From the NCBI GenBank assembly GCA_027083345.1, contig JALWOZ010000025.1:1-50085 (forward strand): a stretch of 50,085 nt of DNA, written 5' to 3'. Positions 1-50,085 of this stretch are shown here, in pieces (the first letter of the stretch is position 1; each line of letters opens with the position of its first letter). Position numbers and translations under genes: made by a program. The notes under the pieces were generated by a model. The model did not search any database and was not told the DNA's origin. It saw only the letters and a list, made by a program, of their open reading frames with translations. The DNA comes from Candidatus Kaiserbacteria bacterium (lineage in GTDB: Bacteria > Patescibacteriota > Minisyncoccia > Phycocordibacterales > UBA2100).

Positions 1-165
1 GTTTGTGCTAGAGTTACCATGCGCTCTCGCCGTGGAGAGTGTGCGCCCTCAGGCGCACACAATGGACAGCACGCACTCCGTGCGTTCCTTTTCCTTAATT
101 GTGATTTTGGAAATGAGTCCGCGCCGCCAAAAGAAAAGTCGGCAAAATGCCGACAAGTCAAATTC

Positions 166-242
166 TGGTGGGCGCTGAGGGATTCGAACCCCCGGCCTAC
201 TCGGTGTAAACGAGTCGCTCTAACCAACTGAGCTAAGCGCCC
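166..242 (-). tRNA. tRNA-Val(TAC)
   Basis: Reverse complement GGGCGCTTAGCTCAGTTGGTTAGAGCG-ACTCG TTTACAC CGAGT-AGGCCGGGGGTTCGAATCCCTCAGCGCCCACCA: full cloverleaf, TTCGAA T-loop, encoded CCA. Confidence 0.97.
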
Positions 243-281
243 TTTAATAAATACAATTTATATCCCGAATATCTCCGGCCG

Positions 282-342
282 GGCCTACTCGGTGGCTGTA
301 AATAACTTGGAGTCACTCATTAACCAACTGAGCTAAGCGCTC
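282..342 (-). pseudogene. Degenerate partial copy of the adjacent tRNA-Val (5' half and anticodon arm, with insertions)
   Basis: 321-340 is identical to 221-240 and 282-294 is identical to 194-206; no intact T-arm or 3' acceptor strand. Confidence 0.7.
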
Positions 343-394
343 ATAACCTCTCATGTAGGTTATGTGTTGCGTATTATATGGTATATTAGGCAAT

Positions 395-1165
395 ATGCAA
401 GAGAAGTTAAATTCTACTCAAGAGTTACCACAAATAATTTATGAGGATATTGAATTATTGGTACTCAACAAGCCTGCGGGCTTGGTTATGCATGGCGACG
501 GACGCACAAGGGAGGATACATTAGTAGATTGGCTTATATATAATTATCCAGAAATAAAGGAGGTGGGGGAGGCTTGGCAATCAGATAATGGTGGTGTTAT
601 GTATAGGCCAGGTATAGTGCATCGGTTAGACAGGGAGACAAGTGGAATTTTGTTAGTAGCTAAAACTCAAGAGAGCTATGAGAGTCTTAAAAAGCAATTT
701 AAGAACAGAGAGATACAAAAAGAGTATAGAGTTATATTGAATGGTACATTTAAAGATGATGCACAAAGTGGAACGATAGATAAACCTATAGGCAAGAGTC
801 CAAGCGACTTTCGCAAGTGGAGCGCACAACCTGGCGCGCGAGGCAATATGCGAGAGGCTGTTACGGATTATGAGGTACTTAATATGGTGGGTAAGGGTAA
901 TGATGGGTATAGCTATGTATCAGCTAGGCCCAAGACAGGTCGTACACATCAATTACGTGTGCACTTTAAGGCCGTACATCATCCTGTGTTGGGAGATAGG
1001 CTCTATGGAGCTAATAAGGTGCATAATATAGGAGTAAGGGTGCCACGCACAATGCTCCATGCATGTAAAATTAATTTTAAGAGCTTAAGTGGGATGGAGT
1101 TAACATACAAGGCTCCATTACCAAGAGATTTTATAAATATATTAGATAAACTTGAGTTGACTTAG
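395..1165 (+). CDS. RluA/RluD-family pseudouridine synthase
   Basis: Motifs NKPAGLVMH, GIVHRLDRETSG, TGRTHQLRVH, PVLGDRLYG, LHA; start placed at ATG 395 behind TG-n-TATATT. Confidence 0.95.
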   Translation: MQEKLNSTQELPQIIYEDIELLVLNKPAGLVMHGDGRTREDTLVDWLIYNYPEIKEVGEAWQSDNGGVMYRPGIVHRLDRETSGILLVAKTQESYESLKKQFKNREIQKEYRVILNGTFKDDAQSGTIDKPIGKSPSDFRKWSAQPGARGNMREAVTDYEVLNMVGKGNDGYSYVSARPKTGRTHQLRVHFKAVHHPVLGDRLYGANKVHNIGVRVPRTMLHACKINFKSLSGMELTYKAPLPRDFINILDKLELT

Positions 1166-1184
1166 GTTTTTAATCTGATAGTAT
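1157..1184 (+). promoter_or_regulatory. Sigma70-type promoter for the rpsN-secY block
   Basis: TTGACT(1157-1162), 16 nt spacer, TG-n-TAGTAT(1179-1184). Confidence 0.6.
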
Positions 1185-1309
1185 ACCTCCACGTTTAAAG
1201 ACGTTTGAGTAAGTGTATTTAGTAAATACTAGTATACAAACTGCCAAACAGCTAATTTGTTAGTTGCTTTGTGCATAAGTATCTGATACACTCCTCGCAA
1301 TATAAAAAT

Positions 1310-1495
1310 ATGGCAAGAAAAGCAATGATAGCAAAGGCGAAGAAGTCGCCAAAATATAAGTCACGAGTTATAAGACGTTGTTTTAAATGTGGGCGTATAC
1401 ACGGTTATATGCGTGATTTTGACCTATGTCGTATTTGTTTTAGGGAGGAGGCTCTTAAGGGGCATATTCCAGGAGTAAGAAAATCATCATGGTAA
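1310..1495 (+). CDS. rpsN: 30S ribosomal protein S14, zinc-binding type Z
   Basis: MARKAMIAK...RCFKCGR...LCRICFRE...IPGVRKSSW; real start is ATG 1310. Confidence 0.97.
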
Positions 1496-1884
1496 ACGAT
1501 CCAATTTCAGATTTAATAATTCGCATTAAAAATGCCAGCAGAGTAGGTAAGAGCTTTGTTGCATTACCACACTCTAAGTTGAAAGCTTCTGTAGCGGACA
1601 CCTTACATAAAGCGGGGTTTGTTGGCGAGGTGAGTAAGGAGGGCAAAGGAGTTAAGAAAACTCTAATAGTAGAAATACTTTATAAAAAGGATGGATCTCC
1701 TCGTATAATGGATGTAAAAAGAATATCAAAACCAGGTAGGCGTTTATACAAGAGTGTTAAGCACATATTCCCTGTGCGTTACGGTAAAGGTGCATCTATA
1801 TTCTCTACTCCTAAAGGTATATTGACAGATGTAGAAGCTCGTAAAGAGAGAGTTGGAGGAGAGGAGTTATTTAAAATCTGGTAA
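1489..1884 (+). CDS. rpsH: 30S ribosomal protein S8
   Basis: [34 protein letters not shown]. Confidence 0.98.
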
Positions 1885-1919
1885 AGTGTAAATATATAGT
1901 TAAATTTTAATTAAACAAC

Positions 1920-2456
1920 ATGAGCAGGATAGGTAAACAAGAATTAAAGATACAAGCAGGCACTACAGTGTCTGTAGCTGATGATGTTGTAACTGTTAAG
2001 GGTAAATTAGGTACTCTTACAAGAAGAATTTCTCCCCTTGTTTCTGTAACTGTAGATGGTGATATCGTAAAGGTTGTGCCTAGTAATCAATCTAGATTAG
2101 CTCTTGCTTTATGGGGTACTTTCAGCTCACATATTAAAAATATGTTACAAGGAGTAAATGAGCCATTTATAAAGACCCTTGTTGTTGAAGGAGTCGGGTT
2201 TAAGGTAGCACTTAACGGCAAAACTTTAAATTTAAAGGTGGGATATTCTCATGATATTAATTTTGAGGTTCCTGAGGGTATTACTGTGGAGGTTGAGAAG
2301 AATAATATAAAGATATCGGGTATCGATAAAGAGGAGGTTGGGCAATTTGCTGCTGTAGTGCGCTCAAGCAAGAAACCCGAGCCATATAAAGGTAAAGGTA
2401 TTCGTTATGGGGATGAGTTAGTAAGACGCAAGCAAGGTAAGAGGGCCGCAGCATAG
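1920..2456 (+). CDS. rplF: 50S ribosomal protein L6
   Basis: MSRIGK, PEPYKGKGIRY. Confidence 0.98.
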   Translation: MSRIGKQELKIQAGTTVSVADDVVTVKGKLGTLTRRISPLVSVTVDGDIVKVVPSNQSRLALALWGTFSSHIKNMLQGVNEPFIKTLVVEGVGFKVALNGKTLNLKVGYSHDINFEVPEGITVEVEKNNIKISGIDKEEVGQFAAVVRSSKKPEPYKGKGIRYGDELVRRKQGKRAAA

Positions 2457-2474
2457 TTTTAATTTAAATTTATT

Positions 2475-2825
2475 ATGAAAACTGATAAAAAGACATTAGC
2501 AAGGCAAGCAAGACAACGCAGAGTGCGTGCTAAAATTGCAGGTACACAAGAGCGTCCCAGAATATCTATCTTTAGGTCTAATACCGCTCTTAGTGCTCAA
2601 GTTATAGATGACACAAATGGTAAGACCCTTGCGACAATATCTACATCAAATATTAAAAAAGGGAAGGACTTTGGAGATAAGGTTTCGTCTGCTGGTGTGG
2701 AATTAGCAAATTTGATGAAAAAATTAAAAATAACTGAGGCAGTATTTGATAGAGGTGGATATGCGTATATAGGGAATATAAAAGTATTTGCAGATGCTAT
2801 AAGGCAAGGAGGTATTAAATTTTAA
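2475..2825 (+). CDS. rplR: 50S ribosomal protein L18
   Basis: RPRISIFRSN, AQVIDD, VFDRGGY; spc gene order. Confidence 0.97.
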   Translation: MKTDKKTLARQARQRRVRAKIAGTQERPRISIFRSNTALSAQVIDDTNGKTLATISTSNIKKGKDFGDKVSSAGVELANLMKKLKITEAVFDRGGYAYIGNIKVFADAIRQGGIKF

Positions 2826-2831
2826 TTATTT

Positions 2832-3452
2832 ATGACAGAAGACACAACAAAAAAAGATAAGTCAACAATAGAGACTGATGGAGATGTAGCAGAGGTAATT
2901 GTTAAGGCCCCTCTAACAGATAATTCAGCTCCAAATGTTGAGGCTCCTAAACGTAAGCGTAATGAGTTTGGCTCTAAGAGAAGGTTTGAGAAAAATAAGC
3001 GTCGTGAGCGCCCAGAGAGGCGTCAAGAATTTGAGCAAAAGATAGTAGACATTAGACGAGTTGTTCGTGTTATGGGTGGAGGTCGTCGTTTTAGTTTTTC
3101 TGTTACGATGGTTATAGGAGATAAAAAGGGTAGAGTAGGAGTGGGTGTTGGCAAGAGTAATGATACTTCTTTAGCGATAGACAAAGCAACGAGAGATGCA
3201 AAAAAGCATATGATAACACTTAATTTAACAGAAGAGATGAGTATAGCCCACGATGTAAAGTCTAAATATGGTGCATCTGTGGTAGAAATTAGACCTGCTC
3301 CAGGTAAGGGGCTGGTGGCAGGAGCATCTGTAAGGAGTGTTTTAGAACTAGCCGGAGTAAAGGATGTTACTGCTAAGATTCTTTCAAGAAGCAAAAATAA
3401 GATAAATAATTCAAGAGCAACCATAGACGCTCTAAAGCAGTTAGAGAATTAA
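2832..3452 (+). CDS. rpsE: 30S ribosomal protein S5 with N-terminal extension
   Basis: RRVVRVMGGGRRFSF, GRVGVGVGK, PAPGKGLVAG. Confidence 0.98.
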   Translation: MTEDTTKKDKSTIETDGDVAEVIVKAPLTDNSAPNVEAPKRKRNEFGSKRRFEKNKRRERPERRQEFEQKIVDIRRVVRVMGGGRRFSFSVTMVIGDKKGRVGVGVGKSNDTSLAIDKATRDAKKHMITLNLTEEMSIAHDVKSKYGASVVEIRPAPGKGLVAGASVRSVLELAGVKDVTAKILSRSKNKINNSRATIDALKQLEN

Positions 3453-3461
3453 TATAACATT

Positions 3462-3908
3462 ATGCAATTACATAACATTAACAAAGGAGATAAATTAGAG
3501 TCTAAAAACCGAGTAGGCAGAGGAGGTAAGAGGGGTAAAACCTCAGGACACGGGCACAAAGGTCAAAAACAGCATGGCAGGCACGGTTTGCGCCCGGAGA
3601 TGCGTGATTTTATTAAAAAACTCCCAAAATTGAGAGGGTTTGGTAAAAATCGTGCCCGCACTGTAAATGGTGATAAATCTACTATCAGGACTGTGGATTT
3701 TAATAGCCTTGCGATTTTTAAGGATGGAGAGACGGTGTCTCCTGCTACTATTGTAGAGAAGGGGCTCCTAAAGAAGGAGGGGAATAAGTTGCCTAAAGTA
3801 AAAATCTTAAACAATGGAGATGTTAAGGGTAAGTATAATGTAGAGGGGTGTTTGGTTTCTGCTTCCGCTAAAGAGGTAATAGAGCAAGTTGGTGGAGAAG
3901 TGAGATAA
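3462..3908 (+). CDS. rplO: 50S ribosomal protein L15
   Basis: RVGRGGKRGKTSGHGHKGQ, LPKLRGF, VKILNNG. Confidence 0.97.
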   Translation: MQLHNINKGDKLESKNRVGRGGKRGKTSGHGHKGQKQHGRHGLRPEMRDFIKKLPKLRGFGKNRARTVNGDKSTIRTVDFNSLAIFKDGETVSPATIVEKGLLKKEGNKLPKVKILNNGDVKGKYNVEGCLVSASAKEVIEQVGGEVR

Positions 3909-3917
3909 ATTTATATT

Positions 3918-5195
3918 ATGATAACTACTTTTATACATAAATTAAAGCTGGTATTTTCAGACAAGGTTTTACGCAATCGTGTATTGTTTGTATTAGGGGC
4001 GTTAGTAATTTTTAGGGCTCTTGCATCCATACCTATACCTGGAGTTGATACTGCTCGTCTGGCAGAGTTTTTTGCTAATAATCAATTCTTCGGAATGATA
4101 AATATGTTCTCAGGCGGAGGACTCTCTAACTTATCTATAATTATGTTGGGGGTTGGGCCATATATTACAGCTAGTATTATAATGCAACTCTCAACAGTAA
4201 TGTCTCCAAAAATGAAGGCAATGCAGATAGAAGAGGGCGAGGCAGGCAAGATGAAGTTTATGCAATATTCTCGTTATCTTAGTGTACCGTTAGCATTCTT
4301 GCAGGGATATGGATTTTTAGCTTTATTACAGAATCAGGGCGTACTTGCCTCAATGGATTTAATGACTACATTGATGAATGTGTTAGTTATAGTTGCTGGG
4401 TCTCTACTTCTGATGTGGGTTGGCGAGCTTGTAACAGAGTTTGGTATAGGTAATGGAGTGTCTCTTATAATATTTGCCGGTATCGTGGCAAGGTTGCCAT
4501 CTGCGATTAATCAATTAGTATTTAGTTATGATGCTTCTCAGATCCCTATGTATATAGGAGTATTGGCTCTAGCCGTATTAGTAACAGCTGTAGTTGTGTT
4601 TATGACAGAGGCGGAGAGACCTATTGCGATTACTTATGCTCGTCAAGCAAGGAGAGGTAATACCGTTGGGACTGGTACTTCTACATATTTACCACTAAGA
4701 GTTAATCAAGCTGGGGTTATACCCATTATCTTTGCTATGTCTTTATTACTTATGCCCAGAATGGCAGCCCAGGTATTAAGCGCTTTGCATGTAGCTTATG
4801 TATCTGGTGCAGCTCAGGTGGTATCTAATTTCTTGGCCAATACTGCTATATATGCTGTGTTATATTTTATATTAGTATTCTTCTTTACGTATTTTTATAC
4901 CGCAGTTACATTTGATCCAGATCAAATAGCTACCAATTTACAAAAGAGTGGAGGGTATATACATGGTTTAAGGCCGGGAGAGGCAACTGCTGAGTATCTA
5001 GGACACGTAATAACACGTATAACATTATTCGGAGCCCTATTTTTAGGTGTGATAGCTGTTTTACCGGTTGGTATGCAATTATTTACAGGTAACCAGACAT
5101 TAACCATAGGTGGTACTGCTCTACTAATAGCCGTGTCTGTAGTCTTAGACTTAGTTAAAAAGGTAGACGCGCAAGTCTCCGTGAGAGAATACTAA
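3918..5195 (+). CDS. secY: Preprotein translocase SecY
   Basis: LGVGPYITASIIMQL, GIGNGVSLIIFAGIV, AGVIPIIFA, GLRPG, GGTALLI; multipass membrane protein. Confidence 0.99.
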   Translation: MITTFIHKLKLVFSDKVLRNRVLFVLGALVIFRALASIPIPGVDTARLAEFFANNQFFGMINMFSGGGLSNLSIIMLGVGPYITASIIMQLSTVMSPKMKAMQIEEGEAGKMKFMQYSRYLSVPLAFLQGYGFLALLQNQGVLASMDLMTTLMNVLVIVAGSLLLMWVGELVTEFGIGNGVSLIIFAGIVARLPSAINQLVFSYDASQIPMYIGVLALAVLVTAVVVFMTEAERPIAITYARQARRGNTVGTGTSTYLPLRVNQAGVIPIIFAMSLLLMPRMAAQVLSALHVAYVSGAAQVVSNFLANTAIYAVLYFILVFFFTYFYTAVTFDPDQIATNLQKSGGYIHGLRPGEATAEYLGHVITRITLFGALFLGVIAVLPVGMQLFTGNQTLTIGGTALLIAVSVVLDLVKKVDAQVSVREY

Positions 5196-5238
5196 ATCCT
5201 TAATAAAGTTTTATATATTTGGTATATAATATATACCG

Positions 5239-5673
5239 ATGGACAAAGGTACTGCTATTTTGGATTCTATAGTCGCAATAGCTCTTTTTGCTGTTTTGTT
5301 TGTGGGGCTGTTTGGACTTTTGCAAGTGGGTGTAAAAACAGTAACAGTGCATAAGGCTCGGGCTGGAGCGTTGACGCTCGCTAGGAGTGAGATCGAGTCA
5401 ATAAGGTCGTTAGACTATTCTGCAGTTGGAGTACAAGGTGGTAATCCCTCTGGTAATGTTGTATCTAGTAAGACTGTGGTATTAAATAATATTACTTATA
5501 CTATTAATGTTGACATAACTTGGCATGATGATCCTGGAGATGGTATAGGCAATGCCGATACTAATCCAAATGATTATAAAGCTGTAAGGGTGCAAGTTAG
5601 TTGGTCAGAGCATGTAGGCAAGACAGGTAGTGTGGTTTTGTCTACTTTTGTATCAGAATTTGTCAAAGAATAA
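5239..5673 (+). CDS. Type IV minor pilin-like protein (PilV-like)
   Basis: KG|TAILDSIVAIALFAVLF degenerate class III signal followed by a hydrophobic helix; YKAVRVQVSW. Confidence 0.75.
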   Translation: MDKGTAILDSIVAIALFAVLFVGLFGLLQVGVKTVTVHKARAGALTLARSEIESIRSLDYSAVGVQGGNPSGNVVSSKTVVLNNITYTINVDITWHDDPGDGIGNADTNPNDYKAVRVQVSWSEHVGKTGSVVLSTFVSEFVKE

Positions 5674-5674
5674 T

Positions 5675-6271
5675 ATGTTCAACTTAAATACACAAAAAGG
5701 GATGTCTTTTGTTGAGGTTATTGTATGGGTAGGGATTCTGACATTATTGATGGCTGCTATGGTCTCGGCAATAATCCATGTTTATAGAAGTAATAGTTAT
5801 ACAATAGAGAGAGCTATCGCAGTTTTGTCTGTGCGTAAAGGTTTGGAGAATGTAACGAAATTAGTTAGAGAGTCTAAATATAGTGACTCGGGAGGGTATC
5901 CAATTGTGGCATTTGGAGATAATTCTATTACTTTTTATGCGGATTCTGACCGTGATGGGTCTGTAGAGCAGGTTAGAATATTTTTAAATGGGAGTCTTTT
6001 ACAAAAAGGAGTAGTAGAGCCTACGGGCTCCCCTGCGGTATATACAGGTACCGAGAATATAAGTACTATAGTTAGCAATGTACGTAATATTAGCTTGGGT
6101 AAGAAATTGTTTTACTACTATGATAGTGCTGGGGTAGAGGTTACAGATACAAATGCTTTATTAAGCCCCGTGTTTGTTAAAGTGGATTTGGTTGCTAATA
6201 CAGGTAAGAATCCAACGGTTAATGATTATGAGTTACAGAGTAGTGCATTTATAAGAAATTTGAGAAATTAA
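5675..6271 (+). CDS. Prepilin-type protein (PilW-like minor pilin)
   Basis: QKG|MSFVEVIVWVGIL with Glu+5; start at ATG 5675. Confidence 0.85.
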   Translation: MFNLNTQKGMSFVEVIVWVGILTLLMAAMVSAIIHVYRSNSYTIERAIAVLSVRKGLENVTKLVRESKYSDSGGYPIVAFGDNSITFYADSDRDGSVEQVRIFLNGSLLQKGVVEPTGSPAVYTGTENISTIVSNVRNISLGKKLFYYYDSAGVEVTDTNALLSPVFVKVDLVANTGKNPTVNDYELQSSAFIRNLRN

Positions 6272-6272
6272 T

Positions 6273-7772
6273 ATGTTTAGAAGATATATACAACATAATT
6301 TCTTTATTAGGTGTAGGGTTAAGGGAGGATCCATTGTTATGGTTTTAATGTTTGCAGGAGTATTTTTGGTTGCCGTTGGGGCTATATTACAATTTGTTTT
6401 GCAACAAAGTATTAGTGGCAGAGGCAAGGTGGCATTAGAGGAGTCTTTGCAAATAGCGGAGGCAGGATTGGAATATTATAAATGGTATTTAGCACATAAC
6501 CCTACAAGTTTATGGAATGGAACGGTAGAGTATAAAGATCCTCAGACTAGCCAGAGGATTGGCGAATTTAATATTAGTTCAATAACTAATACACAATGTG
6601 GAGATATCATGAGTAGAGATGTTACTGTTATTGGCAAGTCAGATAAGGACAGTCGTTTTACTCGTAAGTTATCAGCAAGGTATATGCTACCTAGTGTAGC
6701 TAATTATTCGTATCTTATAGACGAAGATGTATGGGCTGGCTCAACGCGCTCTATAATAGGACCATATTTCTCTAGTGGTGGAATACGCATGGATGCTACC
6801 CATAACTCTCTCGTAGCTAGTGGGGTTAGTACGTGGAGCTGCGACGGATCATTTGGTTGTAATCCTACTCAAACGAAAGCAGGTGTGTGGGGATCAGGCA
6901 GCCAACCAAATTTATGGCAATATCCTAAAGTGCTAACTGATTTTACAAATATACAACCTGATTTTGTAGATTTAAAGAATAAGGCGACTACATATGGAGA
7001 ATTTTTTCCCAGCGTTTCTAATGGTGCGGGCAATAAAGGTTATCACATAATATTTAAAAGTAATGGTACCTTTGATGTGTTTAGAGTAGATAGTGCAGAC
7101 TATAATTGGGGTTGGGTATCAGGAGGTCTCGCTTATAAGGACTATCATAGTATCTTATCAGAGACTTTTATAGGTAATTATTCATTGCCCAGTACTTGCT
7201 CTTTAATATATGTAGAAGATCAAGTTTGGTTAGAGGGTGTGGTTAGTGGTAAGGTTGCATTGGTAGTTGCAGATACCGTGCATAATTTTGATCCAGATAT
7301 TATTTTGCATGATAATTTAACTTATGCAAATAATAGTACAATAGATGGGATAACAGCCATAGCAGAAGATGATGTATTGGTGTCCGCTAAATCCCCAGAG
7401 GATCTTACTGTTGATGGAATATTTGTTGCTTCTAACGGCAATTTTGGAAGGAACCATTATGTTGAAAATCCTGGTACTTATTGGAATTTTGCTTCTGGGA
7501 GTTGGCAGTATATGCCTGGTGTTGGGGCATCTCAGGATCTAAATACTTTAACAATAAATGGGACCGTTGTATCTGCAAAGCGGACAGGTACTAGCTGGAC
7601 TTATGGAGTGTATAAACAAACAACATGGTGGGGTAGTTATACTTATATTGTAGAAGACTCAGGATTTGCTAATCGAATAAATAAATATGAGAGAGTCCAA
7701 GCATTTGATCCTCCACCTTTTACTCCAAGTTCAGACACCGTACCTTATTATGTTAATTGGCAAGAGTTATAG
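6273..7772 (+). CDS. PilX-like large minor pilin
   Basis: KG|GSIVMVLMFAGVF, SLQIAEAGLE (PilX N-terminal pattern); beta-rich C-terminal region. Confidence 0.75.
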   Translation: MFRRYIQHNFFIRCRVKGGSIVMVLMFAGVFLVAVGAILQFVLQQSISGRGKVALEESLQIAEAGLEYYKWYLAHNPTSLWNGTVEYKDPQTSQRIGEFNISSITNTQCGDIMSRDVTVIGKSDKDSRFTRKLSARYMLPSVANYSYLIDEDVWAGSTRSIIGPYFSSGGIRMDATHNSLVASGVSTWSCDGSFGCNPTQTKAGVWGSGSQPNLWQYPKVLTDFTNIQPDFVDLKNKATTYGEFFPSVSNGAGNKGYHIIFKSNGTFDVFRVDSADYNWGWVSGGLAYKDYHSILSETFIGNYSLPSTCSLIYVEDQVWLEGVVSGKVALVVADTVHNFDPDIILHDNLTYANNSTIDGITAIAEDDVLVSAKSPEDLTVDGIFVASNGNFGRNHYVENPGTYWNFASGSWQYMPGVGASQDLNTLTINGTVVSAKRTGTSWTYGVYKQTTWWGSYTYIVEDSGFANRINKYERVQAFDPPPFTPSSDTVPYYVNWQEL

Positions 7773-7799
7773 GGCTTTGTGCTATAATGTGTGTTTAAT

Positions 7800-8546
7800 A
7801 TGAAGCATTTGATTGTTGCAAATTGGAAGATGAGTCCGAATGACCCCAAAAGGGCCAGAGACATTTTTGATATAGTTAAAGGTGCTGTAGCGAAGCTCCG
7901 CTCTGTACAGATCATAATCGCTCCGCCGTCCATATTTTTACAAAGTTTAGCATCCAAATATAAAGGGAATAAGATCTCTTTATGCGCACAAAATATAAGC
8001 TCTAGTGAAGATATAGCAAATACAGGTTCCTTAAGTGCCGTACAAGTTGCCAACTCGGGAGGACGGTATGTAATGATTGGCCACTCTGAGGTTGGAGATA
8101 CATTGGACAATCTTAGGGTCAAAACATTTTTGACAGTTAAGCACGGTATGATACCTATAATATTTATTGGAGAGTCTGAAAGAGATAAACTTGGTAAATA
8201 CTTAAAGAATATAAAATTACAAATAAACACAGCACTGAAGGAGTTACAAACCAAAGAGGTGGAGAATGTTATCTTTTGTTATGAGCCTATTTGGGCTATA
8301 GGTCAGGATGATCCGATGGATTCATATGATATACATGCTACAGTTTTATATATAAGAAAAGTCTTAATAGAAGTTTATGGGGATAAAATAGGTCAGAATA
8401 TAAATATATTATATGGAGGATCTGTAAATAGTAATAATATAAAAGATATTTTATCAATAGATGATGTTAACGGAGTAGTAACAGGCAGAGTTAGTACAGA
8501 TACAGAGGAGTTTGTAGAGTTATTAAAAATAGCAAATAGGACATGA
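7800..8546 (+). CDS. tpiA: Triosephosphate isomerase
   Basis: VANWKM, IGHSE, YEPIWAIG, ILYGGSV. Confidence 0.93.
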   Translation: MKHLIVANWKMSPNDPKRARDIFDIVKGAVAKLRSVQIIIAPPSIFLQSLASKYKGNKISLCAQNISSSEDIANTGSLSAVQVANSGGRYVMIGHSEVGDTLDNLRVKTFLTVKHGMIPIIFIGESERDKLGKYLKNIKLQINTALKELQTKEVENVIFCYEPIWAIGQDDPMDSYDIHATVLYIRKVLIEVYGDKIGQNINILYGGSVNSNNIKDILSIDDVNGVVTGRVSTDTEEFVELLKIANRT

Positions 8547-9652
8547 AGACACTAAAAGATCTAAAAGAGGTTGATCTAAAAGATAAGGTAGTCTTAATAA
8601 GAGCTGGTTTAAATATACCTATTGATAATGAAGGTGAGGTTATAGATGATTTTAGAATTAGGTCTGTAGTGCCTACTATAGAATTTCTTATAAGACATAG
8701 TAAAAAAGTAATAATAATATCTCACATTGGGCGCAATAGAGCAGAGACTTTAGCGCCGGTATTTAAAGAGATGAAGAAGCATTTACCCTCTTTATCTTTT
8801 GTTGGTTGGACTGAAGGCGTGCCGGAGAAGAAATTAATTTTAATGGAGAATCTTAGGCAAGACCCAAGAGAGACTGCAGTAGATGAAGGGGCCCGTATGG
8901 AATTCGCAAGAGAGATTGTAACTAAAACTAAAGCAGACATCTTTATACAAGATGCCTTTTCTGTGTGCCACCGTAGGCATTCCAGTATAGTGAATGTTCC
9001 GAAAGTGTTACCTAGTTATGCTGGATTCCTTTTGGAGAGAGAAGTTCAACAACTTAGTAAAGCTATTGCCCCGGAGAGCCCCTCACTTTTTATATTGGGA
9101 GGAGCTAAATTTGCAACTAAAGAACCACTCATAAGAAAATTTTTAAATATATACGATTATATTTTCATAGGAGGGGCAATAGCTAATGAATTTTTTAAAG
9201 CACGTTTATATGAAATAGGGGAGTCTTTAGTACATGATGGGGTAATCCCACATGACATTTTATATAATAAGAAGATTATTTTACCAAATGCAGTTAGAGT
9301 TGCCGACTTTAATGGTCATACTGTTTATGTGGACCCTAAAGAGGTGATGCCTAATATGAGAATAGTAGATGCAGTGCCCCCTAGTGATTTACTTACCTTA
9401 GGAGGTGGAGTTAAATTTATCTTATGGAATGGTCCGTTAGGGTATTATGAAGGGGGTTTTAGTCAGGGCACAGAGTCGTTGTTAGAGATGTTTAAAGGGG
9501 GCGCAGCTGAGGTGATAACCGGAGGAGGAGACACCTTAGCGACAGTGGGTAGAGGTTATAGAGACGCTTTTACTCACATAAGCACGGGAGGAGGTGCCAT
9601 GCTTACTTATTTGCAGGAGGGTACTCTGCCAGGTATCAAAGCTCTTGAGTGA
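8543..9652 (+). CDS. pgk: Phosphoglycerate kinase
   Basis: DDFRI, SHIGR, ILGGAK, WNGPLG, GGGDT, HISTGGGA. Confidence 0.96.
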   Translation: MKTLKDLKEVDLKDKVVLIRAGLNIPIDNEGEVIDDFRIRSVVPTIEFLIRHSKKVIIISHIGRNRAETLAPVFKEMKKHLPSLSFVGWTEGVPEKKLILMENLRQDPRETAVDEGARMEFAREIVTKTKADIFIQDAFSVCHRRHSSIVNVPKVLPSYAGFLLEREVQQLSKAIAPESPSLFILGGAKFATKEPLIRKFLNIYDYIFIGGAIANEFFKARLYEIGESLVHDGVIPHDILYNKKIILPNAVRVADFNGHTVYVDPKEVMPNMRIVDAVPPSDLLTLGGGVKFILWNGPLGYYEGGFSQGTESLLEMFKGGAAEVITGGGDTLATVGRGYRDAFTHISTGGGAMLTYLQEGTLPGIKALE

Positions 9653-10049
9653 TTTTTTTGGCAGTGTTTGAGAACCAACCATAACTAGGCTTAGGAGAAG
9701 GGTTGTCTTTAGAGCCTTTTGACGATATGTCCCCAGAAGATTCCATAGGTAGGACATGAACATGTGCGTGAGGCACATCCCAACCAGAGACAAACAGACC
9801 TACTTGAGGAGTTTTAAATATCTTTTTATATAGAGTCTTTAATTTCTTAACCACCAGCATTAAATTTGAATATTTGTTGTTAGGCATGTCTTCTACTGTG
9901 GTGTAATGTTCTTTGGGTATTACTAATGTATGCCCTTCTCTGGTAGGGTTTATGTCTAAAAAAGCAAGAGAGTCTTCGTCTTCGTAAACTTTGTGGGCAG
10001 GGATCTCACCTGATACTATTTTACAAAATATACAATCATCCTTTTTCAT
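9636..10049 (-). CDS. HIT family nucleotide hydrolase
   Basis: DCIFCKIV, FLDINP, GHTLVIPKEH, VPHAHVHVLP triad. Confidence 0.95.
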   Translation of the reverse strand: MKKDDCIFCKIVSGEIPAHKVYEDEDSLAFLDINPTREGHTLVIPKEHYTTVEDMPNNKYSNLMLVVKKLKTLYKKIFKTPQVGLFVSGWDVPHAHVHVLPMESSGDISSKGSKDNPSPKPSYGWFSNTAKKITQEL

Positions 10050-10083
10050 TATATGTTAGTATAGCATATACCCACAGTTCTAT

Positions 10084-11796
10084 ATGACATACTCAGATAT
10101 ACTGTTAACATTATTAAAACAAAGAGGCTTAGTGGCCACTAAGGAGATAGAGAGCTTTTTGCATCCTTCATATGAGAAGCATACTCATGATCCGTTCTTG
10201 ATGAAGGATATGGGTAAAGCAGTGAACAGGATTTTAGAGGCTATAAGTAAGAATGAGAAGGTGGTTATATACAGTGATTTTGATGCCGATGGTATACCGG
10301 CCGGAGTACTTTTATATGACTTTTTTAAAAAGATTGAGTTTACTAATTTTAGTAATTACATACCACATAGAGATACAGAGGGTTACGGTTTTCATGCGGA
10401 GGTTGTAGAAAAATCAGCAAAAGAAAGAGTTGATCTAATAATTACTGTAGATGTTGGTATTACGGCAATTGAAGCTGTTGAATTGGCTAATCAGCTTGGA
10501 GTAGACGTAATTATTACAGATCACCATGAACCTAAAGAGCAGGTGCCAAAAGCTGTTGCCGTACTTAACCCAAAGCAAAAAGATTGTAATTATCCATTTG
10601 ATGAGCTTTGTGGAGCTGGAGTGGCATATAAGTTGGTGCAGGCCATTATTTTACAAGTTCGTGAGTCAGTTGAGACGAAGCATGGTGTGCATACTTGCTT
10701 CGTCTCCAATATTATGAGTATGCCTGAGGGCTGGGAGAAGTGGTTATTGGATTTAGTAGCAATAGCTACAGTGGCAGACATGGTGCCCCTTACAGGAGAA
10801 AATCGCGCATTGGTACGTTGGGGTCTTTATGTCTTACATAAGAGTAAGAGACCGGGTATACAAGCACTGTGCAATAAGTTGCGTATAAACCAACGGCTCT
10901 TAGATGAGAACGATATTGGGTTCTCTATAGGGCCTCGCATAAATGCTTCTAGTCGTATGGGGTGTCCAGATGATGCATTTAAATTATTGTCTACTATAGA
11001 TTCTATGGAGGCAGAACATTTAGCCAATAAATTAGAAAGCTTAAATAATAAACGTAAGGGCAGAGTAGCATCTATGGTAAAGAAGATAAATTCTAAGGTA
11101 GAAGCCATGCAAGAATTTGGAGATCTACCGAATGTTTTAGTTGTGGGAGACCCTTTGTGGAGTCCGGCTTTAGTTGGTTTGGTTGCAGGTAGTTTGGCAG
11201 ATAGGTTGGGTAAAGTCGTGTGCGTGTGGGGGAGAGAGGGTACAGGCGTTCTCAAAGGATCGTGCCGTAGTGGAGACGGCACGAGTATAGTTAATATGTT
11301 TGAGAAGTCCGGTGATACATTACTTTACTTTGGTGGACATAATGCGGCCGGAGGTTTTGCGGTTGGGGACGATAATATACATACACTGGGAGAAGTCTTT
11401 TCTAAATCGGTAGACTCTGGGTCAAATATGGTAGTAACCTCTAAAGCGGATATTATACCAGATGCCGATTTAACTTTGAGTAAGGTTAATATTAAAACTC
11501 TTAAAGAGTTTAAGTTACTTGCACCATTTGGGGTTGGGAATCCTAAGCCGGTTTTTGCTTTTAGAGATGTAGAAGTCATATCTATAAGACATTTTGGCAA
11601 AGAGCAGAATCATATAGAAATATTTGTTAAAGATGCTTCTGGGGCATCACGTAAGGCAAGTAAGTTTTTTGCCAATTCTGATAGTTTCAATAGTAGTTTT
11701 AAAGAGGGTAACGTAGTTACCTTGCTAGCAAATTTGGAGGAGAGTAGTTTTGCTGGTAGACGCAGTTTAGAATTGCGTATTGTTGATATATTGTGA
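10084..11796 (+). CDS. recJ: ssDNA-specific exonuclease RecJ
   Basis: DFDADG, ITVDVG, TDHH, GPRINASSR, FGGHNAAGG, LAPFGVGNPKP. Confidence 0.97.
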   Translation: MTYSDILLTLLKQRGLVATKEIESFLHPSYEKHTHDPFLMKDMGKAVNRILEAISKNEKVVIYSDFDADGIPAGVLLYDFFKKIEFTNFSNYIPHRDTEGYGFHAEVVEKSAKERVDLIITVDVGITAIEAVELANQLGVDVIITDHHEPKEQVPKAVAVLNPKQKDCNYPFDELCGAGVAYKLVQAIILQVRESVETKHGVHTCFVSNIMSMPEGWEKWLLDLVAIATVADMVPLTGENRALVRWGLYVLHKSKRPGIQALCNKLRINQRLLDENDIGFSIGPRINASSRMGCPDDAFKLLSTIDSMEAEHLANKLESLNNKRKGRVASMVKKINSKVEAMQEFGDLPNVLVVGDPLWSPALVGLVAGSLADRLGKVVCVWGREGTGVLKGSCRSGDGTSIVNMFEKSGDTLLYFGGHNAAGGFAVGDDNIHTLGEVFSKSVDSGSNMVVTSKADIIPDADLTLSKVNIKTLKEFKLLAPFGVGNPKPVFAFRDVEVISIRHFGKEQNHIEIFVKDASGASRKASKFFANSDSFNSSFKEGNVVTLLANLEESSFAGRRSLELRIVDIL

Positions 11797-11840
11797 TTAT
11801 GTTATCGTATATATACTTATAAGGTTTAATATATAGACTT

Positions 11841-12524
11841 ATGGATACAAATAATAACAAAGACAAGAAAGAGGTAACAGCGAATTTAAGATCTCCTAAA
11901 AAAGCTAGTTTAAATGCTCAAGAGGCGGTGAAAATAGGGTGGGAGGCTTTTAAAGAACACCCGTGGTTGTCTATCGGTGTTCTTATATTTTCGCAAGTTT
12001 TATCGGTTGGCTTTAACTTTATCTTAACAAATGTTAATGGTGTGTATGAGAGTTTTGCAATGGGTCCTGTTGCAATGGTAACAAATCAGTTGATATCTGT
12101 GTATGTAGCTATGGTAATGATCTATGCTTTTTTAAGAATGTATGACAATAAGGATGTTAACTTGGGTAACATATTGTTGTCTTGGCGTAAATTTGTGAAT
12201 TATTTTTTGGTTACTATTTTAGTAGGAGTGGCGGTGTTGATTGGCTTTATGTTACTTATCATACCAGGTGTTATATTGTCATTTAAATTATCTCTGGCTC
12301 CTTACCTGGTTATAGACAGAGACATGGGCCCAATAAATGCTATTAAGGAGAGTTGGAGGTTAACAAAGGGTAACATAGGTTATCTCTTAAGCTTAGCTAT
12401 ACTTTTATTGGGAGTAAATTTATTAGGATTATTAGCATTGGTGGTTGGACTCGTTGTGTCTATTAGTGTATCTTTTTATGCTGGTATACATGCGTACCGC
12501 ACCATATTAAAGACTAATGAGTAA
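11841..12524 (+). CDS. Integral membrane protein (DUF975-like)
   Basis: Several TM helices; LLIIPGVI...PYL...AIKESWRLTKG pattern. Confidence 0.7.
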   Translation: MDTNNNKDKKEVTANLRSPKKASLNAQEAVKIGWEAFKEHPWLSIGVLIFSQVLSVGFNFILTNVNGVYESFAMGPVAMVTNQLISVYVAMVMIYAFLRMYDNKDVNLGNILLSWRKFVNYFLVTILVGVAVLIGFMLLIIPGVILSFKLSLAPYLVIDRDMGPINAIKESWRLTKGNIGYLLSLAILLLGVNLLGLLALVVGLVVSISVSFYAGIHAYRTILKTNE

Positions 12525-12930
12525 CATAACTATATATACAGATGGAGGCGCTCGAGGCAATCCGGGTGTTGCTGGCGTAGGTGTTGTTATTTTGACTGGC
12601 ACAGGTGAGGTTTTAGTAGAGTTTAGTAAGTATTTGGGAGATAAGTTAACCAATAACTATGCAGAATATGAGGCAATATATTTGGCGTTGGAGAAGTGTA
12701 TTAAACTGGGGTTGCAGGATGCAGATGTTGAGTTTAAAGTGGACTCTAAATTGGCAGTAGAACAATTAAGTGGTAATTGGAAGGTTAAGGATGTTAATAT
12801 CAGAGAACAATTTAATAAAGTTAATAATCTTTTAGGACAATTTAAAAATGTTAAGTTTACTCATATACCAAGAGAGTTAAATAAGCGCGCAGATGCACTG
12901 GCTAATGAGGCTATGGATAGGCAAGTATAA
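12517..12930 (+). CDS. rnhA: Ribonuclease HI
   Basis: YTDGGARGNPG, TNNYAEYEA, DSKL, HIPRELNKRADALAN. Confidence 0.95.
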   Translation: MSNITIYTDGGARGNPGVAGVGVVILTGTGEVLVEFSKYLGDKLTNNYAEYEAIYLALEKCIKLGLQDADVEFKVDSKLAVEQLSGNWKVKDVNIREQFNKVNNLLGQFKNVKFTHIPRELNKRADALANEAMDRQV

Positions 12931-12974
12931 ATATGCTAACATTAAATTGATTATAAAGTATTAATATAGTAATT

Positions 12975-13400
12975 ATGAAGGGATTTATAAATGAGTTTAA
13001 GACGTTTTTGATAAAAGGTAATGTCATGGATATGGCTGTTGGCTTCATGTTTGGTGCGGCTTTTGCTACTGTAGTGAAGTCTCTAGTTAATAATATAATA
13101 ATGCCACCTATTGGGTTATTGTTGGGTAAGGTAGACTTCTCAGCATTGTATATATCTTTAGATGGTACACATTATGCTACACTCAAGGCGGCGGAGGCAG
13201 CTAGTGCGCCACTTATTAAATACGGAGTATTTATAAACGATGTGATAGGCTTTGTTATATTAGGCTTTGTCATCTTTATGATGATAAAGGGAGTAAATAA
13301 ACTCCAAGCAAAAAACGAAGAGGAGAAGAAAGAAGAGGCACCAAAAAAGAGTGATGAGGTTTTGTTGTTAGAGCAGATACGAGACGCTTTGGCTAAATAA
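12975..13400 (+). CDS. mscL: Large-conductance mechanosensitive channel
   Basis: EFKTFLIKGNVMDMAVG, IIMPPIG, LLEQIRD. Confidence 0.97.
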   Translation: MKGFINEFKTFLIKGNVMDMAVGFMFGAAFATVVKSLVNNIIMPPIGLLLGKVDFSALYISLDGTHYATLKAAEAASAPLIKYGVFINDVIGFVILGFVIFMMIKGVNKLQAKNEEEKKEEAPKKSDEVLLLEQIRDALAK

Positions 13401-14782
13401 TGCGAGCATCCTATATATACTCCGCTGTTTTTGGTTTTCTCTTGGGGATTTTGTGGCAAAGTGTACTTAATTTAAACACCACTTTTGTGGTGTTTTTGGT
13501 TATTTTAGGTTTTTTTCTTTTGGTTATATTACGTTTTAATAACAAAGGTATAGAAAGCATAATATTTATTGTGTTGGTAATATTTTCTATGGTTATTGGA
13601 GTTGTGCGTATGCAAGTAGCACAAGAGGTAAACAATAGCAACAAGAGCGCTCTTAATTATTTAGTAGGAGAGATTGTAGATTTTAAGGCTGTTATAGTTG
13701 ACGAGCCGGACAAAAGAGAGCGTAATATATTATTAACTGTTAAATCTGAGAGAGGGTTTAAGGTATTGGTTAAGGCAAGCGTTTATGGTAAATATAATTA
13801 TGGAGATACAATTAGGGTTGTAGGCAAGTTGGGGAGACCTCAAAATTTTATAAATAAAGACAATGGTAAGGAGTTTGATTATGTTGGTTACTTAGCTAAA
13901 GATGGAGTGCATTATATAATTAAAAGCTACAAGATTACCACCATCTCTGAGAGTAAGGGGTTCGACATTAAAGCTAGGTTATTTTCTATTAAACGCCGGT
14001 ATTTGGATAGTCTCAATAGCCTCATACCGGAGCCTCAATCTGCATTAGCTGGGGGAATCACAGTTGGATCAAGGCGTGCATTAGGTCAGGATTTAACAGA
14101 GGCGTTTAGGAATACAGGCTTAATACATATAGTGGTTTTATCCGGCTTTAACATTACGGTTATAATTATATTTTTATTAAGAGTGTTATCTTGGTTGCCC
14201 AGAGTTATCTCATACTCTTTTGTTGGTTTAATGGTTATATTATTCGCAATACTGACTGGTGCAGATGCTCCGGTCGTGAGGGCTAGTGCCATGGGGATAT
14301 TAGGAGTATTAGCTCTAACATTGAGAAGGACATATGCCATAACCCGGGCACTCATTATAGTTGCGTCTATTATGGTATTTTGGAATCCTTATATATTAGT
14401 TAAGGATATTGCCTTTCAGCTTTCTGTAGTGGCTACACTAGGTTTAATTTATATATCTCCACATATAACCTCTTGTTTGTCTAAGAAGTTGCCGTTTTGG
14501 CTAAGTGAGATAATAGGTACTACTATATCCGCACAAATAGCGGTGTCTCCTTTACTTTTGTTTTATATGAACAAATTAAGCGTAGTCGCGGTATTGGTAA
14601 ATGTTTTAGTATTACCAATCATACCCTTAGCTATGCTGGTCACTTTCTTAGCAGGGTTTATAGGGATGTTTTATACACCTATTGCATTACCGTTTGCTTT
14701 TGGTGCACATGTTATGCTCTCATATGTAATATGGGTAGTAGAGGTCTTTAATAAATTGCCATTTAGTACCTTATCTATATAG
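13400..14782 (+). CDS. comEC: ComEC membrane part (DUF4131/OB plus competence domain)
   Basis: GLIHIVVLSGFN, TGADAPVVRA, FQLS; lacks the MBL domain. Confidence 0.92.
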   Translation: MRASYIYSAVFGFLLGILWQSVLNLNTTFVVFLVILGFFLLVILRFNNKGIESIIFIVLVIFSMVIGVVRMQVAQEVNNSNKSALNYLVGEIVDFKAVIVDEPDKRERNILLTVKSERGFKVLVKASVYGKYNYGDTIRVVGKLGRPQNFINKDNGKEFDYVGYLAKDGVHYIIKSYKITTISESKGFDIKARLFSIKRRYLDSLNSLIPEPQSALAGGITVGSRRALGQDLTEAFRNTGLIHIVVLSGFNITVIIIFLLRVLSWLPRVISYSFVGLMVILFAILTGADAPVVRASAMGILGVLALTLRRTYAITRALIIVASIMVFWNPYILVKDIAFQLSVVATLGLIYISPHITSCLSKKLPFWLSEIIGTTISAQIAVSPLLLFYMNKLSVVAVLVNVLVLPIIPLAMLVTFLAGFIGMFYTPIALPFAFGAHVMLSYVIWVVEVFNKLPFSTLSI

Positions 14783-15365
14783 ATGTAAATCTATCTTCTA
14801 CGATATTCCAGTTAGTATTGTTTAGAAATGCATCAATGTAAGATCCTTTACCTGTTGTGCCGTAGTCTGGCATATATGCATGCTCCCATACGTCGAGTGC
14901 AAATATTATAGGGAGCGTTACGAAGTGTCCTTGATGTTGCTCACCGGTAAAGCCTATGTGGAATTGCTCACCCTGAACATCGTAGTAGAGTATTGCCCAT
15001 CCTGGGCCACGTAGGTTAGCTGTTGCCTTGAGTAGATTAATACAAGATTCTATAGAGCCGTATTGAGCTGTCAATGCTTGAGCTAGAGCAGAGTCGCTTG
15101 CAAGCTCACTCGCACCTCCCTCAAGCTGAGAGAAGTAGTACTCATGCAATCGCATACCACCAAACTCAAATGAGCGTCTACGGAGCAGTTCAGAGAGTTC
15201 GTGAGTCTTGCCCTCCTCGCTAGAGTATTGCTCGATAAGCTTTGAGATGGCATTAAAGTTAGCAACGTATCCGTTGTATAGGCCTATGTGCGCATTTATG
15301 CCGTCATCCGATAAGCCTTCAAGAGTTGGGATGTTAAATTCTTTTGCTGTGTAATCTTTAGTCAT
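14775..15365 (-). CDS. Fe/Mn superoxide dismutase family protein
   Basis: AHIGLYNGYV, LHEYYF, GPGWAIL, LDVWEHAY. Confidence 0.92.
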   Translation of the reverse strand: MTKDYTAKEFNIPTLEGLSDDGINAHIGLYNGYVANFNAISKLIEQYSSEEGKTHELSELLRRRSFEFGGMRLHEYYFSQLEGGASELASDSALAQALTAQYGSIESCINLLKATANLRGPGWAILYYDVQGEQFHIGFTGEQHQGHFVTLPIIFALDVWEHAYMPDYGTTGKGSYIDAFLNNTNWNIVEDRFTSI

Positions 15366-15428
15366 AGTATTAATAGTTATTTAATAATTAAGTTTTATTA
15401 TATTAATTATACAGTATATTTATATATT

Positions 15429-16316
15429 ATGCTCCTCAAATTTAATAGGAAGTTAATATACACATCAACAGTAGTAGTGCTGTTAATGGTAACAGCTTTT
15501 ATTTGGAATGTTGTATATGAGTTACAAGATAATATTTATTTGAAAGTGGCATTTCTAGATATTGGACAGGGTGATGCGATATTTATAGAGTCTCCGATTG
15601 GTGTGCAAGTACTTATAGATGGTGGGCGTGGAGATGAAATATTGAGAGAGCTGGCTAGAGTGATGCCTTTTTATGACAGGTCCATAAATTTGGTAATAGC
15701 TACGCACCCCGATTCAGATCATATCGGAGGATTGCCAACAGTTTTAAAAAGGTTTAGAGTTGATAAAATAATAAGACCAGGTGTGGCGCATAGTACTCCA
15801 GCTACAGAGTCCCTATTATTATCTATATCTAAGGAGAATAACAGTGGGACAAAAGAGATCTTAGCTCGTAGAGGGCAGGTATATGATTTAGGAGGGGGCG
15901 AGGCAGGCAGGGTGGAATTGCATATTTTATTCCCAGATAGGGACGTGAGTGATTTTGAGACAAATACAGCTTCTGTTGTAGCAAGGCTGACCTATGGAGA
16001 CACAAGTGTGATACTCACAGGCGACTCGCCGATAGCTATAGAGGAGTACCTCGTGAGTCTTGATGGTGCGGATTTACAAAGTGATATATTAAAGCTGGGT
16101 CACCATGGTAGCAAGACCAGTAGTAGTGATGCCTTCTTAGGGTTTGTGAATCCTCAGTGGGCAATAATCTCAGCTGGGAAAGATAATAAGTACGGGCATC
16201 CGCATAAGAGTGTGATGGATAAGGTTGCAAGATTCGGTATAACTCCGCTGAGTACAATAGATAAGGGCACAATAAAGTTTAGGAGTGACGGCAAGCAGTG
16301 GCAGTTGGTAAAATAA
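15429..16316 (+). CDS. ComEC-type metallo-beta-lactamase-fold nuclease (stand-alone)
   Basis: FLDIGQGDA, THPDSDHIGG, LTGD, LKLGHHGSKTSS, NKYGHPH; N-terminal TM helix. Confidence 0.92.
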   Translation: MLLKFNRKLIYTSTVVVLLMVTAFIWNVVYELQDNIYLKVAFLDIGQGDAIFIESPIGVQVLIDGGRGDEILRELARVMPFYDRSINLVIATHPDSDHIGGLPTVLKRFRVDKIIRPGVAHSTPATESLLLSISKENNSGTKEILARRGQVYDLGGGEAGRVELHILFPDRDVSDFETNTASVVARLTYGDTSVILTGDSPIAIEEYLVSLDGADLQSDILKLGHHGSKTSSSDAFLGFVNPQWAIISAGKDNKYGHPHKSVMDKVARFGITPLSTIDKGTIKFRSDGKQWQLVK

Positions 16317-16317
16317 T

Positions 16318-16340
16318 AGCTCGCGTTAGCGAGCTCTTTT
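16318..16340. terminator. Intrinsic terminator hairpin between convergent genes
   Basis: AGCTCGC-GTTA-GCGAGCT followed by CTTTTGTTT. Confidence 0.65.
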
Positions 16341-16373
16341 GTTTGATTTATTTAATGTAGTTGTGAGGTTGAG

Positions 16374-16616
16374 TTATATCAACCCTGCCTCCTTTAGCAC
16401 CTTGTATGCACCATTTTTGTTTATGTTTTTGATTGCTCTTGTCGAGAGAGTCAGGCGCTTGGTGATGCCAAGCTCTGGGATGAAGATACGCTTCTTCTGC
16501 AAGTTAACCTTGCGTCCACGCTTTCCAGTAGGGTTGAACTCAGTAGCACGCGTACGGTTGCTGTAGCCACCGCCTATTTGTGTCTTTTTCTTTGTTACTG
16601 GGCATGTCCTGCTCAT
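16374..16616 (-). CDS. rpmB: 50S ribosomal protein L28
   Basis: MSRTCPVTKKK...VNLQKKRIFIPE...LSTRAIK. Confidence 0.9.
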   Translation of the reverse strand: MSRTCPVTKKKTQIGGGYSNRTRATEFNPTGKRGRKVNLQKKRIFIPELGITKRLTLSTRAIKNINKNGAYKVLKEAGLI

Positions 16617-16786
16617 AATGGCGCTGAGTTTAACATAATGTTATACTCTATGCAATACAGTTAAAATATTAAAAGTTGAGGAAATAAATTATAAACCCGG
16701 GGCAGTGGGCGGCTAGGGATAGAGGGTCTATAATTTATTTGGGAGACTTTTATGGAGATATAAGAATTAGATAATATTTAAGAACA

Positions 16787-17413
16787 ATGAGTATAGACAC
16801 AATATTCCAAATTATAATTTTAATCTTTGCGGTAATAGTGCATGAGGTTTCTCACGGTGTCATGGCATATTATTTAGGAGATATGACAGCTAAGAGGGCG
16901 GGGAGACTCACACTCAACCCATTGCCACACATAGACATGCTAGGTTCAATAATATTGCCGGCACTTATGGTGCTCTCACATTCGCCGATACTCTTTGGTT
17001 GGGCTAAGCCTGTGCCGTATAACCCGTACAATCTGCGTAGGGGAGGTAGGTGGGCCGAGTCTCTCGTGGCCTTTGCTGGGCCACTTAGCAACTTTGTGCT
17101 GGCTATAATATTTGGCTTTGCAATAAGGTTTGGTATTGTGCCAACCGAGGCACTGAGCATAGCCTTTATAGCAGTATATATAAATGTACTATTAGGCATA
17201 TTTAACCTAATACCTATACCACCACTTGACGGCTCTAAGGTATTACCTAGCTTATTGCCACGCACACTGGCAGCTCAATATGCTCAGTTAACAGCATCAT
17301 TGCAGAGGAGTCCGTTTATAGGCTTTGGCTTTGTGTTAGTGCTAGTAATGCTATTTGGTTCAGTACTCAGCACAGCTGTATATGCTGTATCAAAGCTGAT
17401 AATAGGCATGTAG
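16787..17413 (+). CDS. Site-2 protease (M50 family)
   Basis: HEVSH, GRLTLNPLPHID, AGPLSN, FNLIPIPPLDG. Confidence 0.95.
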   Translation: MSIDTIFQIIILIFAVIVHEVSHGVMAYYLGDMTAKRAGRLTLNPLPHIDMLGSIILPALMVLSHSPILFGWAKPVPYNPYNLRRGGRWAESLVAFAGPLSNFVLAIIFGFAIRFGIVPTEALSIAFIAVYINVLLGIFNLIPIPPLDGSKVLPSLLPRTLAAQYAQLTASLQRSPFIGFGFVLVLVMLFGSVLSTAVYAVSKLIIGM

Positions 17414-17441
17414 TTGCACTGAGAGGAGTTATGTGTATAAT
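17414..17441 (+). promoter_or_regulatory. Sigma70-type promoter for the rplC block
   Basis: TTGCAC(17414-17419), 16 nt spacer, TATAAT(17436-17441). Confidence 0.55.
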
Positions 17442-17537
17442 ACCTGCACCTAAGTTCTTATGAGAGAACCAATGGGCTCAGATTACATTTTGCGTATGAT
17501 GGCCTATTGAAAGATAGGTTATTTTAATTTTCAAATA

Positions 17538-18170
17538 ATGAAGTTTGGTTTAGGGACAAAACAACGTATGACGCAAGTCTTTGATGAGAGTGGTAGAGTA
17601 CAAGCAGCTACCATAGTAAAATCTTTGCCTCTTACAGTAACAGCTTTTAAAGGCAGTGAGGAGGAAGGATACACATCTGTGCAAGTAGGAGCAGGAGAAA
17701 AAAATAAGAAGAATATAGTAAAGGCACAACAAGGACAATTTGGTAAATATGGAAATTTTGCTGTAATTAAAGAGGTGCGAGACGTTGATGCAGGAGAGCT
17801 TAAAGAGGGAGACAAGATAGAGGTAGACACCTTTAAGGTAGGCGATACTGTGCAAGTTAGTGCTATTAGTAAAGCCAAAGGTTTTCAAGGTGTAGTTAAA
17901 CGTCATGGATTCAAAGGGGGGCGCCGTAGTCATGGTAATAAGCATCAAGAGCGTACGCCTGGCTCAATAGGCGCAACAGGGCCAGCTAGGGTGTTTAAAG
18001 GAGTACGTATGGCAGGACGCATGGGAGGTGAGCGTGTCACAGTTAAGAATCTTAAGGTATTACAAATTGACAAAGATACCGATACATTAGTATTATCTGG
18101 AGCAATACCAGGACGCAGAGGTACTCTAATAGAGGTGCTAGGGGTTAAATCTGTAGATTCAAAAGAGTAA
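17538..18170 (+). CDS. rplC: 50S ribosomal protein L3
   Basis: KGFQGVVKRHGF, PGSIG, RMAGRMG, GAIPG. Confidence 0.98.
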   Translation: MKFGLGTKQRMTQVFDESGRVQAATIVKSLPLTVTAFKGSEEEGYTSVQVGAGEKNKKNIVKAQQGQFGKYGNFAVIKEVRDVDAGELKEGDKIEVDTFKVGDTVQVSAISKAKGFQGVVKRHGFKGGRRSHGNKHQERTPGSIGATGPARVFKGVRMAGRMGGERVTVKNLKVLQIDKDTDTLVLSGAIPGRRGTLIEVLGVKSVDSKE

Positions 18171-18175
18171 ATATT

Positions 18176-18847
18176 ATGAAAGTAGATATATATACAACAA
18201 AAGGTAAGAAGGATGGTACAGCCACTGTATCTGATATTGTATTCTCAGCTAAGAGCAATGACTCACTTGTGCACCAAGTAGTTGTTAGTATGCAGTCTAA
18301 TGCTCGTATCGCAATAGCTCATACAAAAGACAGGAGTGATGTACGCGGAGGAGGTAAAAAACCATGGAAGCAGAAGGGTACAGGGCGCGCACGTGTAGGC
18401 TCAAGCCGCTCTCCTATTTGGCGTGGAGGTGGAGTAACCTTTGGCCCAACCAAAGATCGTAATTTTAATAAAAAGATAAATTCAAAGATGAGAGCGACAG
18501 CTCTGTATACAGCTTTGTCAGATAAGTTGCGTGCTAATCAAGTATTGTTTGTAGATAAGTTGAGTATAGAGGTACCTAAAACAGCTACAGCTAAGGTTAT
18601 AATTGATGCAATTTCAAAAATAAAAGGCTTTGAGAGTGTAAATGCTAAGCATAATGCTCTGATAATCTTTACAGTTGACAAAGACGTTAATGCTATCAAG
18701 AGTTTTGCCAACTTTGGTAATATATCGGTTAAAGAAGTACGTAATGCAAACCCTATAGATGTGCTTACTCATAAAAATGTGATAATAGTAGATCCAGAGG
18801 CTTCAAGTGCCGTGCTTGAAAGTCGTGTAAATAAAGAAAATAAATAA
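18176..18847 (+). CDS. rplD: 50S ribosomal protein L4
   Basis: RGGGKKPWKQKGTGRAR, SPIWRGGG. Confidence 0.98.
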   Translation: MKVDIYTTKGKKDGTATVSDIVFSAKSNDSLVHQVVVSMQSNARIAIAHTKDRSDVRGGGKKPWKQKGTGRARVGSSRSPIWRGGGVTFGPTKDRNFNKKINSKMRATALYTALSDKLRANQVLFVDKLSIEVPKTATAKVIIDAISKIKGFESVNAKHNALIIFTVDKDVNAIKSFANFGNISVKEVRNANPIDVLTHKNVIIVDPEASSAVLESRVNKENK

Positions 18848-18849
18848 TT

Positions 18850-19179
18850 ATGGCAGATAATAGAAAACAAAAGAATACAGAAATAAACTTCTCTAATATG
18901 AAGGCTTCTGAGGTATTGTTGCGCCCTAGATTAACAGAGAAGGCCATAAGCATGATGGACAATGGAGTATATGTTTTTGATGTATCACCAAGAGCTAATA
19001 AGGTTATGGTTAAGAATGCAATAAATGCGGTATATAAGGTACAACCTGAGAAAATAACAATAACAAGTGTAAAATCTAAAAAGAAGAGAAATGCTAAAAC
19101 AGGTAAAATGGGTGTAAAGAGTGGAGGGAAAAAGGCGTATGTATACCTAAAGAATGGTGATAGCATCTCAATAATGTAA
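18850..19179 (+). CDS. rplW: 50S ribosomal protein L23
   Basis: PRLTEKA, YVFDV, KKAYVYLK. Confidence 0.95.
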   Translation: MADNRKQKNTEINFSNMKASEVLLRPRLTEKAISMMDNGVYVFDVSPRANKVMVKNAINAVYKVQPEKITITSVKSKKKRNAKTGKMGVKSGGKKAYVYLKNGDSISIM

Positions 19180-19189
19180 TAAATTTTTT

Positions 19190-20038
19190 ATGAAAGCACA
19201 TAAACCAACAACACCAGGACGTAGAGGGATGACAAATATCTCATATAATACGGCCCTAACAAGGAGAAAGCCTCTCAAGAGTTTAACAAAAGGGTTTAAA
19301 AGAGGAGTTGGCCGTAATAATGCAGGTAGAATAACAACTCGCCACAAAGGTGGTGGAGTTAAGCGAGCGTATCGCATTATAGATTTTAAGTACAATAAGC
19401 ACGACATACCGGCTAAGATAGAGTCCGTAGAGTACGATCCAAATCGTAGTGCCTTTATAGGTGTGGCACTTTATGCCGATGGAGAGAGGCGTTATGTAGT
19501 TGTGTCTGGTGCGACTAAGGTGGGAGATACATTCGTAGTATCTGCCTCAGATGATACTAAAACACGATTGGGTAATAGACAGCCAATAGGTAAGATGCAA
19601 GTGGGTACTATTGTTTATAATGTTGAGGTTAAACCTAATGGAGGTGCTAAACTTGCTCGTAGTGCCGGCAATTATATAGAGGTTATTGGACATGATCAGG
19701 GATACACTCAAATTAAGATGCCGAGCGGTGAGGTGCGTAAAGTACTTAGCACTTGTTGGGCTACTGTCGGGGAAGTGAGCAATTCGGAGCATAGGCTTGT
19801 AACTCTTGGTAAGGCAGGGCGTAAGCGTAAGATGGGCATACGCCCAACTGTGCGTGGTAGCGCTATGAATTCCGTAGATCACCCATATGGTGGTGGAGAG
19901 GGTAAGGCCGGTCGTGGACGCAGGCGCGCTATCTCTAAGTGGGGTAAGCCAACAGGTATTGGGCAGAAGTCTCGCAAGCCAAAGAAGTACTCAAACAAGC
20001 TTATAGTAAACAGACGTAAGGTAGGTAAGCGAAAATAG
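19190..20038 (+). CDS. rplB: 50S ribosomal protein L2
   Basis: GRNNAGRIT, EYDPNRSA, RPTVRGSAMNSVDHPYGGGEG. Confidence 0.99.
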   Translation: MKAHKPTTPGRRGMTNISYNTALTRRKPLKSLTKGFKRGVGRNNAGRITTRHKGGGVKRAYRIIDFKYNKHDIPAKIESVEYDPNRSAFIGVALYADGERRYVVVSGATKVGDTFVVSASDDTKTRLGNRQPIGKMQVGTIVYNVEVKPNGGAKLARSAGNYIEVIGHDQGYTQIKMPSGEVRKVLSTCWATVGEVSNSEHRLVTLGKAGRKRKMGIRPTVRGSAMNSVDHPYGGGEGKAGRGRRRAISKWGKPTGIGQKSRKPKKYSNKLIVNRRKVGKRK

Positions 20039-20126
20039 TAATTTTGACTTTTTGTCAAGGTAATTAAGCACTTGTTATACACAATACCCATTTACTTAAC
20101 TAAAATAAAGTTGTTTAATTTTCTCT

Positions 20127-21437
20127 ATGACTAATAAAGTGAAGCCTAAAGAGGTTATTAAAAAGCCCACGAAGAAAAAGATAGTGCTTTTTGTGGGGTT
20201 TAGGAAGCCACAGGAAATTCATAACTGGATTGATGAAAATAATTTGCCATATAGAGTTTTTTCTATTTTAAGTAAAAAGACAAAAAAAGAAAGGCTAAAA
20301 AAAGCTGGAGAGGCCTTTAATGAGATTTTGTTGTGTGACTTTGCAGATGATAATTCTATATCTGAAGCATTGTTGCCTTACAGAAAGAATATCGTAGCTA
20401 TAACCGCTAGAGGTGAAGCAAATTCAACGCGATTGAGGAAGTGTTTACCACACTTACCATATATAAATACACCGACAGAGTCGTCTATCCTATGGGCAAC
20501 TGACAAAATAGAAATGCGGCAAAGAATGCACTCATTTGACGCTAATATTGTTCCTGATTTTGTACTTATAAAGGGTAATAATTCAGAAACTGTGGCAAGT
20601 ATAGAGAAGAGATTAGATTACCCAGTCATGGTGAAGCCGTCTGGTCTAGCCTCAAGCATGCTGGTTACCAATTGTTACCACAGAGACGAGTTAGAGACGG
20701 CATTATCTAGAGTATATAAACAGGCCAATATATTTCATCGTATATATAAAGAGTTTTATAAAGAAGACACGCCACAGGTATTAGTTGAGGAGCTTATGGA
20801 GGGCGAGATGTACTCTGTTGATGGGGTGGTTAATGGTAAGGGTAAGGTTATCTCTTATCCGCCTGTGCATGTTAAGACAGGTAAGCAGATTGGTTTTGAC
20901 GACTACTTTGGTTATCAAAGAATAACTCCATCCAGGCTTGGAAATAAAAGTATAAGAGAGGTCGAAAAGGTGACTAAACGAGCAGTACATGCAGTTGGGC
21001 TGCGCTACTCCTCTTTTCACTTAGAGCTGTTGCGCACTGAAGAGGGTTGGAAAGTTATTGAGATAGCACCGCGTATAGGCGGTTTTAGGCAAGAGATGTA
21101 TAAATTGAGTTACAACATAGATTTAATGCTTAATGATATTAATAATAAATTAAATAAAGAAATCACGGTACCTAAATCCTCACTGGGGTATACAGCTGTG
21201 TTACAGATGTTTGCAAAAAAGGAGGGGTATATTAAGAGGATTACTGGTATTAAAGTTATAAACAACATAGTCTCGATACATGAGGTAAAACAGCATAAGA
21301 AAGTTGGAGACAGGGTTAAGTTTGCTAAAAATGGCGGAGGTAGTGTACTGGATATAACACTACATAATGTAAGCCGTCCAGAGTTGTTGGCGGATATACG
21401 TAGAGTTGAACAAACTTTAAAAATTATAGTAAAATAA
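20127..21437 (+). CDS. ATP-grasp protein, L-amino-acid-ligase-like
   Basis: DKIEMR, YPVMVKP, LVEELMEGEMYSVD, HLEL, IEIAPRIGG. Confidence 0.85.
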   Translation: MTNKVKPKEVIKKPTKKKIVLFVGFRKPQEIHNWIDENNLPYRVFSILSKKTKKERLKKAGEAFNEILLCDFADDNSISEALLPYRKNIVAITARGEANSTRLRKCLPHLPYINTPTESSILWATDKIEMRQRMHSFDANIVPDFVLIKGNNSETVASIEKRLDYPVMVKPSGLASSMLVTNCYHRDELETALSRVYKQANIFHRIYKEFYKEDTPQVLVEELMEGEMYSVDGVVNGKGKVISYPPVHVKTGKQIGFDDYFGYQRITPSRLGNKSIREVEKVTKRAVHAVGLRYSSFHLELLRTEEGWKVIEIAPRIGGFRQEMYKLSYNIDLMLNDINNKLNKEITVPKSSLGYTAVLQMFAKKEGYIKRITGIKVINNIVSIHEVKQHKKVGDRVKFAKNGGGSVLDITLHNVSRPELLADIRRVEQTLKIIVK

Positions 21438-21450
21438 ATTTATACATTAC

Positions 21451-22344
21451 ATGAAGACTTTTTATACAATTAACTTTTCTGAGAGTAACCCTAAGAAAGA
21501 GTTGTTAAGAGAGCTAAAGGCTGCTTTGTTAGGTAAGAATATTGACTATAAGAATATTAAATCTGAAGATGTATTAGTAGATATTGGAGACGGTGTTGTG
21601 CATTCTCCAAAAATTATAGTTAATAACTCTTGTGTGGATATAGAAGATGCATATTTTTGGTTTAGGAGCAAGGGTAATAGTCGTCGCATGATATCAGTCA
21701 TCGCTTCTTTGTTAGATACCTTGGGTGTAGCTTTTTCTGATCCATTTAAAAAGTATGCAAGTAAGATCCATTCTAAGCCAATGCAGGCAATTAGACTAAG
21801 TGGAGCTAATATAAGGATCCCTCGTACACTTATAAGTACTGTGTTAGGACTGACCGCTAATGAGCAATATATAAAAGATAATATGATATTTCCTGTAGTA
21901 TTCAAGGCAGATGGGTCACAAGGCAGGAATGTGTGGAAAGTTAACTCGGTTGAAGATATTAAACATAGGTTATCTCAAGTGTCAGAAAAACGCACAGAAA
22001 TATTTGTAATTCAAGAGGTGGTGACTGGGGCTGACTATGATATAAGAGCATTATTTTTTAAAGATAAATTTATCGGGGCTATACGGAGACAGGGGTCTGG
22101 ATTTTTAAACAATTATTCACAAGGTGGAAATGTTGAGAAGTATACTTTAACAAGCGAAGAAATGGCAATTTGCCAGGAGGCCAAAGCTGTTTCGTTACTT
22201 GATTATATAGGTGTCGATTTCATGGTAGACTCAAAAGGTAGGCCAGTTATTATTGAATTACAAAATGGTCCCGGCTCAAGTGCGATGAGGATAACACACC
22301 CAGGGTTAAATATAGGCGAAAGCATTGTAGATAGTTTGACTTAG
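21451..22344 (+). CDS. RimK/LysX-like ATP-grasp ligase
   Basis: IPRT, FPVVFKADGSQGRNV, IQE, DIR, NNYSQGG, GVDF, IELQNGPG. Confidence 0.85.
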   Translation: MKTFYTINFSESNPKKELLRELKAALLGKNIDYKNIKSEDVLVDIGDGVVHSPKIIVNNSCVDIEDAYFWFRSKGNSRRMISVIASLLDTLGVAFSDPFKKYASKIHSKPMQAIRLSGANIRIPRTLISTVLGLTANEQYIKDNMIFPVVFKADGSQGRNVWKVNSVEDIKHRLSQVSEKRTEIFVIQEVVTGADYDIRALFFKDKFIGAIRRQGSGFLNNYSQGGNVEKYTLTSEEMAICQEAKAVSLLDYIGVDFMVDSKGRPVIIELQNGPGSSAMRITHPGLNIGESIVDSLT

Positions 22345-22364
22345 AGCCGATTTCCGTGTAAGAT
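22336..22364 (+). promoter_or_regulatory. Sigma70-type promoter for the rpsS-rplS block
   Basis: TTGACT(22336-22341), 17 nt spacer, TAAGAT(22359-22364). Confidence 0.65.
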
Positions 22365-22389
22365 AGCGCCTACTTAAAAAATAAACAGT

Positions 22390-22713
22390 ATGACACGATC
22401 AGTTAAAAAAGGGCCGTATGTATACGACAAACTTCTAAAGAAGGTAGCTGCACAAACACCTGATGGAGGAGCTATAAAGACATGGGCGCGTAATTCGCAG
22501 ATACATCCAGACTTTGTAGGGTATACATTTGCGGTGCATCATGGCAACGGCTTTACAGACGTACTCATTTCAGAGGAAATGGTTGGTCACAGGTTAGGCG
22601 AGTTTGCACCTACTAAGAAGTTTGGCCGTCATGGAGGTAAAATGCAGAAAGAGCTAGATCAGAAGAAGCGTCAAGCAGAGATAGATGCAGCAAAGGCAGC
22701 AAAGGCAGCATAA
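22390..22713 (+). CDS. rpsS: 30S ribosomal protein S19 with C-terminal extension
   Basis: RSVKKGPYV, IKTWAR, MVGHRLGEFAPT. Confidence 0.98.
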   Translation: MTRSVKKGPYVYDKLLKKVAAQTPDGGAIKTWARNSQIHPDFVGYTFAVHHGNGFTDVLISEEMVGHRLGEFAPTKKFGRHGGKMQKELDQKKRQAEIDAAKAAKAA

Positions 22714-22726
22714 TAGATAAGCGATT

Positions 22727-23050
22727 ATGAAAGCATTTCTTAAAAATCACAGACAAACACCACGCAAGACACGTCTTGTGGCAGATTTGGTGCGTGGGAA
22801 GACTGTGGAGAGTGCTATAGCAATGCTTAGCTTTACAGATAAGAAGTCAGCAGTAGCCATAAAGGCCCTTATAGAATCTGCTGTGGCAAATGCTAAGCAG
22901 GCCGGAGTAGATGTGGCAAGGTTGTTTATAAAAGAAATACGAGTAGATGAGGGGTTGAAGATGAAGAGGTGGCGACCACGCGAGCGCGGTAGGGCAGCGC
23001 CATTCCGTCGTAGAACTTCTAAAGTTAGTTTGGTCTTAGGAGAGAAATAA
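22727..23050 (+). CDS. rplV: 50S ribosomal protein L22
   Basis: PRKTRLVADLVRGK, SAVANA, VDEG. Confidence 0.97.
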   Translation: MKAFLKNHRQTPRKTRLVADLVRGKTVESAIAMLSFTDKKSAVAIKALIESAVANAKQAGVDVARLFIKEIRVDEGLKMKRWRPRERGRAAPFRRRTSKVSLVLGEK

Positions 23051-23062
23051 ATTTTAATTATT

Positions 23063-23758
23063 ATGACACACACAGTACATCCATATGCACATAGATTAGG
23101 GATAATACGCGACTGGAAGTCTCGTTGGTTCTCTAACAGTAAGGCAGGTTATCGTAATAATTTACGAGTAGATACTAATGTAAGAGTCTTTTTAGATAAG
23201 AGACTTAGGGGTTTGTATGTAGATGCCGTAGATATAGAGAGAGATCGCTCAGAATTGCGTATAACTATTAAGACATCACGACCTGGTATTATAATAGGTA
23301 GGGATGGAGAAGGAAGTAAAAAATTACAAGAAGAGATAAGTAAGGTTGTGCGTAAGAGTTTGGCAGGTACAGGGGATGCAAATAAATTACAAGTAAAAGT
23401 AGACATTGTAGAGGTGCGCTCTCCGGAGTCACGTGCCGCTATTGTTGCGTATATGGCTGTTGAGGGCTTAGAAAGTCGACAACCATTTCGTAGAGTTATG
23501 AAGCAATTAATAGAGAAGGCTATGGCAAACAGAGATGTGCAAGGGGTACGTATACGTATGTCTGGTAGGTTGGGAGGAGCTGATATGGCCCGTTCTGAGG
23601 AGGTGCGTAAAGGTCGTGTGCCTTTGCAAACACTTAGGGCAGATATAGACTATGCCTCTGAGTATGCAATGATTCCACAAGGTAAGATCGGTATTAAAGT
23701 TTGGATATATAGAGGGGAGATTTTCGACGATACCTCAAAAGGAGATAATAATAAATAA
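23063..23758 (+). CDS. rpsC: 30S ribosomal protein S3
   Basis: HPYAHRLG, RPGIIIG, SGRLGGADMAR, PLQTLRADIDY. Confidence 0.98.
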   Translation: MTHTVHPYAHRLGIIRDWKSRWFSNSKAGYRNNLRVDTNVRVFLDKRLRGLYVDAVDIERDRSELRITIKTSRPGIIIGRDGEGSKKLQEEISKVVRKSLAGTGDANKLQVKVDIVEVRSPESRAAIVAYMAVEGLESRQPFRRVMKQLIEKAMANRDVQGVRIRMSGRLGGADMARSEEVRKGRVPLQTLRADIDYASEYAMIPQGKIGIKVWIYRGEIFDDTSKGDNNK

Positions 23759-23766
23759 ACAAGAAC

Positions 23767-24189
23767 ATGTTATTCCCCAAAAAGACAAAGTACAGGAAGT
23801 GGCAAACAGGGCGTAAAAATCCTGCTAAGCTTAATAAAGTTGCCACAAGAGGCACTAATGTAGTTTTTGGATCTTTTGGGGTTAAGGCTTTAACCCAAGC
23901 TCGTATTACATCTAACCAAATAGAAGCCACAAGGCGTGTTATAGTGCGCACGATAGGGAAGACGGGTAAAATATGGATACGTATTTTCCCCGATAGACCG
24001 TATACACGTAAAGCATCAGAGGTAGGCATGGGTAAGGGTAAAGGAGATCCGGAAGGATTTGTTTGTGAGGTGCGACCAGGTAGGGTTATATTTGAGATAG
24101 ACGGAGTACCTGAGGATGTGGCCAGAGAGGCAATGCGTAAGGCAGGTACTAAATTACCTTTAAAAACAAAGATAGTAGAGCGTAAATAA
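23767..24189 (+). CDS. rplP: 50S ribosomal protein L16
   Basis: MLFPKKTKYRK, WIRIFPD, MGKGKG. Confidence 0.98.
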   Translation: MLFPKKTKYRKWQTGRKNPAKLNKVATRGTNVVFGSFGVKALTQARITSNQIEATRRVIVRTIGKTGKIWIRIFPDRPYTRKASEVGMGKGKGDPEGFVCEVRPGRVIFEIDGVPEDVAREAMRKAGTKLPLKTKIVERK

Positions 24190-24194
24190 TAATT

Positions 24195-24401
24195 ATGAGC
24201 AAGCAAGAGGATTACAAAAAGAAGAGTGTAAAGGATATAAAAGGCATAATTGAAGATGCTTATAAGACTCTGGGTAATGCACGTTTTGGTGCTGCCGGTA
24301 GTAGGGCTAATAACACTCCAGAAGGTAAGAAGGCTAAAAAGGTCATTGCCAGAGCCAAGACAGAATTAAGATTAAGAGAGCTAAAGGATCAAATTAAGTA
24401 A
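24195..24401 (+). CDS. rpmC: 50S ribosomal protein L29
   Basis: Lies between rplP and rpsQ; KKVIARAKT. Confidence 0.85.
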   Translation: MSKQEDYKKKSVKDIKGIIEDAYKTLGNARFGAAGSRANNTPEGKKAKKVIARAKTELRLRELKDQIK

Positions 24402-24410
24402 AATTTAATC

Positions 24411-24659
24411 ATGACTACAAAAGACACAACAAATAGTAAAAAGACATTGACTGGAGAGGTGGTGAGTACATCTATGAAAGACACTGCTAAAGTGGCAGTG
24501 CAGAGGTATGTAAAACATCCAAAATATAAAAAGTTTATTAAAAAGGTTAAAAACTTTTTGGTGCATGATAAGGGCAATACTGCCAAGATTGGAGATAGGG
24601 TAATTATAGAGGAGTGTAGGCCAATATCTAAGTCAAAGCATTTTATAATAAAAAAGTAA
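24411..24659 (+). CDS. rpsQ: 30S ribosomal protein S17
   Basis: GEVVS, HPKYKK, ECRPISKSK. Confidence 0.97.
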   Translation: MTTKDTTNSKKTLTGEVVSTSMKDTAKVAVQRYVKHPKYKKFIKKVKNFLVHDKGNTAKIGDRVIIEECRPISKSKHFIIKK

Positions 24660-24660
24660 T

Positions 24661-25032
24661 ATGATACAGCCACAAACAATAGTTAAAATAGTAGATAACT
24701 CTGGAGGTAAGGTAGGGCGTGTGTTTAAAGTGCTTGGTGGATCTAAGAAACGCTATGCAAAGGTGGGTGAGCAGGTTATACTCGCTGTGCAGAGCGCAGA
24801 GCCACGTAAGAATGTGAAGAAGAAAGATGTGCTCTGTGGTGTGGTTGTACGGCAAAAGAAAGCCTTTAGGCGTAAAGATGGCTCATATATACGTTTTGAT
24901 GAGAATGCGGTTGTTATAATAGATAAAGTTAAGAAGGAGCCAAAATCAACCCGTATATTTGGCCCAGTACCACGCGAGCTTGGAGAGATGGGTTATCAAA
25001 AGATCCTCTCTATGGCTCCAGAGGTTTTATAA
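24661..25032 (+). CDS. rplN: 50S ribosomal protein L14
   Basis: MIQPQT...DNSG, IRFDENA, TRIFGPVPRE, APEVL. Confidence 0.98.
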   Translation: MIQPQTIVKIVDNSGGKVGRVFKVLGGSKKRYAKVGEQVILAVQSAEPRKNVKKKDVLCGVVVRQKKAFRRKDGSYIRFDENAVVIIDKVKKEPKSTRIFGPVPRELGEMGYQKILSMAPEVL

Positions 25033-25044
25033 TTAATATTTATT

Positions 25045-25353
25045 ATGAAAATACGTAAAGATGACAAAGTAATAGTTATAGCCGGTAAAGATAAAGGCAA
25101 TCAAGGTAAGGTACTAAAGGCTATGCCTAAGACCAATAAGGTTGTAGTAGAGGGTGTTAATATAGTCAAAAAGCACATAAAAAGCTCTGGTCAGGAGAGA
25201 GTAGGTAAAATAGTAGAGAAAGCTATGCCAATAGATGTCTCTAACGTAGCACTTATAGACCCAAAAACAAAAAAGGCAACCAGAGTAAGGGTAGAGAAGA
25301 AGGACGGTAAACTAATACGCATTGCTACTAAAAGTGGTAGTCAAATTAAATAA
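25045..25353 (+). CDS. rplX: 50S ribosomal protein L24
   Basis: VIAGKDKG, VEGVN, PIDVSNV. Confidence 0.97.
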   Translation: MKIRKDDKVIVIAGKDKGNQGKVLKAMPKTNKVVVEGVNIVKKHIKSSGQERVGKIVEKAMPIDVSNVALIDPKTKKATRVRVEKKDGKLIRIATKSGSQIK

Positions 25354-25358
25354 ATATT

Positions 25359-25916
25359 ATGGCAAATACAAATATACAAACTGTAAAAGACAAAGCAAAT
25401 AATTTATTTGCATCTATAAAGGGCTCTTTCGGCTACACTAGTCCAATGCAAGCTCCTAAGATAGAAAAAGTTATAGTAGCTACGGGCATAGGTAAGGTAC
25501 AAGGAGATAAAAAGAAGGTGGCTCTTATAGCAGATAGGCTAGCTAAGATAACAGGTCAGAAACCTAAACAAAATGCAGCCAAGATCTCTGTAGCCGGCTT
25601 TAAACTACGTGAAGGAAATATTATTGGTTATCAAGTAACATTGCGTGGAGATAGGATGTATAACTTTTTAGATAAATTGATAAACATAGCATTGCCACGT
25701 ACCAGAGACTTTAGAGGTCTTAATGCAGATTCTATAGACGAGATGGGTAATTATAATATTGGTGTACGAGAGCATACAATATTCCCAGAGACATCTGACG
25801 AGGATATTAGCGATGTATTTGGCTTAGGTATTACCATAGTAACAACAGCAAAAACAAAAGAGGAGGCAGAGGCACTACTAAGAGAGATCGGCATGCCATT
25901 AAAGAAGAATAAATAA
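25359..25916 (+). CDS. rplE: 50S ribosomal protein L5
   Basis: ITGQKP, FKLREG, VTLRG, LPRTRDFRG. Confidence 0.98.
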   Translation: MANTNIQTVKDKANNLFASIKGSFGYTSPMQAPKIEKVIVATGIGKVQGDKKKVALIADRLAKITGQKPKQNAAKISVAGFKLREGNIIGYQVTLRGDRMYNFLDKLINIALPRTRDFRGLNADSIDEMGNYNIGVREHTIFPETSDEDISDVFGLGITIVTTAKTKEEAEALLREIGMPLKKNK

Positions 25917-25929
25917 TAAATAAAGTATT

Positions 25930-26604
25930 ATGAGTACAATTATAGACAATCAAAAAGTGGCAATAAGCCCAGTAGATATGCAAGAGCGTAAAGAGCTAGG
26001 TATACGCACAGGAGACACAGTGCGCGTATGGCAGAAGATAGAGGAGAAGGGCAAGACTCGTCTACAAGCCTTTGAGGGTGTGGTGCTAGCTACTAAGCAT
26101 GGTACTGAGCCGGGAGCAACATTCACAGTACGTAAGGTCGCAAGTGGAGTAGGAGTTGAGAAGGTTTTCCCATTATTCTCCCCAATGATAGATAAGCTAG
26201 AGATAGTAAAGAGAGTGCGTGTACGTAGGTCAAAGCTATACATACTCCGTGACAAGGTTGCAAGAGAGATGAAGAGAGTACTCCGCAGAGGAGAGCAAGT
26301 AGCCATAGCTACTAAGGGTACTGCAGAGCTAGAGGAAGAGCGTAAGCTTGCCGAGGCAAAGCAGAAAGAGATAGACGAGGCGCAGGTCAAGCTAGAGGCA
26401 GAGGAGGCAGCTAAGAAAGAGGCCAAGGAGAAGGCCACAGTAGAAGCTGAGGAGAAAGCTAAGGCAGGCTCTGCTTCGCCAGAGGCTACGCAGGACGACT
26501 CTAAAGAGTCGAAAGAAGAGACCAAAACAGAAGAAAAGCCTGATGATACTAAGGCAGACACAAAGGAGGACAAAGACGTGTCTCCAGAAGATTCAACTAA
26601 GTAA
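25930..26604 (+). CDS. rplS: 50S ribosomal protein L19 with long Glu/Lys/Ala-rich C-terminal tail
   Basis: GDTVRV, RLQAFEGVV, TFTVRK, GVGVEKVFP, VRRSKLY. Confidence 0.96.
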   Translation: MSTIIDNQKVAISPVDMQERKELGIRTGDTVRVWQKIEEKGKTRLQAFEGVVLATKHGTEPGATFTVRKVASGVGVEKVFPLFSPMIDKLEIVKRVRVRRSKLYILRDKVAREMKRVLRRGEQVAIATKGTAELEEERKLAEAKQKEIDEAQVKLEAEEAAKKEAKEKATVEAEEKAKAGSASPEATQDDSKESKEETKTEEKPDDTKADTKEDKDVSPEDSTK

Positions 26605-26642
26605 AACCCGCTCTGCCGAAGCTTTAGCGAAGTAGGGTATGT

Positions 26643-26673
26643 AAAGGCTTCTCACACTTAAGAGAAGCCTTTT
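26643..26673 (+). terminator. Intrinsic terminator after rplS
   Basis: AAAGGCTTCTC-8 nt loop-GAGAAGCCTTT(T). Confidence 0.75.
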
Positions 26674-26705
26674 AAGTGTTATACTGACAAAATTAAAATA
26701 AATTT

Positions 26706-28475
26706 ATGCAAATAAAAAAGATTTTTGCCTACTACTGGCCACATATAAAGAAGTATAAATGGGTTAATGTACTAACTTTTGGATCTTATGGAGTGGCAGT
26801 TATCTTGTCTGATATACTTACTCCGCTTCTATATAAAAAGCTTGTAGACATAATGAGCTCTACCAATATAAGAGATGTAGATACTTGGTATGTCATGAGT
26901 ATAGTATTATTTTGGGGTATATTACTTATTTTATACAATGTATTTTATCGTATTGGGGACTTTGCTATAGCGTATGCCCAAAGTAAAGCTCTTAAAGGGG
27001 CAATGGATGAAGCGTATAAGAGAGTACAACACCATTCGGTAAAGTTCTTTAACGATAATTTTGCAGGATCGCTGGTTGCGAAGGTCCGTCGCTTCTCAAG
27101 CTCTATAGAGACCATCTACGATGTGATTATCTTTCAATTATGGATGCACGGACTAAACTTAGTAGGTATGTTTGTTGTATTCTTGTACCTAGCCCCTTTG
27201 CTGGCCTTTACTTTTGTAATTTGGTTTGCTGCTTATATAGCGATGACGGTATGGTTTATAAAGCGTAAGATGAAGTTAGACTTAGCTAATGCATCAGCTC
27301 AGTCTAATACAACAGGTAAGCTCGCAGACTCTTTAACTAATACATTTAACATAAAGATGTTTGCAAAAACATTGGCAGAGATTAAGCTTTTTAAGGAGAC
27401 CTCATCTGATGAGGAGCAAAAGAGGTATAAGGCATGGAAGTTCCAAATGTGGCAAAATTTAGTGGCCTCAATGTTTGTAGCAGTATTTGAGTTCATCAGC
27501 GTATTTATTTCAGTGAACATGTGGCTTAATGGAGAGTTGTCTGTTGGTACGCTAGTGCTTATACAGACATTTATGTTCGCCTTGTTTAGGATAGTATTTA
27601 ACATGGGTAAGAGTGCAACTAAGTTTATCAAGGCTCTTACAGACGCTCAAGAGATGGTAGATATCTTTGAGACACCTATAGATGTACAAGATGTTGAGAG
27701 GCCAGAGGTGTGTAAGATTAAAGGCGGAGCAATAGAATTTGAGGGTGTCAACTTCTCATACCATGCTGGCGAGCACGAGGGAGAAAAGTTATTTAGTAAT
27801 TTCTCAATGAGCATAAAGAGTGGCGAGAGAGTAGGCCTTGTGGGTCACAGCGGCTCAGGCAAGACGACTCTTACAAAGCTACTCTTAAGATTTATGGATG
27901 TGGACTCTGGTGAGATACTTATAGACGGGCAAAATATTGCAAAGATTAAGCAAGATGATCTTCGTACAAACATAAGTTATGTGCCACAAGACCCAATACT
28001 CTTCCACAGGAGCTTGAGGGAGAACATTGCCTATGGCAAGAGTGATGCTACAGACGAGCAAATAATAGAGGCCGCTAAGGCAGCAAACGCACATGAGTTC
28101 ATCTCAAGCTTGCCCGAGGGGTACGACACCTTGGTGGGAGAGCGCGGAGTTAAGCTCTCTGGCGGTGAGCGTCAACGTGTGGCTATTGCCAGGGCGATGC
28201 TTAAAGATGCTCCGATACTTATACTCGATGAGGCCACAAGCGCCCTTGACTCTATAAGTGAGCGTAAGATACAAGAGGCCTTCGAGAGGCTTATGCAAGG
28301 GCGCACTACCATAGCTATAGCCCATAGGCTCAGCACTATACAGAAGATGGACAGGATAATAGTATTTGACAATGGTGAGGTAGCAGAGCAGGGCACACAC
28401 CAAGAGCTGAGTAAGAGGGAAGGTGGGGTATACGCAGAGCTCTGGGCAGAGCAAAGTAGCGGGTTTATAAAATAG
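26706..28475 (+). CDS. ABC exporter, fused TMD-NBD (MsbA/MdlB-like)
   Basis: N-terminal TM helices; GHSGSGKT, LSGGERQR, ILDEATSALD, AHRLST. Confidence 0.95.
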   Translation: MQIKKIFAYYWPHIKKYKWVNVLTFGSYGVAVILSDILTPLLYKKLVDIMSSTNIRDVDTWYVMSIVLFWGILLILYNVFYRIGDFAIAYAQSKALKGAMDEAYKRVQHHSVKFFNDNFAGSLVAKVRRFSSSIETIYDVIIFQLWMHGLNLVGMFVVFLYLAPLLAFTFVIWFAAYIAMTVWFIKRKMKLDLANASAQSNTTGKLADSLTNTFNIKMFAKTLAEIKLFKETSSDEEQKRYKAWKFQMWQNLVASMFVAVFEFISVFISVNMWLNGELSVGTLVLIQTFMFALFRIVFNMGKSATKFIKALTDAQEMVDIFETPIDVQDVERPEVCKIKGGAIEFEGVNFSYHAGEHEGEKLFSNFSMSIKSGERVGLVGHSGSGKTTLTKLLLRFMDVDSGEILIDGQNIAKIKQDDLRTNISYVPQDPILFHRSLRENIAYGKSDATDEQIIEAAKAANAHEFISSLPEGYDTLVGERGVKLSGGERQRVAIARAMLKDAPILILDEATSALDSISERKIQEAFERLMQGRTTIAIAHRLSTIQKMDRIIVFDNGEVAEQGTHQELSKREGGVYAELWAEQSSGFIK

Positions 28476-28476
28476 G

Positions 28477-29307
28477 ATGGTGACTGAATACAATACAAAA
28501 CGGAGGGCTAAGTACGGGCAGAATTATATTAAGGACCCAAGTTTGGTGCGCAGGTTGTTAGACAAGACGACTGTGGTGGAAAGTGATGTTGTATTAGAGA
28601 TTGGGTCTGGTGAAGGGGCCTTCACCGGTGAGATACTTAGGCGCGCAGATAAGTTGGTAACCATAGAGATAGATAAGGAGAATGTAGAGCACTTGCAAGA
28701 CGCCTATACAGACGAGGTGCAAGCTAAGAAGCTAGAGATAATACACAAAGATGCATTAGAGTTTGAGTCGCGTTGGGCAAAGACGGAAATTAAGAATCAG
28801 GAGTATAAGATAGTCGCAAGTATACCGTATAGTATAAGCTCAGAGCTGTTTAAAAAGTTTTTACTTAAAAAACCGATGCCGAGCGAGGCGTGGTTTACTG
28901 TGCAGAAGGAGTTTGCCTTGCGCGCAATGGGTAAGAGCGAAAATGGACTGTTGTCTGTGTTATTAAATAGTTTTTATGATATGGAGATTGTGCATGAGTT
29001 TGCTCGTGAGGACTTCTCTCCCGTGCCTGGTGTTGACTCAGTATTCTTACAACTTACAGCGCGAGGTGATGTGTCAGAGCCTGTAGAGATGCACTTTGGT
29101 GAGTATAAAGACTTTGTGCGTGACGGCTTTACTCAGCCCATAAAGACTGTGCAAAAGCACTTTAAAAATATTATAAATCCAAACAAGTTGCAACAACTAG
29201 CAGATAAGCATAAATTTAAACTTAAAGAGCGCACAACAGAGCTCACGGCTTGCCAATGGCAAACGTTATTTATTGAATATATCGTATGGCAAAAGAGCAA
29301 GGCTTAG
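28477..29307 (+). CDS. rRNA adenine N6-dimethylase (Erm/KsgA family)
   Basis: YGQNYI, VLEIGSGEG, IEID, VASIPY, VQKEFA, FSPVPGVDS. Confidence 0.9.
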   Translation: MVTEYNTKRRAKYGQNYIKDPSLVRRLLDKTTVVESDVVLEIGSGEGAFTGEILRRADKLVTIEIDKENVEHLQDAYTDEVQAKKLEIIHKDALEFESRWAKTEIKNQEYKIVASIPYSISSELFKKFLLKKPMPSEAWFTVQKEFALRAMGKSENGLLSVLLNSFYDMEIVHEFAREDFSPVPGVDSVFLQLTARGDVSEPVEMHFGEYKDFVRDGFTQPIKTVQKHFKNIINPNKLQQLADKHKFKLKERTTELTACQWQTLFIEYIVWQKSKA

Positions 29308-29321
29308 CCTTGCTCTTTTGC
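29289..29321. terminator. Bidirectional terminator between the methylase gene and rnpB
   Basis: Perfect 15-bp stem GCAAAAGAGCAAGGC-TTA-GCCTTGCTCTTTTGC. Confidence 0.8.
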
Positions 29322-29325
29322 TGGT

Positions 29326-29624
29326 GCTTGTACTCATAAGCCGGATTCTGTTTTAATGGTCATTTACCTAGGGTAATTGTTACCAATTACCTCTTGCGAT
29401 TCTCCCCTCGACTAAGCTCGGGGCACGATCTTGCACACAGGTAAGGATTTTGCCGTTTCAGCCTAACTTAATAGGATCGTTTCTGTTCGCACCTCTATCC
29501 CTCGATTACTCTCGGGACGACGGGTATTACCCGCTACCATTTTAACCCTTTGACAAGCTCAGGGTATGTGTCCGGACTTTCCTCACCCTTCGACAAACTC
29601 AGGGCGCGACCAATCTGTACAAGC
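29326..29624 (-). ncRNA. rnpB: RNase P RNA (compact, about 300 nt)
   Basis: Minus strand has GAGGAAAGTCC, ACAGAAA, TGAAACGG and ACAGAATCCGGCTTA; P1 is GCTTGTAC/GTACAAGC; P18-like GGTAATTG-GTAA-CAATTACC. Confidence 0.93.
29404..29604. repeat. Four copies of a ~19-21 nt palindromic repeat, CCCT(T)YGA-N4-CTC(A)GGG-like, inside rnpB
   Basis: Copies at 29404-29423, 29498-29517, 29545-29565 and 29586-29604. Confidence 0.8.
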
Positions 29625-29689
29625 TATAATATAGTGCCTGTATCACATTGAATTGTCAATTCTATTAAGGTAAGATATTAATAATATTT

Positions 29690-29774
29690 GCCCAGGTGGT
29701 GAAATTGGTAGACACGTGCGCATGAGGTGCGTATGCCGAAAGGCGTGGAGGTTCAAGTCCTCTCCTGGGCACCA
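29690..29774 (+). tRNA. tRNA-Leu(GAG)
   Basis: GCCCAGG...TGCGC ATGAGGT GCGTA, long variable arm GCCGAAAGGC, GTTCAAGTC, CCTGGGCACCA. Confidence 0.96.
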
Positions 29775-29775
29775 G

Positions 29776-29817
29776 AACAAAGTACGGTAATATTATGCAT
29801 TACCGTACTTTGTTTTT
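29776..29817 (+). terminator. Terminator after tRNA-Leu
   Basis: AACAAAGTACGGTAAT-loop-ATTACCGTACTTTGTT followed by a T run. Confidence 0.75.
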
Positions 29818-29861
29818 ATGCTAAGATATAGCTAGTATTATAAGTTTTAATTATTGATAAT

Positions 29862-30260
29862 ATGGAAATGATATTTATAAATTTAAATTGGGTTGCTGTT
29901 GCAGTGGGATTTATCGTTAGCTTTGTGCTTGGTGCGCTTTGGTACTCTCCAAAGATGTTTGGCAAGGGTTGGGCAAGGGGTGTGGGGCACGACTTAGATA
30001 AGATGCAAAATGACGGTAAGGGTCCTATGAAATTTAATTTGATTATGCAGGCACTTACTATAGTTGTATATGCCACAGTTATTAACATTGCATTGCTAAT
30101 GGGCTCATATCAATTTGTATTACTTATTATCGCTATGGTTATGCTTTTTATAAAAACAAATGGACTCTGGGGTACTAAAAGTATGTATGCTATACGAGTA
30201 GAGGTAGGCTTTGTGTTTGTAATGGGGATTATAATGTTAGTATCTCAGATACTTATCTAG
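29862..30260 (+). CDS. DUF1761-like membrane protein
   Basis: NWVAVAV...LGALWYSPKMFGKGW; about 4 TM helices. Confidence 0.75.
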   Translation: MEMIFINLNWVAVAVGFIVSFVLGALWYSPKMFGKGWARGVGHDLDKMQNDGKGPMKFNLIMQALTIVVYATVINIALLMGSYQFVLLIIAMVMLFIKTNGLWGTKSMYAIRVEVGFVFVMGIIMLVSQILI

Positions 30261-30287
30261 CTATTTTTGTATTAAAATTATCTAGAT

Positions 30288-31586
30288 ATGTTTAAGAAAT
30301 ATTCAGTATATATATTTCTAGCTATCATAACGTTGATACCTACAATATTATGGCTTAGTGTCCAAACATCCATACCTGGCAATTTGGCTTCTATGGTGGC
30401 AGGGTTGGGCGAGTTGTCTGGTATAGTTGGTACTGTGTTGTTCTCTTTAGTTTTAATGCTATCTACCAGACCTATATTCTTAGAAAAGTATTTTTCAGAG
30501 TTAAATGGACTATATGATTATCATAGCAAGATAGGACAAGTAGCGTTTATGCTATTGCTCGTGCATCCGTTGATGTTGTTACCCAGATATGTGTACAATA
30601 TGCAGGATGCTGTAAAATTCTTCTCTATATCTAATAATTGGCAACAAAGTTTTGGTATTTTGGCTTTGTATCTAACTATTGTTGTTATAATCTTGACATT
30701 GTATCTTAGGCCAAAATACAATATATGGAAGTTTATACATAAATTTTTAGGGGTTGCTTTATTTTTAGGAGCGTTGCATGTATATCTTAGTCCAAGTTTT
30801 GTGTTGCACTCTAGTTGGATATTAAATGTGTATATACTAGGTTGGATGTTTGTCGGAGTAATGCTGTGGCTGTACAGGAGTATATTTGGTAAAAGTCTTA
30901 ATCATATATATAAATATACAATATCAAATATAAGAGCATTAAACGACTCTATAACAGAAGTATCTTTTACTCCAGCTAATGTGAGGGATAGGATAAAGTT
31001 TAGGCCGGGCCAATTTGTATTTTTGAAGATAGTTAATAGCTCATTGTCTAAGGAGCAACACCCTTTTTCTATAGTCTCTCTGCCTGGTGAGGATATATTA
31101 ACCTTAGCAATAAAGAGTCTTGGAGATTATACGGCTAAGTTGAATAGTTCTATACACATATGGGACACAGTATTTATTGAGGGACCTTTTGGATCTTTGA
31201 GTTGTCTTGACGGTAAGCGCAAAAGGCAGGTTTGGATAGCTGGGGGAGTAGGTATAACTCCTTTTGTAAGTATGGCCAAAGACTTAAAAAATAATAGAGG
31301 TTTGAATGTGCATATGTATTATGCTGTTCGTAATGAGTCTGAGGCTGTATATGCGGATATATTAAAAGAGATTGAGAGTAGAATTGATTCATTCACCTTG
31401 ACTATATTTTACTCTGATAAGAGAGGATTTATAACAGCCAAATATATTTATGAGCAAGTGCAAGATATAGGAGATAGGGATATATTAATAGTTGCGCCAC
31501 CTGCTATGGTACACTCTATAAAAGGTGGCTTAGAAGAGTTAGGTATACAAGACAATCATATTTATACAGAAGAATTTAATTTTTAA
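30288..31586 (+). CDS. Ferric-reductase/NOX-like flavocytochrome (heme-b TM domain plus FAD/NAD(P)H domain)
   Basis: His pairs YHSKIG...LLVH and IHKFL...ALH; FRPGQF, HPFS, EGPFG, IAGGVGITPF, terminal EEFNF. Confidence 0.88.
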   Translation: MFKKYSVYIFLAIITLIPTILWLSVQTSIPGNLASMVAGLGELSGIVGTVLFSLVLMLSTRPIFLEKYFSELNGLYDYHSKIGQVAFMLLLVHPLMLLPRYVYNMQDAVKFFSISNNWQQSFGILALYLTIVVIILTLYLRPKYNIWKFIHKFLGVALFLGALHVYLSPSFVLHSSWILNVYILGWMFVGVMLWLYRSIFGKSLNHIYKYTISNIRALNDSITEVSFTPANVRDRIKFRPGQFVFLKIVNSSLSKEQHPFSIVSLPGEDILTLAIKSLGDYTAKLNSSIHIWDTVFIEGPFGSLSCLDGKRKRQVWIAGGVGITPFVSMAKDLKNNRGLNVHMYYAVRNESEAVYADILKEIESRIDSFTLTIFYSDKRGFITAKYIYEQVQDIGDRDILIVAPPAMVHSIKGGLEELGIQDNHIYTEEFNF

Positions 31587-31595
31587 TATAAAGTT

Positions 31596-32303
31596 ATGAA
31601 AAAAGTTACTTTAATATTTATAATATTTTTTGCATCTATAGTGGGTGTTGTGTATTTATATGCATTTCTAAGTGGAGTAGTACAAACATCTCAAGGTGAT
31701 AAAACTCTTAAAGTTGTAGATAGACCTAAAGATAATAAAATACAGAACTCAAAGAAGTTGAATGTAGATAAGAATATTAAATTAGTTGGGTTGGATATAG
31801 CAAAATTTAAAAATAGTTTAATTTATACTAATAATAGCTCTACAATAAGTTTAGCTGAGGTGGCTAAACACACAACAAAAGATGATTGTTATTTGATTAT
31901 AAATAAAAAGATATATAATGTTAGCGGTTTTCTACAGTATCATCCAGCGGGTAGTCGTATTATTTTGCAATATTGTGGACAAGAAGTAACAGGTATATTT
32001 GCTAGGATACACTCTAATAGGGCGTGGGATCTATTGGCTAAGTATAAAATTGGGTCCGTAGCAAGCTCAGTACAGAGTGCAATACCTCAAGTTTTACAAT
32101 ATATAAGCAATTCGTTAATAGAGCAAAATCCTTCCGCTAGAGTAGTTAAGGTAAGTCCTAAAAAACAATTATATATAGCGAAAGTTATATTTGATAATAA
32201 ATTATATGAGGTTCATATTGATTCTAGTGGTAGGATTGTTCAACAAGAGGTAGCAGATGCAGAGAATTGGAGAGTGTGGGAGGTAGACAGGGATGACAAC
32301 TAG
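31596..32303 (+). CDS. Membrane-anchored cytochrome b5-like protein with a PepSY-like C-terminus
   Basis: EVAKH...DCYLII...YNVSGFL..HPAG...CG..VTGIF...HS...LAKYKIG; YEVHIDSSGRIV. Confidence 0.82.
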   Translation: MKKVTLIFIIFFASIVGVVYLYAFLSGVVQTSQGDKTLKVVDRPKDNKIQNSKKLNVDKNIKLVGLDIAKFKNSLIYTNNSSTISLAEVAKHTTKDDCYLIINKKIYNVSGFLQYHPAGSRIILQYCGQEVTGIFARIHSNRAWDLLAKYKIGSVASSVQSAIPQVLQYISNSLIEQNPSARVVKVSPKKQLYIAKVIFDNKLYEVHIDSSGRIVQQEVADAENWRVWEVDRDDN

Positions 32304-32317
32304 TGTAATATTTGAGT

Positions 32318-32884
32318 ATGTTATACACAGCAAAAGGAGATGATGGCACTACTACAACCTTCGGTTGTGATCAACGAGTGAGTAAGAGCTCTGCGGTGGC
32401 GGAAGCACTCGGCACATTAGATGAAGCTAACTCATATTTGGGTATGTGCAAAGTACAGTCAGTAAGAGTTGGTTTTGTATTGGGTAATCAAGCTGTGGCA
32501 GATATTGTACATGAATTGCAGGATGATATGTTTACTATACAAGCTGAGATTGCCGGAGCTGATAAGGCGATACCTGAGAGTAAGGTTAAATGGCTTGAAG
32601 AAATAATTGCACTAATAGAGTCAGAGCTGCCCTCTATACATAATTTTTTTATCTCAGGAGGCACTGAGCTGGCTGGTAGGTTTGATTTTGCTCGTACTCT
32701 TGTGCGCAGAGCCGAGAGGAGAGTTGTTGGAGTTAATGATGAGTGTTCTGAAGAGGAGATTTTAAGAAAGCCCAGTAAATATACTTTGGCGTATTTAAAT
32801 AGACTTTCTAGTATACTTTATGCTTTGGCGAGATATGCAAATCATAAGCAAGGTATTGTGGAGGATACACCAGATTATAAGTAG
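32318..32884 (+). CDS. pduO: PduO-type cob(I)alamin adenosyltransferase
   Basis: LYTAKGDDGTT, GTLDEANS, ARTLVRRAER, YLNRLS; start at ATG 32318. Confidence 0.92.
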   Translation: MLYTAKGDDGTTTTFGCDQRVSKSSAVAEALGTLDEANSYLGMCKVQSVRVGFVLGNQAVADIVHELQDDMFTIQAEIAGADKAIPESKVKWLEEIIALIESELPSIHNFFISGGTELAGRFDFARTLVRRAERRVVGVNDECSEEEILRKPSKYTLAYLNRLSSILYALARYANHKQGIVEDTPDYK

Positions 32885-32919
32885 CATTTTTAATATAAAT
32901 TTGTTAGAGTAACGGACAT

Positions 32920-32995
32920 GGCGGCCATAGCTCAGTTGGTAGAGCCCTGGTTTGTGGTACCAGTTGTCGTGGGTTCGAGTCCCACTGGTCGCCCA
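32920..32995 (+). tRNA. tRNA-His(GTG)
   Basis: G(-1)GCGGCCA TAGCTCAGTTGGTAGAGC, CTGGT TTGTGGT ACCAG, GTTCGAGTC, TGGTCGC-C73; CCA not fully encoded. Confidence 0.95.
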
Positions 32996-32998
32996 GAT

Positions 32999-33898
32999 AT
33001 GCAATATCCTATAGAGGTTAAAGATAATGTTTTTATAACATGGAAGGAGCTAGGGGAGACGCCGCTCCAGGCGCTTGAGAGATTGCGAGAGCAGGAGTGT
33101 ATTGATGCTAGTATGCCGATGACATACGCTGGTAGGCTAGATCCACTGGCTGAGGGAGAGCTGTTGATATTAGTTGGAGAGGAGTGTAAAGATAAGGAGA
33201 GGTATCTTGGATTAGATAAAGAATATGAGGTAGAGATCTTGCTTGGTGCTAGTACAGACACTGGTGATATGATGGGGGTACTTATGCAGAATTCTTTGTC
33301 CAAGTCCGCACGCCTTGGTGCAAGGTGTGCGGACAAGCCCAAACCTTGCCTACCGGCAGGCAGGTCCTGCGGATGGCCTTCAGATGATGTTCTCCTGGAT
33401 GTCTTAAGAAGTTTTGTAGGTAAGGTGATCTGGTCGTATCCGGCATTTTCTAGCAAGACAGTTGACGGCAAGCCACTTTTCTTATGGTCGCTTGAGGGTA
33501 AGATTGACGAGGTAGAGATACCTAAAAGAGAGAGTGAGATATACGAGCTGGAGTTGATAGAACCTGAAAATGAAATTTCTAAGTTTGTTAAGGGTTTGAG
33601 TGTGAGAGAATTGCGAAAGGTTGTATATAAGAAGATGAATAGCATAAAGCCGGTGCCAGCAAATATCGAGAGTAAGAGACTCGGTGCCGACTTTAGGCGA
33701 GGCGAGGTACTTAAGAGTTGGGCAAATTTTCTTATTAATGCACAGAATAATGACGTAAAAGAGTTCACAGTTATAAAGGTGCGTTGTAAGTGCTCTAGTG
33801 GTACATATATGCGTACATTAGCCAAGAAGATAGGTGGTGAGTTAGGCACAGGGGCTATGGCTCTTTCTATTGTACGTACACAAATTGTGGTAACATAA
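32999..33898 (+). CDS. truB: tRNA pseudouridine(55) synthase TruB-like
   Basis: YAGRLDPLAEG, KEYE, TDTGD, YPAFSS...GKPL, CSSGTYMRTLA; start moved from 32918 (inside tRNA-His) to ATG 32999. Confidence 0.88.
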   Translation: MQYPIEVKDNVFITWKELGETPLQALERLREQECIDASMPMTYAGRLDPLAEGELLILVGEECKDKERYLGLDKEYEVEILLGASTDTGDMMGVLMQNSLSKSARLGARCADKPKPCLPAGRSCGWPSDDVLLDVLRSFVGKVIWSYPAFSSKTVDGKPLFLWSLEGKIDEVEIPKRESEIYELELIEPENEISKFVKGLSVRELRKVVYKKMNSIKPVPANIESKRLGADFRRGEVLKSWANFLINAQNNDVKEFTVIKVRCKCSSGTYMRTLAKKIGGELGTGAMALSIVRTQIVVT

Positions 33899-33902
33899 AT
33901 AT

Positions 33903-34298
33903 ATGGCACAGATAAACAAATGCACACATAGGTGGAAGTATTGTAACAAATGTCACGATTGGGGCTGTGCTACAGCAGGGTGTCCCAATCAAATACGTGC
34001 TGAGGTTGGTGGCGGGCTCCTTAGTTTTTCTAGTTATAAGTGCACTACTTGTTTGAGTAAAAAGTGCTCATTATGCGATGGAAAATGGTTCGTTTGCAAC
34101 AAATGTGGAGATGGAGGTTGTAGTAATGAAATTTGCCCTAAATATAGGTGGGAGAAAAGTAGCTTCTTTACATCTGGAGGTTGTAAGACTTGCAAAAGTG
34201 GTAAATGTGGTTGTGGTAATTGGACGTGGTCTAAACAGAATGAAGATAGTGCAGGATGTAATAATCCCAGTTGTGGTAAGTATAATAAGATTTCTTAA
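33903..34298 (+). CDS. Cys-rich repeat protein of unknown function
   Basis: 19 Cys in 131 aa with an internal repeat; fits exactly between truB and the convergent ORF. Confidence 0.7.
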   Translation: MAQINKCTHRWKYCNKCHDWGCATAGCPNQIRAEVGGGLLSFSSYKCTTCLSKKCSLCDGKWFVCNKCGDGGCSNEICPKYRWEKSSFFTSGGCKTCKSGKCGCGNWTWSKQNEDSAGCNNPSCGKYNKIS

Positions 34299-34301
34299 TA
34301 T

Positions 34302-35963
34302 TTAATTTTCGAAATAGGCGATAAAAGAGCATTTACCACGAATGTCGGTGTATTTAAAATCATCAGCATAGACGTTTTGACATTGTCCTGAGACGAATTT
34401 AAGATTTCTTTGTGCGTAATCTTTAAATTCTGCTAAAGTATTCATGCCACAATATGTGCCAGCATTTTCAACTAAGACACGCTTATTATCCAGCTGAGTA
34501 GATTTAAAGTTTAGTGAAGAGAAAGCATTGTTCCAATGTTGTTTGCTTGGTATCTCACATTTTGTAGGTTCTCTATCTAAGATTTTGTCATCCTTTTTTA
34601 CGTAGACTTTTTTTGCGCAATATACACACGAGTTGTTATATGCTCCAACACTCTGTGGTACAACTTTGCACACCTCGTCTTCTAAGCACGAGTTATTGCA
34701 GTATTTATTTAATTCACCATTAGTACGATAAGAATAGGTTGGTACGTTATCTCTACCATCTATTGATACTCTATCACCACACGCAAGGGATGTTTTTGAT
34801 GTTGTTTTGTTACCGGTTTCTTTTTTAGATTCGTTTTCTTTTATTTTGTTACCGTTATTTTTTATGTTTCGGTCTGTAATGGCGTCTTTGTTCTCTACAT
34901 CTTCTCTATCTTTTTGATTTTTGTCTTTTTTATCATTATCTTTTTGTATAATTTTGTCTGTATTATGTTTTTTTCCTTTGCTACTAACATTATCATCAAA
35001 GCCAAATAACCAATCAATAATACGGCCTATAATACCTATTTTATTTTTTGGCGGAGGAGGTGGAGGAGGTGGAGGGATATCAACAGCGCAATTGCAGTTT
35101 GCCTTTGTGGCAACTTTTAATTTATGAACTTTATATTTAGCCTTTATGTTATATTTTCTCCAGAATATGAAATAGTTTTTTTCCCCTATTTTTACGTCGT
35201 CTACAGTTACGGGAGCCGTGAGAGCAACTCTGAATCCTTTCATAAGAGTATTCCCATTATCTGTTTTTATTAGTTTACTGCATTTACAATCCCCGTTAGT
35301 AACGATAATTATCCGCATGTTTATAGGGTCCCACGTTACTTTTGTGACAGTATTACATTCATCATGATGGTTTATGGTTGCGGTTTCTATTTTTGGAGGG
35401 GTTTTGCCAAACAAAAATTCTTTTATTGATTCTTCTGCCTTTGCCTTGCCTTTTTCTGTTATAAAATCCGCAAGACCTTTACCCCCGGCTATTGTTTTAA
35501 TAATGTCCCATGATATACCGACCCAAGGACCAAAGTGAGCATTGACACGCCCATTAAACATTCCAGATTGCATTTTGCCATTAGCGGCAAGTTCGCAGGC
35601 TTGCTTAGGTCTGGTAGATACATCTCCTATATTAGGTCGTTTCTTAATAAAAGGTTTAAATAATGCTTCTGTTTTTATATCACGTCCACGTGATATTTGT
35701 ATAAGCAAACTCTCCATTACCGGTGAAGGTACTTCTGGGCTAATGTATTCTACTGTTTTATCTGCAATTTTACCAATATCAATTTCAGATATATCTTTTA
35801 CTTCGTTAAGACCTGTCTCTTTTAAAAATTTGTCTTCCGTAACTTTTTTTATTGTGTCTTTAGTAATTTGCGTAGCGTCAATTTTTGCATATAGTATGAT
35901 AGGAGCAGATATAAACAAAAATGTTATCCCCAATATAAGCAGGTTCTTTTTGTGTGTAATCAT
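34302..35963 (-). CDS. Secreted/surface Cys-containing protein with poly-Pro and a charged linker
   Basis: N-terminal signal-like segment, run of 9 Pro, K/D/N-rich linker, Cys-rich C-terminal region; TATAAT 6 nt upstream. Confidence 0.75.
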   Translation of the reverse strand: MITHKKNLLILGITFLFISAPIILYAKIDATQITKDTIKKVTEDKFLKETGLNEVKDISEIDIGKIADKTVEYISPEVPSPVMESLLIQISRGRDIKTEALFKPFIKKRPNIGDVSTRPKQACELAANGKMQSGMFNGRVNAHFGPWVGISWDIIKTIAGGKGLADFITEKGKAKAEESIKEFLFGKTPPKIETATINHHDECNTVTKVTWDPINMRIIIVTNGDCKCSKLIKTDNGNTLMKGFRVALTAPVTVDDVKIGEKNYFIFWRKYNIKAKYKVHKLKVATKANCNCAVDIPPPPPPPPPKNKIGIIGRIIDWLFGFDDNVSSKGKKHNTDKIIQKDNDKKDKNQKDREDVENKDAITDRNIKNNGNKIKENESKKETGNKTTSKTSLACGDRVSIDGRDNVPTYSYRTNGELNKYCNNSCLEDEVCKVVPQSVGAYNNSCVYCAKKVYVKKDDKILDREPTKCEIPSKQHWNNAFSSLNFKSTQLDNKRVLVENAGTYCGMNTLAEFKDYAQRNLKFVSGQCQNVYADDFKYTDIRGKCSFIAYFEN

Positions 35964-36015
35964 GTTATCATTATATAGTATAAATCCGTGTAATACTAGA
36001 TAAATAAATTATTCT

Positions 36016-36444
36016 ATGAATAAAAACATTTCATTAATCCTTATTTTTATAGCAATTATATTTGGAGTATGGTTTATGTTTTTAAGAGGTAATCAAGTGA
36101 CTATTCAAAATAATGTGTCTGTACAAAATTTGAATACTATTACTCAATTATCTGATGAGATTGTAGGCAGGTGGCAAAGTGTAGAGGATCCAGCATATAC
36201 TGTTGAGTATAAAGCTGATGGCACTGTAAGGGATTTTAATAACGAACAGGAAATCTTACAGGAGAAATGGGTTATAGATGGTAATGTTGATAAAAAATAT
36301 GGAGAAATGGCTAAATATAAACATCTTCAAATAACCTCAGAGGGTAATTTATTTGATTACGCTATAGTCGAGTTGTCTTCTGATAAATTGTTGCTAAATT
36401 ATTTATCGCACGGTAATATGCTTGAGTATAAGCGCATTAAATAA
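36016..36444 (+). CDS. Membrane-anchored lipocalin-like hypothetical protein
   Basis: N-terminal TM helix; IVGRWQS...Y.ADGT...LEYKRIK. Confidence 0.6.
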   Translation: MNKNISLILIFIAIIFGVWFMFLRGNQVTIQNNVSVQNLNTITQLSDEIVGRWQSVEDPAYTVEYKADGTVRDFNNEQEILQEKWVIDGNVDKKYGEMAKYKHLQITSEGNLFDYAIVELSSDKLLLNYLSHGNMLEYKRIK

Positions 36445-36482
36445 GTATCTGTGATAGTTTTTGAGTATAGTGGTTATTTGCA

Positions 36483-36510
36483 TTGACTCTGCACGTTTAT
36501 TTTGTATAAT
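36483..36510 (+). promoter_or_regulatory. Sigma70-type promoter for secE-nusG-rplK
   Basis: TTGACT(36483-36488), 16 nt spacer, TATAAT(36505-36510). Confidence 0.65.
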
Positions 36511-36580
36511 ATGACCATGTTCGCCCTAAGGGGGTGTTTTTTAAAATAAGAAAGGATTATAAATCTAATTAGATATTATT

Positions 36581-36757
36581 ATGGGTTTAATTAAATATTT
36601 ACAGGAGACACAAGCTGAGTTGAAGTTTGTAAAATGGCCAAATAAAAGAGAGACTATCATATATACAACTTTAGTCATCTTAGTGTCGATATCCACAGCT
36701 GTATATCTTGGGTTGTTTGATTTCGTATTTACGAATATTCTTAATAAAATTATATAA
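36581..36757 (+). CDS. secE: Preprotein translocase SecE (58 aa, absent from the ORF track)
   Basis: Hand translation MGLIKYLQETQAELKFVKWPNKRETIIYTTLVILVSISTAVYLGLFDFVF...; directly upstream of nusG. Confidence 0.95.
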   Translation: MGLIKYLQETQAELKFVKWPNKRETIIYTTLVILVSISTAVYLGLFDFVFTNILNKII

Positions 36758-36759
36758 TT

Positions 36760-37311
36760 ATGGCAGATGTTAAACAACAAACAGACGGTAAGCGTCATTG
36801 GTATACATTGCAAACATACTCAGGATATGAGGATGCTGTAACTCGCAACCTTATGCAACGTCGCGATTCTATGAATATGCAAAACTTAATATTTGATGTA
36901 GTAGTACCCACAGAGAAAAAGATTGTAGTTAAAGGTGGCAAGAGAGTAGAAGTAAGAGAAAAGATATACCCAGGTTATGTGCTTGTAGACATGATAGTTA
37001 CAGACGAGTCTTGGTATGTGGCACGTAATACACCACGCGTTACAGGTTTTGTAGGCTCTGGTACTCAGCCGGTGCCATTGACAGATATTGAGGTTAAGGA
37101 GCTCTTTGCGAGGATGGAGGCAGATGTGGCAAAGCATGCAATAGATCTATCTGTAGGAGATTCTGTTGTAATTACAGATGGACCATTTAAAGACCTTGAG
37201 GGTAAGGTCGGAGAGGTAGACGAGGAGCGAGGTAAGGTAAAGGTGATGGTACCTATGTTTGGGCGTGATACTCCTGTGGAGCTAGACTTCGTACAAGTTA
37301 ACCCTATATAG
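36760..37311 (+). CDS. nusG: Transcription factor NusG
   Basis: WYTLQTYSGYE, YPGYVLV, RNTPRVTGFVG, KOW DGPF, MFGRDTPVEL. Confidence 0.98.
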   Translation: MADVKQQTDGKRHWYTLQTYSGYEDAVTRNLMQRRDSMNMQNLIFDVVVPTEKKIVVKGGKRVEVREKIYPGYVLVDMIVTDESWYVARNTPRVTGFVGSGTQPVPLTDIEVKELFARMEADVAKHAIDLSVGDSVVITDGPFKDLEGKVGEVDEERGKVKVMVPMFGRDTPVELDFVQVNPI

Positions 37312-37372
37312 CATTACAAATAGTGGACTTTTAGTAAAAAACAAGTAATATACACGGATAAATTAAAATATT

Positions 37373-37798
37373 ATGGCAAAGAAGATAGAGAGAACATTAA
37401 AGCTGCAGATAGAGGCTGGTAAGGCAACACCAGCACCACCTATTGGGCCAGCACTTGGCCAAGTAGGAGTTAACATCGGAGACTTTGTAAACCGCTTTAA
37501 CGACGGTACTAAAGACATGATGGGTAATATAGTACCTACAATAATTAAGGTGTATGACGACAAGAGCTTCGACCTTGAGTTTAAGACTCCGCCAGCATCA
37601 CAGCTTATAATGAAGAAGCTCGGTATCAAGCAAGGCTCAGGTAAGAACCTTACAAAGAAGGTAGGTAAGATAACCCAAGCGCAACTAGAGGAGATAGCTA
37701 CAGAGAAGCTCGCAGATATCTCAGCTAAAGACGCAAAGCAAGGAGCAAAGATAATAGCCGGCACTGCCCGCTCTATGGGTGTTGAGGTTGAGGGCTAG
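37373..37798 (+). CDS. rplK: 50S ribosomal protein L11
   Basis: AGKATPAPPIGPALGQ, KTPPAS, IAGTARSMG. Confidence 0.98.
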   Translation: MAKKIERTLKLQIEAGKATPAPPIGPALGQVGVNIGDFVNRFNDGTKDMMGNIVPTIIKVYDDKSFDLEFKTPPASQLIMKKLGIKQGSGKNLTKKVGKITQAQLEEIATEKLADISAKDAKQGAKIIAGTARSMGVEVEG

Positions 37799-37810
37799 CT
37801 AAAGTTAAAC

Positions 37811-37857
37811 AACATAATAAAACCACTGGCAAGATTAGCCCGTGGTTTTATTATGTT
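37811..37857 (+). terminator. Terminator-like hairpin after rplK
   Basis: AACATAATAAAACCAC...GTGGTTTTATTATGTT. Confidence 0.7.
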
Positions 37858-37860
37858 AAA

Positions 37861-39228
37861 ATGCAAGAGATGAATCAATTGTCTAACATTAAACACCCAA
37901 CAGCAAGGATTAAAACAGGAGGTAAGGTGGTAGTGCTCAATACTGATGCAACCATAAGTTCTGAGGCTACGGCTATGTTGCAGGCTCTGCACTCACGATC
38001 TACAGGGGGGCTTATGTCGCACCTTAAGAGTTTGGCCAAGACAGGCTCTGACAAGTTTATGTCTAGTTTTTATGTGGGTTACGGTCATAAGTCTATCGGT
38101 GACTGTGGTAATACTACTCTCTTTATAGAAGGAGTATCAATGCTCAATGCTAAGGCTATACAAGATTGGAAGCTCTACTCGGGCCAAGAGGCATCTACTA
38201 GGTATATAGACTTCCGTAAGCAGGAGTTTATGAATCCACTAGGTAATAAAAAAGGTGAGAAAGTTCTTGAGGACTGGCGCAAGTTCTATATAGGCTCTAT
38301 GAGCTCTGTGGTAGAGAGCCTTAAAGAGAGATACCCAATGCAAGATGGTGAGAAGGAGGCTGTCTACAATAAGGCCATAAACGCCAGAGCGTTTGATATC
38401 TTAAGAGGATTCTTGCCTGCTGGGGCAACTACCAACTTAGCTTGGTCTACCAACCTAAGGCAGGCCGCAGACAAAGTGGTCCTACTTAGGCACCATCCAC
38501 TAGAGGAGGTTGCCTGCACTGCAGAGGCGATAACCAAGGCGCTGCAGAAGGCTCATCCAAGCTCATTTGGGCATAAGTTATATAAAGACACAGAGGAGTA
38601 TAACAAGGAGTGGATGAAGCGGGATTATTATTATCATAACACCAAGTGCCCAGACTTTAAGCTCTCTAGAGACTCGATAGACAGAGGGTTTATAAAAGAG
38701 TACAAAAGAGAGTTATCTACAAGGCCAAATGCTCATACAGAGCTGCCGCCGCATATTGCCGAGTTGGGAGATTTGCAATTTGAGTTTACTTTAGACTTTG
38801 GCTCATTTAGAGATATACAGAGGCATAGAGCTGTCACTCAGCGTATGCCACTGCTTACAACAAACTTAGGCTTTGAAGAGTGGTATCTGGATGAGTTGCC
38901 GAGTAAGGTGCGAGTGAAGGGCGAGAAGCTTCTAAAGAAGCAGGAGAAGGCTATAAAGGCGCTAAAGACGACTCCAGAGATAGCTCAATATTACACCGCA
39001 ATGGGCTACAAGTGCGCCAATAGGCTAACGGGCGACTTAAAGGCTCTTGTGTACTTAGTAGAATTGCGTAATACACATTTTGTACACCCAACATTGCGCA
39101 AGAGGGCTATACAAATGGCGCATGAGCTTGAGAGTAGATTTAAAGATACTGGACTTAAGATATACTTAGACAATGAGCCAGATAGATTTGATATTAAGCG
39201 TGGTGAGCATGATATAGTGTTAAAGTAA
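37861..39228 (+). CDS. thyX: FAD-dependent thymidylate synthase, long tandem Thy1 type
   Basis: YGHKSIGD, QEASTRY, RGFLPAG, DFGSFRDIQRHR, ELR...HP; context dcd-dut-tmk. Confidence 0.82.
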   Translation: MQEMNQLSNIKHPTARIKTGGKVVVLNTDATISSEATAMLQALHSRSTGGLMSHLKSLAKTGSDKFMSSFYVGYGHKSIGDCGNTTLFIEGVSMLNAKAIQDWKLYSGQEASTRYIDFRKQEFMNPLGNKKGEKVLEDWRKFYIGSMSSVVESLKERYPMQDGEKEAVYNKAINARAFDILRGFLPAGATTNLAWSTNLRQAADKVVLLRHHPLEEVACTAEAITKALQKAHPSSFGHKLYKDTEEYNKEWMKRDYYYHNTKCPDFKLSRDSIDRGFIKEYKRELSTRPNAHTELPPHIAELGDLQFEFTLDFGSFRDIQRHRAVTQRMPLLTTNLGFEEWYLDELPSKVRVKGEKLLKKQEKAIKALKTTPEIAQYYTAMGYKCANRLTGDLKALVYLVELRNTHFVHPTLRKRAIQMAHELESRFKDTGLKIYLDNEPDRFDIKRGEHDIVLK

Positions 39229-39229
39229 T

Positions 39230-39766
39230 ATGATTTTATCAGATACAGCGGTATTAAAAGAGATTAAGAAGGGTACTCTTGTGATAGAGCCTTTTAACAT
39301 AGAGAGGCTTGGCAGTAACTCATATGATGTTGCACTTAGTAAGCACCTGGCGGTGTATGAGCAAGAGGAGCTTGATGCCAAGGCGCACAATACCTTAAGG
39401 CACTTTGAGATACCTACTGAGGGCTTTGTGTTGCAACCGGGCGAGCTCTACTTAGGCTCTACAGAGGAGTATACAGAGACGCATAATCACTTGTCTATAC
39501 TAGACGGCAAGAGTAGTGTGGGCAGGCTAGGGATAGACATACACGCTACTGCCGGTATTGGAGATGTGGGCTTTAAGGGGTATTGGACGCTCGAGCTCTC
39601 TGTGACAAAGCCTGTTAGAGTCTACGCTGGTATGCCCATAGGGCAAATAATCTACTATACTGTTGAGGGAGAGGTGGAGAATAGGTATGACACTAAAGGT
39701 GATGCCAAATACTCACAGCAAGAGCATTTGCCCGTGGAGTCAATGATGTGGAAGAATAAGTTTTAA
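39230..39766 (+). CDS. dcd: dCTP deaminase
   Basis: MILSD, GKSSVGRLG, AGIGDVGFKG...TLE, IGQ. Confidence 0.93.
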   Translation: MILSDTAVLKEIKKGTLVIEPFNIERLGSNSYDVALSKHLAVYEQEELDAKAHNTLRHFEIPTEGFVLQPGELYLGSTEEYTETHNHLSILDGKSSVGRLGIDIHATAGIGDVGFKGYWTLELSVTKPVRVYAGMPIGQIIYYTVEGEVENRYDTKGDAKYSQQEHLPVESMMWKNKF

Positions 39767-39769
39767 TTT

Positions 39770-40192
39770 ATGCAAGTTAGAGTTTTAAAAATAAAAGATA
39801 ATGCAAAAGTACCCGTGTTCGCTCATGATAATGACGCGGGTGCAGATGTGTTTGCTATAGAGAGAACTGTCGTGCCTGCTAGAGGCAGAGCTACAATCCC
39901 GACAGGTATTGGGCTCGCAGTCCCTGATGGTTATGTAGCACTTGTATTTGATAAAAGCGGGTTGGCATCTAAGTACGGTTTGTTTAAAGCTGGAGGTGTC
40001 ATAGATTCTGGGTACCGAGGAGAGATCCATGTTATTATGACAAATACTGCAGATAATGACTACATATTTGAAGAGGGAGATAAACTGGCTCAGATAGTAT
40101 TCCAGAAAGTAGAACATCCAGATATGGTCGTAGTATCTGAGTTTGAAGATACCGAGCGAGGTGACTCAGGATTCGGTAGTACAGGTAAATAG
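39770..40192 (+). CDS. dut: dUTPase
   Basis: DAGADV, KSGLA, GVIDSGYRGE, GDKLAQ, RGDSGFGSTG. Confidence 0.96.
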   Translation: MQVRVLKIKDNAKVPVFAHDNDAGADVFAIERTVVPARGRATIPTGIGLAVPDGYVALVFDKSGLASKYGLFKAGGVIDSGYRGEIHVIMTNTADNDYIFEEGDKLAQIVFQKVEHPDMVVVSEFEDTERGDSGFGSTGK

Positions 40193-40198
40193 TTTTTT

Positions 40199-40732
40199 AT
40201 GGATAAATTACCAAATAAAATAATAACAGAAATAGGGAATACGGAATACTTTCCAGAGAATTTATCTGAGGCTATAGAGTATAAACCGGTAGTGGCTATA
40301 TTGATGACAAGAGATGCGGTGTCAGGCGGTAAAGAGGTCCTCTTAACCAAAAGTAGAAAGACAGGTAAATGGTATTACCCTGGAGGTAAGATGGATATGC
40401 AGCTGGATACTGATGGTACATACAAGATAGAGGATCCGAAGCTGGCTCTAAGGAGGGAGTTCAAAGAAGAGCTTGGTGTTGAGCTTAGTGTTGATATACC
40501 TCGAAACCCAACTTACACAGAGCCTGTTAAGACAGAGGGTAATTTCTACTTAGTGTATACATATGCGGTAGATGTTACCGATAAAGACTTAGGCGAATTT
40601 ACCCTACAAGAGGGTGATACTGTAGAAGAGTTCCAGTGGGTAACAAGCCCATTTGATTATGATTTAACAGAAGTTGCAAAAAACTCTCTTATAGAGAGTG
40701 GCCTTTTTGGTAAGCCGGACTCAGTAGAATAA
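40199..40732 (+). CDS. NUDIX hydrolase
   Basis: WYYPGGK...E...ALRREFKEELG (Nudix box with an insertion). Confidence 0.85.
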   Translation: MDKLPNKIITEIGNTEYFPENLSEAIEYKPVVAILMTRDAVSGGKEVLLTKSRKTGKWYYPGGKMDMQLDTDGTYKIEDPKLALRREFKEELGVELSVDIPRNPTYTEPVKTEGNFYLVYTYAVDVTDKDLGEFTLQEGDTVEEFQWVTSPFDYDLTEVAKNSLIESGLFGKPDSVE

Positions 40733-40742
40733 ATAATTTAAT

Positions 40743-41378
40743 ATGAACAAAAATAAAAGAGGGAAGTTTATAGTCTTAGATGGCGGAGAGGGAGCTGGTA
40801 AAACTACTGTGGCAAAGGCTGTGGTAGACAAGTTGGGCTGGAATGCCATATACACTCGTGAGCCGGGAGGCTCACAATATGCAGAGAAGATCCGTGAGTT
40901 ATTACTCTCTGATGATGCTAAGCACTCAGATGCAGAGACTCAATTTGCCCTCTTTTGGGCGGCTCGGAGAGATTTCCTTAAGCATGTTGTGATACCGGCC
41001 TTAAATGACGGTAAGACATTAATAACAGACAGATTTGACTCATCTACATATGCGTATCAGATAGTGGCTCAGGGTAACCCAAAGCTCGAGAAGCTTTTTT
41101 GGCAAGTTAGAGACACCTTCTTAGACGGATATGAGCCAGATGTGTATATACTCTTAGATATAGAGCCTACAGAGGGCTTAACAAGAGCTGGGAGTAGAGG
41201 AGAGGCAGAGCTAAATCACTTTGATAAGAGGAAGTTGAACTTCCACCTGCAGGTTAATCAAGGTCTCAGAGACTTTGTGCTTAAGAAGGTAAGTAATGGG
41301 GAAGTGGTAGATGCGAGTCAGGGGGTAGAGAAGGTGATAGCTGATACACTAGAGGTTATTACTAAGACAATGGAATAA
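40743..41378 (+). CDS. tmk: Thymidylate kinase
   Basis: DGGEGAGKTT, TREPGG, DRFDSSTYAYQ. Confidence 0.96.
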   Translation: MNKNKRGKFIVLDGGEGAGKTTVAKAVVDKLGWNAIYTREPGGSQYAEKIRELLLSDDAKHSDAETQFALFWAARRDFLKHVVIPALNDGKTLITDRFDSSTYAYQIVAQGNPKLEKLFWQVRDTFLDGYEPDVYILLDIEPTEGLTRAGSRGEAELNHFDKRKLNFHLQVNQGLRDFVLKKVSNGEVVDASQGVEKVIADTLEVITKTME

Positions 41379-41417
41379 GCAAGACATTTAGCTATAAATT
41401 TGTTACTCTGGAGCGCG

Positions 41418-42491
41418 ATGACAGTCAAACGCAATAAGACAATACAGACACCTCATGGAGAGCTTGTGATGCCCTTCTTTATGCCGGATGCTACGCGCTC
41501 GGGTGTGCGAGGGTTACCTATGGAGGAGATAGTTGGGACGGGTATCAGTGCAATGTGCATGAACACCTACCACTTGATGCTCCGCCCTGGAGTAGAGACA
41601 GTTAAGAGGGCTGGTGGCTTACACAACTTTAGTGGGTGGGGTGGACCTATACTTACAGACTCTGGAGGGTATCAAGTATTCTCTCTTATACATGCCAATC
41701 CAAAGTTGGGGAAGATAACAGAGGAGGGAGCCAAGTTTAGAGATGTATACAGTGGCGCATGGCATATGCTCACTCCAGAGAGGTCTATACAGGTGCAGTG
41801 CGACTTAGGAGTGGACATGATGGTGATACTAGACGATGTGCGCCCTAATGACAGAAGCAGGCAGGAGTTGAGTGAGGCAGTAGAGAGGACTGTAAGATGG
41901 GCCGAGCGCGCGTGGTTAGAGTATCAAAAGCAGGCTAAAGAGCGCGGGTGGACAGAGCAGACGCGCCCAAAGGTATTCGCCGTAGTGCAAGGTGGGCCTC
42001 ACTTAGACCTTAGGCAGAGGTGCTTAGATGGATTGCTTGAGGTTGGCGAATGGGATGGCTTCGGCTTCGGTGGCTTGCATATAGCTGACGATGGAGTGAT
42101 GATGGATGAGTTGGTTAAGGGTGTTGCAGAGATGATTCCAGACGAGAAGCTCAAGTTTGCTCTTGGTGTGGGCAAGCCAGAGGACATCCGTAAGTTTTAC
42201 GAGTATGGGTGGGACATGTTTGATTGCACGCTACCAACAAGGGATGGCAGACACGGCAGAGCATACCTTTGGAATAAGGGAGATGTAAAGATAGAGAATA
42301 TAAATACATCAGTAAATATACATTCAAATGAGCCGTTAGAGCAAGGTTGTGAATGTGGATGCAGAGAGTATAGGCGAGGTTACTTAAGGCACTTATTGCA
42401 AGTGAGTGACACAGCTGCAGGTGCTGTGATAATGCGCCACAATCTGCATGTGTACGCCAAGTTACTTAAAGAGCTTAGAGATGTTGAATAA
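41418..42491 (+). CDS. tgt: tRNA-guanine transglycosylase
   Basis: NTYHLMLRPG, LTDSGGYQVFSL, VQGG, GVGKPED, DMFDCTLPTR, C-x-C-x-C...H zinc site; start at ATG 41418. Confidence 0.93.
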   Translation: MTVKRNKTIQTPHGELVMPFFMPDATRSGVRGLPMEEIVGTGISAMCMNTYHLMLRPGVETVKRAGGLHNFSGWGGPILTDSGGYQVFSLIHANPKLGKITEEGAKFRDVYSGAWHMLTPERSIQVQCDLGVDMMVILDDVRPNDRSRQELSEAVERTVRWAERAWLEYQKQAKERGWTEQTRPKVFAVVQGGPHLDLRQRCLDGLLEVGEWDGFGFGGLHIADDGVMMDELVKGVAEMIPDEKLKFALGVGKPEDIRKFYEYGWDMFDCTLPTRDGRHGRAYLWNKGDVKIENINTSVNIHSNEPLEQGCECGCREYRRGYLRHLLQVSDTAAGAVIMRHNLHVYAKLLKELRDVE

Positions 42492-42509
42492 GTATAGTAT
42501 AGTATAAAC

Positions 42510-42755
42510 ATGAGTATTAAATACAATAACATTTTAGACACTGTAGAAGATGAAGGTGTAAAGGTACAATCTTATTATGGTAAATACTTAGTAAACTCTT
42601 ATGAGGAGGCCCTAGAGCGCGCCAAGGTAATGGACTTTGTAGGTGGTGTGAGAGAGGAGGGCAAGGAGCATGCAATGATGTTTAGCTCTCAAGAGGAGTT
42701 TGATGAGGAGATTAAAGGTAAGGTGTATCCAGTTGCTATAGTGCCTCTTGTGTAG
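42510..42755 (+). CDS. Hypothetical protein
   Basis: 81-aa ORF with TATAGT 6 nt before the ATG; no recognised motif. Confidence 0.55.
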   Translation: MSIKYNNILDTVEDEGVKVQSYYGKYLVNSYEEALERAKVMDFVGGVREEGKEHAMMFSSQEEFDEEIKGKVYPVAIVPLV

Positions 42756-42827
42756 TTCAATGCTTTTTGGTTGGTATAATTGTGTATAACTTTGTCTTTA
42801 GTGTGTTGTTTATACTATAATAAAAGA

Positions 42828-43196
42828 ATGCAGAATATAAAAGTCTTAATATTAAGTTTATTAATAGGCGTAACTTTGGCAGCCAGTATAACATATGCCG
42901 CATGGTCTACCAATACTTGGCATGATCCAAATTCGTGGATTTCTAATGGCGCTACAATATCTGCTCAAAAGATAGCAGAGAATTTTGCATATCTTAAGGC
43001 TAGAGTAGGGAGTACTCCCACATGTACACCTGTAACTACTCTAGTGTCTGTTTGTAGTTACGGTGCCAGTTCCTCTGATTGCCCATCTTCTCATCCTGTA
43101 TTGTTGAGTGCGTATAATCAAGGATCTTCGTGTGGAGGAGGTGGAGGGTCAAAAAATTACTACTCCCTCACATGTTTAGGTGTTGTCTGTCAATAA
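42828..43196 (+). CDS. Small secreted Cys-rich protein
   Basis: Signal peptide ending ITYA|A; six Cys in the C-terminal half; start at ATG 42828. Confidence 0.65.
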   Translation: MQNIKVLILSLLIGVTLAASITYAAWSTNTWHDPNSWISNGATISAQKIAENFAYLKARVGSTPTCTPVTTLVSVCSYGASSSDCPSSHPVLLSAYNQGSSCGGGGGSKNYYSLTCLGVVCQ

Positions 43197-43221
43197 TGGT
43201 CTTTGCTGAGTAGGTAGTCAA

Positions 43222-43896
43222 TTACCAATTTATAATGTTACTATCCGCATGGTGTTGTTTTAAATAGTCATTAGCTTTAGAGAAGTGCTTACAACCTAAG
43301 AACCCTCTATAAGCAGACAATGGAGAAGGGTGGGAAGATTCCAATACTAAGTGTTTATCTTGATTTATGAGAGTCTTTTTAGATTTAGCATAATTGCCCC
43401 ATAATATAAACACTACGTGTTCTTTGTGTTTGGATATTTTGTTTATAACATAGTCTGTAAACTCTACCCAACCTATGTTTGAGTGACTACCCGGATCGTT
43501 TTCTTTCACCGTTAGTATTGAATTTAGCAATAATACACCTTGTTGAGCCCAATGTGATAAGTCTGTATCGGTATTGATAGACCCTATGTCTGCTTTAATT
43601 TCTTTAAATATATTTGATAACGTTGGGGGCGCTGTAATGTCTTTGGGTACAGAAAAGCTTAATCCATTAGCTTGGCCTTTTTTATAATAAGGATCTTGTC
43701 CGAGTATAACTACTCTAACTTTATCAAATGGAGTCTCATTAAATGCTTTGAATATATTCTTGTAAGCGGGGTACACACGCTCTTTTTTATTTGAGTAATC
43801 TAAGCGTACTCTCTTAATTGTTTCTTTAAATGATTTATTATTAATATAATCATGTAATATGTTTGTCCAAGATTGCTCCATATCTAAATTGCTCAT
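43222..43896 (-). CDS. ung: Uracil-DNA glycosylase, family 1
   Basis: ILGQDPY, GLSFSV, QGVLLLN, HPSPLSA. Confidence 0.97.
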   Translation of the reverse strand: MSNLDMEQSWTNILHDYINNKSFKETIKRVRLDYSNKKERVYPAYKNIFKAFNETPFDKVRVVILGQDPYYKKGQANGLSFSVPKDITAPPTLSNIFKEIKADIGSINTDTDLSHWAQQGVLLLNSILTVKENDPGSHSNIGWVEFTDYVINKISKHKEHVVFILWGNYAKSKKTLINQDKHLVLESSHPSPLSAYRGFLGCKHFSKANDYLKQHHADSNIINW

Positions 43897-43983
43897 AATG
43901 ATGAATGATAACAGAATACAATACTTAAGTGTATTGTGTTATAGGTAACGAGTAAAGAGGAGTGATATGGTATTATTGTATAT

Positions 43984-44523
43984 ATGAGTTACGCTATATA
44001 TAATACAGAGGCAGTAGTCTTAAAGAGAGTTGAGCATGGAGAGGCAGATGTATTGCTGTGGATGATTACCAAAGACTTAGGGCTGATAATCGCCAAAGCA
44101 CAAGGTGTACGTAAGTTAGAGGCTAAGATGAGAGGATACCTGCAACTGTTTAAGTATTGTAGGGTTTCTTTGGTTAGGGGTAAATGCATGTGGAGAGTAA
44201 CAGGAGCAGAGATGTCGAGCAATATGACCCCACAAACAATTAAAGACCGCAACCTGCTTAATAGGTTGTCTACTTTTATATGTAGGATAACGCCTTTGGA
44301 ATCTAATACTGTTTGCGAAATCTTTGAATTAATGGTGAATTTAATAAAAAATGATATAAATGTGGACAATATAGATAAATACGAGCTTGTATTAGTAGCT
44401 AAGATATTGGTTAATTTAGGTTATTTAGACGAGCTTAAGGTAGATGAGTTTTATAAAGGGTTAATTACTAGGTATGACTTGGCTACAGATGTTAACAATG
44501 CTATATCTAATAGTCATTTGTAA
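43984..44523 (+). CDS. recO: DNA repair protein RecO (short form)
   Basis: TEAVVLK...GEAD...TKDLG.I.AKAQGVRK. Confidence 0.82.
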   Translation: MSYAIYNTEAVVLKRVEHGEADVLLWMITKDLGLIIAKAQGVRKLEAKMRGYLQLFKYCRVSLVRGKCMWRVTGAEMSSNMTPQTIKDRNLLNRLSTFICRITPLESNTVCEIFELMVNLIKNDINVDNIDKYELVLVAKILVNLGYLDELKVDEFYKGLITRYDLATDVNNAISNSHL

Positions 44524-44550
44524 ATGTATTGACGTGGTATAATTTATTCT

Positions 44551-46569
44551 ATGGATATACCCGAAGAATTAAAGAAATCTAAACGTTCAGAATTTAAAGA
44601 AGACGATAATATAGATAAATTAAGGAGTTTGATGTACTCCAGAGAGCGTAAAGGATTTTTGCCTTGGCGTCGGAGGAGTGAGACCCCTAAGGAGAAACCA
44701 TTAGTAAAAGAATCTTGGGAGTATAATAGTCCTCCTAAAAAGTCGCATAACACCACTAAAATGTCTTTAGGTTGGGCTAAGGTTTTGTTGGCTATCTCTG
44801 TAACCTTTTTTATAGCGGCTGGAGTTGGTGCTTTTGCTTTTTTACATAAGACAGTGAGCCCAGTCTCTGAGGACAATGTAGATATTACAATAGAAGGTAG
44901 TACTTCTGCTGTCTCTGGGTCTGTGCTTGAGTTGCAGGTATTAATAACAAATCGCAATGATTCTTCTTTAGAATTGGCAGATGCAGTTATAACTTATCCA
45001 GACGGCACTGTGTCTCCAATAGATTTTAAGACTCCGTTAGATGCTGAGAGATTGCCTCTTGGTTTAGTAGAGGCTCGTAGCGCTCGTCGTGGGACTATAA
45101 GCGCAGTTATATTAGGTAATGCTGGGGAAACTAAAAAGATAAAAGTAGAATTACAGTATAGGTTAAAGGGGGGCAATGTAATACATTCAAAAACAACGGT
45201 TCATAATGTTTTAATTTCTGCAGATGCGATGAGTATAAGTGTAGATGCTGATAAAGAGTTTACTCCTGGTCAAGAGTCTGCTGTTGCTGTTAATATTAAA
45301 TCAAATTCACCTAATATGCTTAGTGGAGTGTTTGTTGATTTGGAGTTACCATTTGGATTCTCTATAGTAAATAGTGCCCCACCGATAAAAGAAGATAAAA
45401 CAGAGTCTAATAGTTTTGCTCGTTGGTATATTGGAGATTTTAGACCTGGAGAGGAGCGTACGTTGCAACTCTCAGGTAAGGTGGACGGGCAGGTGGGAGA
45501 TATACGAGTAATTAAGGCTAAAGTTGGTTCAGGAGCTAAGAGCAATGACCCTATAAAACCAAATACAAATAAAGTAAATAATCTTGGTAACCCAACTCTG
45601 ATATTGGCGCAAGTACAACATGAGATACACATTAAAAGGCCGTTCTTAAGTGTTGAGATCTTAAAAGACGGGCAACCATTGGATGGACTTAATTTTAATG
45701 CTGGTGAGACGGTAGATTTAGAATTAAAATGGCGGAATAATCTAAGTGTACCAATAGATGATGCAATAATTACAGTAGATATGGGCGGTCTAGCCCTTAG
45801 TAAGGGGGGTGTATATGCTGGTTCTAATGGTTTTTATAGGTCGGTAGATAGTAAAATAATATGGAATAGTAAAACAAGCAGAGGTAAATTAAAACATATT
45901 TTACCTGGAGAAGAAGGTAAATTTAAATTTAAGATAACCCCACTGAGCGAATCATTTTTAGCCAGAAAAGCCATCTCTACTACAATAACTTTCTCTGTTA
46001 GCATGGGGGGTAAGCGTCTAGATGAGAGTGGTGTACCTGAGACATTAACTGGACATCTGTCTACTGAGGTAAAGTTAAATACAAATGTCTCACTAAAGGC
46101 ATTCAGTCTCTTTAAGTCTAGTCCATTTGGCCCTCTGGGCCCATTACCACCAAAAGCTGAATATGAGACTGTTTATGCAATAGTTTGGGAGGTCTCTAAT
46201 ACAACCAATGATATAAAGGATGCTATAGTGCGTGCTGAACTACCATATTACGTTACTTGGCTAGACCGTAAAGAACCGGCGAACGAACAGTTAATTTATA
46301 ATAAGACAAATAATACAGTGGAATGGCATTTGGGTACAGTTAAAGCGGGGACAGGACAGGGAAATCTTACTCGTATTGTTGCCTTTGCAGTAGGGTTGGT
46401 ACCTAGTTATACTCAAGTCAATACAACTCCAGATTTAATTTGGAATCAGACTTTTGAAGCGGTTGATACGTATACAAATAAAAAGATAATAAAGAAAGTA
46501 AAGAATGTTACAACAAAAACCATTTATGATGAAGGGTACAAAGAAGAGTATGCTCATGTAGTTAAGTAA
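44551..46569 (+). CDS. Membrane-anchored beta-sandwich (DUF11-like) protein
   Basis: Single TM helix then repeated Ig-like segments (WYIGDFRPGEE, WHLGTVKAG). Confidence 0.7.
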   Translation: MDIPEELKKSKRSEFKEDDNIDKLRSLMYSRERKGFLPWRRRSETPKEKPLVKESWEYNSPPKKSHNTTKMSLGWAKVLLAISVTFFIAAGVGAFAFLHKTVSPVSEDNVDITIEGSTSAVSGSVLELQVLITNRNDSSLELADAVITYPDGTVSPIDFKTPLDAERLPLGLVEARSARRGTISAVILGNAGETKKIKVELQYRLKGGNVIHSKTTVHNVLISADAMSISVDADKEFTPGQESAVAVNIKSNSPNMLSGVFVDLELPFGFSIVNSAPPIKEDKTESNSFARWYIGDFRPGEERTLQLSGKVDGQVGDIRVIKAKVGSGAKSNDPIKPNTNKVNNLGNPTLILAQVQHEIHIKRPFLSVEILKDGQPLDGLNFNAGETVDLELKWRNNLSVPIDDAIITVDMGGLALSKGGVYAGSNGFYRSVDSKIIWNSKTSRGKLKHILPGEEGKFKFKITPLSESFLARKAISTTITFSVSMGGKRLDESGVPETLTGHLSTEVKLNTNVSLKAFSLFKSSPFGPLGPLPPKAEYETVYAIVWEVSNTTNDIKDAIVRAELPYYVTWLDRKEPANEQLIYNKTNNTVEWHLGTVKAGTGQGNLTRIVAFAVGLVPSYTQVNTTPDLIWNQTFEAVDTYTNKKIIKKVKNVTTKTIYDEGYKEEYAHVVK

Positions 46570-46616
46570 GAGTGGAGTTGTATGTTTGTTTAAGGTAGTT
46601 TATAGTAACCATATTT

Positions 46617-48002
46617 ATGATTAAAGAAGAGATTAATAATAAGATAAAAATGGATGAGATAATAAGTTTTGCTAAACGAAAGGGGTTCGTTTTCCAAGGG
46701 TCTGATATATATGGAGGAGTTGCGGGATTATATGATTATGGGCCTAATGGAGTAGAATTGTTGAATAATATAAAAAAGTCTTGGTGGTATCATAACGTTC
46801 AATTGAAACCTAACTATTATGGGCTTGACTCTGCTATTTTTAAAGATCCTAGAGTGTGGGAAGCCAGCGGGCACACTACCTCTTTCTCAGATCCTATGGC
46901 AGAGTGTAGAGCTTGTAATACCAGATTGCGAGTAGACAAAGTCTTAGAGGGTGTAGGAGTTGATGCTGACGAGAAGATGAGCGAAGAGGAGATAAACAAA
47001 CTCTTTTACGAGAATAAGGGTAAAATAAAATGTACTAAATGTGGAGGTAATGACTTTACAGATGCTAAGGCGTTTAACTTATTGGTAAAATCTAATATGG
47101 GAGATTTTGCAGAGCAGGGTAATAGTCCTGTATATTTACCTGGAGAAGCTAGTCAAGGTATATATATTAATTTTAAAAATATTGTAGATGCCGTACATCC
47201 TAATATACCTTTCGGTGTGGCACAAATAGGTAAAGCTTTCCGCAATGAGATATCTCCACGCAATTTTTTATTTCGTACTAGGGAGTTTGAGCAGGCAGAT
47301 ACTCAGCTTTTTTTAAAGCCAGGAGACAACGATAAAGAGTATGAACAAATTAAGCAAGATAGGTGGCAATGGTATAAGCAAATAGGCTTGAGTGAGCAAA
47401 ACTTAAGGTGGAAGCAACATAATAATCTAGTATTTTACGCAAAAGATGCTTGGGATATTGAGTATAGCTTTCCTACTTATGGATTTGATGAGATAGAGGG
47501 TGTACACAATAGAGGGGATTATGACCTCACTGTACACTCTAAACACTCTGGGGTAGATTTGTCTTTTATAGAGCAATCAACGAGTGAGAGGTTTATACCG
47601 CATGTACTAGAGACTTCTATGGGTCTTGGTAGGGTATTTTTAGCTGTTTTAGCAGAAGCATATACTATTGATAACTTAGGAGGAGATGAGAGAGTGGTGT
47701 TAAAGTTCTCTAAGGAGCTCGCACCGGTGAAGGTGGCAGTATTACCTTTATTAAAAAATAAACCAGAGTTGGTAGATAAGGCCAAAGAAGTATTTAATAT
47801 GCTCTTACCCCACATGACAACTGTTTATGATGCTAGTGGTTCAGTGGGTAAGAGGTACAGAAGGCAAGATGAAATAGGTACACCCCATTGTATAACAGTA
47901 GATTTTGACTCTTTGGAGGATGATTCGGTAACAATTAGAGATAGGGATACAGGCAAGCAAGAAAGAGTAAAGATAACCGAATTGCTAAAAATACTTACAT
48001 AG
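46617..48002 (+). CDS. glyS: Glycine--tRNA ligase, alpha2 (GlyRS-1) type
   Basis: IYGG...YDYGP, QIGKAFRNEISPR..FRTREFEQ, SVGKRYRRQDEIGTP. Confidence 0.96.
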   Translation: MIKEEINNKIKMDEIISFAKRKGFVFQGSDIYGGVAGLYDYGPNGVELLNNIKKSWWYHNVQLKPNYYGLDSAIFKDPRVWEASGHTTSFSDPMAECRACNTRLRVDKVLEGVGVDADEKMSEEEINKLFYENKGKIKCTKCGGNDFTDAKAFNLLVKSNMGDFAEQGNSPVYLPGEASQGIYINFKNIVDAVHPNIPFGVAQIGKAFRNEISPRNFLFRTREFEQADTQLFLKPGDNDKEYEQIKQDRWQWYKQIGLSEQNLRWKQHNNLVFYAKDAWDIEYSFPTYGFDEIEGVHNRGDYDLTVHSKHSGVDLSFIEQSTSERFIPHVLETSMGLGRVFLAVLAEAYTIDNLGGDERVVLKFSKELAPVKVAVLPLLKNKPELVDKAKEVFNMLLPHMTTVYDASGSVGKRYRRQDEIGTPHCITVDFDSLEDDSVTIRDRDTGKQERVKITELLKILT

Positions 48003-48018
48003 AGTATTATGTAAGTAT

Positions 48019-49038
48019 ATGGATAAGAATCTGACTATTAATATAAGTGTAGGTACTATTATAAAAGTGATAGTCGTTTTGGGTTTGACAGTCTTATTAT
48101 TTCAACTTTATCAATTGGTTTTGGTATTGGTAACAGCTATAGTGATAGCCTCCGCAGTTGAGCCAGCCACAAAAACACTTGTAAAACTTAGGGTCCCTAG
48201 AGTACTAGCAGTTGTATTGATATACATTATGTTACTTAGTGTTTTAGCGGGTGTGGTATATGCATTCGTCCCCCCCTTATTGAAGGAGACTTCAGGGTTA
48301 TTATCGGATACTCCTAGCTTGGTTGAGGTTTTAGGCAAAAGTAATGGTCTAGGCGCTCTACCTGCTGGTGTTGATCTTAATGAGATTGTTAACTCTGTTA
48401 ATCAGTCTGTTACTAAATACTCAGGCAATGTTTTTGCACTTGTTAGCACTGTCTTTGGTGGTGTCCTTACTTTTGTGCTTATAATAGTATTTTCTTTTTA
48501 CTTTGCTGTTAGAGAGAAGAGTATAGAGGAATTCATAAGAGTTATAGTTCCTAAAAAAGACGAAGATTATGTCATCAATTTGTGGGAGCGCTCTCAGCTT
48601 AAAATAGGATTATGGATGCAAGGTCAATTATTATTGGCATTGATAATAGCGGTCCTCACTTTCTTGGGATTGACGATATTGGGAGTTAAATATGCGCTTT
48701 TGCTTGCTGTTGTGGCTGGATTGTTTGAGCTTATTCCAGTATTTGGACCTATTTTATCCGCTATACCTGCATTGGCAGTAGCTTTTGTAACCGGTGGTTT
48801 GCCACTGGTTGGTTTAGTTCTTGCACTTTATATAATAATTCAACAATTTGAGAATCATTTAATATATCCGCTTGTTGTAACAAAAGTAGTAGGAGTACCG
48901 CCATTGATAGTTATAATATCTCTTATTGTGGGAGCGCAACTTGCAGGATTTCTAGGTATTTTATTGTCTGTCCCATTAGCTGCTACTTTGCAAGAAGTTG
49001 TTAAGGATTTAGACAAGTGGAAGCATGAAAAAAAATAA
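48019..49038 (+). CDS. AI-2E family transporter
   Basis: WMQGQL, IPVFGP, QQFENHLIYP, GILLSVPLAA. Confidence 0.92.
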   Translation: MDKNLTINISVGTIIKVIVVLGLTVLLFQLYQLVLVLVTAIVIASAVEPATKTLVKLRVPRVLAVVLIYIMLLSVLAGVVYAFVPPLLKETSGLLSDTPSLVEVLGKSNGLGALPAGVDLNEIVNSVNQSVTKYSGNVFALVSTVFGGVLTFVLIIVFSFYFAVREKSIEEFIRVIVPKKDEDYVINLWERSQLKIGLWMQGQLLLALIIAVLTFLGLTILGVKYALLLAVVAGLFELIPVFGPILSAIPALAVAFVTGGLPLVGLVLALYIIIQQFENHLIYPLVVTKVVGVPPLIVIISLIVGAQLAGFLGILLSVPLAATLQEVVKDLDKWKHEKK

Positions 49039-50085
49039 GCCACTATATATAACAACGACACTGCCGTATGTGAATGCCAGCCCACACGTAGGGTTTGCGC
49101 TTGAGATTGTGCAAGCCGATGCTTTGGCGCGCTACGCGCGCCTTATGGGCCGTGAGGTATTCTTTAATACGGGTACAGACGAACATGGGCAGAAGATAGC
49201 AGAGGCGGCAACAAAGGCGGGAGTAGAGACGAAAGAGTATGTAGATAAGTATGCGAAAGAGTTTCAGATCCTCAAAGAACAGTTAAATCTTTCTGTAGAT
49301 AAGTTTGTGCGTACTACTGACGAGAATCATATGAAAGCCGCGCAAAAACTTTGGAAGCTTGCTGATGCTAAGGGCGATATTTATAAGAAGAGTTATAAAG
49401 GCCTCTATTGTGTGGGGTGCGAGGCATTTATGAAGGAGAGTGATCTAGACGAGAGTGGGCACTGCCCTCACCATTTGGGTAAACAACTTGAGGAGGTAGA
49501 GGAGGAGAATTACTTCTTTAGGTTAAGTAATTATAAGAGCGAGCTAAAGGAGTATATAAATAAGCTCGAGAGTATAGTGCCCGAGTGGAGACGTAAAGAG
49601 GCACTTAATATATTAGAGGATCTTGATGACTTTAGTATCTCTCGACCAAAGGAGAGGCTAGAGTGGGGTATACCCGTGTCGAATGATGACTCACAGGTGA
49701 TGTATGTGTGGTTTGACGCGCTCTCAAACTACATCTCAACACTTGGCTACCCTAATGAAGACGGCGACTTTCAGAATTTTTGGCAACAAGGTGAGACACT
49801 GCAAGTAGCTGGGAAGGATCAGATAAAGTTCCAATCTATAATATGGCAAGCGATGCTAATGTCGGCAGAGATTAAGAATACCGACACTGTTATCTATCAC
49901 GGTTTTATCACAAGTGCGGGTAAGAAGATGAGTAAGAGCATAGGCAATGTCATTAACCCAAGCGAACTTGTAGAGCGCTATGGCACGGAGGCAACTCGCT
50001 ATATTTTACTCCGGCATGTACACCCATTTGATGACTCCGACTTGACTTGGGAGAGAATGGATGAGTGGTACACAGCCAACTTGGT
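49025..50085 (+). CDS. metG: Methionine--tRNA ligase, partial (runs off the window; not in the ORF track)
   Basis: Hand translation MKKNKPLYITTTLPYVNASPHVG...GTDEHGQK...YVWFDALSNY...KMSKS. Confidence 0.96.
   Translation, partial: MKKNKPLYITTTLPYVNASPHVGFALEIVQADALARYARLMGREVFFNTGTDEHGQKIAEAATKAGVETKEYVDKYAKEFQILKEQLNLSVDKFVRTTDENHMKAAQKLWKLADAKGDIYKKSYKGLYCVGCEAFMKESDLDESGHCPHHLGKQLEEVEEENYFFRLSNYKSELKEYINKLESIVPEWRRKEALNILEDLDDFSISRPKERLEWGIPVSNDDSQVMYVWFDALSNYISTLGYPNEDGDFQNFWQQGETLQVAGKDQIKFQSIIWQAMLMSAEIKNTDTVIYHGFITSAGKKMSKSIGNVINPSELVERYGTEATRYILLRHVHPFDDSDLTWERMDEWYTANL

Follow-up and report, generated by a model that had tools for sequence, protein, structure and literature searches.

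Known palindromic repeats and their hosts

Rickettsia palindromic elements (RPE), studied by Ogata and colleagues, reportedly occur in both protein-coding and RNA genes, and RPE-1 to -3 are said to be far longer than the 19-27-bp units that are described here. Vioque is said to have recognized, in 1997, short tandemly repeated repetitive (STRR) sequences inside cyanobacterial RNase P RNA genes.

REP sequences have been sorted into two superfamilies, one of which is CGTC-tagged (Di Nocera, De Gregorio and Rocco 2013, PMC3733652). According to that paper, the CGTC superfamily includes Neisseria dRS3 as well as Rickettsia RPE-6 and RPE-4, which are equated with CGTC-1 and CGTC-4, respectively. 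In the layout given there, a CGTC, TGTC or CCTC tag adjoins a stem of 8-9 bp whose first pairs are A-T; the loop has 4-5 nt and the tail 3 nt. G-T pairs are frequent, most of the repeats are head-to-head dimers situated 3' of ORFs, and they have no associated transposase. CGTC REPs are also found inside genes, "many" of which are replication or global-repair genes, and tRNA synthetase genes are hosts too. The uvrB gene of R. conorii holds two single REPs, and uvrA genes hold dual inserts. Two other REP families are described in the same source as preferring small GC palindromes as targets. The text of PMC3733652 names no RNA gene as a host, with 0 occurrences of RNase P, rnpB or tmRNA.

RPE-4, -6 and -7 have ATGAC in common, and the corresponding table in PMC3767692 lists inserts of 68-192 bp. 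REPIN-RAYT systems (Bertels and Rainey 2011 and later papers) are described in abstracts as mostly vertically inherited. We found no published report of such repeats in rnpB, nor, among the papers listed, any in which REP, REPIN or RAYT is joined with bacteria of the candidate phyla. A search of main texts by sequence and peptide strings gave nothing relevant, its one microbial match being a promoter table. The repeat described below is of a kind already known; the novelty lies in the lineage of the host, in a ribozyme decorated fourfold and in the constancy of the apex across phyla.

The rnpB gene

The window, i.e. the whole stretch of 50,085 nt that was analysed, comes from a Candidatus Kaiserbacteria genome (G000) of 658,365 bases in 31 contigs, with 38.3% G+C and 98% completeness. 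Its rnpB gene (Table 1) is spanned end to end by the Rfam model in an Infernal run, at a score that falls below the gathering cut-off of 100 bits; a default Rfam scan at the gathering score does not report the gene. The shortfall is due to the reduced P12-P14 region together with the non-consensus hairpins. P12 is tiny, and the model segments for P13 and P14 (19 and 23 positions) are down to 3 and 1 nt, which agrees with the description of the RNA as otherwise minimal in the first-pass annotation. The universal core strands are intact and the conserved stretches GAGGAAAGUCCGG and ACAGAAUCCGGCUUA are both there. The protein partner, for which the same annotation had recommended a search, is encoded as well: rnpA is found as a PF00825 match at G000:C30:92164-92427 (51.1 bits). 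Judging from its sequence, the 33-nt palindrome that adjoins the 3' end of rnpB is probably a two-way terminator. A simple terminator scan did not call it, and a promoter scan found no promoter.

Table 1. Features of the rnpB locus, in window coordinates
Feature	Position	Strand	Remarks
rnpB, reduced class-A bacterial RNase P RNA, 305 nt	29321..29625	-	RF00010, 92.6 bits, E 5.6e-29, model positions 1-367
Repeat copy 1, P3 hairpin	29586..29604	-	18/19 identical to genome consensus; aligned to P3 in RF00010
Repeat copy 2, helix between P5 5' strand and P7	29546..29564	-	18/19 identical to consensus; insertion relative to RF00010
Repeat-like copy 3, P9 lengthened by CCCG...AGGG around GUAA loop	29499..29516	-	sub-type without U-A pair
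Repeat copy 4, P15-P17 hairpin	29404..29423	-	sub-type CCCCGAG-loop-CGAGGGG
33-nt palindrome	29288..29320		between upstream ORF end and rnpB 3' end; sequence and weak hairpin matches in Infernal run

Four hairpins of one design

Four hairpins of a single design, CCC-(U)GAG-loop-CGA(A)-GGG, account for 76 of the 305 nt (25%) of this RNA. The four strings quoted in the first-pass annotation are all present on the minus strand (Table 1), its estimate of about a quarter of a ~300-nt RNA was accurate, and the helices to which it had assigned them are those indicated by the RF00010 alignment. In the full-length MFE structure each copy is a hairpin with a CCC/GGG stem, usually extended by a U-A pair. 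Inward of the stem, a symmetric G.A/A.G internal loop is followed by a G-C pair and then by a loop of 4-6 nt; in the P3 copy the internal loop is a 2x2 G.A/A.G loop. The P9 and P15 copies have no U-A pair and have other loops. The P9 copy probably derives from the repeat. It retains an apparent native loop inside the added stem, an arrangement for which a single simple insertion does not account.

The four copies are all oriented such that the transcript gives the more stable G.A hairpin, with energies of -3.6 to -7.9 kcal/mol versus -2.3 to -6.8 kcal/mol for the complement. They are confined to helix tips, and the core (P4, J3/4, P7-P8, P18, P1/P2) is untouched. A K-turn or L7Ae-binding module was considered and rejected, the 2x2 internal loop being symmetric, with no 3-nt bulge, and PF01248 having no match in G000, which is 98% complete.

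The same sites in the rnpB of relatives

Of 41 related genomes, 37 yielded an rnpB sequence, and these sequences measure 224-509 nt. In 16 of the 41 the gene lies below the RF00010 cut-off or has no match; among these 41 genomes, rnpB was not found in G003, G005 and G007, and that of G001 is cut by a contig end. For a site-by-site comparison, G000 was aligned with eight relatives. In these, P3 is a plain short hairpin. The J5/7 site, which holds copy 2 in G000, carries an unrelated short hairpin in six of the eight, nothing in G010 and a 107-nt insert in G004. P9 has 3-4 bp and a four-base loop in relatives other than G002, and the P15-P17 position is occupied by an unrelated hairpin of 13-15 nt, with ~150 nt extra in G002.

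Because all four positions hold ordinary short hairpins in relatives, the copies in G000 cap or replace existing helix tips; they neither constitute new domains nor mark the site of the lost ones. The proposal of the first-pass annotation that the repeat is a module replacing lost domains is not borne out in that form, the copies lying away from the missing P12-P14 region. In the helix-by-helix comparison that it had suggested, the motif occupies all four sites in G000 only, and the P9 form is found in G002 as well.

G002 belongs to the same genus and has lost P12-P14 in common with G000. Its P9 is identical to copy 3 at 17 of 18 positions, with AUAA in the loop, and its P3 has the CUGAG...CGAAG stem seen in G000 around a different loop. 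The P3 and P9 forms are probably older than the split between G000 and G002, and the J5/7 and P15 copies, on the alignment, appear specific to G000.

Repeat units are present in the rnpB of G002, G137, G276 and G257. The last three are among the five genomes of the order with the highest copy numbers, so that three of these five hold related units in rnpB: an insert of two units lies in that of G137 and a tagged unit in the P12 region of that of G276, and in G257 P18 consists of a repeat stem around a GUAA-type loop. Within the order, rnpB thus hosts the repeat recurrently. The insertions push the gene under the Rfam gathering score, and standard annotation would therefore miss rnpB in such genomes.

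Copies elsewhere in the genome and in-frame insertions

The unit, of ~19-27 bp, comprises an almost invariant 13-nt apex, TGAGCTTGTCGAA (UGAGCUUGUCGAA in RNA sense), and a covarying stem of at least 3 bp, and it holds a tandem G.A/A.G pair. At least 12 copies are dispersed in G000. The apex is found at five exact and four one-mismatch places, one of these doubtful. A 19-nt consensus with up to two mismatches has eight matches in the 658-kb genome versus none in each of 10 shuffles. Three pairs outside the apex vary in a compensatory manner among the copies (CCC/GGG, CTC/GAG, CCA/TGG). A sister sub-type, CCC(C)GAG-loop-CGAGGG(G), is represented by the P9 and P15 copies of rnpB and by one intergenic site on contig C8 (G000:C8:71930-71948, of the same sub-type as copy 4). 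Copies in genes have TGCC-, TGCT- or TCGCC-like prefixes, and some copies in G000 have none. No head-to-head dimer was seen in this genome.

Six copies lie within long ORFs, namely uvrB (two copies), uvrA, typA/bipA, valS and the start of a 390-codon ORF. All are antisense to the gene and in one frame, where they read xSTSS or xSTGS. They face the opposite way to the rnpB copies, which have the orientation that forms the hairpin in the transcript. The search of rRNA, tmRNA and intergenic DNA that the first-pass annotation had put forward can thus be answered: the motif does exist elsewhere in G000, in ORFs and intergenic DNA, so that the refuting condition set there, of which absence from the rest of the genome was one half, does not hold. 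Among the motif matches no copy falls in the 23S, 16S or tmRNA genes. SRP RNA was not found in G000 with RF00169.

All five protein-gene sites of G000 that were tested are lineage-specific, in-frame insertions of 5-9 codons, absent from same-genus orthologues that are 84-90% identical (for valS, 90% in G002 and 79% in G003). In typA exactly 21 extra nt, encoding PSTSSGR, are missing in all three same-genus orthologues (87-89% identical) and in 10 of 11 more distant ones; the eleventh, that of G007, has an unrelated 18-nt insert at that spot. Both uvrB sites and the uvrA site have extra codons in G000 versus all eight orthologues aligned, and the seven extra codons of valS are missing in nine of nine orthologues, including that of G002. 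The inserts bring their own stem into sites that show no palindrome in the orthologues. Elsewhere in the genus, the five remaining genomes have only 0-2 exact apexes each, at different places. By these alignments the protein-gene inserts are recent, lineage-specific and frame-preserving, and the unit is an insertional DNA element.

That the four hairpins owe their resemblance to chance among GC-rich hairpins, or to an assembly artefact, is barely credible. The short length of the motif is all that speaks for it, and it is contradicted by the shuffled genomes, by the insertions that keep reading frames and by the contigs. The whole stretch is spanned without a mismatch by one contig of run X1, the probable source. 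In a second sample, X2, two contigs agree letter for letter with 29280-29546, a segment that includes the P15 and P9 copies; the remainder of the gene, within 29547-29680, is outside X2 coverage, which gives no evidence either way on that segment. Contigs from the RNA run match only the conserved core of rnpB, at 90-95% likeness, and hence derive from other organisms and do not bear either way on expression of the gene.

We consider it likely that the repeat is a mobile palindrome at the DNA level, of REP type, and that it is tolerated selfish DNA which caps or replaces the peripheral hairpins of rnpB. Insertions would survive only where the product tolerates them. In G000, with almost no intergenic space, such places would be loops on protein surfaces and, in a ribozyme, the tips of its outer helices. 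Of the first-pass suggestion of a mobile palindrome that targets stem-loops, the mobile part holds, given the dispersed copies, the five insertions out of five and the REP-type family; the targeting of stem-loops is only plausible, the protein inserts carrying a stem of their own.

Four of the ~12 copies in G000 are packed into the 0.05% of the genome that is rnpB. This concentration, together with the copy-free 23S, 16S and tmRNA genes, is beyond what pure neutral tolerance explains. There are two candidate readings of the preference. The outer helix tips of RNase P RNA may accept an extra stem in the orientation of the stable hairpin, or small GC palindromes may be favoured as targets.

The over-representation of rnpB among the hosts, with rRNA devoid of copies, could also be taken to mean that the hairpins arrived as selfish repeats and are now retained because they stabilise an RNase P RNA without P12-P14, serving either as GC-rich struts where the genome is AT-rich or as modules for contacts or protein binding. 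We regard such an exaptation as unlikely. It would fit the uniform orientation of the four rnpB copies towards the more stable RNA hairpin, and also the pairing, in both G000 and G002, of P12-P14 loss with repeat-type P3 and P9. GUAA-type loops sit on repeat-type stems at P9 in G000, P3 in G002 and P18 in G257, as if they had been shaped by selection. However, relatives do with ordinary short hairpins at all four sites, the energy differences between the two orientations are small, and the unit also occurs in protein genes, where a function as RNA is impossible. The AUAA loop of P9 in G002 indicates that a GNRA contact is not conserved, and as to a bound protein, no L7Ae-family member is encoded in G000 and the hairpin is without the 3-nt bulge of a K-turn.

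If the hairpins are tolerated insertions, as we favour, the locus offers a testable case in which selfish palindromic DNA has entered a catalytic RNA four times with the core spared, and thereby maps the dispensable scaffolding of a minimal RNase P RNA.

Distribution and anatomy of the family

The exact 13-mer is present in 72 of 301 sampled genomes of the order, with 159 matches and no more than 10 per genome; a reversed-pattern control gave 17 matches in the same 301 genomes. Twenty loci from three high-copy genomes include every frame, both orientations and intergenic DNA, and among them conservation runs upstream of the 13-mer as cTTGyCC. A 17-mer form occurs in at least 120 stretches of a species-representative genome collection, whose labels comprise Sphingomonadales, Burkholderiales, Dehalococcoidia, Bacteroidota, Verrucomicrobia, Coxiellaceae, Actinobacteria, cyanobacteria and candidate phyla, and in at least 120 viral contigs. 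By our own arithmetic ~70 chance matches of the 17-mer are expected over the whole genome collection, and a lone match is weak proof; several contigs of the collection have two or three copies each. Five genomes of other phyla, picked because they are multi-copy, contain 10, 18, 19, 114 and 239 exact apexes versus 0-1 for the control. Megaplasmids of Methylobacterium, Novosphingobium, Sphingobium, Rhizobium and others carry the unit as well, in most cases at places without annotation.

Among 198 distinct copies, whose sub-families are related by descent so that the counts are not independent, flank pairs 1-3 are Watson-Crick in 88-95% and pair in 96-98% when G.U is included. Pair 3, which was free in the query, has 102 C-G, 47 T-A and 25 G-C among the copies. 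G.U is found 16 times versus once for A.C at pair 3, and 62 times versus twice at pair 6. Since the flank pairs are Watson-Crick and G.U far exceeds A.C, the hairpin is constrained and strand-specific, the pattern expected of an RNA or of a single-stranded DNA form. The commonest prefix is GTTCG-CCC, and the main type of unit has a loop of 5 nt. Half-units are able to expand in tandem (loci L081 and L104).

At nine G000 loci the hairpin matched no known RNA family at the gathering score. The sole related match was to RF02901 (Aggregatibacter sRNA), at 43.5 bits versus a cut-off of 97; the consensus of this family contains two inverted units.

Relation to described repeats

The family has the general traits of REPs, being a short palindrome with many dispersed copies (up to 239 per genome) and compensatory changes in the stem. 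By layout and behaviour, rather than by published consensus letters, it is best classed as a repeat of REP type, with the CGTC REPs as its nearest described relatives. By the description in PMC3733652, the two have in common a short palindrome with a 4-5-nt loop, many G-T pairs in the stem and a patchy distribution among species. The Ferruginibacter genome G323 provides a parallel for the head-to-head dimers and the location 3' of ORFs: its units are intergenic, just past ORF ends, and among the first 100 of its 114 listed places, 22 doublets are convergent, at spacings of 34-116 nt, whereas close divergent pairs are missing. One subfamily (e.g. loci L130 and L079) has the exact layout of the CGTC REPs given there, namely an 8-bp stem that opens with A-T and is capped by a 5-nt loop, flanked by a TGTC, CCTC or CGTC tag and a short tail. 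The stem of most copies starts with G-C or C-G. Unlike the CGTC REPs of that description, only 61 of the 198 copies have a tag (at a distance from the core of four nt in 34 and of one nt in 27), and no CGTC/TGTC-type tag is found on the rnpB copies. The host range differs too, as it adds an order of small-genome bacteria and viral contigs to those covered by PMC3733652.

The intragenic copies are likewise comparable with those in the CGTC REP account, since both kinds of repeat are found in uvrA, uvrB and a tRNA-synthetase gene, and uvrB of G000 holds two copies, as does that of R. conorii. A published but unexplained bias of such repeats towards uvrA and uvrB is thereby reproduced independently in a distant lineage. 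Intragenic repeats of the REP/RPE type are extended to an order of uncultured small-genome bacteria, for which we found no earlier report.

Like RPEs, the units are palindromic repeats placed in frame in essential genes of a reduced genome and tolerated in exposed loops; unlike RPEs, they measure 19-27 bp and are spread beyond one genus. The ATGAC that PMC3767692 ascribes to RPE-4, -6 and -7 is complementary to the tag and the adjoining first bases of the stem in many copies. The resemblance to REPIN-RAYT systems lies in the high copy number in some genomes and in inverted doublets able to fold as a long hairpin, such as those of G323. In contrast to these systems, a GTAG tag is missing from the flanks, units do not border the Y1/RAYT genes (see below), G000 has copies without a Y1 gene, and the apex is common to several phyla. 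As in the case of the cyanobacterial STRR sequences, genomic repeats have entered a peripheral helix of rnpB with its function kept, but the STRR are tandem heptamers in one helix whereas here four dispersed palindromic units are found in four helices.

The presence of four copies in one gene of 305 nt, with both sub-types represented there, would suit a module native to rnpB that spread among its helices by duplication or gene conversion and became the source of the genomic copies. This origin is very improbable. The apex attains 10-239 copies in genomes of other phyla and is found in viral contigs as well, and the units of other phyla are intergenic, with tags and a doublet architecture that are missing from rnpB. 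The family is far older and wider than this one gene, and the native-module reading is therefore disfavoured.

How the repeat might move

No Y1_Tnp (IS200/RAYT-type) gene was found in G000, and because no transposase of this type is encoded, its copies may now be immobile. In the order, a Y1 gene is present in 56 of 72 carriers of the 13-mer versus 123 of 229 non-carriers, an odds ratio of 3.0 among related genomes. None of 14 Y1-transposase loci has a unit within 1.5 kb, and in having no linked transposase, for which the Y1 genes were checked, the repeat again resembles the CGTC REPs of PMC3733652. With a weak association and no adjacency, RAYT was set aside as the mobiliser and is kept as a weak possibility.

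Of 12 assessable copies, 11 run antisense to the local direction of transcription, which had suggested a fork-dependent single-strand mechanism. A replication-strand rule was rejected, the hairpin strand being on the C-rich strand at four loci and on the G-rich strand at three, in regions of strong GC skew. The repeat might perhaps spread via a single-stranded hairpin intermediate that is handled by an enzyme supplied in trans. A single 13-nt apex common to several phyla and to viral contigs sharpens the question of what mobilises REPs that lack a transposase.

A bolder and rather unlikely interpretation is that a transposase-less repeat has been co-opted as building material for a ribozyme, capping P3, the J5/7 helix, P9 and P15 after the loss of P12-P14 (and, in relatives of G000, recruited at P12, P18 and in the 3' domain), and that the almost invariant apex marks recognition by a widely conserved trans-acting factor. 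If this is true, mobile DNA is remodelling RNase P RNA in this order. The apex on which this interpretation rests is common to uncultured bacteria with small genomes, Proteobacteria, Bacteroidota, Verrucomicrobia and Chloroflexi, as well as to viral contigs.

A second dispersed repeat family

The genome G000, from which the window derives, also contains a second dispersed repeat family, distinct from the short REP-type unit and present in seven copies (see the table). Each is a long AT-rich hairpin, its stem varying between copies, and carries at the tip roughly 30 nt of G-rich core sequence (GGGGCAGTGGGCGG...). Stable folding is predicted for the copy within the window (-24.7 kcal/mol, z = -3.6). 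Comparison of the family with Rfam gave no match up to an E-value of 1. The tmRNA gene lies about 40 nt from one of the copies.

The adjacent repair genes uvrB and uvrA carry, in total, five palindromic insertions. Three are short repeats, while the additional, longer in-frame palindromic insert in each gene is missing from all eight aligned orthologues. At its centre, this longer insert looks similar to the G-rich core found in the second family.

Locations of repeats, inserts and structural RNA genes (C, contigs of G000 unless otherwise indicated; L, individual sequence stretches)
Feature	Location	Remarks
Second family	window 16675-16740
Second family	G000:C9:2897
Second family	G000:C28:32649
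Second family	G000:C29:15239
Second family	G000:C30:38995
Second family	G000:C30:59898
Second family	G000:C30:65377
Longer uvrB insert	G000:C3:~690-780	20-27 codons
Longer uvrA insert	G000:C3:~3095-3190	~34 codons; peptide VCEFCSAH...PPQNCTH
rnpB	window 29321-29625	92.6 bits
23S rRNA match	G000:C30:30877-34332	3456 nt
16S rRNA match	G000:C12:33546-34927	1382 nt
Tandem short repeat	L081:5200-5420	Dehalococcoidia MAG
Tandem short repeat	L104:5380-5520
Tandem short repeat	G324:C1:1859-2353	Verrucomicrobiae contig start
Single short unit	L082:415-431	Candidatus Staskawiczbacteria MAG

RNase P RNA and other structural RNAs

The rnpB genes of the same-genus relative G002 (L034) and of two genomes of the same order, G137 (L396) and G276 (L399), have in common another inserted module, with a short hairpin, TTGTCTGCC..GGCAGTT. 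In G002 and G137 it also has a longer one, CTCGATTTTG.AGCCACC...GGTGG.CAAAATCGG. The position of the module is not constant: in G002 it lies at P15-P17, in G137 close to the 3' end. RNase P RNA may here carry a second mobile insert.

The score of the G000 rnpB falls under the Rfam gathering score, and among 41 related genomes only 25 give a match above the cut-off, so standard annotation can be expected to overlook RNase P RNA often in this group.

The 23S rRNA match of G000 is longer than the 2925-position model, which implies about 500 nt of insertions within it; the 16S rRNA match is shorter than its 1533-position model. Neither match contains the short REP-type repeat. The small SRP RNA (RF00169) was not found in the whole genome, which is 98% complete; it may be divergent or unassembled.

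The short repeat in other organisms

Tandem expansion of the short repeat is seen at three loci elsewhere. In L081, at least six consecutive 14-nt half-units are followed by one full unit, and G324 has seven units arrayed with a periodicity of about 85 nt. In L082, a unit immediately adjoins, on the opposite strand, what may be the 3' end of a tRNA gene, judging only by the flanking letters.
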